Notes: generated by a model from the letters alone, not told the origin. A stretch of DNA of 64,000 bases from Lepidodermella squamata (GCA_047495785.1 JBLDXI010000042.1:4650001-4714000); one strand, 5' to 3'; shown: positions 1-64,000, numbered from the stretch's first letter. A program made the numbers and translations.

Positions 1-3000
1 TCACAGCAAACACGCCTCGCTGGGCGCTGTTATCAAGCGCACTTCATACGCACAGTAGGGGCATTCCTGGCCGCAAAGTTTCGTGAAATGGAGCCCACTC
101 AAGTGAGGGCGCGCGCTCAGACAAGAGCAAACAAAGCTGCTGCTGTTCAACAAGCGCCACAGGTGCTGGCTGGCGATGAGGCGTCGAAGAATCACGCCCC
201 TCTTACGGCAGATAAGCCGATAAATGAAGCGAAAATCGGATGAAAATTTATTGCACGTACGGCCATGCCTGAAAAATTCCCACGTGTTGGAGTGAAAAAT
301 CGTGGCTAATAACAAATTGTGGTTGTTTAGCAAGACTTAGCTGGTACTTGTGCCTGCCTGTTGTAGGTATAATTCACGTTGAAAGAATGTGTGATAACCA
401 TCAATGTTTTGCGTGTTACGGCTACGCTATGCTAATTTTTGCGTGCGCATACCTGCGTGAACAGGGTGCGCAGACGGCGAAGGCGTGAAAATAAGGCCAA
501 TTTCACGCGGCGCGTGCACGCAAAGATGGTGGCGAGTGATTAATTCGCGCCAACAATTATTTAATTAAACTACAACAATTGAATCGGGATGCTTGCGCCG
601 TGCAACTCGAATTTTAATTACAACTTCCTGGGAAGACAGCTAGGTAATTCAATAAGTAATTCATGCATAACAATGTCATATCGAGTATTTTTTGCTACGA
701 TTCAGAATTGAGAGCGCGAAATTAGTAGGTCATATAAAATGCTTAAAATTATAAAAAAATAGCAATCATATTTTAAACTGGGTCGGGCCAGAATGCGTTT
801 TCAAAATTAAGAAAATTGAAATTTCCGAATTTCGAGGTTTTGGATTTTTTTTTCATATAATGCTAAATTAACGCTACTTTCTTAGGAATTATTCCAAAAT
901 TGTTTGACAAATAATCTAAAATTCTGAATCATTTATGAATTATGGAACAAGTAAAGCAACTTGGGAATTTCAAAATTTAAATTAGTAAATTTTTCAAAAA
1001 TTGGCCTGAGGAGGCTAAGAGGTCAAGATTTTTTTTCCAATGAACAAATTCTAAGAATTATACGAAAATCCTATATCAGCGAAAAATCGGATAATGACTA
1101 TATTTCAAATTCTTGGAGAAAAATGCTATCTGTTGCCGTTGCAAAGAAGCAACAGGTGTGTAGCGTCGTGTCACGGCGGGGCGGAAGTCGTGACAATTTC
1201 CTGACAAGACGCCGACAAGACGCACTGGTTTCCGGGCGCAAACCGCGCCGGGAAATGCTTTTGATGCGTTGCTGAACGAGAGGGCCGGAAAATGGCTAAC
1301 GAACTATGTTGACTATTCCAAAAATACCTCACTGACAAGATCGCGCGTGTAATAAATATACCACAGCATATACCTAAGAAAAAGAATTCGCACCGTCTTA
1401 TCTTGTACTTACTTATAGCTGAGTAATTGCAGCTGCGTTGTTCGCGTTGTTTGTTGTAGTCACCTTGCGCGCCGGGTATGCGGATGGATGCGACGCGCGC
1501 GCACTGTAAAAGACAACGCGCGCAAAAGAATGCGCGGAATGCGCGCAAATACCGCACATTGGGGTAATATTACCTGACGTTGTTTTACCTTCTTCACGCG
1601 ATGACAGCAATACCTATACCTACCCTGTAAATTAAAAACATTGCGCGTAAAATGACGACAAGTCTCGAGAGCCACTGCCTTCAGGCCTTAATAGATAGCT
1701 TCAAGTAGTAACAAATTGTTTGCGGAAAAATAGCTCAACCTAACCGTATATACCAAATATTGACCCCATACCTGTCTTGATGATAAAATGTGTTATACGG
1801 TAGCCGCGTGTTGTACGTATATGGAATAAAGTTGAAATTTAACCTGAGCCTGTGGCAAGATGCGGCTGCGGCTATCAAAACACAATCGCCGGGTTCTTGT
1901 TGCGCGCGGTTTGTTATTGTATTGTTAACAATGATAACAATTTGTCGACTAATTAGTCAGCTCGCTGCTTCTATCGCGGCCATTAGTCACTCTGCGTGCG
2001 TAGGTATAAACAAAGATATCTGCTAGTCTCAACAGTTTCTTGAAACGACTTGGAACCTCCCGCGTAAAATATATCAATTTGTCGTAAACTAGGTCATCGT
2101 GTAATTTTTCGCAATTACCTACCGTTATATCGCGGAAATAGCCGGAAACGGTTACTAATTGAGATAAAAAATGAGCCATACTCACTTATTCACCTGAGAA
2201 ATAGGGCAGTCTATTCATCATCCTGGGGAACACTAATTTAAAATGACACACCGGGTAAGATCTAATCATCGGAAAATTTCTCGAAATTGATATTTCCCGT
2301 TTCCCGAAATTATAAACGGAAAATAGCGGAACCACATTTCAACATTTCAAAATTCAAATTTTAATTATATTGTTCCAGAGAATTAGTAAAAAATTAGCTA
2401 ATCCGATATTTGAAATTTGGTTTCGAGGTAAGAAAAAGGTTTTCGCTTAAAATATGGGAAAATGTTTGCAATTCTACAACTAACTGCTCATTTTAATTCT
2501 ATTGAAGGGAGTACCTAATTCGTAGGGAAATGATCAATCGTTTTTTTATGTTTACGAGGATTACAAATTTTAAAGTACTTATTCATCCTAGGATTAGTAG
2601 AGAATTATTCAGTAAAATTCTGAAAAATTGTTTGCCCCTAATTATCATTAATGTGAGTAAGGAATGCAGAATACACCAAGCCCATGCCTAAAAACGTAAC
2701 GTACATGAATGGAATTCCGCTCACTTTGGCAACAGCACGCTAATACTACCCACATGCTCGGCATTTTTTCCAGAGATGAAATGTCAACGGCTCAAATTTC
2801 CAGCTGAAAAATGCGAGTTCATCGGAAATAGGATACTAGGAAATGTGATCGAATGGAATTAATTATAATAAGTGAAAAACGTTGCCGGTCTCATTGAGAA
2901 GTTTTCTTTATTCTGGAGTCATCATTTCAATTATTCAATAATACGAATGTGCGACTTTTCACGCCTGGGATTGAAGTTACATACTTCTTATTTACATCTT

Positions 3001-3654
3001 ATAGCTTTGCTTCACAGATATAATTGTGTCATCATGAGAAATATAGGTATGCCTAGGTTGAACATCGAACAAAAGCACACGGGTTAACGCACACATACAC
3101 GCACGACTATCTAGGTGTTTCATCTGATTTTCAATAATACAGGATCATCATGGAACACGCGGAAAAAAATCGAAAAATTTGCTGCACGATAATTATGTTA
3201 ATAAATCATTTTATTTGCAATATGAGCGCACAATTTAGATAGTTTTAAACTATAAATCTACTCCAATATATTCACCGAGGAAGGACAACGTCAGATAAGC
3301 ACTGCAGTTATTAACTTTTCGCTTCATCAAGTAAGAAATTGACCAAGACAAGAAGAGAGCGAGAGAAAGAGAGAATAAGAAAGAGAGACAAAAGATAGAG
3401 ATTTACTTTGAAAATTCATTTTCACCGCCTTCTTTTACACGTTTCTGTACAATAATTCTTCTGTTTTGTGTTTACAATAATCGGACAAGTAATAAAAGTT
3501 TTATTATTCAAAGCGAACGAACAGAAAAATCAATCAATCAATTTATGTGTTTGTTTGAAGTTATCGCCTATTTTTCGACCGGTTTTACGGATCACAAATA
3601 ACACCAGCTCATCATACTAGATAACGTATACACATGCAGTTTGTGTCTGCTTGC

Positions 3655-5337
3655 TCAGAATTTGAAGCCCTCAGTCGGGAATTTGGCGTTCGGGTCGAAC
3701 TGGTAGCCCGATTCCGTAGCCGCCGCGTTCGCCTCGTTGTTAAGTTCGACCTCGATCGTCTCCTGGCTGAAGTAACGATCGATAATATCGTAGGCCAACT
3801 TGTAAATCTCCTCGTTCGGGTGATTCTGCAGCTCCTCAATATCATCAACAGCGCCGCATTCCTCAATCAAACCAGTCACGCGCTCGAGCTCCTCAGTCTC
3901 AGTGCATTGTTTCAACATATTGCTGATGCCGTCGAGAACGACCTGGACCACTTGCGTATCTTTGGCTTTCAGAAGCGCGCAGAACGGAGCGATCACGCCG
4001 AGATTGATCGCATACATGACCTGCTTCTTATCACCACTGATGGTCAAGTTGCTGATAGCCCAAGCAGCTTCCTTTTGAGTTTGGAAGTCGCTCTGTAAAG
4101 GAAAACAACATTATGTGAAGATTCTATAATTCAAAGCTGAATCTTACCTTGGCTAGGTGGTGAATGATGTGAGGTAGCAGGCCCGCATCAAGAACGGCTT
4201 GAACCTGGTGCTGGTTGCCAGCGGTGATGTTGGACAAGAACCAGACAGCTTCTTTGTTGATACGCTCTTTGGTGTGCATCAGCAAGTTCGGCATGTGAGT
4301 GAGGGCTCCGCACTCGATAACAACCTGCGTTTGAGCATCCGTTCCTGTCACAATGTTGCCAACAGCTCGCAACGCAGCGGTCTGAACCTTGACTTCTTGA
4401 TGCGACAGCTTAGGAACAATCTTCGGAATAATGTTCGAGTCAATGACCATCTGGATAAGGTCGTTTCCTCCGTCAGTCAGGTAAGCCAACGCCCACATGG
4501 TATCGATAAGAACATTCGTGTCCGAATGGTCGATCAAGAAGTGGAAAGCAGGCAACAACAGGCGGACGATGGCCGGAGTCGGTGGTGGGTCCTTGTTACG
4601 GCAGATGTTGACCAGCACCCAGGTTACGTTACGCAGGAACGGGATAGGAATAGCCGAGAATACAAACTGAACCAATGGCTGGACAACGCCCAATGAGATG
4701 ACATAGTCGCGATAGTGAGGGCCATCGCCTGAGTAACACATGATTCAATCACAACCGAGTATGAGGCAATAATTCACTTACCGATAATGTTACCAAGCGC
4801 CCACACAGCTTGTTCGCAAACATTTTGATGAGGAGAGCTCAGCAATTGAACGAACAAAGGCACGGCCCCGGAGTCGACGACAGCCTTGGTCTGAGCTGAA
4901 TTGCCTGAAGCAATGTTAGTCAACGCCCAAGCAGCTTCGAACTGAAGAGTCGAGTTGTGGCTGATTTTTAGACATTCGACGAGAATCGGAAGAATGCCCG
5001 AGCGAATGAGCTCGTCAATGGGCGGATTGCGATCAGTCGACAGCAGCTTACGAGCGGCTTGAACAGCTTGAAGCTGCTCATCAGGGTTTCCCCTCGCAGC
5101 CTTCTCGACGATGACGTCAAGAGGCTGATTGATGAAGGAGGTGCGCTCACCCTCCTCGGAATCTGACTCATCCATGCCAGCGACTTCAGTTCGGCGCTTC
5201 GCATATTGCTCGTCGCGCTTGTTTTTACGAAGCGAAACGCTAAATTCGGTGCGTCGACGGCGCATCTCATCGGCGTCCTTCGACTTGTTCTTGTACATAC
5301 TGGCACGAACGGCCGTCGTCTCCAGGTTTTCCGTCAT
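3655..5337 (-). CDS. KPNA3: Importin subunit alpha (alpha-3/4 clade); 3 coding exons 5337-4782, 4728-4148, 4092-3655
   Basis: IBB domain ([19 protein letters not shown]), ARM repeats ([40 protein letters not shown]), C-terminal F-x-F; GT-AG introns 4729-4781 and 4093-4147 restore one frame. KPNA3 vs KPNA4 cannot be resolved. Confidence 0.95.
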
Positions 5338-6221
5338 TTTAAGAAGATTTCAACTTCTATAAGGAATCAAATTAATACTTGAAATACACATTCATTTCAA
5401 TGAGAGAGAAAAGGGGACGGAAGTTCGAAAAATCTTCGAGGCAAAGGTCGCAAGCACGCCTTCGGTTTACAAAAACCAACGGGAATCTAGGTAGCAACTG
5501 AGAGAGAGAGAAGTCTGAACTTGTCCGAAGGTAGCGATTCAAAACGGAAATTCTTACGATTGAAATTTTGAGAAAAAAAACTACTACAGACCATTGATGA
5601 GGTCGAATCAGGACTTCAAAAAGGTATGCGTCAGACGAGAAACAGCTGGTGATTCAAGGTGCGCCAAGCGCGCGTATTGCTGATTTTGAAGTATAATAAA
5701 TTATCAAGTTTACAGTTATCTTATTTAGCTTGCATGTAACATAAAGCTCTGCGTTTGTAATTTATTTTTATTTTTGCCTTTTGGGTTTTTGGCGCGCTGT
5801 TTTTTGTTTCAGTCGTTCTAGGTTCGTTTTTTGCCCTCGGCTAGCTTTTTGGCACATCTACCTGCTGAGAAGTCAGAGCTCTATTCAGGTAAGGTGAGCG
5901 ACCTATTCCTTTTGAGAACAGCCTTGATCTTTGAGCATCTACACCATTTTCTAAACCCAGAACTCTAGCAACGAGGGCAATTTTAGGAGTCAAAACCAAG
6001 GGTTATCTCATTTTTCACTGTCGCAACCCTGCTTATAGCCTGTCGGGTGAACTTTAAGTTTTCCCTTCAGATGGACCGCAAATTAGCAAGGCTTTAGGGC
6101 GTAGTATATTTCCGCTGGCTGCAATCGCTTGAAAAATACTGAAGTATTGACATTTCCGCTTCAACGTGCTCTTGTTATTTTTTGATATTATTTGTACACT
6201 GATCGCTTAGAAAGCCTTAAT

Positions 6222-6746
6222 ATGCCTCCCACAATTCGTCAAAATTATCACTTGGAATCAGAGGCTTGCATTAACAAGCAAATTAACATGGAGTTGCATG
6301 CTTCATATACGTATCTGTCAATGGCTAACCACTTCGATCGTGACGACGTCGCTCTTCCGGGCTTTGCCAAATTTTTCAAGCGTCAGTCTGACGAAGAACG
6401 CGAGCATGCTGAACTCTTAATGAGGTATCAGAACAAACGTGGAGGTTGTGTAGTGCTTCAGCAGATTGAGAATCCTGAGGTTGATGAGTGGGCTAACGGT
6501 TTAGCCGCAATGGAGTCCTCGCTGAAATTGGAGAAAGCCGTTAATAAGTCTCTTATTGAGCTACGTGCGATTGGCGATCGCCACGCTGACCCTCACCTCT
6601 GTGATTTTATCGAATCAACATTTTTGAATGAACAGGTGAGCTCAATCAAGTTGTTTTCAGACCACGTTGCAGCATTGAAGCGGGTTGGCCCTGGTATTGG
6701 TGAATACTTGTTTGACAAGCACACCCTCGGGGGAGGTTCCTGTTGA
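6222..6746 (+). CDS. Ferritin (cytosolic heavy-chain type), intronless
   Basis: IRQNYH...[55 protein letters not shown]; ferroxidase residues appear intact; ATG at 6222. Confidence 0.96.
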
Positions 6747-6874
6747 TTAAATTATCCACCAAGAGAAGCAGTGTTACGCGGTGTTGTGTTTGGATGATTT
6801 ATTTTCTTGCAAAACAATGTTGCTCAATTTTTATTTCACCATTTCTAGTGATGTAAATATATTTTAACCGCAGT

Positions 6875-9800
6875 ATGGCAGAAGAGGTAAAAAATCTGCT
6901 AGCTGAAGTTCAGCTAGAGAGCTTCTTCGTTAAAGTTCGGGACAATTTACTGGTTACACGCATTGAACACTTCGAAAGTGTGAAGGCTCAAGATTTACTG
7001 AAGATAGGAATGAGCAAACCTGCAATTCGCCGCTTGAAAAAAGCTCTTATCGATAGAAAAGGTTCTGCCAAGCCGGGCTTTCAAAAGGTAATAGTAGATG
7101 GTATTATGCAAAATTGGTGTTTTATATTTCTTCCTTTTTAGTTTTTAACTGCTGAGCGTCAAAATGATAGTAGTAAGCCGTCTCTAGCTTGTTTGATCAC
7201 CGAAAATGATCTCGAACTGGGAGAGAAATTGGGCGATGGATCATTTGGTGTTGTGCGAAAGGCCTTATGGAAGAAAACAAATCAGTATGTTGCAGTCAAG
7301 GTGCTTAAACGCGATTTGATCGCCTCAGACCAAGTGCTCGAAGACTTCATTCGCGAAGTAAACGTCATGTACCAACTCGACCATCGAAACCTGGTCAAAC
7401 TTCACGGCGTCTGCCTTGGACCACAGCATATGATGATAACCGAGCTGGCTCCATTCGGCGCTTTACTCGACTATCTTCATCAAAACCATTCGAAAATTTT
7501 GTTGTCTACTCTTCACTCCTATGCATTTCAACTAGCGTGTGCGATGGCGTACCTCGAGTCGAAATCTTTCATTCACCGCGACATTGCGTTGCGAAATATT
7601 TTTCTACTCACCCCGGAGCAGTTGAAGTTGGGCGATTTCGGGCTGGCGAGAGTGCTATCGCCGCAAAGTAACGTCTACATCATGGCACCTGATCGTAAGG
7701 TGCCTTATGCATGGTGCGCACCGGAAAGTTTGAAGCGGAGAGAATTCACCCATGCAGCTGATGCCTGGATGTATGCGGTCACTCTTTGGGAGCTGTTTTC
7801 ATTCGGCCTCGAGCCTTGGATGGGGTTGAACGGCGCGGAGATTTTGCACAAAATCGACATTGAGAACAAGCGATTAGACCGGCCCGAGTGTTGCCCTACC
7901 CAAATCTATCAAATGATGTTGCAATGCTGGCTGCCAGACCCAGATGATCGGCCTACATTTGCAGCGATTCACAATTTCCTATCAGAATCTCACCCAACTG
8001 AAATGAGAGTGAAGCAGTCGTTTTACGAACCGAGTGAGCCTCGAAAGTTACGCCTGGAACTGGACGATAAAGTGCTCATTGTCGATGGCCGGTCTGATAA
8101 AAGGTGGTGGTTTGGCCAAAATAAGCGAACTATGGCATTTGGTTACTTCCCTCGACCAGCCCTAGACCCGCAACGGCCCCTAACAGCTGCGGATATTAGC
8201 AAGCCGCTAGCTAGTACGTTTGTCCATATCGGCTCGGCTGATTCACCTGGTGGGGTGGAAAACGTGGCCCAAGTCCCTGATCAAATTTACGTCGACTCAT
8301 CCACCCTAACTTTGCGGCGAATTTCGCAAGAAGAGTCTACAACGTTGAACCCGACTTACTTGCCGTGTCGGAAATTGCCTACTCAGGCTAAAGTTATACC
8401 GGCTTTTAATGGCGTGAACAATCATCGGGCGACGCAGATTTATCCGGCGCAAAATCAGCAGCAAATTACGCAGAATTCGAGGCCGAAATCTGAAAGTTTC
8501 GCCGCGGATTCGAATCCGTTTGTTACGGATGTATTCATGCCAGAGCTATTCGCGCTTCCAAATGGCCGAGTGACACCACAGCCTAAGCAGCAGCAACAAA
8601 CACCTGCTATGCAAAAACCAACACAGCCTACACAGTCTACACGGCCTACACAACAGCAATTTTACCAGAAGCAGATAGCTCCTTTTTATGCTACTGCAGC
8701 AGTTCCAGCTTCAGCTGGTCGCGAAAGTCGGGCGCCATCCTTGATCGACCGATCGACTGCGCACTACGATTACTTGCCCCAGCCATTGTTGCCGACGCCG
8801 GATAAAAACGGGAATTCACCACCTAATAATGGTTAGTTATATTATGGTTACTCTCGGAATGAAAATTCATATCTTATGAGGCTAGAAAGTAATTTTGCTA
8901 CATGAGTTTGTACAGTTCTGTTGGGATGAAAAAACGTTGATGTGATCTGATAAGTATTTGAGGAGACAAAAGTGTATTTTCAAAATATTTGAAATTTAAT
9001 TTTGGATGAGAAAATGCAAGACTATAGAATGTCTTTTTTTAAATTCTAATGCCGGGTTTTTCCGCTAAATTATGGTTTTTTATAACAAGGCACATTCTAA
9101 TTCCACGCGTATTTTCAATTTTGCTTAGAAAATTCAAATTTTTTCTTGGAGCGTTAGCATTGTTTAAAAGACCTGATTGGCTTGGATTTTGAAAATATTC
9201 ACGTATACCAGCGCTTCACTTATGTTTATTCGATAAATTTTCAAGAAATATTCGCAACCTTATGAAATACCAACTGACTAGAGTGAATGATATGTTTATT
9301 AAATTTTCTCTTTGTTTCTCAGCTGGCTATGCTACCCAAACGCCATTAGCTACGTCGACTGATCCATTTTTTGTCGGTCAAGCTGTTCGAGATGTTCTAG
9401 CGAGTTTTTCAAACTCCCCGAAACCAACCAGCAGTAACGACAACTCGGTAAATCTACCGAGCCCAGGCGCCGAAAGCCGGTCGAGACGCAGCGCACCAGC
9501 CGACGGGCAACTGCCATTCGCCCCGCTGAGTCAACAACAACCTGTTGCTCTAACTCAACAACAACAAGTGGCTATTCAAGCAGCGCGAGTCGTGCCCGGC
9601 TACTCGGCGGCGGGCGATCTCGCGTCGCTGTCTAGCAACGCGTCGTTCGCTGCTCTCCACTCACAACTCTCGTCGCTATTCGCAGAACGCGGCCTGCGAG
9701 CGTCGAGTTCAGCCAACCAATTGCAGCAGCAACAGCAGCCACAAGCGCCTCTTCAACCAAGCACAGGGCTTGTCGTACGGCTACCCCCGCCTCAGCCCGT

Positions 9801-11213
9801 GGCTGGCGGTAGTAATGGCTCTTCGAGGCGAGTGACGCCGCAGTCGCAGAATTCGACCCCCGATTCGCACCGAATTTCGCCGGCTGTTGATGCCCAATTG
9901 CAACAGCAACAACAAGTTGCGAGTAGTAGGGTGCCTAATGCGACTACGGTGGTGCCGGTTCAGGTGCATAGGCCGGCTGTTGCGCAACAGCCGTTGTTGC
10001 CGGGTAATTATCGGACGGCGAAATTTCTCGAAATGGCCGCTCTATCTCCCACCCGTCAGCAGCAACAGTCTTCTAGTCAACCTGTAAGCAATTTATAATA
10101 AACGATAAAATATAAGTTATCTATTTCAAACAAAAAATAGTTTCATAAAAAATTGGGGTCGAATATAATTCCTAGAACTGAATTGAAACTTTTTGGATCA
10201 TGCTCATTTTTTTTCTCTATGGTTGGAACCTAAGTAGCCAAGCTAAATTATTGAAGGCAACAAAGGCATTTTGAATATCAAGACATTTACGGTTTTAGCG
10301 TCTAAAGAGGCCAGAATTATGATGGCGTTCTGCTCTTTTCACATCGAAAAACAGGGCTGGAGTGAATTTAAAAAATTTGTGGGAACCCTCTGTTAATGTG
10401 TGGTGGATTCTTAGAAATATTCATTTGTCTTGGCAAAATCCATTTCTCAAAAATTTCATTGAATTTGATTAAATAATCGAATCACAACAGTATTCACCTG
10501 AATCATCAAGGCTAAGCTGGAATTTTCAAGAAGCCTTTTACGGCATAATAAATATTGAAAATTAGACGCTGCTCTTGGAGAAATGTAAAATTAGGTCCAG
10601 GGAAATTTCGAAACCTTCATAAATGAAATTCTCAATGAAATATTTGTTTATTCCTTATTAGAGTAATATTTTTGAATAATTGATTAATAATTTGAAATTG
10701 ACGATTTTATCCTTGCTTTCCTCCGCTAATTGGCTACTCAATTTCAAAATCGTTATAGTTTTCCATGCATTTTTAACGTGCCAGTGCATGTCGTGTAGAA
10801 AAATAATTAGCAACGCGTGGATTAATATCTTTTTCATTACGAACCCGATGATGAATCAGCAGTGCCCACCTACTTTTTGTGATGACTCATTCACAGCTGA
10901 GTTTTTGTGTATCTATTCCCAGGGTGCTTCTACCAACAGCAACAACAGCAGCAATAATAATTCGAACAATAACAAGTCAAAGTACACTCGAAGCGAGGAT
11001 GTGTTGCAGCAACTTCGCGGCACGCTCGAACTCGCTCAGCAGCGGCGTCAGGAGGCTGAAAAAGTGCAAGTCACAGAGGACGCGGCCAAACTTCGCCATT
11101 TGATGTCGCTGGGCCTTGCCTCGGAGGAAGTTTGCCGGCTGTTGCTGTTGAAACATCACGGAAACATCGAAGCCGCCGGCTCTGAGCTTGCCGAGCGGGC
11201 GTGTAGGAACTGA
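6875..11213 (+). CDS. TNK2: Activated Cdc42 kinase (ACK) family tyrosine kinase; exons 6875-7087, 7142-8831, 9323-10083, 10923-11213
   Basis: N-terminal SAM-like domain, kinase (LGDGSFGVV, HRDIALRN, DFG, VPYAWCAPESL), SH3, CRIB-like ISKPLASTFVH, P/Q-rich region, C-terminal UBA-like domain; splice phases are consistent. Confidence 0.92.
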
Positions 11214-12119
11214 CAGCATTTCAAATTGAGAAATAAATTTTTTCTGCACGACGTGAGAATTTGTTTACTGAAAAAATCAGCCGAATTCAATCGATAGAGT
11301 TGGTGATTTCATGTTTTTCTTGTTCACAAGCTATTATTAATATCTTCAGCCATCTCATTTTCTACATCACAAACTATTTATTTTGGAATGAAAAAACCCA
11401 CCGATTAGGAGCACTAAATATTCAATAATAATTCACTACGGAACTTGGTTCCAACCTCTTATTCGCCTCGTTTTTTTGATAATAGTTTTTTCGAACGCAA
11501 ATGAACAACTTCAGTATTGTTGCGTCGCAAAAAATAAGAAATACTATATTTGCATTCTATATTAACGCGTTGTATATTCTCAAATAATTACGCATTTTTG
11601 AAAAAATTATGAATTTAGTTGAAATCAGCGCTCTTAGCCAGTAATTTATTGCGAATCAGATTCAGGCTATAACTCATTATTTGTTCATGAAAAACGGTTG
11701 ATTGTTGGCATCACTCAATCAAGCAAATGTTACTTTCGACTCGGCTCTGTTACTTTGCTCCTATTTTTAAACCTGCTGCTTGTCATTGAGTCTTATTATC
11801 ATTCGTGAAATTAGTTGGTAGCGTTAGATTTTTATTAATTGATTCAAGCTATAATCGACCAAATTTTGTATGCGATTCTTGAATTTACCTGTGACTTGAT
11901 TTCTAAAAGCGAACAAGAGACGAAAAAATAGGAGAATATATCGGCCTGAATTTCTTGTTTTTCTTACTTATTTGATGTAGCATTCATCCACTTGCTTTTC
12001 TAACCAGAGATCTTCGCGATAAACAATGTGCCTCTTACTGACGGAAATACAGATGAATAATAAAAAATTGAAGCTATAAAAAAATAAATTTTGCATCTGA
12101 TTTTTAGAATTTTTAAATC

Positions 12120-13946
12120 ATGGATTCCGACGCAGATGGGCAGCAAAACGCAACCAATAAAACCGAACTTCGAAAGCTTCGGAAAAAGCTGCGAGAAATT
12201 GAAAATTTGGAAAAATTAGCCGCCCAACGCGAATTGCTGCCGGAAGAACTTGAGAAAGTTGCCCGAAAAGCCGAGTACGAACAGCGCCTACGCGAAATTG
12301 AAGCTACCGTCGGGCCAGATTTGTTGGTTGGAAGTCACGCGAAACCATCGAAATCTTTTGTCCAATTACCGGCTTGGGCTTCGTTGAAATTTGATGTCTC
12401 AAAATTCACGGGCCATCTCGAGGAGGTCAAGTCGTTGGCTAACTTCGACTCATCGTCCGGCGTTAATTCAGCTCAATTTGTAAGCACTTCAAATGACACA
12501 ACTGCTCGTATGTGGCAATTTTCACCGAAATCCGTCGAAGAGATTAACGAAGAGAGCGCTCAGAAAACGTCATTCAGTGGCCATACAGCTGTTGTAACGA
12601 GCTCGCAAATCGTTGACGGTCATCGCTGGTTTAGCGGCGATTTTCTAGCTTCGATAACCACAGCACAGGGAGTCAGAAATCGAGCGGATGAGCCGCTTAA
12701 TCTGCTTATAACTTCGTCACTAGACTGTAACATTTGCATATGGTGTCTTGAAAGTGGCAAACAGCTATTCAGGCTCTACACTTACCAGCCAGTCACACAA
12801 ATAGCCGTAGTTGATGTTGATCTTGTTCTTACGGGTACAGAAAGTGGGAAAATTGAGCTGTGGAACCTACGTGAGAAATCAACACTGTATTCTTCGGTTT
12901 TTGACTTGAACGGAGGGTCCATTGACTGGATAGCTAAAGCCAGTGATTCAGGCCATGTTGCCGTTTGTAGCAAAAACGATTTATTAGGCGTGTTTGAGCT
13001 TACATCCGATCCACTAGTTGGCGCGATGTTGCATCAGGTTTTCTCGTCAAATGAGCTGAAAACATCTCGTGGTGATGCGTATTCTCTGCGTAAAGTAACA
13101 TCGCTAGTTGCGCTCGATTCGCGTATTTATTTAACGACAAAACACAGGCCAACAATCAAAGCCATAGGCTGGGATAGCGAATCGAATCAAGAAGTTTCGA
13201 CATCTCTCGTCATCTCGCGATTTGCGGGTCGACATTTCGAAAACGGGTGGTTCGCCGCGTTGAAGATCTGGACGCCGAACGAGGAAGATCCGTCGTATTT
13301 ATTCGCAGTTGAAGCTTCGCCAAATTCGCAAAATCTTGCAGTACACGTTCATTCGTTGCCACATAAGAATTACGCCCTTAGCAATTTTTACCTTGGAAGT
13401 TTGCTGGTTACTTTCGACGACTTTTCCCCCGCTTTTCCGCTCAATCTATCCGTTGGGGCTATGAGACTTCAAAAATGTGGCAGTGACGAACCTGAAAACT
13501 CGGTTTCCCCATGCCTTCTTGCCTCGTCAAACTCTAACTTCCTTATTATCAGTCCTAACCTCTATCCGGAAACTTTGAATAAATTTGAAGGTGCGGAAGA
13601 GGTGAAACCGCTGTCATTCTCGCAATTGGAGCTTCACCCCAAGCCTTCCATGATAAATTTATCTATGGCGCTTCCCCACGAGCAGTTTGATGCTAGTTTC
13701 AGCGATGAAAAAAGCGATCGTTTCACAACGGAGGATGAGCAAACCGGTATGGTCGTGGTTACATCGGCAAAATATGTGCCAGGCATCAAACGAGCTCGCC
13801 TTGAGCCGATTGGTCCAAACGAGGATGACGATAACCCGCCGACTGATATTGAGGAAGACGACGAGTTGCCGTCGACTGATCCGAATGCGGATGCCAACGC
13901 GCAGCAACGGGCTGCGGGATGGAAACGAATGTGCATAATTTTGTAA
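12120..13946 (+). CDS. WD40-repeat protein with N-terminal coiled coil and C-terminal CaaX (CIIL), intronless
   Basis: 608-aa ORF; GH...WQ/W motifs (GHLEEV...DTTARMW, GHTAVV...DCNICIW, GKIELWN); LRKLRKKLREIENLE helix; terminal CIIL. Confidence 0.8.
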   Translation: MDSDADGQQNATNKTELRKLRKKLREIENLEKLAAQRELLPEELEKVARKAEYEQRLREIEATVGPDLLVGSHAKPSKSFVQLPAWASLKFDVSKFTGHLEEVKSLANFDSSSGVNSAQFVSTSNDTTARMWQFSPKSVEEINEESAQKTSFSGHTAVVTSSQIVDGHRWFSGDFLASITTAQGVRNRADEPLNLLITSSLDCNICIWCLESGKQLFRLYTYQPVTQIAVVDVDLVLTGTESGKIELWNLREKSTLYSSVFDLNGGSIDWIAKASDSGHVAVCSKNDLLGVFELTSDPLVGAMLHQVFSSNELKTSRGDAYSLRKVTSLVALDSRIYLTTKHRPTIKAIGWDSESNQEVSTSLVISRFAGRHFENGWFAALKIWTPNEEDPSYLFAVEASPNSQNLAVHVHSLPHKNYALSNFYLGSLLVTFDDFSPAFPLNLSVGAMRLQKCGSDEPENSVSPCLLASSNSNFLIISPNLYPETLNKFEGAEEVKPLSFSQLELHPKPSMINLSMALPHEQFDASFSDEKSDRFTTEDEQTGMVVVTSAKYVPGIKRARLEPIGPNEDDDNPPTDIEEDDELPSTDPNADANAQQRAAGWKRMCIIL

Positions 13947-15023
13947 ATCCTGGCGCTTGTTTTTCTCATTGTTGCTTTTTTTCTGATGCTTTTTATTATA
14001 ACGATGACGGGACTAAAATCTCTGTGTTTTGTACCAATTTTCGTTCGGCCTGATGATGAATGATACTTATTGTTAGAGATCTTCCTTCATTTGAATGTAT
14101 CTGGTGGCTTCTTGAGGCAGTATGTCTTCAAAGTCTGAAATTTCATAATAAAATGAGACTTGACAGTTGCGATGGCTTTGTTTCACCTATTTGTCAATGA
14201 CGCAGTGAAATCCAAGATTCCCCTAATCATAAAACAATTTGTGGAAATGAGAAAAAATTCTAGGCGAGTTTTTTCGGATTTTTTCGCCAACCTAACGGAC
14301 TCGACGTGGCGGAACTCGAAGACTACTCGAAATTGAATAATTGGGTTAGTTTTGGCTTGTATGACACATGTGGTTTGCTGAGCGGTCGCCGATATATTCA
14401 CGGAATTGTGAAATGTGAAATTTCTCAGCAAGTCAACATTCTTGTTTAAACATTAAACAGTGCAGCGTATGAACAGAGTCCGAGTTTTCATTTTCTCGGC
14501 TTATTCACTCACGGGGTCGTAAAGCGGACTTCTTTGAGTTGTGAAAGTGTTGTGAAAGTTGTGAAAGTGTGGTCCATCATTGACCCATTTTTCATGTAAA
14601 AGTCACTATCATACATCATTGCAGCTGCTATTGAAATGAAAGATTATTGAATTTGTTCCAATAGATTTCCGGATGTGGCCTCGCATCGTCTGGCATTTTC
14701 AAAATTTCAGGAAGTACCGGATTTCGCCATTTGGTGATATCACGTGATATCAATTATCAAATGATGGAATACGTTTGAATGCGCATCTTCATTGTCTCAT
14801 ACTTTATCTGTATCCACTCAGTTCCTTTTTTGCGCATGGGAAGTGGGCCGAAATCAAATTAAATTTAATGAAAATTCCGTCTTACTCCGGATAAGATTTC
14901 TGAACGCTGTCTGTGCCGGCTTTCTACCATCCTCACTCAGAAATCGATTGACTTATCTTTTTCGCTCATTCATTCGTCACAATTCTTAGTTATTAGGTAT
15001 TATTTAGCCTTCTCTGCTAAGTG

Positions 15024-15434
15024 ATGACCTTGAAAAATTCCATGCTGATAATATTGGCCGCAATTATTGTCCACAGTTCCACGGCGTATATCATTCTCGG
15101 CGATCTTAACGACGATATGCTTCAATCAGGCGAAGAGCCAGACCCGCCTGAAGCCATCGCACAACCTGAGCATCCATTGGATGAAATCAAGGCTAGAACC
15201 CCAGTGTCTCGGCAGATGCTCAATGAAATGTGGCACGGCATCATGGGAAGATTGTCTGAACTTCGCGGCCATCCTGACAACGTCGAGGGCCGAATTTTTG
15301 CAAAATTTGTGAGAATGATGATGCTCAAGAAGAAAGCTGCAGCTTTCAAAATGCGGAAAGCACAACGGGCCGCTATGCGAAAGTTGCTGGTCTCAAGCTT
15401 CACAGATAGATCTTTTACATCCGCAGAGGCCTGA
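15024..15434 (+). CDS. Secreted LGDxN-family protein 1 (uncharacterised)
   Basis: ATG 15024, hydrophobic signal peptide, ILGDLNDD motif shared with three neighbours, AATAAA downstream (~15515). Confidence 0.75.
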   Translation: MTLKNSMLIILAAIIVHSSTAYIILGDLNDDMLQSGEEPDPPEAIAQPEHPLDEIKARTPVSRQMLNEMWHGIMGRLSELRGHPDNVEGRIFAKFVRMMMLKKKAAAFKMRKAQRAAMRKLLVSSFTDRSFTSAEA

Positions 15435-15858
15435 TTATCTTATATTTTTATAGCAATGAATAGTACCTAATTTAATACAGAGCTTTATTATGAATCATGA
15501 ATAACTATCGAGAAAATAAATAAATGACCTCGTTCAGCTTAGACAAATGCTTCAAATGGTGAATGTAAAAATAGCTATAAGAGGGCTCTCGCTAGCGTGG
15601 GAGAACGGCCACGATCAGACGCTATACTCTATGAAAATACCTAAAATGAATTTCTCATCGCTATACTTGTCCCAAGTGCTGCAATGGCCTTTCTCGAGCA
15701 ATAAAATCAAATACTCTCCGTGACCCGCGTGATTTTAACCACTGGCTAATTGATATCGATTTTCGGAGAGGCACTCAACAAAAATAGCCGTCAACATTTA
15801 AAATCAGTGTCGTTATTTCGAAAAATTAAGGCTAACTGCTTTTGCTTCTGGACTGAAA

Positions 15859-16143
15859 ATGCTTTTCCTAGTTCCGATATTTCTGCTGGTTCTACAGATA
15901 GGAGGGATAACTGCAGTCATGCTGCCCCTAGAAAACGCTCCGGCAATTTCGGCACGAAACTCGATGATACGAAATCAGTTAATCGATTTGCCAATAGTCG
16001 AAAATAGAGCAGCAGCTCCTATTAACATGGAAAGCGAGACTTCGAAGAGGGAATGGATTCCGGCCACGATTCGGCGGCACCTTAAACCTATGAGGCTCAT
16101 TCCGAGAAAGATAATGACAATACGCAGGCGAATTCTTGGATAA
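15859..16143 (+). CDS. Putative secreted cationic peptide precursor
   Basis: Signal peptide MLFLVPIFLLVLQIGGITA, KR dibasic site, 30-aa R/K-rich C-terminal peptide ending in Gly. Confidence 0.6.
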   Translation: MLFLVPIFLLVLQIGGITAVMLPLENAPAISARNSMIRNQLIDLPIVENRAAAPINMESETSKREWIPATIRRHLKPMRLIPRKIMTIRRRILG

Positions 16144-16647
16144 TTGCTCTAGGGACGTTTGTTTTGATTAGCTTGTTGAAGTTTGATTTGATTTCCTCAT
16201 AAAAAATTGGTTAATGGATCACCTTTTTCTGCGTAAGACGAACGTTAATAGGTAGAGCGTGGCAGCAGAAGATCATAACTTCGTCGCTTTTTGTCTATTT
16301 GGCATAATTGAATCAACTATAATAAACGAAGTTATAAGGCTATTTGATGATTGTTTTCTGAATCATGCGGGCTGTTCTCTGCTAAAATACCTACTCGTCA
16401 GCCCCAGACGGGACCTGCTGCTCAATTGCCCGAGATATATTATCCCCAAATGGCCATTATTCTCACAATTCCACGCATTCTCATCCACGTTGACGCGACC
16501 TTTAATTGATATTGATTGATATACCTGTGCATCGGGACGTTCTGGGCCTCGCATCTTTACTGATAAAAGCAATCAAAGCAGCCGAATAATTCTCATATCC
16601 GCTCACAGTCTCACAGAATATCTAATAGCGATTACTGGTTTATCGCA

Positions 16648-17076
16648 ATGTTTGAACGAATTTCTTTCAGCCGAGTGGTTTTCTTAGCTGTGATCTTGCA
16701 ACTTCTTGTCACTGATATCTATGCAGTCGGGTTTCTTGGGGATCTAAATGACGAGTCTTTGCTTGCTTTGGAGCGCGTCGGAAACGATGAAGACAACCTG
16801 AAGCAGCCCGACAATGTTTTGGCTATTGGCGATGTCAAAGTCTTCCTACCAAGAAATGTCCACGTGTCAAGTCACCAGGTTGTTATGAATCGCGTATCCG
16901 AACTAGCGTTGGCTACCGGAATAGAGGCTGATACGTTGAAATCAATGGTCAAGAAACTTCTTCAACAAAAATCTACAGCATATTCAAGCATGAGGCCACC
17001 TATCCGAAAGATACTGAAATCGCGACAGAGAGCTCGCCCTGTTCCGAATCCCTTCGTCGGTGATGAAGTGCAATAA
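16648..17076 (+). CDS. Secreted LGDxN-family protein 2
   Basis: Signal peptide, FLGDLNDE motif, KVFLP motif shared with the 21049 gene, AATAAA at ~17163. Confidence 0.75.
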   Translation: MFERISFSRVVFLAVILQLLVTDIYAVGFLGDLNDESLLALERVGNDEDNLKQPDNVLAIGDVKVFLPRNVHVSSHQVVMNRVSELALATGIEADTLKSMVKKLLQQKSTAYSSMRPPIRKILKSRQRARPVPNPFVGDEVQ

Positions 17077-17398
17077 TCGAGTGGTTGATATGACCTTATT
17101 TCACAGTAATTCTATGCGATGTTGATCACGCGAATTAGAGCTTAAATTTGATCGCCAATAGGAATAAATTGTACTGAAATCTGCATTGAGAGATGTTAAT
17201 GACATTCAAATAAAGAAAAACTCACGATAAAAGTTTTGAATGAGTAATTCAGGTTAAGCTCAGCAATTGTCCTAAGTCTGGAATTAATTATTTTCGGATA
17301 GCAGTTTCACGTGCTGTCACTGGCTGGTCTAGCCTCGTCCGCTTCCAGTTTTACCGGTGAAATCTTTTCATTATTTATAACACCGTAATATTTTAAAA

Positions 17399-17803
17399 AT
17401 GCCGAATTCAAGATGCTTTCTCTTGATCGTCGGCGGGATAAATCTTCTCCGGCTTGCTGAAACTTTCACGATTCTCGGTGATATCAACGAAGATTTATTG
17501 CCGTCATCCGGATATGAAGGAGATGTCGAAGCCGAATCCCAAGGGAAACCTGCTGAGACACCAGATTTCATCCATGCGGGACACTGGGTCTTAACAGCGA
17601 AAGCTCGTGAACAACTGAAAGATTCGATGCTGGGTCGAGCACAAAAGCCTCTTAGCTCGGATTCTGAGGCTAAAATCTTCGAAAGGTACCTGCTTAGCTT
17701 GGAAAAGTCTGGCCGTGGAAAGCGAAAAACACGACCAATACCCCAAAACCTACAAAAATTGGTTTTGTCCGGCGAGCATAATTTGCCCAGCTTGTTTGAA
17801 TGA
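17399..17803 (+). CDS. Secreted LGDxN-family protein 3
   Basis: Signal-like N-terminus, ILGDINED motif, EAKIFERYL block homologous to paralogs. Confidence 0.7.
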   Translation: MPNSRCFLLIVGGINLLRLAETFTILGDINEDLLPSSGYEGDVEAESQGKPAETPDFIHAGHWVLTAKAREQLKDSMLGRAQKPLSSDSEAKIFERYLLSLEKSGRGKRKTRPIPQNLQKLVLSGEHNLPSLFE

Positions 17804-18084
17804 CATTCCTAGTTTGCGATAGCAAGACTCTGCCCTTAAATTTTGACCACTTTGTTTTCTCGTCCGCCTATTCAAGACATTACAGAGATCAGAGATTTTA
17901 TGGAAAAACTTAACGGAACCTTTCTACGAAAGGTCTCTAATACTGGCATGGCGATTTCCTGAATAAAACCAGGCATGGAAGGATGCATTTTTGCGCGGTT
18001 GTAGTTTTAGGTATGAGAATACCATAAATACCTTAAAATTATCAGAGTTCTGCCTTCTCGATTCTGGTATTAAGTCTGTGTGGT

Positions 18085-18444
18085 ATTTACCGGACTCTGG
18101 TCGTGCCAGGCAAAATGGTCCGGTTTAGACGAAGTTCGGATTATTTTACACCAGACAAGTCCGGATTAGGGAAACGTAACGTTAACTTCAGGAATTTTCG
18201 CATTTTAAATGTCATTCAAGTCATACCTTTCCATAAATAATTCAACTGCATAGACCCTAGATGATGCTAGTTCTGGGATGATTGGCCGATTGAAACATTT
18301 CAAATTTTTCGAGGTGTCTCATGCATTTTCCAGCTTAAACCGTCCTCAGATCCCAAAATCCGTCCGGTTTAGACAGCAAAATTATAGTATAAACTTTTGG
18401 ATCGAGCCACCCGAAAACGACCGACTTAGACAGCTTTCACTGTA
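18085..18444. mobile_element. Degenerate non-autonomous Tc1/mariner (pogo/Tigger-like) element, right end only
   Basis: Repeated subterminal TCCGGTTTAGAC motifs ending in ...TTTCACTG-TA, typical of such elements; matching left TIR not found. Confidence 0.35.
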
Positions 18445-18952
18445 TTCAATATATTATTCAACTTTCTATTTCATAGCATGAGCAAAAGCTGCGTGATTCC
18501 GATAGCGAATTTCTTTCACATCATTTTACCGGAATTAATTAAGGCCACTCCATTATGGCGTTTTGCATCATTGAATGCATATAAACATCAAATCTACGCG
18601 GTAAGTAATACAATTACTTATGGCGAGACATTGGAAGGCGTTGGTGGCTTAATAGCACTCAGTAGATCCGTGATCGCCCTGGCGACAATTCTGCTGCGCA
18701 TGGCCATCAATCCTCGGCGGTGTGGTAAACATCTGAATGTAAGCAGTATTTCTTATAGCTAGAAGCTGCGCCTCTTGTAGGCCACACGTGATCTTGCATG
18801 ACGCACGCCGCCGTGCGATCGATCGATGAATTTAGTTTTTTGGCATGCAAAGCTGTTTACTACACTCGCTTTGCCAAATTCTTCATTATGATGTATTGAT
18901 TTAGCGTTTCCGCATTACTAAGCGCCGCTCGAAAACAAAATATCGCCGAGGG

Positions 18953-18960
18953 TATATAAA
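18953..18960 (+). promoter_or_regulatory. TATA box of small HSP gene
   Basis: TATATAAA ~55 bp upstream of ATG 19014. Confidence 0.55.
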
Positions 18961-19013
18961 GGCCGCAGCCGCAAAGCGCAATAGACATTCGCACAAAAAT
19001 TGTCTGGTTTAAA

Positions 19014-19364
19014 ATGCTAAACTCGTTTGAAACTGACGCCGATGGCAATCGAGCAATCCGATGCTGCTTGGACATGCATGATTGCAAGCCTAACAAAATC
19101 AACATTACACTGGACGAAAAAACGCGCCGAATCAGAATTCTAGCCAACTTGGAACCGAAGGCTGAACCAGATTGCGCTTGCGTTCGAAGCGTTTTCCTCC
19201 GCCATCTTTCATTGCCAAACGATCCGAGCATTGATTTGTCCAAACTTGAGCTGAGATCGCAGATGACATGTGACGGGAAGTTGTGCATCGAGGCGTTTCT
19301 TCCCAAGATGCTTCAAGAATCAATTGCAGCTGCTACTCCTGCTATAACAGTTACCGCTGCGTGA
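19014..19364 (+). CDS. Divergent small heat-shock protein (alpha-crystallin-domain-like)
   Basis: LDMHDCKPNKINITL...RHLSLPND...SQMTCDGKLCIEA resembles the HSP20 consensus (LDV..F.PEEI.V...LP...S.LS.DG.L.IEA). Confidence 0.7.
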   Translation: MLNSFETDADGNRAIRCCLDMHDCKPNKINITLDEKTRRIRILANLEPKAEPDCACVRSVFLRHLSLPNDPSIDLSKLELRSQMTCDGKLCIEAFLPKMLQESIAAATPAITVTAA

Positions 19365-20073
19365 CAGATATATCTGCAAAAGCTTCAATTTTAACAGGCA
19401 ATTTGATCTACCTTCTCAAGTTTGTTAACCTCTTTTACCGGTGTTCTTCGCTGTGAAAAACTGTTCATGTTTTTATCGAATAAAACCGGTGTTTTCTATT
19501 TGAACTTTGGTGAATATGAGCCATTTAATTACCAAGTTGATAGTTCCGGTTGGCAAATACACCGAGTTTGGTGCAACTATTGTTATTCACTCCAGCGTGG
19601 CACCTCAAGCGAGAACCTAAGCGATAGTTCAAAGGAAGGTTCCATTCCATCAAAAACTAACTTTAGTGCCATTATGCTGCTACGGTGTACCCGGAAACTA
19701 ACAGTTCAGCTCTAATATCGCCGCCATGCAGCTTGGGATATATCATGAAGGAATTTCAAAGCATAGAAGTTTTTATTTATCAAGTCCAAATTGTGCATGT
19801 ATATTTCGCTTTATAGTTAAAATATATGAATCACCATTGATCAAGCTTTTCAAAAGTTTAAGGAGGCAAAGGACATCAGCAATAGCTTATGCCAATAATT
19901 GATAGAGTTCTTCTATTAAAAATATTGTTTGCAACCACGTTTACATTTCGAAGGTCTCAGTGGAAGATTTTCCAGCGTAATTCGATCTGGAAAACTCGTA
20001 CAAGTCGTCAAAAGTGAAAAGTGCTATCATGGAAGTGGTGATACCTATAACATAGGTGCGATTATAACTATAA

Positions 20074-20223
20074 ACCGTGTACCTCCACCATCTTTCATTT
20101 CCAAACGATCTTCGGGTCAATTGGTCCAAGATTGAGCTGAGGTCGCAGATGACCTGTGACGGTAAGTTCTGTATCGAGATGACATTTCTCTCCAAGATGC
20201 TTCGAAATCCCATTGCATTCTGA
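20074..20223 (+). pseudogene. 5'-truncated duplicate of the 19014 small HSP
   Basis: Open frame TVYLHHLSFPNDLRVNWSKIELRSQMTCDGKFCIEMTFLSKMLRNPIAF* vs SVFLRHLSLPNDPSIDLSKLELRSQMTCDGKLCIEAFLPKMLQESIAA; in-frame TAA immediately upstream (20071-20073). Confidence 0.8.
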
Positions 20224-20541
20224 TTTAGAGCGATTTTCTGATTTTAATTTAGGCAAGTTCGCTTCTATTATAAGCATTCCATCTTTACGCAGATGCGTGT
20301 TGAGTTTCAGTGAAGCCAGGTCAAGTTCCGAAGGCTCCGGCAGGTTGTCCCCGGTTAGGCTAACAGTCTTGGCGCAGAGACGACTTGTTTCTCCAATCGA
20401 CCTGCCGATCACTCGCAAACATCGGGAATTGACGTCTAGAATGACTGAAATTTCTTTCGGGAGAAAATTGCGCATCTCGACGCAACATCGCAGCTTTCGA
20501 ACACCGTTGCCACTCAGCACAACTGAGGCCAGAGTTGTCAT
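20095..20541 (-). CDS. Divergent small heat-shock protein, paralog 2
   Basis: LRCCVEMRNFLPKEISVIL...HLRKDGMLIIEANLPK, homologous to the 19014 gene; first ATG 20541. Confidence 0.7.
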   Translation of the reverse strand: MTTLASVVLSGNGVRKLRCCVEMRNFLPKEISVILDVNSRCLRVIGRSIGETSRLCAKTVSLTGDNLPEPSELDLASLKLNTHLRKDGMLIIEANLPKLKSENRSKSECNGISKHLGEKCHLDTELTVTGHLRPQLNLGPIDPKIVWK

Positions 20542-21048
20542 TTTTATATATGATAAAGTAAAAAGCGAAGTCACAATTTCTGTGGGAAACAGGCCAGATT
20601 TTAAACACTCACACCTTCGTGCATCATGGGCAGCCGCGTGACTTCAGGTTAAATCGAAATCGATATGAATGCGCGGTGTTTTTGCCTCATTCCTAACCGC
20701 CTCGCTGGTCATGTGAGACGTAGGCTCTTAACCCAAGGGAGACATGGTCGTCTTCAGATTTGATTTGCCATCAAGGGGGTAGTATCAAGGGTAGTACACA
20801 TGTGCGATTCTTTATCAACCCATCAGGTTTCAATAAACAGTGATCAGCTTTGTCTTAAATTCAATTGCGTACCTATTTCCATCATTATCAGCCACGTGTT
20901 CAATTTTAAGGATTCTGTTTCATTAGGGGACGCTATGCCGGTATGATGAAGCTATGCCGATATGTCTTCTGCGGGATTTACTACGACATATGGCTAATAT
21001 TCGGTTATAAAAATGAGGTTATGAGGTAAACCGCGTGGTTTTGACGCC

Positions 21049-21585
21049 ATGTCTGAATTGTCAGTCGAGTGCCAACCTACTTCTAATCGTTCTGGCCACA
21101 AAGCCACGCGGTATTCATCCTATATATTTAAAGTTGTACATTATTACCGTTTCACACTGACGGCACCTCAAGTTTCACATTTCAACATCATACAAGTGCA
21201 AGTTTTTCAAGCTTTCTTTTGGATGAGTTATTTAGCCGTAGTCGCTTCTTACGGATCCCTCAGCGACTTCAACGATGATTTCTTGCTCGCTAGTGAAGAA
21301 GCCAATCGCGATGAACAAGTCAAGGATGTGAAGAAAGCCTTGCAGGTCGATGGAACTAAGGTTTTCTTGCCGTCGAATCTTCGCTCTCATTTGATGAGAA
21401 GGATGAAAGCCCGCTTGGCCGATATAGCTTCGATATCTTCAATCGAGGCCCGCATCTTGGGAAAATTTCTGATGGCAAAAGCGGCGAAAGAGCGAGCTAT
21501 CGCAAAGAAAATCCAGAAGAACGACCGCCAGCTTATGCGTAAAATTAAAACTTTCGATGCTAGGGAGCATCTGATTTCGGAATGA
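21049..21585 (+). CDS. Secreted LGDxN-family protein 4 (start uncertain)
   Basis: SLSDFNDDFLLA, KVFLPSN, EARILGKFL blocks match paralogs; the true start is probably downstream of 21049. Confidence 0.65.
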   Translation: MSELSVECQPTSNRSGHKATRYSSYIFKVVHYYRFTLTAPQVSHFNIIQVQVFQAFFWMSYLAVVASYGSLSDFNDDFLLASEEANRDEQVKDVKKALQVDGTKVFLPSNLRSHLMRRMKARLADIASISSIEARILGKFLMAKAAKERAIAKKIQKNDRQLMRKIKTFDAREHLISE

Positions 21586-22220
21586 ACTCATTGTTTATAG
21601 AGTTACTGAATGAACTGTTTAATGGTGTCTATTAAGCCTGTTCATGTGCATACCTAGCAAAGATTGTATTGGTCTAAAATGAATGCTTCGAATTGAATCC
21701 CATATTTTCAACCTCTTAGCAGCCCAGATGTCTTTAAAGATCATTTATGACTCCTTGGAGCACTAACCAGCAAATTTAGGAAAATATTAGGATCGATTTT
21801 CATATGATGCCTCCCTATCTGGTATATTAAACTAGCATTTCAGACCCTCGGATGGCATCTGGATGCATTTCAGGCCTCAAAAGCAACGGCAATAGTTAGG
21901 TTGGCTGAGAAACGGAAGCGCCGAATTTACTAATAAGCCATCTCGAGCAATAACAGACAATCGGATTATTGATTTAAGGTGCCTGGCCAGGTACTTGTTT
22001 TTGTCTTTATTTAATTAGCTTCCAGAATAATTCGATACAACAATTATTGTCAAATTAACAAATGGCCATTCGTGGCCCGTGAGTACATTTGCCTGGCTTA
22101 AGATCGATTGCGCACACAATGCATTTTGTCCTCTCAACGTATACACAGAGGACAATTTTTCCTTTGGGTAAGGGAAGAAAATCCTCATTTCCGCCATCAT
22201 TAATCACGCAATCATAAAAA

Positions 22221-23400
22221 ATGAAATCCAGCGTTCTGGTGCAGTTGACAGCTTTTCTCCTCGCACAGATTACCATTCGAACTGAGGCTTGTTACGCGAA
22301 GCTTACCCAGAAAACAGTCCCCTTAGGGCATTGTGCAACAGCTCCTTTTGTTATCAATGGAGTTGTCATTAACAAGGATAATCAAAAGTCATTCGCGCCT
22401 GGTGAGCAGGTCTATTTCGGCTGCAATGATGGCTACAAATCCCGAGGAAGCAACGTCATCGTGTGCAATGACGATGGCAAGTGGCTAATCGCCGGCTATT
22501 GCGAAGGTAAAACTCCGCGTCAAGTACTTAAATTCACTTTCTTAACTCCATAATTTAGAGCTCAAATGCAGCGCTTTAAGCATTGAAGCCAAGGCGGTTC
22601 CAGCTTATTCGATTGACTCGATTTCAACCCCTGAGTTGAATAAAGCTGGTTCGGTTATGGCTGTCAAATGTTCTGAGGGGTACCTCAAAGCTCGGTGTAA
22701 TGGCGAGGGTTACCGCGATTTGGTCTTCAGCGGGTACTGCGAGGAGTTCGACTTCAAACGTCACGAATTGCTCGCGAAAGCTGCTCGGCAGGGTGACCTG
22801 GCACTGGCTCAAATAATGGTCCAGGAACTGGGCGATAAGTTGGTGATCGACTGGCGTGATCAAGACATGCATTGCTGCGTTGAAGATGAAGAGTCCGGTC
22901 GATGCATTTGGAACGCAACGGCCCTTCATCGTGCTGTAGCTTGCTCATCCAGCAATGTCGCAGCAACTGTCGATATCATCAATTTCCTAATCGACAATGG
23001 CGCGGATGTGAATGCCCCGGAACGGCTGGTTAAATGGGAGTCTACAATGGCAGAAACGCCACTTCATCTCGCAGTTGGGACTGGCCAAGTTGATCTTGTA
23101 AAAGCTCTATTAGACCGTGGGGCTAACATAGAGAGTGTTCACACCAACAGATGGACGGCTCTTCATGACGCTGCGTTTCAGGGCCATTTAGAAATAGCCC
23201 GATTGCTCGTCGATCGCGGGGCTGATATCAATGCGAGAACGGAGGACTGTAACGATGATTGTGGGCCTCGACCTGGTTTTACCCCGTTAATGCTTGCTGC
23301 TAGCGAGAAAAAGCCGGAAGTTGTCAAGTTTCTGTTGAAGAAAGGAGCAACTCGACAGGGATGCACGTTTCCTCTGTGTAAGAAGAAAAATCTTCAATGA
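22221..23400 (+). CDS. Secreted sushi/CCP + ankyrin-repeat protein 1; exons 22221-22506, 22559-23400
   Basis: Signal peptide; CCP (C..P...NG...F.C..GY...G...I.C...G.W); phase-1 intron; ankyrin repeats (ETPLHLAV, WTALHDAA, TPLMLAA). Confidence 0.88.
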
Positions 23401-24009
23401 GACAGCGATAGGTTTTATGATTCATCTTTCGAAGTAAAACTCATTGTGAATATCATGGGTTGTTGAAAAATGAACCGGTGTGACCAAATTGGCAAGAATT
23501 AAGCCGCCATATTCAAACAACAGCCATCAGTGCAATAAAAAGCGTAAGAAAACCGGGCCGAGGGCCTTTCAGGATTTATAGCGCCATGTTTTTGCACGTT
23601 TTTTTCATGCATTAGTGTCACGTGCATTAGTAATATTTTACTATAATATAGTAATGAAACTGGCAAACAAGCCAGCAGCGTTGGTAAATACATGAATAGG
23701 TGACATTGTAAGTTGAGATTTCAATCTAGCTATTCGTTCTACATCGTAGGCAGTAAATGCTTACTAGAATTATTCAAAGCAGGATATCGCATATTTTGAA
23801 ACCCAATTTTTCTTCTTTGATTGCAGCCCTGGGAATGTGCACTGGCAAAATTTAGCTGCGCAGTGAAGTATTGACCGCGGGCAATAAATTATTAATAGCA
23901 ACGCGATATTCCTACCTATACGAAAAAGCTATGTGTGGTACAATGCTTCGGTCTATAGCTCACGGTCAAGCCGCACGAATTTATCCTTTTGATCCTACAT
24001 TTGTATAGA

Positions 24010-25172
24010 ATGTTTCGCCATCTAGTATTATCAACTATTGCCATTTCATGCCTAGTCATCTTGGCGATCTACCTCCCAGGGTCGAATGCATGTTTTTCGA
24101 GCCCTAAGCGGAATTTCAATTCGACAGATCAAGCATGTCCGAATGTTGTTAATATCGAGAATGGCTTTATAAACAGTAACCTTTTCCGCTACACGGAATA
24201 CTACGGCATTGGGGAATCCATCACCTTCTCATGCAACTTTGGCTATAATCTGAAGGGATCTGAAGTTATTACTTGTAATGAAAAAGGATTCTGGGTGGTT
24301 GGTGGATATTGTGAAGGTAGGCGACAGCCTAATTTTTCGAGAATTTACGTTCCTTTTTTTCCACAGCGAAACAGTGTCAAAAGCTGTCATTCTTAGCTAA
24401 AGGAGGAGACACAACCTTTGATCTAGGAAATTCCGCCAAAGGTATCTCAATGTCAGCCCTGAAAGGTGCTGCAGGTGGCAAGTGCACCGATGGCTACATT
24501 ACTGTCGAGTGTGACGCTAATGGCGACCGAATCATCACTCACAGCGGTCAGTGCACCTATTTCGATGTCAAGAAGCACCGGGATTTAGCCGACTACGCCG
24601 CAAAGGGTGAAACCTCTCGCGTCAAATCTCTTGCAAGCGACCTGGGCTATGGCTTTGAAGTAAACTGGCGCGATTTGAGCATGAGATGCTGCGGTTTCGG
24701 TGTAAATGACATTTGCGTGTGGAGTTCAACTGCCTTGATCCGGACTGTTCAATGCGATAAATCTAACTCTGATAACATTGTCGATATTGTCAAATTTCTG
24801 ATTGACAAAGGGGCTGAAATTACCGCGAAAGATTCTGGCGATAAGGGTTATACTGCTCTTCATCTCGCAGCCAGGAACGGAAATCTTTACGCTGTCAAAG
24901 TTTTGCTCGATAAGGGGGCTAAGGTCTACCTGAAACGAGGCGAAGGATGGACTCCACTTCATGATGCAGCGTATGGTGGCAGTGTCGACGTCGTTAAACT
25001 TCTCATTGATCGGCAGGCAAACATCAACGCGAAAACTGACTTAATGGGAACCTATTCAGACCACTCGCCTATCATGTTGGCTGCAGCTGCCAATCACACC
25101 GAGGTCGTCAAAATTTTGTTTCAGAGAGGAGCCTCTCGGGATGGCTGCAAATATCAGCTGTGCCAGGTCTGA
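24010..25172 (+). CDS. Secreted sushi/CCP + ankyrin-repeat protein 2; exons 24010-24316, 24367-25172
   Basis: Same architecture and intron position (YCE-G|gt) as the paralogs. Confidence 0.88.
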
Positions 25173-25632
25173 CGAGCATTCTGAGTTTCTTGAACACATC
25201 CTGCCACTGTTACCTTTGTGAACCTCTTAAAATAAAAATGAGATCTGATAATTATTGATGGGTGTTCAATTCGCACTTAGTTTGGTGCATTTGCCCGAGG
25301 CAACCGCTTTCGACTGGCCGCATGTCACATGAAATCAGCCAACAATAAGTTATCGGCTGTTTAGCGAGGCCGAATAATTCATGAAAAGAATAACGCCATC
25401 GATTTGCCAACAAATGACTGGTAATAAAAGAAGTAATTGCCAGATTAAGCCGTGATGTCTTCCTGCAAAATAACAAGTAGTATCATGCAAAACCATAATA
25501 TTTGTTCAATCGAATCAAACTTCGGCCAGCTAGAAAGTGTAGATATCAGTTACTACACAATACTGAGATTATATATCAAAGATTTACGCACCCTATCGAT
25601 TCAAACAATGTTTCTTCTATTGCGCTGTAGAC

Positions 25633-26751
25633 ATGAAAACTTTATGGCTTGTAGCCGTGCTTAACTCGATACACGTCGAGGGCTGCTTGCTGTCGTTTAG
25701 GGGCTCGAAGGGGGATCTTCCGTGTCCAGGGGTCCCAGCAATAGCTAACGGCTTGGTTGTCAACAAAGAAGACCCTTTACGATTTGAAATCGGCGACACT
25801 TTGTATTTCGACTGCAATCAGGGCTATCAGTTGAAAGGTAGCTCGACCATCTCCTGCAACGACGATGGTCGATGGGAATTCAATGGTTTTTGTGAAGGTA
25901 AATTATCGCTTCCAAGTTTTCCCAATCAATCCCATGATTTCCTAGAATTGAAATGTGGCCCTGTGACATTCTCAGCTAGAGGTGGAGAGCCTTATTATTC
26001 CTTTGTTGGAGGAAACAATCCAGACTTCGACAATCTTGGCGCTTTAGTCGGCGCAAAATGCACTGGTGGCTTCATGAAAATCGAGTGTAACATCAGGGGC
26101 GAACGAGAATTTCGATACAGTGGATCTTGCGAGCCCTTCGACTACAAAAACCATCATGCTTTGAGCCAAGCAGCAGCTAGGGGCGACCTGATAATGGTGA
26201 AGAGGTTAGTCCGACTTCTAGGCTCAGCTCTTGAGATCGACTGGCGAGATGAGGAAATGCATTGTTGTGACGACATGACTACAACCTGCACTTGGAACTC
26301 AACCGTATTACATCGAGCTCTCCTTTGCAGCCATATTGACCCTATGGTATTGCAAGCAATTTTGAATGAGATAATCGACCGAGGGGCTGATGTCAACTTG
26401 CAAGAAAGTTCTGCCTCTTCAGAAACGCCCCTTCACCTCGCTGCGAAGAACGGTCAAGTCGGAGCAGTTCGACTTCTGATGGACCGAGGAGCTTCGGTAA
26501 ACCAGAAGCATTCGCAGGGTTGGACGGCTCTTCACGACGCTGCGGCCAAGGGACATGCTGAAGTTATTGATCTTCTGCTCGATCGCGGGGCTGATATCGA
26601 CTCGAGAACGGACCAGTGCCTGGATAACTGCGCAACTTCCGGCTCAACGGCGCTGATGATTGCCGCGCAAATGAAGAAATATGAGGCAGCCAAGTTGCTG
26701 ATACGCCGCGGAGCATCCCGAAAGGGCTGCTATTTCCCCCTGTGTCAATGA
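25633..26751 (+). CDS. Secreted sushi/CCP + ankyrin-repeat protein 3; exons 25633-25897, 25946-26751
   Basis: Same architecture; 48-bp intron 25898-25945 is in frame and stop-free, so the ORF track reads through it. Confidence 0.88.
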   Translation: MKTLWLVAVLNSIHVEGCLLSFRGSKGDLPCPGVPAIANGLVVNKEDPLRFEIGDTLYFDCNQGYQLKGSSTISCNDDGRWEFNGFCEGKLSLPSFPNQSHDFLELKCGPVTFSARGGEPYYSFVGGNNPDFDNLGALVGAKCTGGFMKIECNIRGEREFRYSGSCEPFDYKNHHALSQAAARGDLIMVKRLVRLLGSALEIDWRDEEMHCCDDMTTTCTWNSTVLHRALLCSHIDPMVLQAILNEIIDRGADVNLQESSASSETPLHLAAKNGQVGAVRLLMDRGASVNQKHSQGWTALHDAAAKGHAEVIDLLLDRGADIDSRTDQCLDNCATSGSTALMIAAQMKKYEAAKLLIRRGASRKGCYFPLCQ

Positions 26752-27319
26752 TTTTGGATTTTTCTAGGTTTATACCTCGTTTTCTACCCCTAATTGGTTC
26801 TCTCGCATGTCGCTACCAGTGGTAGTTTTTAGAATGCTTCCTTGGTTTGTTCTAGTTTAGATATTTCGCTTTCCTTATTTTTCAACCCCTTTAAGTTTCA
26901 TTCCGACAGCTAGACCTTCACGGGGATTCGAAATAAAAACTGAAAATATTCCGTGACGAAAGACGGGGCTAGAATACCGTGCAGTGTTGTTTGTCTCCGG
27001 AAGCGAGAAGTGATGCACCGGTTGTGCGAGAGCAGTTTGTCTAAATAAGACACTTATTGCAACGCCTGCAATAATACAAAGCAAACTTACCGGATGAACG
27101 CGCGCTTGTGGCTCGTAGAGAAAAGCCAGCATTTATTTGCGCCTCTCTGAATACCTGAAGGTATGATCCATAACAAGAGTCCTATAATTGTTTATTACTG
27201 CCCATTTTGCCTCCGGCTATTATGCTACGAATCCAACAATTGAATAATTTATCCGGTCTCATCCATCTGTTTTAAGCGAAGTAAAGGGTGCATTGGCTAC
27301 AAATCGCTATTCTTTTTAG

Positions 27320-28467
27320 ATGGCTTTTGATCCCTTTTTAATCTACCTAGCTTTTATTCAATTGGACTCCCTAATCGAGGCTTGCGTGCAAAAAGTTGAT
27401 AATGACCTTCCCCCCATTGTAACATGCCCTTCGAATCTTCCTTCAATCACTAATGGCAAAGTCATCAATCTTGACGATCGAACCAAGTTTCTCGACGGAG
27501 ATGCAGTTTACTTTGAATGCGATGATGGTTACTCCGTTAAGGGATCAGCATCCATTCCTTGCAATGCTCAAGGGCAGTGGGAAGTAGCTGGCTATTGCGA
27601 AGGTATGCCTGCTACCCTATTCTTATCCATTAGTTTCTCCTGTCTTGTGTAGAGTTAAAATGCGGCCGTACAAGCTTTTACGCTAAAGGCGGAATGACCT
27701 ATTACTCTTTTGTTGGAGGCCTTGGAAATCCTGACATTGACAACCCTGACACAATCGCTGGGGCGAAATGTACAAGCGGATTCCTCAGAGTTGAATGCAA
27801 TCGTTACGGAGAGCGAGAATTCCGCTACAGTGGCCATTGTTTTGGATTGGACTACAAGGCTCATGATCTGTTAGGCAAAGCTGCTTCTCATGGTGATCTA
27901 ACGCAGGTGAAACATATGATAGATCAACTCTCGGCTGATTTAGTCATCGACTGGCGAGATGACGAGATGCATTGCTGTGAAGAACCTGGCGGAATCTGCG
28001 TCTGGAACGCAACTTTCGTCCATCGAGCTCTTCAATGCAATACAACCACAGATCAGGCCGTGTTGCTAGGAATCGTCAAAGCTTTTGTAGATAAGGGTGC
28101 TGAGGTTAACTCGATTGAGGGGTCGTCCTATCGACGGACTGCGCTGCATATGGCTGCGCAAAATGGTAAGGTAGCCCCGGCAAGGTTTCTTCTAGATCGA
28201 GGGGCGTTGATCAACAAACGAGATGCGTATGGTTGGACCCCACTAGCTGAGGCTGCGTTCAAGGGACATGCTGATGTAGTGGAGCTACTACTCAATCGAG
28301 GTGCGGATAAGGAGATTCCGACGCATGAAGGTCCGGAAGAGATGAAGTACGCTGACCACACGCCTTTAATGCTTGCCGCAGCTGAAGGTCGAGCTGATGC
28401 TGTCGCAATCCTCCTTAAACGAGGAGCATCTCGTAAACTGTGCAAGTACGCCCTGTGCACAATGTAA
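27320..28467 (+). CDS. Secreted sushi/CCP + ankyrin-repeat protein 4; exons 27320-27602, 27653-28467
   Basis: Same architecture and conserved intron. Confidence 0.88.
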
Positions 28468-28608
28468 CTCAGAAAAAGACGGAATTTTGTACAAAAGCTG
28501 ACTTTATTTTTCTACGTTTGTTATACAGTATTACAATGATTTATGATTAAAAAGGAGTGTTAAATGATGATGAGAGGTGCGTTGTGAATTACACTTGGGC
28601 GCCGTTGT

Positions 28609-29867
28609 TTATTCTTCCTTCATTTCCACAGACTTGGAGCCGTAGATGCAGGCCATGTTGCGGATGGTATCCAGCAAGAGTGGGAGTTGCTGCGGAGCCG
28701 TTAGAGTGTAAACGCCGGCCATCTTGCGCATCTCGTCCCATTGGATGTTCTTGGCGAAGCGGCGGTTGCCGACGTCGATGACCGTTGTCGTCGACACATC
28801 GTCGACCAGATCCTTGAGCCGCGCGCCAGAAACACCGTCACTGATCACAACAGTGTAGATCGGCTTGGAGTGACGAGTTGCAGACAGAACTAAAATTTGA
28901 AAAAATTGAAAAATTAAAATATGCAAATTTCTTAAAAATTCTACAAATTTTAAAAAATTAGCTTTAACATTTTAAAATTTAAATATTTTAAAAAATTTCT
29001 AACTTTCAAAAAATCAGAAATTTTTCAAAAATCGGGACAAATTTTGAAAAATGCGAAAATTTTGGCTTTTACCTGTGGGCAGGCCGTTGTCGCGATTCCA
29101 CAGGGCCAACTTGGTCATTTGGCCGAGTTGATTCTTGACGACTTCACCGAGGACGGAGAAGATTTCCTTGGTCGGGACGGGCCACAGGGTCTTGAGGTTG
29201 CGCATGACGTCCTTGAAATCGCCGCCGCTTGACAACTTCTTGACAGCTTCGACGTCATCGAACTCGCGACCGCGAATGTAGTACTTGCGGCCCTTGTCGT
29301 AAATGACAGAGTGCGTCCATTCGGGCTTCATGTCAATAGTGACGGCATCGATCTAAAATCGGAAAAAAATGAAAAAAAATTCTGAAAAATTTCAAAACAT
29401 ACGAAAAGACGAATGGCGCCGAAATAAGCTCTCGATGCCGTGCGGAAGGTGCGTTCGAGGTAAAGAGCCAGCGGTGATTCAGACAGCAGGGTGTCAATTC
29501 TGTCCTGGCTCGGGCTGGGCGCGATGTCGATGACAAAATCGATCGAATTTCCAGGCTTGAACTTTTCGAAGCACTCGCGGTCCATCTTGGTGTTCGGGTC
29601 GTTCAGGAAATGCTCGACTTCGGCTTGGAAGAACTTGTGCTGATCCTTGTTCTCCGTGACCAGCTTCTTGTTCTTCTCGAGGACCTGAGCATTGCTGCGC
29701 TTCTTGTCCGACTCGTCGCGGTGCTCGCTTGGCCGTTCGATTTTGTCGTGCTGTTCACGCTCCTTGCTGTGCTCCTTAACGTCGACATCCTCCTCCCGCT
29801 CGCGGCTGACCGCGGCGAAGGCCATGCCGAACATTGCCAACAAGATGAAACCGGCTGTAACGCGCAT
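28609..29867 (-). CDS. Secreted protein with charged N-terminal region and divergent vWA-like domain; exons 29867-29403, 29352-29073, 28889-28609
   Basis: Signal peptide; IDFVIDIAPS (beta1/degenerate MIDAS), YTVVISDG, TVIDVG; clean GT-AG introns; strongly C/G-ending codons. Confidence 0.8.
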
Positions 29868-29944
29868 TGCTAAGTTGATAAAATGAGTGTGTGTAGATAA
29901 ATGTGTTGAAACAACTTGATGACTATTTCGAATTCGATCGCGGC

Positions 29945-29951
29945 TTTTATA
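29945..29951 (-). promoter_or_regulatory. TATA box of vWA-like gene
   Basis: TATAAAA on the minus strand ~80 bp upstream of ATG 29867. Confidence 0.55.
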
Positions 29952-31711
29952 CCCGAATTTTCGATGGGCCTAATTGTTTTCTATGCCGGATTGTTGGCTT
30001 TACACAACTTCGTAACACACATTGTAAGCGTGCCGCTTGCGTTCTACATTGCGTCATACAAATATGCTGAAAGAAATCACGATTTCACTTTTTCATGCAT
30101 TTTCCGATCGTTCGAAATGTATCCGAATTTCAATTCAATTCAAACAAATTCTGTATATAATTTTGCTGTGATGAACTTCCCTAGTTTTGTCTCAAAGCTA
30201 AGGCAATTTTTCAAAAAAATTCACAAAAAGGTTGAAGCTTCGTTTGATAATCGATCAAAAAATGCATACTAATTGGGATCTGAACGATTTTTACGCGATC
30301 TGAATTTTTAGGGAATAACTCGAAGACTGTAGCTAGGGAAACTTTTGACAGGGCATCAAAAGAAAATGAAAATCCAACGATTGTTTTTTGCAGGGCATTC
30401 ACCTTAAGGTCAGACGATCGATTATCGACTAAAATTTACAGATAAATCGGCGATCACCTTCGTACCTAAAATCGTCCACTTATGAATTATAAATTAGGAC
30501 TGATTTTTGATCTTCAAAAAACATGGTTTCGTCCAAAATTATCCCACCCTACGGTTCATCTTTTTCCTTGGCATTTTCATTATTTACAAAAAATTAACGG
30601 AGCAAAACGGCCCCAGCTTACCTTCTTCACTCCCTTCATCTCTCTGTACTGTTTCACTGGATGCGAAAATTGAAACGATGGAAATAATTGGCTCATTCGA
30701 AGGGCGATTACGAAATTTATTTTGAAATGCAATTGAAAAAAATGTGCGTCGTATTTTTTCAAACTCAGGTTTTAAGTGGCAAAAAAAAACAGCTCGAAGC
30801 CAGTATAAAACGTTTTTTATTGTTGAACGCACCTTCGTTAATTATCACCATCATTGTTATTATTTTTCTGAAAAATTGCAGCGTAACCACATTGGAATTT
30901 TTGATAAGGCGATTCGAAACAAAACAACAGATAGCAACACAGGTTAACAATTTTTTGAACACAACTTATTTTTTCGGCATTTTTACCACCGCATCAACAA
31001 TGGGAGATAACAACGCGAGGCGCAGATTTCCGGAAGATAAAATTCATCGTTTTTTCTCATCAAGAGAACTTCTTGGTTAATATTATTATTATTATTATAT
31101 CTTTTGCACTGCGCGTGGGCAGCGAACTCCGCTATTTAGCCGCATTCCTATCTCATAGTTCGCTGATTCACGTGCGTCTGTGTATCACCGCCTCACCTCA
31201 GCCTACATCTTCATCCCCGTCCTCATACTCAACTGAATTTTACAAGGCACTTGAACGTAAAAAATAACACAAAAAAGAAGAATCAACAAGTAGAAAAGAA
31301 GCTTTTTACAGTGACTGATGAGCGTATAATAATGCGTTGTAAATTTGTAACTAGAATGATAATCGATCGACTTATATTTATGTATAGCAAAATAATCGAG
31401 AAGAAATCTGGCACCTGAGCTGATTAGTTGCACCTTAACCACGAAAATCGGAATGTATTGCAGCTAAAAAAAGCTAAAATTTCAGCAGTAATTACAATTT
31501 AGCCACCGATTGTGCGACCAGAAAAGACCGAATGTCACATTTTGAGCAAAATTACCACGTAAAACTGGAACGTGGTGAACGACCGAAAGAGAGAGAGAAC
31601 AACAAAACAAGCTTTGAAGAACCGTTCATAGGCATCGGATTGTGTAAAATATCGCAATATCAAGTTTTTTCCAACAAGTTTTTTTTCTTCATGCTGTTGT
31701 TATCTGCTTTT

Positions 31712-33513
<1,802 letters not shown>

Positions 33514-33752
33514 TCAGATTTTTTACTGTTTTGTAGAAACAAAGGACTTGATTTTAGCACTTAGTAGTCTTTCTATTGTAGATTGCTTGTTGAATCCAGA
33601 CCGGTCAACAAGATTGAATTCTTATCATGGGGCGAAATACAGAAACACAAATAGTGATATTTGCCGCGCAATATTATTACAACACATTCATTAGAATATG
33701 ATGACTGGACGATTGGCTAGGCCTCTGGCGATATTCATTCATTTATTATCGA

Positions 33753-34361
33753 CTAGTTTTGAGCTAAAATGGGCGCGCTGGACGGCATGCCGAGTTGCTG
33801 TCTGGCGTTAGAGAGTTGAAGGCGAGCGTAGTTGAGAGTTTGCTGTAACTTGTCATTGCTGTCCGGAGGCCCCGAGCTAGCCGATGCATTAAAAAATTCA
33901 CAGCTGTCTGGAATGTAAGGTTCTCGGATTCGAACGGTGTCCATGAATATGATGCTTTGATTGTCGTCAGCAAGTTGTACACTCTTTCCGCCGAATTGCT
34001 CCTTCAGCTTATCAAAAACTTTAATGCAGTCAGCAGGCGCTTCAGGGCCTTTAAGACGAGATTCGCGCTTGCGGAGGGCATCGTTTAAACGCCGGCTAAC
34101 TGCATCAACATCAACGTGAGGCGTGGGTTCTGCCCGCGATGTTTCGCTAATGCGAGATACATTTTCGACATGCTCCAAATTGAAAACACTGACATCGTAA
34201 AGCTTCTGAGTATTCGAGTATTCAGCTTGGGTTTTCAAAATGAGCATTTGAAAAGCTTCATCGTAGCAGCAAACAATCCCCCGTTCAACTTTATCAGAAT
34301 TTTTCAACTTGACTTCGACGATGTTGCCAGAGCCAAGGAGTTTTCCGAACTTGGATGCCAT
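33753..34361 (-). CDS. LSM12: LSM12 homolog, intronless
   Basis: N-terminal Sm fold (G.V..YD....MLILK...D....NL..V) and C-terminal AD domain (VFDKL...IIFMDTVRIREPY); ATG 34361. Confidence 0.82.
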   Translation of the reverse strand: MASKFGKLLGSGNIVEVKLKNSDKVERGIVCCYDEAFQMLILKTQAEYSNTQKLYDVSVFNLEHVENVSRISETSRAEPTPHVDVDAVSRRLNDALRKRESRLKGPEAPADCIKVFDKLKEQFGGKSVQLADDNQSIIFMDTVRIREPYIPDSCEFFNASASSGPPDSNDKLQQTLNYARLQLSNARQQLGMPSSAPILAQN

Positions 34362-35055
34362 CCACACTAATCAATCCAGTAAGTAAAGTCTACAATTAAT
34401 TAATAACGTCAGATGAAGGATGAAGAGGGCTTTCACATTAATCAAATGTTAAAATCGATTAGGGATAATAAAGTAAATCGCTCGTTTCTACCTTCTACAC
34501 GAGCACGGTGGAACAGAGAGTCCAACAGAACATATCACATCTGGTGGCAGGCGGCAGCGACCAGGACCCGACCTGGGGCCCTCTGTTTACGCGGGTGGTA
34601 AACGATTAACGGGGTATTCGGTCGCATGTCGCAGGTGAACGCGGCAAACGAGATTCGTCGCGAGGCGCGGCGTGAGGTAAGGGCCCTTCCTCAGGATTGT
34701 GAGGGCACGGCAGTGCCCCCTCCGAGCCGAAGAATGGTGAGTGTAAAAGATCAGCAGGGAAAAGATCAAGGGAAAAAGCAAAAAACGGGGGGCGCCGTAG
34801 CCCACTATATATATAGGGACCGCCTTTCTCTGGATGATGGCTGAAAAATTGCTCAACTTTGACCAAGTTTTTCAACACCTAGGATTGTGATATTTTCGAA
34901 TTTTTTTAGATGGTTAACTAGTTTAGGGTCTTGACTATCGATTGGTGCCAGTTTCGAGGCGATTGGACACTTCTAGGCAGGTGATAACATCGGCACAAAA
35001 AAGGTAACTTTTTCGAAAACTTGTGAAAACGGGGGAATTTTTCGGCCGTCTGCAA

Positions 35056-35185
35056 TGATGGGTGTGATCGAAAGATAAACCGTAGCTAACTATAAGTTAA
35101 CTATGAACTTTTGTATGTGAGAGATAGCCTAACTACTAGTTAAACTTATAGTTAGCTACGGTTTATCTTTCGATCACACCCATCA
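35056..35185. mobile_element. 130-bp MITE-like palindrome with perfect 43-bp arms
   Basis: 35056-35098 is the exact reverse complement of 35143-35185. Confidence 0.7.
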
Positions 35186-37833
35186 ATAGGCGTTTTGCAT
35201 AGAGAAGGCTGGACCCCGATTTCTTCGGGGTTTACACAGGTCACCTATAATTATAAAAATAAAGGAAGATAATTGAACTCAAAATTTTAAATAGTAAATT
35301 AAAATTTCAAATTTCAAATTTTGAATTTTGCGAGACGCGGGACCTGGGACCTCTCAGCTGACCGACTGACTAGGTTCAGCTTTTAGTTTCCTAGTGCGTT
35401 CAGCTTTGGGAAAAAACAAGTATTCACGGGACATGTCCCGGGGTGAGAAGCGAGCGAATGTGAGTATGCAGCGAAAGTTGTTTAAACTGGACTGAAGTCG
35501 CGTCAGTCAAAATAGTCCGAAGGCGGCATCGTTTTAGATTTGTTTCAATTACTAATACCGTACTGCTTGCATTGTTGGGCCTGTCCTTCATTTTGTTTCA
35601 AACCAAGTCGAAGCCCGACCTTAAAATTGAGACGCCCTTCATACCGGTTACAACCTAACCTTTATTTAGAACCCTTTTCAACTCATCGCATGACGTGAAC
35701 GCTTCATACAACGTCTCCAGTCGCCTCTGAATCGGCCTCTAAAAATAGACCAGTAAGAGCTTAACGACGCTAGAGGTTCGCCGCTTCCAACATGACCTCA
35801 TTCTAATGCACACAATGTATCAGGGTTGTATTGATATAAATTTCTCTGACTTTTTTGTCATCTCCCGAAACTCTCGCCTTTCTCCTCATTCTGTGACGAT
35901 GAAAGCGGTTAGAAATAACCTGAATTATAAATTTAGCTTTTCCAGGCTTTGAAAATTATTTTTAAAATTACATTAAAATTTTTTTTTCAGAAAAAATGTC
36001 GGGGAATGGGCGAATTTTTGAATTTTTCTTTTCGGCGCAGCGGCCGCCTTTCTCAACTCGTTCTCCCCCTCCCGGTGAAACTACCTAACTGAAACGAAGG
36101 AAGTTCTCAACTAATGGCGCGCACCGCGACTTTCTGCCGCTGCAACTAGCCGACGGTGACTGGCGGTGAAGAGTAACCTCAGACACTCGCCGTCAGTCAC
36201 CGCGAAACTGGGATCTTACTTTCTTCGGTCGGTGCCACGCTCTTGCCCGCCCGCCCAGGACTGTCAGTTCTGAAACTATGTTTATGCGGCTCATTACTTT
36301 AACTGCGAATTTCCCGTGATATCAGTCCTGCCTAAGATTTTATCGTTGCTTTTTTCGCACAGCTAAATAAAGTTGAGTTTGGAAGCTCTTGACTAGGTGC
36401 TTGACCTAACCTTAACTTGATTAAAAACTGCCTTCCTGCTTTGCATGATGCGCTCCTTTTGCTATTTACCGTATTTTCTGAAATACTAACCCGGGCTTAT
36501 GCAAAATTGAAGCCTCGGAAACTAGCAAAAAATATACCTCTATTCGAGGTGGTCTATACAACCCGGAAATGAAAATGGAGGCAACAATAACACCTGTGGT
36601 GCGTCGACGGCGGTGTTAAATTCTAATGCACCTAGTTACTGTGAAATAACCCCGAATAAAGCTAATAGACCAGGAGGGGCCGCTTGATGGGTGCTATCTG
36701 ATAGCCTTGCAATAAAGCTCTTATCGTTCAACATCAACTCGATGGATGCTATTTAGATGCTAGAATAAGTTGTGCGATAGTGAGAGCGAGAGCTAGTAAG
36801 GTGTTACCTTAAACCTTAAATGAGGAAATTTGTTGATTGTTGATATCGCGGTAATGCATTTCGAATATCTAACCTTGTACGCTATAGCTGCTCAAAGACA
36901 GCGGCTGTAGTAAGCGTGGAATATTACTTGGAAACTGTTTGTGAAATAGCATTGACAGCTGCCCGTGAGCGAGACGAGTGGCGTATGCTTGGGAATTATA
37001 AATCGCGAATTATGCGAATTATGAAAATTATAAATCCCTAGCCAAAAGCTGACTCTTCGTGGACGTGATTAACGGCGGCCCTCGCGACCGCTGATCGTCA
37101 CCCCCCCCCCTCTCGAAAACCTCACGGTAAAACGGCTCCTTTAGTTGCGTACCTAATACCTGATGTACCCAATACCATTAAAAGCCAACTAAGAGTGAGT
37201 GGAGGTGATTGTTTCAGTGATATAGCTGCAGCGGATCCTTCTCTATGTCTAGCTGCATCATTGACATCGGCTACTATCCACTATCCACCTTAGCCAGCAA
37301 TAGCCGAGCTACGCAGCACATCGCTTTCCTAAATAATGGTGTGGTGCCAATATGGCTTGCAGTGTGACACGGTGAAACATTTCCATTAAGGAACAAAGGG
37401 ACGTCGACATAGACAGCAATACTTGTTAATCACACCCTCTAGTTCAAACAGTATACGGCGCTGCGACCTGAAATCCTTTGAAACCGGCAAGCAATAATAG
37501 CTTTTATAATGTGTGCTAATGATATACCACGTGCGCACGGAATTTGAAACTTTCACGACAATGAATTACAAGTTTTACTCGGCTTTTAATTCATATCAGA
37601 CAATGCAATGCAATCAAAATGCACAATATTACTATCATTTTTCATTACTATACACTATACACTATACACTATATAAACTATAGAAACTATTTACAGTACA
37701 AGATGGCGGCTTAAAGAATTTTAGGAAATAAAATGATAAGTGGTGACACAATAATTCACCTCATGTATATATACTAGGAAACACTCAAGCTACAGTCAAA
37801 AATTGAAGCTAGCACCTGCCCTAACTGCATCAA

Positions 37834-39068
37834 ATCCGCAACCAAAAGCCTTCGCTCAATGGCCAGCCTCCTCCCCGAAGAATGATTCGCCCTTCTTCTT
37901 GGCTTGCTGCCAATCGGTCACATGTGGACCCGTAACTGCATCAAATACCGTTTTCTCAATCGGTCACACGTGGACCCTTAACTGCATCAAATACCGGGTT
38001 TTCATGTCAGCACAACCACGCACACTCATCATTCGAGGTCGGGGGCCTTTCGTGCGGGCTTTCTTGGCAGAATAACACGAAAATGCATGTTATTGAGCAA
38101 CATGGAATGTCTGTGAAGGTTGACCGTGGAACATCTTCATCATGGAGATGAAGCTCGGGTTATTTCGAAGCATCCATGTCGTGTGTAAGTAATTACTAAA
38201 AATTGGTAGGTTTACCTCGGATAGTCAAGACTCATTTTAGCGTATTATGACAATAGCGAATGTGTAGTCTTCAAGAGTATGTAACGATTCGACTTCTTTG
38301 CCAGCAGAAAAATTGAAAGAAGCAGTACCACATCACGGATTTTTGACAAATATTGTCATGCATGTATGCTGCTGCATATGAGGTATGAGCCACCATCTCG
38401 CGCAGGATACACTCTCACACCCGAGGCCCTCTCATGGTCGCACTCCTCGCAGATAAGCCAACTAGAGAACACAGATGACTTGCCTCTTGCCTGTTTGATT
38501 TATTTTAGTGAGTCGTCGTATTCTCGGTTCGCGGAGCACGAGTACCTGTAAGAGAGCGGGTTGATGCTATGATACATTTAAAGCAAGCCTTCTTGGGAGA
38601 TTTGAGATTGTTGTGTATGGAATTTCCAACAAGTTCGTGCTATAATACGTTTAATTGACTGCAGTTATGAACCACGTCGCTCTTTGGCCTATTTCAGTTC
38701 CAATTTCTTCGATTATCGACTTTATATGCCGCTCGAGTTCTAAAGATTATTACCAACATCCATCCATCCATCCATCCATCCATCGCCTAAATGTTCAAGT
38801 GCGTGTTCACTTCGGTGGCACTACACATAAGGTGGTACACCTGGTTCCCGAAAAAAAGGCCCCCGACCTCGAATGATGAGTGTGCGTTGTGCTGACATGA
38901 AAACCCGGTATTTGATGCAGTTAAGGGTCCACGTGTGACCGATTGAGAAAACGGTATTTGATGCAGTTACGGGTCCACATGTGACCGATTGGCAGCAAGC
39001 CAAGAAGAAGGGCGAATCATTCTTCGGGGAGGAGGCTGGCCATTGAGCGAAGGCTTTTGGTTGCGGAT
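37834..39068. repeat. Long inverted repeat: arms 37834-38050 and 38855-39068, ~800-bp spacer
   Basis: Arms appear identical except for one 3-bp indel; each contains two copies of AATCGGTCACAYGTGGACCCKTAACTGCATCAAATACCG. Confidence 0.9.
38757..38784. repeat. (CATC)n microsatellite
   Basis: About 7 tandem CATC units. Confidence 0.85.
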
Positions 39069-40709
39069 ACTTCGTTGATTGACGACTGACATTTTCGGCA
39101 GCCAGCTCAAAAATCATTTGTGATGACAAAATAGATGAAATAAATCTTAAAACTAAACGCTTAAATTCAGCAATAATTTTTAATTAAAAATTTGATTTCA
39201 TACCTAATATCTAATCTACTAAGCGAAGTTTGCCGCATTAATTTTACATTTTACAGGACCAGAACTATCGGGAAACTGTCGAACGTCCGAGTATCCGCCG
39301 CTTAGGCGCTTTCATGTATTGTTTAGGTGGTTCGAGCTTTTACGAGCAACAATTTTGGAAGCCGTCCTCCTCTTGACGTGTACTAATATCATTATATCAT
39401 TATATCACTAAATCAAGAAACATTGAGGGAAATTTTTAAAGAATTCTTTCGAGCTTGTGCTTCGGCCAACTCCACATTCCACGGGATCAATACATTTGTT
39501 TTCAAGCTGGAACTAATTAGAAAGCCATTATTTTAGCAAGGCTTATTATTCTTTTCTATCGCATATTTTTGCAATTAGAATGTTGATTATTTGATAATAG
39601 TTTTATCACGGCTCAACATGTCAGAATTAGTCCCAAATTATCGAATCCTGTCAATAAGAAGAGTTTGCAAGTTTGCGCTTCGATCACCGATTACGCATGG
39701 TGATAAATAATTAACTACGCGTTTTACTCGCAGCTGAGCGTGTCTCAGCCATTATGCATTTTGTTGCACTGACTACTGACTTGAATGTGAGGTTCTGCTC
39801 ATTACAGCATTGCGCTCCCCTTTCTTCAAGAAGAAATCACCAATTTAGACCTTTGCAACAAGCAGCAATAATAGTATAATATAACAATAGAACCCCTTGA
39901 AAGTTCTTGTCTCATTTGAAGATTATTGTGCGCGGGTCTAATGAATCTATTGCAACCACTGGATCACTATTAATTTCAGCCGTTCTATACTTTCATGTGA
40001 TCTGTTTGATTCCGAATTTACATATCACTTTAAAATAATCTTACGCTATGTGGAAATGCCATCGAAAGCCATGGAAAAAGTTGAAACGCTACTAGGTAGA
40101 AACATAGCGCCTACAGCAACGCTCAATTCTAAAGGATTACAATGCCAAATGCTAATCGATAACCGCTTACATATGCTGATGCGACGCTTTGGTCAGTGAT
40201 CGGTACTTTTCAATCATATCAGTCATAAAAGTTTGCCAACTGAACCATCTAGATAAAGGGCAATAATGCTAGACAATCAGATAGTAATCATTATTCGCGT
40301 GATTCTGAGTTCTAACACATTTACCAATTGAAATCAGATTGCACTTAACTCATCGACTTCATGAAATCCGAAATACTTTTTGATATGGTAAATAACCATA
40401 CACTAGACCCTGAATAACGCGCGGATAAATGTTTATATAAATTGCCGTAAATCTTAAGTAAGTACATTTCATTAAGATTTAATCTGGCTCTCCTTTCATG
40501 TATGCGCGGGATCAATGGCGTAGCTGATGGATACCTGCAAATTTATCGACTGTTAAGTAATTATTGTCGCAGTGCAAATTGAAGCAATAATTTGAGTGTT
40601 ATGCAAACATCATATCAACTAATTTTCATGTCGGGTAAATGAACCCTAGATACCGCAAATAATCTTACTTTGAGCTCTCGACCTCCTATGTAGAATAAGT
40701 AATTACATT

Positions 40710-41588
40710 ATGCGAAACAAGTGGATAACTAAACGGCTCGCTTATCTCAGAAGTGAAGATGCCTTCACCCTCACTGACCAAGAGCTCGAAATTATTTCAG
40801 CCCTGAGGATGCTGAAATCCAACCCAGCCATGCTCAAAGTCCTCACGGCGGCGAAAGACGATGATTCCGACACGTGTTTCGCTGAGTTCGACGTCATCCG
40901 CTTTCTTTACAACTCAAACGATGGAACCCCCCAACGTTCTTACGTGGCAGGAAGACCATCCAACGCGGTATTTCAGCACGATAAGCTGCCACCAACAATA
41001 CATGAAAGCGAGCAATTGATAGAAGAAGACAAGTCCATGTCTCATCCGGTTAGTCACAACTCAAAATTTTACCATTGAATAACTGTTAAAACTTTACAAC
41101 GCTTACAGCCTATCAATACTTCTCAAAGAGGGTGCTCAAAATTACCGTCAGTATTGCCGAAATTTCAACTTTCTGAAAACCACGATTTCAATCCCAAGTC
41201 TTCAACCACGTCGTATCTTCGCCCTACACAAAGCTCGGAAGGAAAATTGAATCCACGAACAGATTTTCCTCGCTTAGTCAAAGTCAACGCCGTCGGCGGC
41301 CTCAGACGCGAAAAAACAATGGCTGGCACATCAAGTTTCGACCGTCATCAACAAGAAGAGAATCAAATTAGAGCTGCAAAACTGTACGCCACGAAGAAAA
41401 TGTATGCGCGAATGATTCGAGATGGTTGGTTGAGCGAGGAGTGGCTGATTAGTGACAATGACTCTGCAGGTTCAGGCTCAAGACCAACGTCACAGGACAG
41501 CAGCTCCTCGTCAGGCTCTACTTTATTAAATACTGATGATGATTCACTGATAGGTATTATGCAGAAGTGGAACATTCTCGAGGTTTAA
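40710..41588 (+). CDS. Orphan two-exon protein; exons 40710-41048, 41109-41588
   Basis: Two adjacent ORFs joined in frame by a 60-bp GT-AG intron; AATAAA at ~41663; no recognisable domain. Confidence 0.55.
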
Positions 41589-43221
41589 GTGCCACGTGAA
41601 GTATTCATATCTTGTATTCAATACTGGTGACTATAGGTACTGAGAAAAAATTGATCATGACCAATAAATTACGAGCATCTGGTCAACAAACTCACATGCT
41701 ACGCCCGCTAGTCCTCTATCTTTACAATATCAGAAGATAAATGAATGCGAGCAACAACTAAAAATAGTATGCTGGTTTTTAACTAATAGCTTCAGTTCCC
41801 GATTCCTTAACTAGGGGCGCGCCCTTGCACCTAAAATATTTAGTGCGAAATTGGGAGAGCATGGAGTGGCTGCCCCGGTATAGGCTGTAATGCTTTTTAC
41901 ACTCTTGATACCAAAATCAACCCGATAGGAGAAAGTAAAAAAAATGTCCCATTAGCGAACGAATGGCACTATTTCAGTCCAGTTGGCGATTTTGAGCGCT
42001 AAGCGTTGAACTTGGCACCTAAATACTTGAGGTGCAATATGGGCTAACTGGAGGATGTGTAACAGAAGCAGTGGCATTTTCTAGCTCTTGGCTCCTCAGC
42101 GAAACGCTTCGCCAATCGTTTTCGAATGATGAAACGACATGGACCGACATCCATCAGTCATAGTCAATCATGAGCAGTCGGACGATCTCTACGTTTTGCC
42201 GAACTCTGCGGCAGGCCTTAAGTGGTGTTGCCCTGGCCGATTTTTTCGCCGCAGCGTTTTCAGTTATTGATGAATATTTTGCAACAGATTTGAAGTTTCA
42301 TTGACAGTTGCCAGTCATGTTCCCAAATGCCTTGTCATCCTGGGTGGCCTTGTCGGTAATTATGAGTTCAATATAGCCAACCGCGAAGGGTGGATTGTTT
42401 ATTGTGTTTTCAAAATGCCCAATCGATAGCCTCCTTATGTTAGGACTGAGGCCCAAAAGCGATCAAGTCACGCTTAGACAGCACGACGTAGAAAAAGACG
42501 TCGAGATCTGACTTCGGATGATTGGATGATTGGATGATGATTGATCCAGACTGGATGACAGGCAATAGCCTGTTAGCGCTCGTTTTCGAATTGACCAGCC
42601 TTATGCCGACTTACCCAGCCCCGACATGGTCGCTTTGCTGTTCAGCAAGCAAAAATGAGCGGTTTGGGTAGTTCGAGTCCAAGGCGTAGAGTTCGGAGAG
42701 GAGGCCCGCTGTTCGTTGGCTCCTGCTTTCTGAGTGCATGAGCGCCATAATTCAAATTTTGTTATTCACCCATTTAATATAATAAAATCAATTGTGATGA
42801 ACTTAATTTATTTACATGTTTGAAAATTATTTTAATTTTCTTAGCAACGCTTTCCTTGGTTTTCCCGTGTTCGTGTTTCAGCCAGAGCTACAGTTAGAGC
42901 AAGCTTTGGGCGTTCAGGGCATGTGGTCAGCCCAGTTCTCTTGGCTGCTAGGCGAACTAGCCGCTACGCTGACCTCACGGTCATGTCGTTGAGTTGTTAG
43001 CGGCGCTGTCTTAGTCAGTGTCTACCCACCCGACCATTGAGGCTCAATCAAGTATCATCACTGCTTGTTCATCCTTGTCCGGTCGTCGTTCAAATTTGTT
43101 CAATCTTCTTTCCTTGCTCTACGTTATTATGGCTGCAGAATTATTATGCCATATATTCTTGAAAGGAGAGAGAGTGCACGTTTGATAATTGATGTTTTTT
43201 CTGGTAGTTTTCATTTGAAAA

Positions 43222-45578
43222 ATGTCTTCTAAACGCAAAGATGAAAAGTATGCGCTACTTGGCCCGAACAAATTCTTGGACAAGAAAGTCTATGGAGTTC
43301 CATGGTATGTTTTTATGTCATTCTTCTATGTTGAGTTTTCAAAAAGAGTAAATATATTTGGATAATGATATTTTCTATAAAAGCTTATGTTGAGTAATCG
43401 ATTAGTTTACTCTTCCTGATTAAACGTAATGTCCTGTTTATTGCGAGGGTAAGATTTTATCAGTAATGCATTGCGTAATCGAATCCTTCGCTGCCATCAA
43501 GTATACCTTGAGGTTTCCTAAGAAGCTTCGCATGTTGCATGTATCCGGCATTAACATTCTGATATCACTGGTTGCTGATGAGAATTTATCATTGCAGGTA
43601 TCAAGAACGAGTGGTTGAGCGGCTGAAACGCCAAGACTCCGCATTGGCGCGAAAAATGAAACACAAGTTGCCCATTTCAAAAATGGCCGATACTTCGCGC
43701 TGGGTTTTCATCAAGGATGGTCTTGATGACTTTCGAGATGGTTTACCTCCAGTTGTGACGGAAATTTTCATCCGGCGCAATGATGCATTTCCCATGGCGA
43801 AACCGGACCATTCCAAAGCCCTGAATTCACTTAAGCAGCCAGCTGTTAAGCATAGATTTACCAAAGAAGAAGTCTGCTATTCGAGAACACTTCCTCTTGT
43901 GCGAAGGCGGCGAGAAAATGTCGCTGGTATGCTAATTCCTACCAATATGAATCAAAAGTTACAGCTATATTCAATTTAAAGATGTTGAGCAGGGGCTTCT
44001 AGCTCACAAATTGGCTCTTTTCCCTCATCTCATGGAGGCTGTTCCTCAAGACGTAAGTTTTTGAAGCATTATCGCATGGATATTTGTAACAATGAGCATT
44101 TATTGTAGATACTTGAGGATGTTGTCGCTATTCTCGATCCAGAAGCGGCGGCTTGCATTGAAGTGGAGGACGAGGAGGAGCGCACAAGAACCACTGAAGG
44201 ATCCGAGGATGATGGCGAACATGCCGGCGACACTCTCACACCGCTCGGCGGCTTCCCAAGTGCTAAAACTCGCCAGACTAGCGCTAATAGCATTGAAACA
44301 GCTCCGATCACACCGTTTTCAATTGTCAACCAGCCGAAAGCTTCGACCCCTGCCAATTCGTCAGCGTAAATTTGCTGAACGATTTCGGATTTCCCATTAC
44401 TTGGATAAATATATTTAGGAACCAACGACCTCCCAGCTCGAAAAATCCGTACAGATGGATGTATAATCGCCAGGCGACCAATAACAATCTTTCGCCACGA
44501 ATTGACGGCAGTTTATCGTCGCATCGAGCTGCCCAGGCGGAAGCTAATGCAGCTCAGGTTGTAACGATCGATAAATTTCGCCCGCCGGCCGAGGGTGGCG
44601 ATAATGGATCGCACAGTGCTAACGGCGCATTAGACGGTGATGGAGAGCGTCATGTGACTCAAGTTACCAAAACTTTCTGCGACTGGGTTCGCGCTTTAGG
44701 CGGCGAGGAGTCGAACAACATTGAAGAATCTACCATCCTCAGCTTGTTTGCTGCGGGTAAATATTTTCTAGTTATTTTTAAAATTCATGAAATAAAATTC
44801 GGACTATATCAGGAGGACTATCGCGTAGGTTCAGGGTTTTAACAACCGAAAATATGCACAGCAATTTTTTCATCTATTGAATCATTTTGATATTAATTTG
44901 ACGAAAAATTGCACATTACTTCGGAAATATTTTTTATTTTAATAATTTTCCTCAAGATAATTTGAAATTTCCTTTCGATTAGGATATGAAACAAAGCCAT
45001 CGCTACTGGTTCCTATTAAAGTTGTTGAACTTCAAAATATTCCGAACGAACTTCGAGTGGCGGCTGGAGTGGCGCCACCCCCACCGCCGCCTAAGCTCCG
45101 CCCAGGCGAGCGAGTGCCGATCGACCTAAGCAGTGTTAAAACAATCAGTGAAGTTGAAGAGTTCAAGGACGATGAACGGCGGCAGAGGAGCCGCGCGAAT
45201 CCTGAATTTGGCAAATTTTGCTACGGCGCATGGTATTTGCCGAAAAAATTCTGGAAAAAGCGCGATGCCGAAATTTCTCTGGAAGATCCTCGCGATGTGG
45301 CTAGGAAGACGGAATCTGATACTGTCAGGAAAAATGTGGCGATTGAGGAGCAGTTAGCCGTGCTGAGCGGTAGTCATTCTTTCATCGATTTCCTTCAAAA
45401 GAAGCCGAGAAAACCCGAGGTAACATATTTCCAGGTTTTTGCTAGAGAAAATTCAATTTTTTCACTTCAGTTCATGGAGAGAGTTGAAGGAATTATCGAG
45501 CGAATTCGAATGGACGGTGACGCGGCGAGTGTTGCTACACCTTTACCGCCAATTCCATCATCTGCTAAAGAATCTTAA
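43222..45578 (+). CDS. FAM47E: FAM47-family protein, 7 exons (approx. 43222-43304, 43598-43926, 43982-44052, 44109-44365, 44419-44756, 44983-45419, 45471-45578)
   Basis: PWYQER, RWVFIKDGLDDFRDGLPP, FTKEEVCYS, LALFPHL, FCDWVRALGGE...IEESTILSLF, YETKPS, YGAWYLPKKFWKK motifs. Confidence 0.8.
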
Positions 45579-45790
45579 ATGCCCGATTAATAATGCTTTT
45601 ATTTTTGTAAGTTCACCGCAAATTCACCTGAATAAAAACGAAGAAGACGACATTTTCACGCTATTTTACGGCTAATTTGCGTTGTTTATTGTTCAGTTCA
45701 TCAAGTTCAATCATGGCTTGTTAAGATTATCACTGAGGCATGCAATTGTTGTTACGTTTGCTTCTAGGTACTCTGGAACCGTTTAGCCGC

Positions 45791-46517
45791 TTAATGCTTG
45801 CTATTGATGAGGTTCCAGGCGGTGTAGATCGACAAGCCGAAGAGCGGGAAAAATCCGGCATAGCTGATGGCGCCACGGTTACGCTTGGCAGGGTCTGAAA
45901 ATTAAACGGAAAAATAGTGAACATTGTTGAAAATTAACTAAAAAAAGTTGTTATCAGTCACGAAATAAAAAATAAATATTGAAAATTAAAAAAAGAATAT
46001 TTCAGAATATTTTAAATATTACCTCCAGTGGAATATCCGAGCATGTAGACGACGCGTCCGAAAAGGTAAATGGCACCGCATGCAGCAGCAGTGGTCTGCA
46101 ATCAGTAATTTTTATACATTTTTGCTATATTTTTGAAATGTTTTCTTACCGGGTATTGAATGCCGGCAATAAAGAGGAGAAGGAGGTAAATGGTGATGTT
46201 CTCCAAGCTGTTAAATTAAATCAATTTTAACCATTTTTTCCGGCGAATAAACAAAAGAAATTACTAGTTCTGATGAGCGCGTTGGATGCAGTTGAACACG
46301 TGATCCGGCTCAGGGTGGTAGAGGCGAGGGTACTGAGAAAATATCGCAAAATAATTGAAAAATAAGCTTCGAAATAGGAATAGAATACTACCTTGACGTC
46401 GTACTTTTTGCGGCCCTTGGCGACGTTGATGATGAAGGCGTAGTTGAGGAAAACGCTGGCGACAGCGGCTGCGAGGACGTAGCCGTGTTCGTGGGTCAAG
46501 GTCACAGTCAAAGTCAT
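45791..46517 (-). CDS. MGST3: Microsomal glutathione S-transferase 3 (MAPEG); exons 46517-46392, 46332-46265, 46207-46150, 46095-46023, 45894-45791
   Basis: Spliced product has RKKYDVKYP, FNCIQRAHQNYLE, GRVVYMLGYSTGDPAKR. Confidence 0.92.
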
Positions 46518-46679
46518 TTTTGAACAATATTAAAAACTATAAACATCAATAGCCAGAGCAGGATTCAAAACATATTTTCATTAAATTAATGAAATAAAGT
46601 TGGTTGAGTTCACACTAGAGAATGAAATTCTTTAATTAGGCAAGTAATTGTTAGGGCTTGTTCGAACTTCGAACTGCGT

Positions 46680-47481
46680 TTAGTGCTTGCTGTTGATGAT
46701 ATTCCAAGCCGTGTAGATCGATAGGCCGAAAAGCGGGAAAAATCCGGCGAGGCTAATGGCGCCAATATTACGCTTGGAAGGATCTGGAAAATTTCAAGGA
46801 TACAATTGGAAAAATTCCTAGGCAGTTTCAAACTTTGAAAATATTTTAGGGGATAATATAATTTTTCATAACGATATTTACATGTAGAATCAAAATTCTT
46901 TTAAAAATCCAGACTTGTTCAGAAAGGTAATTTTTTTCATCCTCTATTCAATTTTTACTGTTGTTTAATATTTTTTAGTTCGAAGTTACCTCCAGTTGAG
47001 TATCCGACCATGTAAAAAATGCGGCCAATTAGGTAGATGGCACCACAAACAGCGGCAGTGGACTAAAAACAAATAGGTCCATTAACAAGGAATTATGGCT
47101 ATATAACAAAATGAGATCTTACTGGGTATTGGATACCGGCAATAAAGAGGAGCAGCAAGTAGACGGCAATGTTTTCCAAACTGAAAGAACGCATTCATTA
47201 TCTCAGATGTTCAAGAAGAAGATTTGGGAAAATTCACTAGTTTTGATGAGCACGTTGAATGCAGTTGAATACGTGATCCGGCTCAGGAGGCGAGGGTACT
47301 GAGAAAATATCGCCGGATAATTAAAAAATTAACTGGAAAAATGAATAATACCAACCTTGACGTCGTACTTTTTACGGCCCTTGGCGACGTTGATGATGAA
47401 GGCGAAGTTGACGAAAACGCTAGCAACAGCGGCTGCGAGGACGTAGCCGTGTTCGTGGGTCAAAGTCAGTGTCAAAGTCAT
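46680..47481 (-). pseudogene. MGST3: MGST3 tandem duplicate with a 7-bp frameshifting deletion in exon 2
   Basis: Same 5-exon structure; exon 2 lacks TACCACC at 47286/47287 relative to the downstream copy, giving a premature TAA in exon 4. Confidence 0.8.
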
Positions 47482-48595
47482 GTTTTAAAGTCTAAACGAG
47501 TAAGGTTTCCTGTAAAATATAATGTAAAATGCGAGTAGCAAAGCAGAGAAATAAAGCAATGAATGAAAAACACCGTGGCCACACCGCACGCGTATCTTTT
47601 TTTAGTGTCCACTTGCAGATTATTTGACCCATTATCGCAGAGTGGCCACAATAATGCCGGCTTGATAAGCCAAATGGCTGCGTGTTCATAACGCGTCTTT
47701 ACGAAATGGTCAAATTACGTCTTATTTTGAAAAAATTCTAGAAACATTCTAGGTAGTGTGTTTCCACTGCCGCAAATTTTACGTAGTGACGAATGCTTAT
47801 ACACGTGTCATATGCTTTTTTGCATATGCCGCATGGTTAAAAAGTGGGGCAATTTTTAAAGGCGTAGTGCTACTATATAGCACAGTACTATAGGGTGTGT
47901 AGTGTGTGGTTTTTTGTTTTTGAATCTTTTTGAATCAATAGCCACGTGTGCGAGTGCGCATGTGATCACGTACTAAAAGATGAAATAAATTGGATCATCA
48001 TATTGTTTCTATGTTTCTATGATGGTTGCGAAAATGTTTGGGAGAGAAACGTCGTTTATTTCTCACGAAAAATGCAATATTCTGCATGAAGCGCATCGAC
48101 TCATAGCCTGAGGACCCGGAAAAACTACTAAAGTTATGTTACAGCAATCAGCAATGACGTATTTCTAATTAAGCGCAACAATATTGAAGAGAAACTAGCT
48201 GTACATATGCCGATGGACATATACCTTATTGTCCCTGATAACCTCAATGTTTTCCCTATTTTCTTCACCTGCCGGTAAAATTCGGGGAAATGTTCAAAAA
48301 ATCACGGGCCTCCTCTAGGACTTAGGATCTATTTCATCTCCTCGCGGAAAAATTGATATTTCATTGTGAAATTCCCTTTTAAATTGAAAAAATGGAATTT
48401 CACAATTGAAAATAATTTTTCAGTTAGCAAATGAAATACACCCTTAGTTAAGCATTCCATTTTATTCGAAAGCGATTCAATCTTGAACTATCGATCGGTG
48501 GTTTTCAGAGGTTGGAAAAAAATCAAAATCACCCCTCTTTATTCCTAGAAAAAATGAAATTTAACTTTCACCTTTTTGGTTTTATTTTTCAACAA

Positions 48596-49096
48596 TTAAA
48601 AATACAGACTTATCGTTGCAGGCTGCATTTTGCGAACAGATAAATCAATAGGACCTTCTAACGGACATTCTTCGGCATAGGGCCGAAATCTAGCAGTAGT
48701 GAACGATTTTGGTAAAGAGAGATCAATAGCGGCGTCCTTTGAAGTTATGCGAGTTGTAGGAATAGCCTTCTTTTGTTGTGTCGACAAGTTGCCAATTTTC
48801 GGCAGCTTTTGCAGCCAATAACCGGTACCTTGACTAGGCCCAGTGTCATCGACAATATGAAAGCCGGCATTTTTACGCGACTCAGCATTTAGTTCGTCTG
48901 TGCTCCTGCCCGAACAATCATCAGTGATAGCTGAATCTGCCGTAGTCATGATATTGCTAATGGAACTATCATCAACTGCCGTCGAGAAGTGGCCCGTGAT
49001 TTCCGACTCCTTTCCGTCTTTCTTTTTCGCCACCTTCCTTTTGCCTTTAGGCCTACGGCCAATACATTTTCGCGATCTTCTTCCGTAGTTCGGCAT
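48596..49096 (-). CDS. Hypothetical basic nuclear protein with PxDLS motifs
   Basis: 166-aa ORF with true ATG, K/R-rich N-terminus, AIDLS and PIDLS. Confidence 0.4.
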   Translation of the reverse strand: MPNYGRRSRKCIGRRPKGKRKVAKKKDGKESEITGHFSTAVDDSSISNIMTTADSAITDDCSGRSTDELNAESRKNAGFHIVDDTGPSQGTGYWLQKLPKIGNLSTQQKKAIPTTRITSKDAAIDLSLPKSFTTARFRPYAEECPLEGPIDLSVRKMQPATISLYF

Positions 49097-49669
49097 TTCT
49101 CAGCGATAATAGAACCCTATTGCCGACGTTTTTTCAAGAGAAAATTAGATGAACGGTTGAACGGGCGTGACCATTCCATAAGGGAGATGTAAAATTGTTG
49201 TAAGGGTTCTTTCAACATAATTTCATCGGCGGAGATGATTCCACACAACATTTTTACATGAATATACACGCCACAACCTTTTAGTTTTCTGATTAAATAA
49301 GAAAAACTTATCTAAACTTCTAACATAATGCGTTGCAAAGTACTAATGCGACCTAAAATCAACATGGTAAGATGATGATCTTTTACTCGCAATAATTGTG
49401 AATCAGCACTTTTTTGCAGGACCCCGAAATCACACGATCGATCACTAGGTTTTTGCTAACAATTTTTTTTATTCATTAGATAGTCGATAGGAGTGTCGAA
49501 TTTACGATAGAGAATTTTGTGCTGGACCGCATGTGCTTAGTGTACTATATTTGTGAAGGGTGGGTGACAATTTCAACAACATTCAATTTTCCTTGCAAGA
49601 AACCTCAAGCTATTAACCCAACCTAGAAGCTGGAGTGATATGAGCTTATTTGCGTTCTCTTTCAGGTAA

Positions 49670-51916
49670 TCAGCGACTGCTGCGGTTCGATGAAGCCGAG
49701 TGAAAGTTTGGGGGATGACGGGTAACGGAATTCCTTGGCATGGCAACATTCGCCAGCTTCATATTCATTATCACAACAGAAAGCGATGACAGCAGAAGAA
49801 GCCCGATAGCGATGACCAGCTCGAGCATAACCGAAGATTTAGAAATGTAGGAAATTGCGATAGTTCCGAGAAATAGCGTTACAGTCGCGGTGTAGTATAG
49901 CACAAGTCTTCTCGCCTCGGCGTTGAATTTGAACATCGGACACGATCGTAACTTCATCGCGAAACCAGCACCGATCAGCAACAAACCGGAATTTGCAGCA
50001 ATGAGAGCGGTCAGAAACTCACTTGAATATTGCGTTGATTCGCATTCAAATAATGTTGGTAGAACATACGTATCCGTCTCCTCTTGATATATATTTGAAC
50101 AGTCGTTGGGAACAGCCGTCAATGGATCGATGCATGTCCAAGCGATGCATACTGCTAAACAGAGGAAAGGGAAAACCGCGGCAACTTTAACGTTGTAGCA
50201 GCTGATTTTCTGTACATTCGAGTCTTTCGTTACCTTGTATGACTCTCGCAGACAAAGAAGTAGAGTGGATATAATATTAGAAAGTCCTAGCGTTGTAGCG
50301 AACAACGAGAATTGACAGGAAAAGCTGGTTTTCAACGACGTTGGCGCCGCTGTTGCTAAGGACGCAGCGCACAACAAGAAAATCGATGGTTGAAAATAGT
50401 ACAAATGCGTACATGATTTCCTCTTTTCGGCATCGCGGCATTTGATAATCAAAAGAGCGAGAGTAATTAGTGAAATAAAAATTGCAGCTGCAGTGATCAC
50501 TGAAAAAACATCAATGCCTATCCCAGTGTCGATTTCCATCAGAAGCGGGCCATCTAACGGAATTTGATCAAGAGGTTTCATGATCTTGAAATCGTAGTAA
50601 GACGAATTCAACAGGGTTGATGGACTTTTCCCATTGAATGTAATCGCATACCGAATTACCATGCCTCGATTACTGTACCATTGGGAAACAAGTTGCGGCT
50701 CGCTGTCGAACTCGAGTCGTTCTGAGTACCGGAAATCGCCATGTCTCAGATTTCGAACCGTCAACCTTGCCGCACTCATGTTCGCAACAGATGCAATAAC
50801 CTTTGGCTTATTGATATAGTCCTTTAACGTTAGATTTAGTTTGTTGAGTTCATTCTCGGTGCTATGAAGAGTCATCAGGCCATGAAGAGCGATGTCGTAG
50901 CATAGATGACGGAAGGCGAAGTCAGACGGCACCATGCCGTCGGTAATTGATTTGTAGAGAACTTCAAATTCAGTCATGGAATGACCTAACGTAGTTTTTC
51001 CCACAGGTGGTATAAGTGCATCGGGAGGTGAGCCAATGAAAAGCGCTCGTTTAAGCTGGTCGTAGTACTTTTCACGGCTGCACCACGGCGGGTAGAACGA
51101 GTCCGGCCAGCCTGAAGGCAATGCGAAGATTTGCATCCCTATTATAAACATGTACCTTGGCCCTCTGATCCCGACATTATAGGCGCGGCAGAAGAACAAA
51201 GGTACTTGTGCGAAAACACCTGGATCGACCACAAAAATGCGAATGTCTTCATTTTTCATTGCCAGCAAAACATAATCGTTGGAATCTGTCAACGCCTCCA
51301 TCAACACGATTTTAATGCCAACTTTTGGGGCGAGTTCTAGCATCATGTTGGCCAATTCTTGGTTCATTGTGTTACCATCCATGTTCAGCACAAGCCCCAC
51401 TTTTCGCCATTTCGCTAATGATTTTATGAATTGAATTCGTCCGTATATGGCAATTTGAGTGGATGATCGAATTCGATACATATTGGGGAAAATGTCGCGC
51501 CTCGCAGTTTGAGACGGGGCCATACAACTGAATGCGATCATTACCATGTCAACTTGAGCGGCCAGTCGACCCCAAGCCACGCAACCAGGTGTGAAGAGCG
51601 AGCCGAGGACGACCGGTGAGATTAAGGTGGAATTTCCGTTGAACTGCGAGAACTGCATAACATTTTTGACCGCTCTCTTTGAAACGGCTCCTTCGTCTTC
51701 GAAAACCAGATCGACATGGTACCCCGGTAGTATATCATCGCGGTCATTCACTAGGTCGACTACCAGTCGCTGTGTTGCGGCGCAGGATGCGAAATTGAGC
51801 GGCTCATTCCCAGTGAATGGTAACATCGATAGCATTTTTATGTGATGCAGCTTTTGGCCGTCAACCGCTACGGCGACGGTCAAGAGCGCGAAAAAGACGT
51901 GCCACTTTGAAACCAT
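49670..51916 (-). CDS. Class C GPCR, GABA-B-receptor-like (Venus flytrap + 7TM), intronless
   Basis: Signal peptide; VNDRDDILPGYHVDL, FPNMYR, WRKVG (ANF-receptor/VFT); seven hydrophobic segments incl. W...DPL after TM4 and C.S before TM5. Confidence 0.85.
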   Translation of the reverse strand: MVSKWHVFFALLTVAVAVDGQKLHHIKMLSMLPFTGNEPLNFASCAATQRLVVDLVNDRDDILPGYHVDLVFEDEGAVSKRAVKNVMQFSQFNGNSTLISPVVLGSLFTPGCVAWGRLAAQVDMVMIAFSCMAPSQTARRDIFPNMYRIRSSTQIAIYGRIQFIKSLAKWRKVGLVLNMDGNTMNQELANMMLELAPKVGIKIVLMEALTDSNDYVLLAMKNEDIRIFVVDPGVFAQVPLFFCRAYNVGIRGPRYMFIIGMQIFALPSGWPDSFYPPWCSREKYYDQLKRALFIGSPPDALIPPVGKTTLGHSMTEFEVLYKSITDGMVPSDFAFRHLCYDIALHGLMTLHSTENELNKLNLTLKDYINKPKVIASVANMSAARLTVRNLRHGDFRYSERLEFDSEPQLVSQWYSNRGMVIRYAITFNGKSPSTLLNSSYYDFKIMKPLDQIPLDGPLLMEIDTGIGIDVFSVITAAAIFISLITLALLIIKCRDAEKRKSCTHLYYFQPSIFLLCAASLATAAPTSLKTSFSCQFSLFATTLGLSNIISTLLLCLRESYKVTKDSNVQKISCYNVKVAAVFPFLCLAVCIAWTCIDPLTAVPNDCSNIYQEETDTYVLPTLFECESTQYSSEFLTALIAANSGLLLIGAGFAMKLRSCPMFKFNAEARRLVLYYTATVTLFLGTIAISYISKSSVMLELVIAIGLLLLSSLSVVIMNMKLANVAMPRNSVTRHPPNFHSASSNRSSR

Positions 51917-52936
51917 GAGAGCGAGAAAATGAATTTATTTTCGCCTTTGCGCGCCGCATATTTGTAGTCGACGGATCCACTAACCCCAGAGGCATAATGT
52001 CTGAAATGTCTGAGGCTGTTGACAAATTTGAAACCCTGTTGTGATTAAACGTGACATGAGAGTGTTGAGTGTGACACTGAATGACACGCATAATGGGCAC
52101 CTTGTTTCCAAAAAGTGCACCCATGTGCTTCCTTCCTCATTTAGATGTCTATGATTTATGTAAATGTAACAATAACACGAGAACTTTCTTACCCTTTCAT
52201 GGCCGAATTTTTTAATTTTCAGGCAAATGAAGGAATTAGTCGGAAAATCTACACCTGTATGATACCCTAGGCACTTAGGTGCATAGTTCGTTGTTGGTGC
52301 GGCAAAAAGTCATATCTCGATCCAAAATCGAAACTGAGATTTTTACAGTTTCTGACTCAGTTTTTCGTGCTTTCTTCGGCTTCTTCCGCATTTCAGCATT
52401 TCTCAGCGATAATAGAGTAATCCATATTTGCCAGAATATTTCAGTGACCTTGAGCAGAACCTTTCCTTCATGAAGATGCATAATCTATTTCAGTGGCGGG
52501 GATGACTACCCACAACGTTTTAACATGAAGGCACACGTCTTAGCCTTAGCTTTGTGAAGAAGTTTGAAAGAATTCTCTGAATTTCATGAGTTTGAAAAAA
52601 ATCTTTGCAACGTACTAATGCACCTGAAATTACCAAGTGTAATAGTGATATGATGTTTTTAAAATCGCAATAATTTTGTATCGGCCATTTTGTTGCAGGT
52701 CATCGATCACACGATCACTCGATGGATCTTAGTTTTTTGCTCCAATCGAACCATTTTTAATCTGCATTAGTCGATAAAAGTGCTTACTAACTGTCCCATA
52801 ATGGAGATCGTCTAATTGAGCATGAGGACTTACCCAGTGAATGTAATCGCATACTGAATTACCAAGCCCCGATCACCACACCGGAAACAAGCTGTATATT
52901 GAACTCTAGTCGTTCGGAATGGAGCGTAAATCGCCA

Positions 52937-53116
52937 TGTATATGGAGCGAGTCCACCTCCCATCTCTCCTCCTGGTCCCCTTACAACCGCGTAAGCGAAC
53001 ACGGAGTGTGTGTCGGCCATGGTGGCTCAAAGGTTAGAGCCGTGCCTTCTCAGAAAGGCAGCCCGGGTTCAATCCCCGGGTACGACACTTTTCGAGCACT
53101 CGTGTAGCGCGTTACA
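52937..53116 (+). mobile_element. ~180-bp solo-LTR-like insertion carrying a tRNA-derived Pol III cassette
   Basis: Absent from the intact paralog site (AAATCGCCATGTCTCAG); TGTA...TACA ends, CCAT direct repeat (52934-52937 / 53117-53120; left copy shares one T with the terminus). Confidence 0.75.
53012..53092 (+). ncRNA. tRNA-like Pol III unit (not a canonical tRNA)
   Basis: Box A TGGCTCAAAGG (53023-53033), D stem GCTC/GAGC, T arm CCGGG-TTCAATC-CCCGG (box B), TTTT at 53089-53092; acceptor stem and anticodon loop irregular. Confidence 0.65.
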
Positions 53117-54375
53117 CCATGTCTCAGATTTCGAACGATCAACTTAACCATACGCTCGTGTTCGTTGTTTATGTTTGGTAATTGATTTAAACTTGAAGTT
53201 GTGCAAAATAATGAGCCAAAGTACTTCAACCCACACTTGGTGCATCGGAGCCTTTGAAACTCCCCCGTTTCAGCTGGTCGTGGTACTTTACCACAGCGGG
53301 CAGGACGAGTTTGGCTAGCCAGAAGGTAATTTGAAGGAATTCCCACGCCTGATGTAGACTATTGACTAAGACCATGTCTGGCCAGTGGCCTGTGGACTGC
53401 GGGTGGGCGGGAAAATGGCACAAAACAACGTTTCGTATTGATCGTTTTCATGCGGCAAAATAGTGCTGAGTGTTACCGCGATTTATTTTTTAAATCAATG
53501 CGATAAAAATGTCAATACTATTTTTTACAATTATAATATGTTTTTAATAATCCAAATTTTGGTTTTCACGCAAAATGTCTTGGTTTCCGCTGTGCAAAGT
53601 CCTCGTCGTTCAGTTCTTGTCGCTTCGACGTCATGAAGTTTGCCAAGAATGTCTGTTTACGCTCTGTTCACGGGTAGAAATTAAATATGGGTTGAAAATG
53701 AAGGAATTCAAGCGCCAAGTATAAGGTTTTTCAGCCAAATAGGGACTAGGCAACGGGAATTTCGACCTTGCCAAAGCATTCGCTCTGCGCTCTTGTTTTG
53801 CTTCGGCGCAATGCACTCAGCTTGAATTTTTTTGCTTGTAGTGTTGCTGTTAGTTAGAAGGTTACTGGCCATCAATTGAGCGTATAAGAAATTTTACCTG
53901 GGAAATGGAAGAGCTCATAATGCGTCTCGTAAAGAGTCAAAAGCCTTTCTATGATGCGTCTCATGTGACAATGGAGAGAAATCAGGACGCGAACCCATTT
54001 TTCTGGCTATTCTTGTTGGGGAGTGGGATATCTTCAAATGCATTGTCAGCTCAAACTTTAAACTCGCGTCGCTTGCAATATGGTCGCAAGCCATTATTCA
54101 ATTTCAAGTGTGATTCTTCAAGTGTTGTTGCAAGGATTGTTTGTTGCTTCGTGTATCTCAGTATCTCGTATCTCAGAGGTGTAAGTACTCGCTGATGTGA
54201 ATCTCTTCGAACTTGGAACTGCTCACCTGTACGCTGTATGCTCCCCAGCGAACGTAATGAGGTTTCTAGCCTCGAAATTTGAAGCTGGACAGTGAACTAG
54301 CAGAAAGCATTTAATTTAATTATGTGCTTTCTGCGACAGAACATAGGATATTAACGCATAGCTCATAAGTCACAA

Positions 54376-55125
54376 ATGAGCAAGCCTCCTCCGTTTCTCG
54401 ACGTCGCTGCTGGAATCTTGAAGCGTGCTATAGCTGCAGATGAATCAAAACACTTTGCACAAAGCCTGTTGTACTATCAAGAGGGCATAGAAGTGCTGCT
54501 GCGAATAATGAAAGACGACTCCATTGAAGCCACTCAACGGAGCAGACTTCGCCAAAATGTGGAGAATTACATGGATCGTGCTGAGCAAATCAAGCGGCTT
54601 TTGGAGAAGGAGAAAACTGCATGCTCATACCATGAAAACATTAGAATAGGTGATGATGACACCGGTTACAGTTACACCCGCGTATTTGGTCCGTATTGTG
54701 ATAACAATGTAACTTCGGTTGAAGTGGATGATCCCTACATCCGGGAAACATATCAACTGCTTAACTTCGTCAGATTTTGCGAGCTATTTGTGAAAAACCG
54801 TTGCCCGGTGACAAAAATTACGCTGAAAACGTTCATTGACTCTCCGGATTCGATAAATGGCAAACGACAAAATTCTGCTTTCAATGAGATCTCTCAGAGC
54901 TTGTCAAAGCATGGTATCGCCATTGAGACGAAGCACTCGGAAACTCTCCATGATCGAGAAGTGAGGTTCTCGAATGGCTGGATTTTCAAACTAGGTCGTG
55001 GTCTGTCGTACTTCAAAAAGGCTGAGTTCGGTAATTTCTCCATCGGTAGCTGCGACATGGATTTGAGGCCATGCCATGAAACAACTATTGAAATTTTTCA
55101 CCGTTCCACGCTAGCTACGAAATAA
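54376..55125 (+). CDS. MITD1: MIT domain-containing protein 1, intronless
   Basis: MIT domain (LKRAIAADE...YQEGIEVL...YMDRAEQIK) and PLD-like MIT_C (DPYIR...NFVRFCEL, LHDREVRFSNGWIFKLGRGL). Confidence 0.93.
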   Translation: MSKPPPFLDVAAGILKRAIAADESKHFAQSLLYYQEGIEVLLRIMKDDSIEATQRSRLRQNVENYMDRAEQIKRLLEKEKTACSYHENIRIGDDDTGYSYTRVFGPYCDNNVTSVEVDDPYIRETYQLLNFVRFCELFVKNRCPVTKITLKTFIDSPDSINGKRQNSAFNEISQSLSKHGIAIETKHSETLHDREVRFSNGWIFKLGRGLSYFKKAEFGNFSIGSCDMDLRPCHETTIEIFHRSTLATK

Positions 55126-55191
55126 TTTATTTCCCTTATTCTTAGTAAATTCGGTTCTAATTCCGTTTTGTTCAGTTAGATTTTCTTATTA

Positions 55192-56448
55192 ATGGCTGAA
55201 TTTCTGGACGATGAGGCTGAATGCTCCGATTTTGATGGCGAGGAAGATGAAGACCTAGAGGCGGAAGAAGAAGAAGAAGAAGAAGAAGAAGAAGATGGCG
55301 GTAGCCATGACGAAGAAGGTGAGAGTGAAGATGACGATGCGGATGACGATGACAAATCCGACGAAAAAGATGATTCATTCCGAATCCTCAATGAAAGTAC
55401 TACGTCAGTAGAAAACGTTGGGGCAGTTACTACCCAATTGAAGTTATGGGACCAATTGATGGCCTCTCGGATCAAATTACAACAGGTAATGATTCATCTC
55501 ACGTATTTGATTGACTTTAATTGACACCTGTTACATAGGTCATCAAAGCTGCAAATAGTCTTTCATTGCTAAACACAAGGATTGCCTCAAAAGATGTGAA
55601 AAAGAAGGCAATTTTATGCGTGAGGCGAGCTGAAAAAATGCGAGCTCATCTACAATCTCTAGTCGACTCGCTGCTTACAAGTCTTGACGTGGAGAAAGCT
55701 GATGATTCGATGCAATTTGAGCTAAGTAAAGCTGACGCATTTTGGGAGCCGATTCTCGAGCAATGGTGGGGCAAGACGTGCATACCTACAACTGACAAGA
55801 AAGGCAATGCGAAAAATAGCTTCAATCAACTTGAAGAATCGCCGGTGAAATATGCCCGGCGGTTGATGTCTGACAAACCGACTTTGTTGAAACGGACGCA
55901 ATTAAAGCGTCTCGATTATCGGCCGCTCCAATCGATTGGTGATGCGCCTATTTCCGGCGAAGATTATGATGCGAGAATATTTGATGATAACGATTTCTAT
56001 CAGACGTTGGTTCGGGATGTTATTTCGCGAAAATTGGCCAATTCTAGTGATCCAAGTGCAATGGCTAGGTTTGTATATTTTTCAACTGTTGACAATATTT
56101 TTAAATATCCCATTTCGCGATATTTAACGGGAATTATATGGATAAGAGAAATGGTTTCATTCACCTTGTGCCATTTATTACAGGACGATGTTATCTGGCG
56201 AAAAGCTGACCGCCGATATTATGAAGCCGAAAAAGAAAGTTGTCGACAGGCGAGCGAGTAAAGGCCGCAAAATTCGTTACAACGTAAGTTGTTCGCGTAC
56301 ATATCGCTTGAATAATCGCCGCAATTATGCCTCATTATCACAGGTCATGCCCAAGTTGGTCGCTTATATGGGCCCAGATCTTTCGAAGATAACGTGGACC
56401 GACCAACAACGCGACGAGTTGTTCAAGTCTTTGTTCCAGCAAATTTAG
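55192..56448 (+). CDS. AATF: AATF/Bfr2/Che-1; exons 55192-55485, 55539-56068, 56184-56283, 56344-56448
   Basis: Acidic N-terminus, QLKLWDQLMASRIKLQ, IFDDNDFYQTLVRDVI, TRAUB motif VDRRASKGRKIRYNVMPKLVAYM...ELFKSLF. Confidence 0.92.
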
Positions 56449-56567
56449 AAAATTGTTTTTATTAAACCAAAAGAAACTAGAGCTGATTTTTTCCTACAAT
56501 TTTTAGCTGATTTTTTTGAATGTATTTATATAGGCATTGTTATAAAACAGATGCTAGGTGAATCTAT

Positions 56568-59500
56568 ATGGGCAGGAAGACCACATCTCTGTCGTCACAT
56601 CTATCAGGTTCCAGTAAGCAAGCTTCAAGTTCTCAATCCGCTGTCAGCAAACAATCGGCTGATATAAGTCAAAGTTCTAGTAGTAAAACTCCGGAACCGG
56701 TGCCGTCACCCGCCTCAGCCGGCGAGTGCTCAACCAGTGCCGCTTCGTCTTCCGCAGCGGTAAGACAGACCCCGGCTAAGCGACCGCGTTCGGTTGGCGG
56801 TGCCGCGAAACCAGTTGCTAGTGCCGAGCCGGCTAAGAAGAGTCGCGCCTCGTTAGACAGCAGCAGGAAACGCCCGAGTTCTGCGGCGTCCGAACAGCCT
56901 GATAAACAGGCACGCACGACTGGGGAAGATTCCGACGGTGACGACTCTGATTCGGCCGCGAAATCGTATTGGCTACGCAGCAGACGCGACTCGTCGATGA
57001 AACGCGCGTCGAACGCCTCGGAAAAACAGCCGAAACCGGCTCAGGTATGAATTTTTTCCTCGATTTTTTGTACAAAATCTTTGGGCGGAAATAGAGTTTT
57101 AGCCTTACATATTGAGCTTTGATCTGCCCTAAAAATTGGGGATAACATGATATTTATTGAACGGATGTGAATGCCGTATGCTGCTAAACTAAGCGCAGAT
57201 TCCTATGGTACTTTTACGGTAGTTTTACGTTATTAGTTCCGAAATCTTCCATGCTGGTAAAAAACGTTATCCGAACTTGGATTAACAATAAATTGGTTAA
57301 TTAGCTCGTTAACTAAACTCCAACATCTTTTTAAATCCCAAATCATATCAGGATTCATAAAATTCACGAGAGAAACAATCAAATCACAAAAACCACACAG
57401 TTAGTCTCCCAGATTCAAATGTCGAATTTCTCGTTGTTGAGCACTTGGACGAATTAGATATTCTTGAGCGAGTTCTCAAGCCAGGTGAAGCTTTTTCGGC
57501 TGCCTTGGCCACTTTTCTCATGCCGAACGTGACTTCGAAATCGATCTTTAAGGCCGCCGTAGCCTCAAAAAAATCTTTGACTTCCGTTAAATCTTCACGT
57601 TTCTTGTTAAGCCAGTTGGCGATCGCTTGGCAGCAATTAGAAAATTGTTTTTATTAAACCAAAAGAAAATGCAAAATCTAAACTCACAGGTGCTCCGTCT
57701 TGATCGAGGGTACTTGAGAGAAATTAAAAATAGTATAATATCGGGTGGATAATTAAGACACGGCAAATGAGAGAGCCGTTGTTTCGATTGATTTCAGTGG
57801 GACAAATAAGACGGGCAGAATCAATAGATTCCAGACATTGGACCATTCGCACGTCATTCGCCTCCAATCTGAATAGCCCATCTCTGGCAGCCAATTTTAC
57901 TAGATACTAGATTGCTCAACTGTCGCGCTTGACCAATAGTGCTGCCGTGTCGAAGCCGGAAAACCGTCTGCTCGGTTTGATTTTGTACTATCGTCAGCAT
58001 CTTTAGAATGTTTAGAGCGTGGTAATCCACGAATGACGCGGTCATATTGATTCCACTGATCTAGCGGATATCGAGCAGTAACCTAGCTCGGCGTACAGGC
58101 TGCTGCCGCCGTCTTCGCCAACAACCAGGCCGTTGCCCAGATCGGCGCCGCGATCATCTCGCAGGCTGGTGCCAACATCAATATGAAAAATGTCATGTCA
58201 ATCAGGTCAAACTGAACGAAGGTCGAAACTTAACGACGAGTTGGACACCGCTCTTGAGTGTGGCCGTTTGTATCTGTAAAATATACAAATGACAACAAGT
58301 CAATTTTGAAAGATAAACTAACAGCAGTATGTGCAGAAGTTGCGGAAGGAGCGGGCATTGGAGCGCGGGGTGACCAAGCTCACCTATTGAAAATTGAAAA
58401 TTTCATTTCACATTACCCGAAGAATGCACGACGGAAGTAAGAGTTGTCGGCATTTCTACAAATATAGAAATATTTATGTATTGATTTGGGAAGAAATCGG
58501 CTGTTACAAAGTAACAGACATCGATTCTTGGAAGATTTTCGCCTGAATGAGCTTTCATTATGTCATCAAATTTGTCAGATATAGCATCCGAGACAAGTAA
58601 TATCAAACAATTGAGATAATTAATTGTTAGTTATTGACGTTTTAGCGGAATTATGGGTCCGAAATGGCCGCTAAGGCCGAAGCTTGAAGTGTCGTAATTT
58701 AGGGTAATAACATTTTCGTAGGTATAACGGTGCCAGCCGGTTCGAGTGATGCCCGGCGCCGTTGATAGAGATTGGTATTTGAAACAATACTGCCGTGTCA
58801 AAGCCGAAAAACCGTCTTCTCGGTTTGATTTTGCACAATCTTCAGCCTCTTAATGCTTCAGTCTTCCTCGGGAGATGAATGTCGAGACACGTGATGTTTT
58901 GCGAACGTTTTCGAGATAGGCACTAGAATGCGGTAACCCAAGAATCACCCGATCGTATTGGTTCCAATGATCTGGCGGATATCGAACAAAGGTGTACCCG
59001 AGAGAAAAAAATTGCGATCCTCCAAAGCCGGATGAGTTGTAAGCAGCCCGCTCCGGCCCAGGCTGTCCTTGAGTTGTACACCCTCGTAGTCTTCTCATAT
59101 TCAAACTTTGCTATTTTTCTCAAAATTTGTCCGAGAAAAAGAGCGATCGTCCTTATTTTGCATTTATAATTAATTCATGATTTTTAAGATGGACGAATAA
59201 TTTAAAGTTGTGTGTAATTACCCTCGATTCCTGAGATGTGGGCAAATTTTTATTAAATTTATGGGAAATTACTTGAAGACTAAATGTATGATGATAATTA
59301 ATGGCATTTTTCTTTGTTGTAGGGTCAAGAGCAGGCCGACAAACCTGCTGCGAAACCTACCGGTGCCGGCATTTTAGCCTCGCTAGTCGGCTCATCGTCG
59401 TCAAGCAACGCCACAAAAAGCAATGCACCAGCTGGAGCAGCAGCTGCCACTGGCTCCAAACCAGCCGCTTCTTCGTCCACAAAACCCACCGCCTCGTCAA

Positions 59501-62500
59501 AAACGCCCCAAACCCGCCTGCCCTCAGCCAGCAGCAACAACAAAGCATCAAGCTCAACCACGAGCCAATCAACCACAGCCGCGCCTTCAACTACCCGACG
59601 CACCCATGTCGGGGCTAAGGTGTCTTCGTCGACAAACGCCAGTTCGAGCGGCAAAGTCTCATCGCCGAGAGACAAGCCGAAAAACAGCGGCGGAAGCGCG
59701 TCGTCATCGCAAAATCTCAGCGAAATGGCGGCGTCTTTCGCATCGGCAGCCGCTGCTATGAATTCAATGTCTTCATCGTCATCAGCCGGTACCAGTGGCG
59801 GGTCGAATTCGATACCGACCCTGCCGCCAGGCCCGTCTAGTGGCAGCGGGGAGGGCGCGTCTGGCGGGTCAGGAGCGGCTAGTCTCCTACGCCAGTTCGG
59901 CAAATTTCTATCGCGCGGCTCGTCGAACAGCGGGCCAACATCAGCCCGGGCTATGACGCTGATAAATCAGCTGCAAAACGCGGCGTTCGACACTGAGCAG
60001 CTGCAGTGTTTACAAGACCTGTGTGATATTATCAACATGAATACGGAGGATACGTTGCAGGAATTTCCGGCCAGACAGGCCGCCGTTGTGCTGACTGAGT
60101 TGATGAGCGGCGCGGCTGGGTTCGAGGTAGCGATCGCCGCATGCCGAGCGCTGACTTACATGCTGGACTGTGTGCCGCATGCGTCGAAATTTGTGACCAT
60201 TGACACGATCCGGTGTTTGATTTCGAAGTTGAACGACATTGAGTGTATCGACATTGCTGAGCAGGCGCTGTCGGCCTTGGAGTTTCTGTCGGCGTCGCAT
60301 CACTCGAAATCGGTCCTGCGAGCCGGCGGCGTCGCTGCCTGTCTGCAATTTATCGACTTTTTCTCGACCATTTGCCAACAGGTATGAAATTATTTAAAAA
60401 ATTGAATCGACTCGAATTTCAAATCTGAAGCACTAAATTTTACTGAAACGATCAAATATTATAGGAAATTGGCTTTTTTCTTGGCATTTGGAAATTTGAG
60501 TAAATTTTATTTCTGATTTTTAAGCAATTTTTAGGATTTTCAATTTTTGAACCAACCCTTGAGAAATATCGTCCAATTTCAGATTAATTTCCATATATAG
60601 AACGACCTTATGAGTTATATAATTCGTCCTTGAAAATAAGATAGAACTTAAAAATGAAGAAAAATGGTTAAAATTCAAGGAAATATCCGGCGTTCCTGAA
60701 ATCTCTTTTAATATTTTCCTATTTATTTTTGTTAGAAATCGCTGACAATCGTGGCGAACTGCTGTATGGGCATTACCCCTGGCGATTTCGGCCAAATTCG
60801 CGATTCACTGGACCGACTTTCGCAGCAACTGCTGAACAGCGACCGCAAATGCGTAGAACTCGTCTCGCTCACCTTCTCGCACATAGTCGCCGGTTGCGAG
60901 CGCGACGAAGGCGTCATTCGAGAGGTGGCCTCGCACGGCTTTTTGATCAACGTGCAACAAGTCCTTCAAACCACGCCGCCAGTTGTCGGCGCCCCGGTTT
61001 ATTGCCAAATATTGAATACGACGTCGACGATTTGCCGCCAATGCCCGGATCAAGCTGTTGCGCTGCTGCTTCAAAACTTCCCATCAACACTGGCTTTCCT
61101 ATTAACAGGTGAGGGGATATACATGGTCGAAGCGACAAAATATTATATAGGAATATAATATTTTTTCGCCTAAATTTCAATTTTGTTTCTTAATTTTCGG
61201 ATTTTCTTTTGGAATTTTTCATCTAAAATTTTTTGGGCCACACAGAATGGCGGGAAGTGTGCGGCTGAGGAGAAAATCTCAATAGCACAAATAATCGAAG
61301 TTCTACTAGATCGATCTTACGATTTCAAAGATTGCATGCGATTCAAAGCCATAAAGTTCACGAATATTTTAAAAAATTTCCAAAGCTTATTTTTACCCAT
61401 TTTTTCCTCGGCCGATCGTTCAATCGGTTTCAAAAATTTCAAATATGATTTTACCCTGAATTTCTAAATTTTAATAATTGAAGAATATTCCATTAAATTT
61501 GTTGTTCGAATTGCTTAGCGATTTCCAAGAACATCAATTATACTGTTTTTTCTTGTGAATAGGCAACCGAGAGGCGCTGAATTACTCGGCTGCTGACCAG
61601 CAAGCGATTGTTCTGCAGCAAACTGCGACGTCAGCAGGCGGTGTCTGTACCGGCAGCCAAGAACTGTCGGAAATCGTTACGTTGATTTCCGAGCTGCTGC
61701 CGAAACAACCAGATGAGGAGCTGTTCTCAACGTTCCCAACCATGGTTTCAGCTACAGGACAAGGGCAAAACACGATGTCGACCGCATCTCAGTACATGGC
61801 CGCGTTTTTAGGGTCGCCGTTCGAGTGGACTGAAAATCCGTTCTCATTCCTAGCCTCGCCCCAGTCTGGCGAGGGCGAAGACGGCGACGATTCGATGGAC
61901 CAAACCGCGCAGGCCCTCGCAGCTATGCAAAGTGCGGTGATGAGCCGTAACAACTCGAACCAGCAATCGCAGAACCAGCCATCCACGCCGAATAAAAAGC
62001 CGCAAATTTCAGAACTCGACAAATTGTACGAGGAAAATCCGCGAATTTTTCACAGTTTAGTCGCAACACTAACTGGGCCCCTGCTTGATATCTGCCAAAC
62101 AACAACGGCAGGTACTAGTGAGTTGAAGGCCAAGTGTTTAGAAACCCTGCAACGGCTGTTACTAGTCGCGCCTGATTCAGTGTTGGACACTATGATAAAA
62201 GCCGCAGATTTGTCGAGTTGTCTCGCTCAGTTCTTAGCCACGCAACATCAAAGTGACCTTCGAGTCGCAGGCCTAGCCCTGCAGATTTGCCATTTGTTAC
62301 TACGCAGAAGCCCGGAGTTGTTCGCAAGTCAAGCGATTAAGCAAGGCATTTCACATCAAATCACGCAAACGTTGAATTTCGTGCAAAATTCATCGAGCGC
62401 AAACGTCGCAGATTTGAGGACTAGCCATAATGATTCGATTGGTTCGGTTGAAGACCAGGAAACTGAATCGCAAGATCAGGAGACGAAAAAACGGTCTCAG

Positions 62501-64000
62501 CGATCGAAACAGGCCACCCCGAAAAATAATGAACCATCAACGTCGCGAAATGTTCGTTCTTCAAGCCGCGGTTCGGCTAATTTGGAGGAGGATGAAGCTG
62601 CTGGGGCGACGTCTGGTTTCAGGAAATTACGTTCCACCGTAAAATCCGTATTGAGCCGGGGTAATAAGAATTCAGCGGAGAAGCCTGGTACTAGCCAGGT
62701 GGGTAGTTCGTCGAGAAACGCGGCGAATTCGCGAAAATCTGACGGTTCACCCAGCTTATCCCGAGGCCGGGGCTCCGGGGCGGGTGCTTCGTCCAGCCAG
62801 CGTTCCGGCGGGCAAAATCGGTCGAGTACCGCGGCTCAGAACAACGAAACCGCCCTGGCTGCTTACCACGCTAAATTGCGCAGTTGGATCCAACAATGGG
62901 CGAAATTATTCCTCGAAAAGTTGGAGGAAGTCGTGAAAAAGAATGAAGAATCCTCGCCGAATTCGTCGTCTTACTCGGCCCTAAAAGCAGCGGCTAATTC
63001 GCTCATTGCCGGGCAAGAATCGATGAAATCGCTCGCTGAAATTCGCGATTTGATAATGACGCAAGATTTCTCGCTGTTCGAGCTCGGTTCTTCCGGGTTG
63101 ACTGATTCCTTAGTCAAATTTTTGACCTCAGCCCCGGCAGATCACTTGCGGGCTTTTCTCAGAATCTTCGCCGTGCTACCGCCTGGTCTAGAGCTGGCGA
63201 AAGATATCCGACCTCCTGAGTCGTTTCAGCGACAGCCTTTGGGTGAATTGGTATCTAAATTAGTTGGGTGTCTGCAACAAATTGAGCAATTTGAGGTCAA
63301 ATCAGCGATTGTAAGGGACCGCGCTCAGAGTTCGATTTTCGGCTCGTCTGGGCTGATGCCGTCCAGCCTGTTAGCCGCGGCTATGACGTCATCGAGCGGG
63401 GCTAATTCCGGCGCTGCGGCGTTTTCAGTGTCACCCGTCGTTCGGTTTTTCTCGACCTGTTCGCTGAAACTTGAATTGCGGCGGAAAACCAGCCAACAAC
63501 AGGCTCAATCTTCGCGTCTTTCAAACAATGCAGCGACTACGGCAGTCCCGAGTTGCCTGGTTCGCATCGACCCGCTGCTAACCGTCGACGTTTTATCGCG
63601 CTGGATCGTTCAAAAGGGGCTGCATTTGAATTCTGGGCCGTTGTCGTCACTTTCGTCTCAGCGAACTAGCCAACAGCAGCGGAGTCAGCCGAGGGCTAAC
63701 AATGACTCGCAATCTGGCGCTGAAACTTCGTCAGTTTCCGGCGCGGAAGATTTCGATGACGGCGATTCGTCGATTGCTGATTTCTCATCCACCTTAACAG
63801 ATGATGGTGGCATGAGTTCAGGCCCCGAATCGGGCGGCAATGCGCAGGAACCCGCGGCTGGAGCTTCGAGTAGCAGCGGTCTGCGAGGGGCGGAGTCGAA
63901 TGCGGCGAGGTCGAATTCCGGCGTTCAGGTCGAGTTGTTGCTTGATGACACCGTTTTACCACCCGAAATTACGCTATATCAAGCCGTGGCTCAGTTTGGT
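56568..64000 (+). CDS. TRIP12: TRIP12/Ufd4-type HECT E3 ligase, 5' part; exons 56568-57044, 59323-60381, 60736-61108, 61563->64000
   Basis: S-rich N-terminus; ARM region (MNTEDTL, ACRALTYMLD, IDIAEQALSALEFLS, GGVAACLQFIDFFS); QELSEIVTLISELLP; FELGSSGL; CLQQIEQFEVK; RIDPL; TLYQAVAQF. The HECT domain would lie beyond the window. Confidence 0.9.
57940..59110 (-). mobile_element. Two decayed Mutator-like (MULE) transposase fragments in TRIP12 intron 1 (~57940-58080 and ~58790-59110)
   Basis: Direct repeat pair; minus-strand translations RYPLDQWNQYDRVIRGLPRS and RYPPDHWNQYDRVILGLPHSSAYLE resemble the MULE P..WN.Y.R....PRTNN..E region. Confidence 0.5.

Follow-up and report, generated by a model that had tools for sequence, protein, structure and literature searches.

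Frog preprodermaseptin-type and conotoxin-type precursors carry a conserved prepro "cassette" followed by diverse C-terminal products. [quoted passage not shown] The four genes described here, P1 to P4, lie in a 64,000-nucleotide stretch of Lepidodermella squamata DNA (the window), and their products share with arminin and periculin the signal peptide, the anionic and then cationic regions, and membership in a taxonomically restricted multigene family. They differ in having two helices as a conserved core, a conserved motif where the mature protein starts and a C-terminal peptide, in lacking a cleavage site at the charge boundary, and in a basic helix that is polar and not demonstrably amphipathic, and none of our searches gave any sequence similarity to arminin or periculin. 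With the preprodermaseptin and conotoxin types they share a conserved signal-peptide-plus-N-terminal module on paralogs that are otherwise very different; however, strong conservation covers only about eight residues and not an entire prepro region, a Lys-Arg processing site is absent, and most subfamilies share a conserved C-terminal end as well. Because of this last feature, the whole protein looks homologous, and not like a cassette with swapped products.

Regulated secretory proteins can carry signals for sorting or export at their N-terminus, such as the acidic/hydrophobic sorting motif of POMC and the Surf4 "ER-ESCAPE" tripeptides. The motif of the present family appears similar in that it is short, hydrophobic and acidic, and placed at, or adjacent to, the N-terminus that signal peptidase creates, but it has no sequence match to them, no hydrophobic-Pro-hydrophobic tripeptide and no disulfide loop, and the likeness would be a purely functional analogy.

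The four genes of the window

P1 to P4 are intact, intronless plus-strand ORFs whose Cys-free products of 120–142 aa are built alike: behind a hydrophobic leader, the mature protein has L-x-D-[LIF]-N-[DE]-[DE] at its N-terminus, then an acidic stretch, two helices by prediction and a helix rich in K/R. P1 (15024–15434, 136 aa) has a leader at residues 1–22 (hydrophobicity KD8 3.70), the motif LGDLNDD at aa 25–31 (nt 15096–15116), an acidic disordered stretch at about aa 32–62, a first mature helix at aa 63–82, a basic helix that runs from E88 to the site MRK (nt 15285–15383), and a C-terminal peptide of 16 residues (nt 15384–15431). AATAAA, a candidate polyadenylation signal, lies at 15515–15520, 81 nt past the stop codon. 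In P2 (16648–17076, 142 aa) the motif LGDLNDE is at nt 16735–16755, the basic helix at nt 16924–17010 and the C-terminal peptide at nt 17011–17073, with AATAAA at 17163–17168 (87 nt past the stop codon), and in P3 (17399–17803, 134 aa) the motif LGDINED is at nt 17474–17494, the basic helix at nt 17666–17758 and the C-terminal peptide at nt 17759–17800, with AATAAA at 17962–17967 (159 nt past the stop codon).

The fourth gene had been placed at 21049 in a preliminary description of this DNA. The frame is open from 21025 and does have an ATG at 21049, but the most likely start is the ATG at 21223, the first after a TATA-like element at about -102, which gives P4 as 21223–21585 (120 aa) with the motif LSDFNDD at nt 21259–21279, the basic helix at nt 21445–21543 and the C-terminal peptide at nt 21544–21582. 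The P4 leader then has about 11 residues before the predicted cleavage and the lowest hydrophobicity of the family (KD8 1.95); the hydrophobic core extends upstream of ATG 21223, and the N-terminal profile matches residues upstream as well. This leader is doubtful, and P4 may not be secreted. No AATAAA is present in the 200 nt past the P4 stop codon.

Other particulars of that description stand: the strings ILGDLNDDMLQ, FLGDLNDESLL, ILGDINEDLLP and SLSDFNDDFLL are all present in plus-strand ORFs, the conserved helix starts with EGRIF, EADTL, EAKIF and EARIL, and the genes are indeed intronless with Cys-free mature products. Its length of about 135–140 aa is near those of P1, P2 and P3 and not that of P4. 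The tails were said to end in MRKLL, IRKIL, LQKLV and MRKIK; the basic sites MRK, IRK, LQK and MRK are there, but the proteins run on for 13–21 residues.

No k-mers are shared upstream of 23 of the genes, so co-regulation is without support from a common upstream element. Linkage to neighboring secreted sushi-ankyrin genes was set aside: ankyrin ORFs, with 3193 first-look candidates, occur all over this genome and make such linkage uninformative.

A superfamily in one genome and its single outside relative

P1 to P4 are paralogs with 18–30% identity, and as judged from their sequences the similarity exceeds chance. Leave-one-out HMMs of the four mature sequences score 10.5–40.6 bits, against at most 11.2 in 1000 shuffles, and 18.8–78.6 bits when seven family members are used, with the leave-one-out scores above all of the shuffles; the signal persists without the first 12 mature residues, where P3 is marginal (7.8 bits against 6.3 for the best shuffle). 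Taken singly, P2 scores 38.7–43.6 bits (at most 6.9 in shuffles), and P3, the most diverged member with the longest branch in the tree, scores 10.5–18.8 bits with the motif and 0.8–7.8 bits without it. The tree pairs P3 with P1 (support 98/80, branch length 2.4).

The family is larger than the four members first proposed. A search of the genome with a P1–P4 profile, as the preliminary description had suggested, gave two further genes on contig C12 (E 9e-16 and 1e-9), which with P1 to P4 make six close members, and at least 21 more distant members bring the total in this genome to at least 27 genes. A profile of the N-terminal region has 32 matches across the genome, and in nearly all of them the motif comes directly behind a hydrophobic leader (P1 to P4 at E 5e-16 to 8e-9); the leader-plus-motif module and the charge layout recur genome-wide in the at least 27 genes. 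A cluster 2.4 Mb upstream of the window (contig C42, 2.234–2.247 Mb) also belongs to this superfamily. Its genes are like P1 to P4 in their leader and L-x-D-h-[NS]-[DE]-[DE] module, in the absence of Cys from the mature part, in the passage from acidic to basic charge and in length (110–148 aa), whereas the window genes lie in a separate clade of the tree, subfamily A, which has a conserved helix start of its own, E-[AS]-x-I-L-x-K-[FY]-L, and in which the C-terminal motif is degenerate. When subfamilies are compared by hhalign the N-terminal module alone aligns (probability 88–89%). Closer superfamily pairs have dN/dS values of 0.08–0.54; within the window subfamily dS is saturated and gives no usable estimate.

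The proposal that the family was unrecognised and secreted is supported, the first part by database searches and the second by strongly hydrophobic leaders on mature parts that have no membrane segment. None of 28 members, P1 to P4 included, matches Pfam, and P1 to P4 have no match in NCBIfam; the PDB, searched by sequence profile and by Foldseek with the P1 model, gave chance-level rows only, and two ESM Atlas queries gave no usable match (best score 0.79). No known family with another function was found in these four collections. A word-seeded search of 5.8 billion proteins with a six-member alignment had no match, and a profile search of 1.84 billion proteins (representatives) had a single one, P0001, a 137-aa protein on an 858-bp ENA metagenome contig. 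P0001 matches over its full length (E 1e-8), with motif, helix start and basic site all retained. It is a cross-species relative; in the tree it nests inside subfamily A, beside one of the C12 genes (C12_44633; support 98/94), and for no other subfamily was a relative found beyond this genome. P0001 as a query in the word-seeded search found itself only, and JGI metagenomes scanned with P0001 and with an alignment of the D/E subfamily contained no relative.

P1 to P4 fall into one subfamily, A, of a superfamily of small, secreted, Cys-free gastrotrich proteins that is taxonomically restricted, and that this is a real, conserved, secreted orphan family we regard as very probable. To our knowledge, gastrotrichs are a phylum almost unstudied at the molecular level, and at least 27 secreted proteins, conserved as a family, under selection and with almost no relatives elsewhere, offer a handle on lineage-specific gastrotrich biology such as defense, adhesion, cuticle or signaling.

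Leader, charge blocks and predicted helices

In all four window genes the hydrophobic leader is followed at once by L-x-D-[LIMF]-[NS]-[DE]-[DE]. Among 25 non-redundant sequences the L and D of the motif are invariant and N is found in 21. The leaders are strongly hydrophobic (KD8 2.0–3.7) with small residues at -1 and -3, the mature parts have no membrane segment (KD19 at most 1.02), and the c-region of the signal peptide, [SA]-[FY]-[GA], is itself conserved. The signal peptide looks cleavable, and its removal would leave h-L-x-D-[IL]-N-[DE]-[DE], which hardly varies, as the mature N-terminus. Reading D-x-N-x-D as an EF-hand was rejected by eye, as the loop positions are not kept in the paralogs.

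The mature protein is Cys-free, about 90–125 residues long, acidic in its first third and basic in the remainder, and P1 to P4 conform to this. Net charge by thirds is -8/+2/+8 for P1, -6/+2/+6 for P2, -8/+2/+4 for P3 and -4/+5/+6 for P4, and 27 of 29 ORFs go from negative to positive in this way; the first 35 mature residues have 4–11 acidic and 1–5 basic residues, and in full-length members the remainder has 9–20 basic ones. Two predicted helices carry conserved hydrophobic positions, and the second continues as a polycationic stretch. An AlphaFold2 model of P1 from a 27-sequence alignment (mean pLDDT 76, pTM 0.33) has helices at 2–35, 63–82 and 87–130, with residues 42–56 under pLDDT 50, and so predicts the order helix, disorder, helix, helix. 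A second model, of a subfamily with a strong C-terminal motif, contains helices only; pairing of the N- and C-terminal motifs as strands was sought in it and no strands were predicted, at a low confidence (pLDDT 59). The structural picture is weak because of this value and of the pTM of only 0.33 for P1.

The basic helix has 31–36 residues (33 in five of seven members) and a charge of +5 to +11. It ends at a conserved basic residue, after which comes a short acidic-hydrophobic C-terminal peptide. Most subfamilies have a motif here, h-h-V-x-[DG]-x-F-D-V-x-x-I-P or the variant F-E-R-V-E-Y-V-x-D-I-N. The window genes keep the basic residue and a hydrophobic run (MRK-LLV, IRK-IL, LQK-LVL and MRK-IK) and are degenerate in the rest; the motif is clearer in C12_44633 and P0001.

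Possible functions

We propose that these proteins work extracellularly as polycations whose charge is masked. While they are packaged and exported, the acidic arm of the same or another molecule would neutralize the cationic helix, and the conserved N-terminal motif would give the secretory pathway of a single cell type a common handle by which to sort or process them. Once exposed, the cationic helix would bind polyanionic targets, for example microbial or body-surface polymers, in a role like host defense or in coating a surface; a released amphipathic peptide that lyses membranes in the classical way is less likely. Taken as one, the reality of the family and this mechanism make a tentative explanation that falls somewhat short of an even chance, and the mechanism by itself is possible but doubtful. 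Conservation of the two-helix core and the C-terminal motif counts against it, suggesting a protein that works whole, perhaps in partner binding unrelated to charge, as do the weak structural picture, the missing common upstream element and the doubtful secretion of P4.

It had also been proposed that an acidic propiece before a basic amphipathic C-terminus marks an antimicrobial or cytolytic precursor, in which a protease would discard the acidic part and free the cationic C-terminal helix to disrupt membranes. The order signal peptide, anionic, cationic is borne out, the layout is that of arminin and periculin (PMC11767717), and the family is Cys-free, helical, tandemly duplicated, fast-evolving and lineage-restricted, with the strongly charged basic segment given above. 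However, alignments of six to seven members have no conserved mono- or dibasic column at the acidic/helix boundary, and the amphipathicity is doubtful: bulky hydrophobic residues make up 18–33% of the basic helix, its mean Eisenberg hydrophobicity is -0.29 to -0.65, and its best 18-mer hydrophobic moment is not above that of shuffles (p 0.11–0.72; whole segment, p 0.02–0.68), an amphipathic look being confined to the first dozen or so residues. These two points also count against charge masking. The conserved positions, moreover, fall within the first helix and the opening part of the second, unlike a hypervariable mature peptide behind a conserved propiece, and the C-terminal peptide past the basic helix is unaccounted for. 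The resemblance is one of layout only and is not established as function, and we consider this reading unlikely. If the cationic helices were antimicrobial, they would represent a new class of linear host-defense proteins; should neither this nor any of the other proposals hold, the family is still a clean orphan-family catalog entry with a profile ready for new gastrotrich genomes.

A cleavage site is not needed if the proteins are full-length structural or packaging components of a secretion, with opposite charge blocks and end motifs driving head-to-tail self-association or condensation. Gastrotrichs have adhesive glands and an unusual cuticle, which fits, as do the strong charge segregation and the conservation of both termini around a variable center across subfamilies; in most subfamilies hydrophobic and acidic residues alternate along the C-terminal motif, as they would in a segment that forms a strand. 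The AlphaFold2 models have no strands, however, the C-terminal motif is degenerate in the window subfamily, and the proteins have neither repeats nor the biased Gly/Pro/Tyr/Ser composition typical of matrix proteins, so that we rate this, too, as unlikely. Candidate secretions would be a gland granule matrix, an adhesive or releasing secretion, the cuticle or the egg envelope.

It is rather improbable that the motif with its conserved cleavage-site context is a new lineage-specific secretory sorting or processing signal that marks the at least 27 cargo genes for one specialized gastrotrich secretory cell or organelle, with the charge-block bodies as the working secretion. Adhesive duo-gland or epidermal gland cells would be examples. 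An invariant motif at the N-terminus that signal peptidase leaves behind offers a testable candidate for such a signal.

A new hormone or pheromone family had been offered as another possibility. Signaling-peptide precursors (neuropeptide, hormone or pheromone) would release the N-terminal peptide, the C-terminal 13–21-residue peptide or both as ligand, and the two best conserved elements do lie where a single cut suffices, right after the signal peptide and right after the basic residue. Cleavage position P1 is K or R in 19 of 20 distinct tails and position P2 is basic in 12 of the 20, and G-K-R occurs in gene P3, and in that gene only. The residue after the basic site (P1'), though, is Ile, Leu or Phe in nearly all members, which by convertase rules disfavors cleavage; most members have no basic site closing the N-terminal motif, there is no C-terminal Gly for amidation, Pfam holds no curated match, and at least 27 paralogs with a conserved helical core and charge layout are unlike known peptide precursors. 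This makes a signaling role very unlikely.

That the ORFs are unexpressed or decaying, or the sequence mis-assembled, and that they have no function today would fit P4 without a full leader or canonical AATAAA and two truncated superfamily copies elsewhere in the genome (C66_726066 and C24_3126771), but this is hardly credible for genes that keep full-length open frames, a conserved length, motif and charge layout in all members at 18–30% identity, have dN/dS below 0.55 in all measurable pairs and a homolog in another organism, and in P1 to P3 are followed by AATAAA.

The window genes and their superfamily

An ORF listing gives four plus-strand ORFs, at 15021/15024–15434, 16648–17076, 17399–17803 and 21049/21223–21585. 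These are the places named in the preliminary description, and all the peptide strings it quotes are found in the corresponding genes, P1 to P4. The motif L-[GS]-D-[LIF]-N-[DE]-[DE] is encoded on the plus strand at nt 15096–15116 (P1), 16735–16755 (P2), 17474–17494 (P3) and 21259–21279 (P4). The four proteins are just 18–30% identical to one another, and judged from their sequences the relationship is beyond chance. In leave-one-out tests with mature sequences each real score exceeded all 1000 shuffles, and with the first 12 mature residues (the motif) removed this was still so once two genes of contig C12 and the metagenomic relative P0001 (see below) had been added; these seven sequences make up subfamily A. 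P3 is the outlier, with 7.8 bits without the motif vs a best shuffle of 6.3 and the longest branch in subfamily A (2.4) in the maximum-likelihood tree.

The family had been thought to have four members, and this number is too small. A P1–P4 profile run against the L. squamata assembly (121.2 Mb, 151 contigs, GC about 43%) adds the two C12 genes (E 9e-16 and 1e-9), and an N-terminal profile built from 13 sequences finds 32 places in the genome; within the window, a six-frame scan with three profiles recovered only P1–P4. A cluster on the same contig (C42), 2.4 Mb upstream of the window, contains genes with F-G-[SA]-L-[NS]-D-I-x-[DE]-D or M-[IM]-L-A-D-[IM]-N-[DE] directly behind the leader, and hhalign joins the P1–P4 family to both of these groups solely through the leader-plus-motif module (probability 88–89%). 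This sequence comparison, new here, ties P1–P4 to a superfamily. On inspection, the motif lies directly behind a hydrophobic leader in nearly all 32 places, including those at E about 0.5. A start codon is present in 29 ORFs, of which two are truncated. Two clusters lie on C42 and one on C66, with singletons on C1, C4, C7, C20, C24 and C32; a further cluster, on C12 and also new, packs about ten genes into 30 kb, and members of the three subfamilies adjoin one another there. L050 (C66:726066, minus strand) and L058 (C24:3126771, plus strand) retain leader and motif and stop after 62–64 residues, and are probably truncated or decaying copies.

Among 25 non-redundant sequences the L and D of the motif are invariant, the N is present in 21, and the two positions that follow it are D/E in 18 and 24, respectively. 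The mature part lacks Cys in the 27 full-length members, and its first third is acidic and its remainder basic in 27 of the 29 ORFs.

Secretion, conserved ends and predicted structure

The leaders carry a strongly hydrophobic core (2.4–3.7 as Kyte-Doolittle maximum over 8 residues), and nothing resembling a membrane segment occurs in the mature parts (maxima over 19 residues ≤1.02). Positions -4/-3/-2 from the invariant Leu are [AS]-[FY]-[GA], in agreement with a signal-peptidase site, small residues occupying -3/-1; the predicted site puts the motif at the mature N-terminus or within one to three residues of it. P4 departs from this pattern. Its first ATG, at 21223, lies about 100 nt downstream of a TATA-like element and leaves just 11 residues ahead of the predicted cleavage site, and the hydrophobic core extends in frame upstream of it, so that the start of P4, and hence its secretion, is uncertain. 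In its paralogues the start lies ∼22–29 residues ahead of the cleavage site, a point at which P4 lacks an ATG; the sole upstream ATG (21049) would give a 58-residue non-hydrophobic extension. The P4 frame is open for 66 codons ahead of its first plausible ATG (21025–21222). An AATAAA lies 81–159 nt 3′ of the stop codon in each of P1–P3, and P4 has none within 200 nt after its stop.

Full-length alignment brings the C-termini into register too, and reveals by sequence a second conserved element, reported here for the first time. It opens with a basic residue, K or R in 19 of the 20 distinct tails; a hydrophobic run comes next, and most subfamilies then have x-[DG]-x-F-D-V-x-x-I-P-x or V-E-Y-V-x-D-I-N. 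This element is degenerate yet recognisable in P1–P4, so these proteins extend beyond the K/R-rich stretch with which they had been described as ending.

The AlphaFold2 model of P1, computed from a 27-sequence alignment (mean pLDDT 76, pTM 0.33), has a helix at 2–35 spanning leader and motif, a low-confidence acidic stretch (residues 42–56 under pLDDT 50), a helix at 63–82 and, after a four-residue break, a helix at 87–130. A mature member of another subfamily gave a poor model (pLDDT 59) with helices only, in which the N-terminal and C-terminal motifs do not pair. As modeled, the superfamily proteins are rich in helix and in part disordered, and they show no fold that can be recognised.

Relatives, duplication and age

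The description of the family as unrecognised holds up well: Pfam, NCBIfam, PDB sequences, Foldseek against PDB and the ESM Atlas contain no relative that we could find. Because the claim depends on the absence of relatives, an exhaustive profile search was run with 27 sequences against 1.84 billion representatives, and it returned a single match, P0001 (137 aa, E 1e-8, aligned end to end), a singleton cluster from an 858-bp ENA metagenome contig. Word-seeded protein searches and two JGI metagenome scans found nothing beyond it. P0001 is just 28–35% identical to the L. squamata members and so comes from another organism; on this alignment it is the first superfamily relative outside the genome. 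It retains A-I-L-H-D-I-N-N-D, the helix start E-A-R-I-L-A-K-F-L and the site M-R-K, and ends in I-I-V-T-S-N-L-A-P-L-E-V-P-K. Subfamily A forms one side of a branch in the maximum-likelihood tree (support 62/93, 64% of bootstrap trees), and P0001 pairs inside it with one of the C12 genes, C12_44633 (98/94). With a root outside A, diversification of the subfamily would predate the separation of the two organisms.

Six gene pairs in C12:18.8–31.5 kb and C42:2,234,745–2,246,691 (loci L030–L049) have the same order, inverted, with dS 0.06–0.26, dN/dS 0.08–0.47 and 77–98% protein identity, and this block either arose by recent segmental duplication or represents a second haplotype that has diverged. 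Directly next to it on C12 are the two subfamily-A genes, at 44.6 and 46.1 kb, and one more superfamily member at 49.0 kb. Superfamily pairs more distant than these six have dN/dS of 0.35–0.54.

Gene structure, leader, motif, charge layout, helices, selection and taxonomic restriction are established features, and we class the superfamily as a lineage-restricted family of secreted charge-block proteins. Its members are very probably orphan proteins that are real, conserved and secreted; such a family is in itself no surprise in a phylum that has hardly been sampled.

Charge layout and possible roles

Sorting, masking, targets and cell type are matters for inference, and our tentative suggestion is that these are charge-masked secreted polycations. 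The acidic arm would neutralise the cationic helix while the proteins are exported, the invariant N-terminal motif might be a shared sorting or processing mark, and the cationic helix could bind polyanionic targets outside the cell, in a role resembling defence or as a surface coat.

The preliminary description favored an antimicrobial or cytolytic precursor. The acidic-then-basic layout on which this was based stands, and resembles that of arminin/periculin-type precursors (PMC11767717), but the details misfit a disposable propiece joined to a lytic peptide. In the subfamily-A alignments the acidic arm leads into the helices with no conserved basic site between them. The basic segment, delimited in seven members by the invariant Glu that opens helix 2 and by the conserved basic site, is 31–36 residues long (33 in five of the seven) with charge +5 to +11, a bulky hydrophobic fraction of just 18–33% and mean Eisenberg hydrophobicity of -0.29 to -0.65. 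Its hydrophobic moment does not convincingly exceed that of shuffles (p 0.02–0.68 for the whole segment, 0.11–0.72 for the best 18-mer), and clear amphipathicity is confined to the first dozen residues, E-A-x-I-L-x-K-F-L..., which are conserved together with helix 1 positions N-L-R...G-R-h-x-E-L. This quantitative test, new here and made on sequence, weakens the lytic-peptide reading. A classical precursor of that kind appears unlikely, and so does a self-associating structural or granule-matrix protein.

A peptide-hormone precursor, the other role proposed earlier, is more doubtful still: a conserved basic residue does stand ahead of the C-terminal peptide, but it is followed by Ile, Leu or Phe, which is unfavourable for convertases, and there is no amidation signal. 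Within subfamily A dS is saturated, and constraint is indicated by open frames, length, motif and charge layout kept at 18–30% identity and by the cross-species relative; that these are non-functional ORFs is scarcely credible.

Several other ORFs lie near P1–P4. An ankyrin-repeat query from the window (22636–23397) had 3193 candidates at first look and 189 scored matches across the genome, a very large expansion, so adjacency to ankyrin genes is uninformative. Between P1 and P2, at 15859–16143 (plus strand), is a 94-aa ORF whose N-terminus is hydrophobic and resembles a signal peptide and whose C-terminus is rich in Arg, with Gly as last residue; having no paralogue in the assembly, it is a doubtful gene. 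Between P3 and P4 lies a convergent paralogous pair, 19014–19364 (plus) and 20095–20574 (minus), which align over 102 aa at 33% identity (E 4e-17). One of them matches Pfam HSP20/alpha-crystallin below the threshold (18.7 bits vs a cut-off of 20.8, E 0.0018), and the two may be divergent small heat-shock-like genes.
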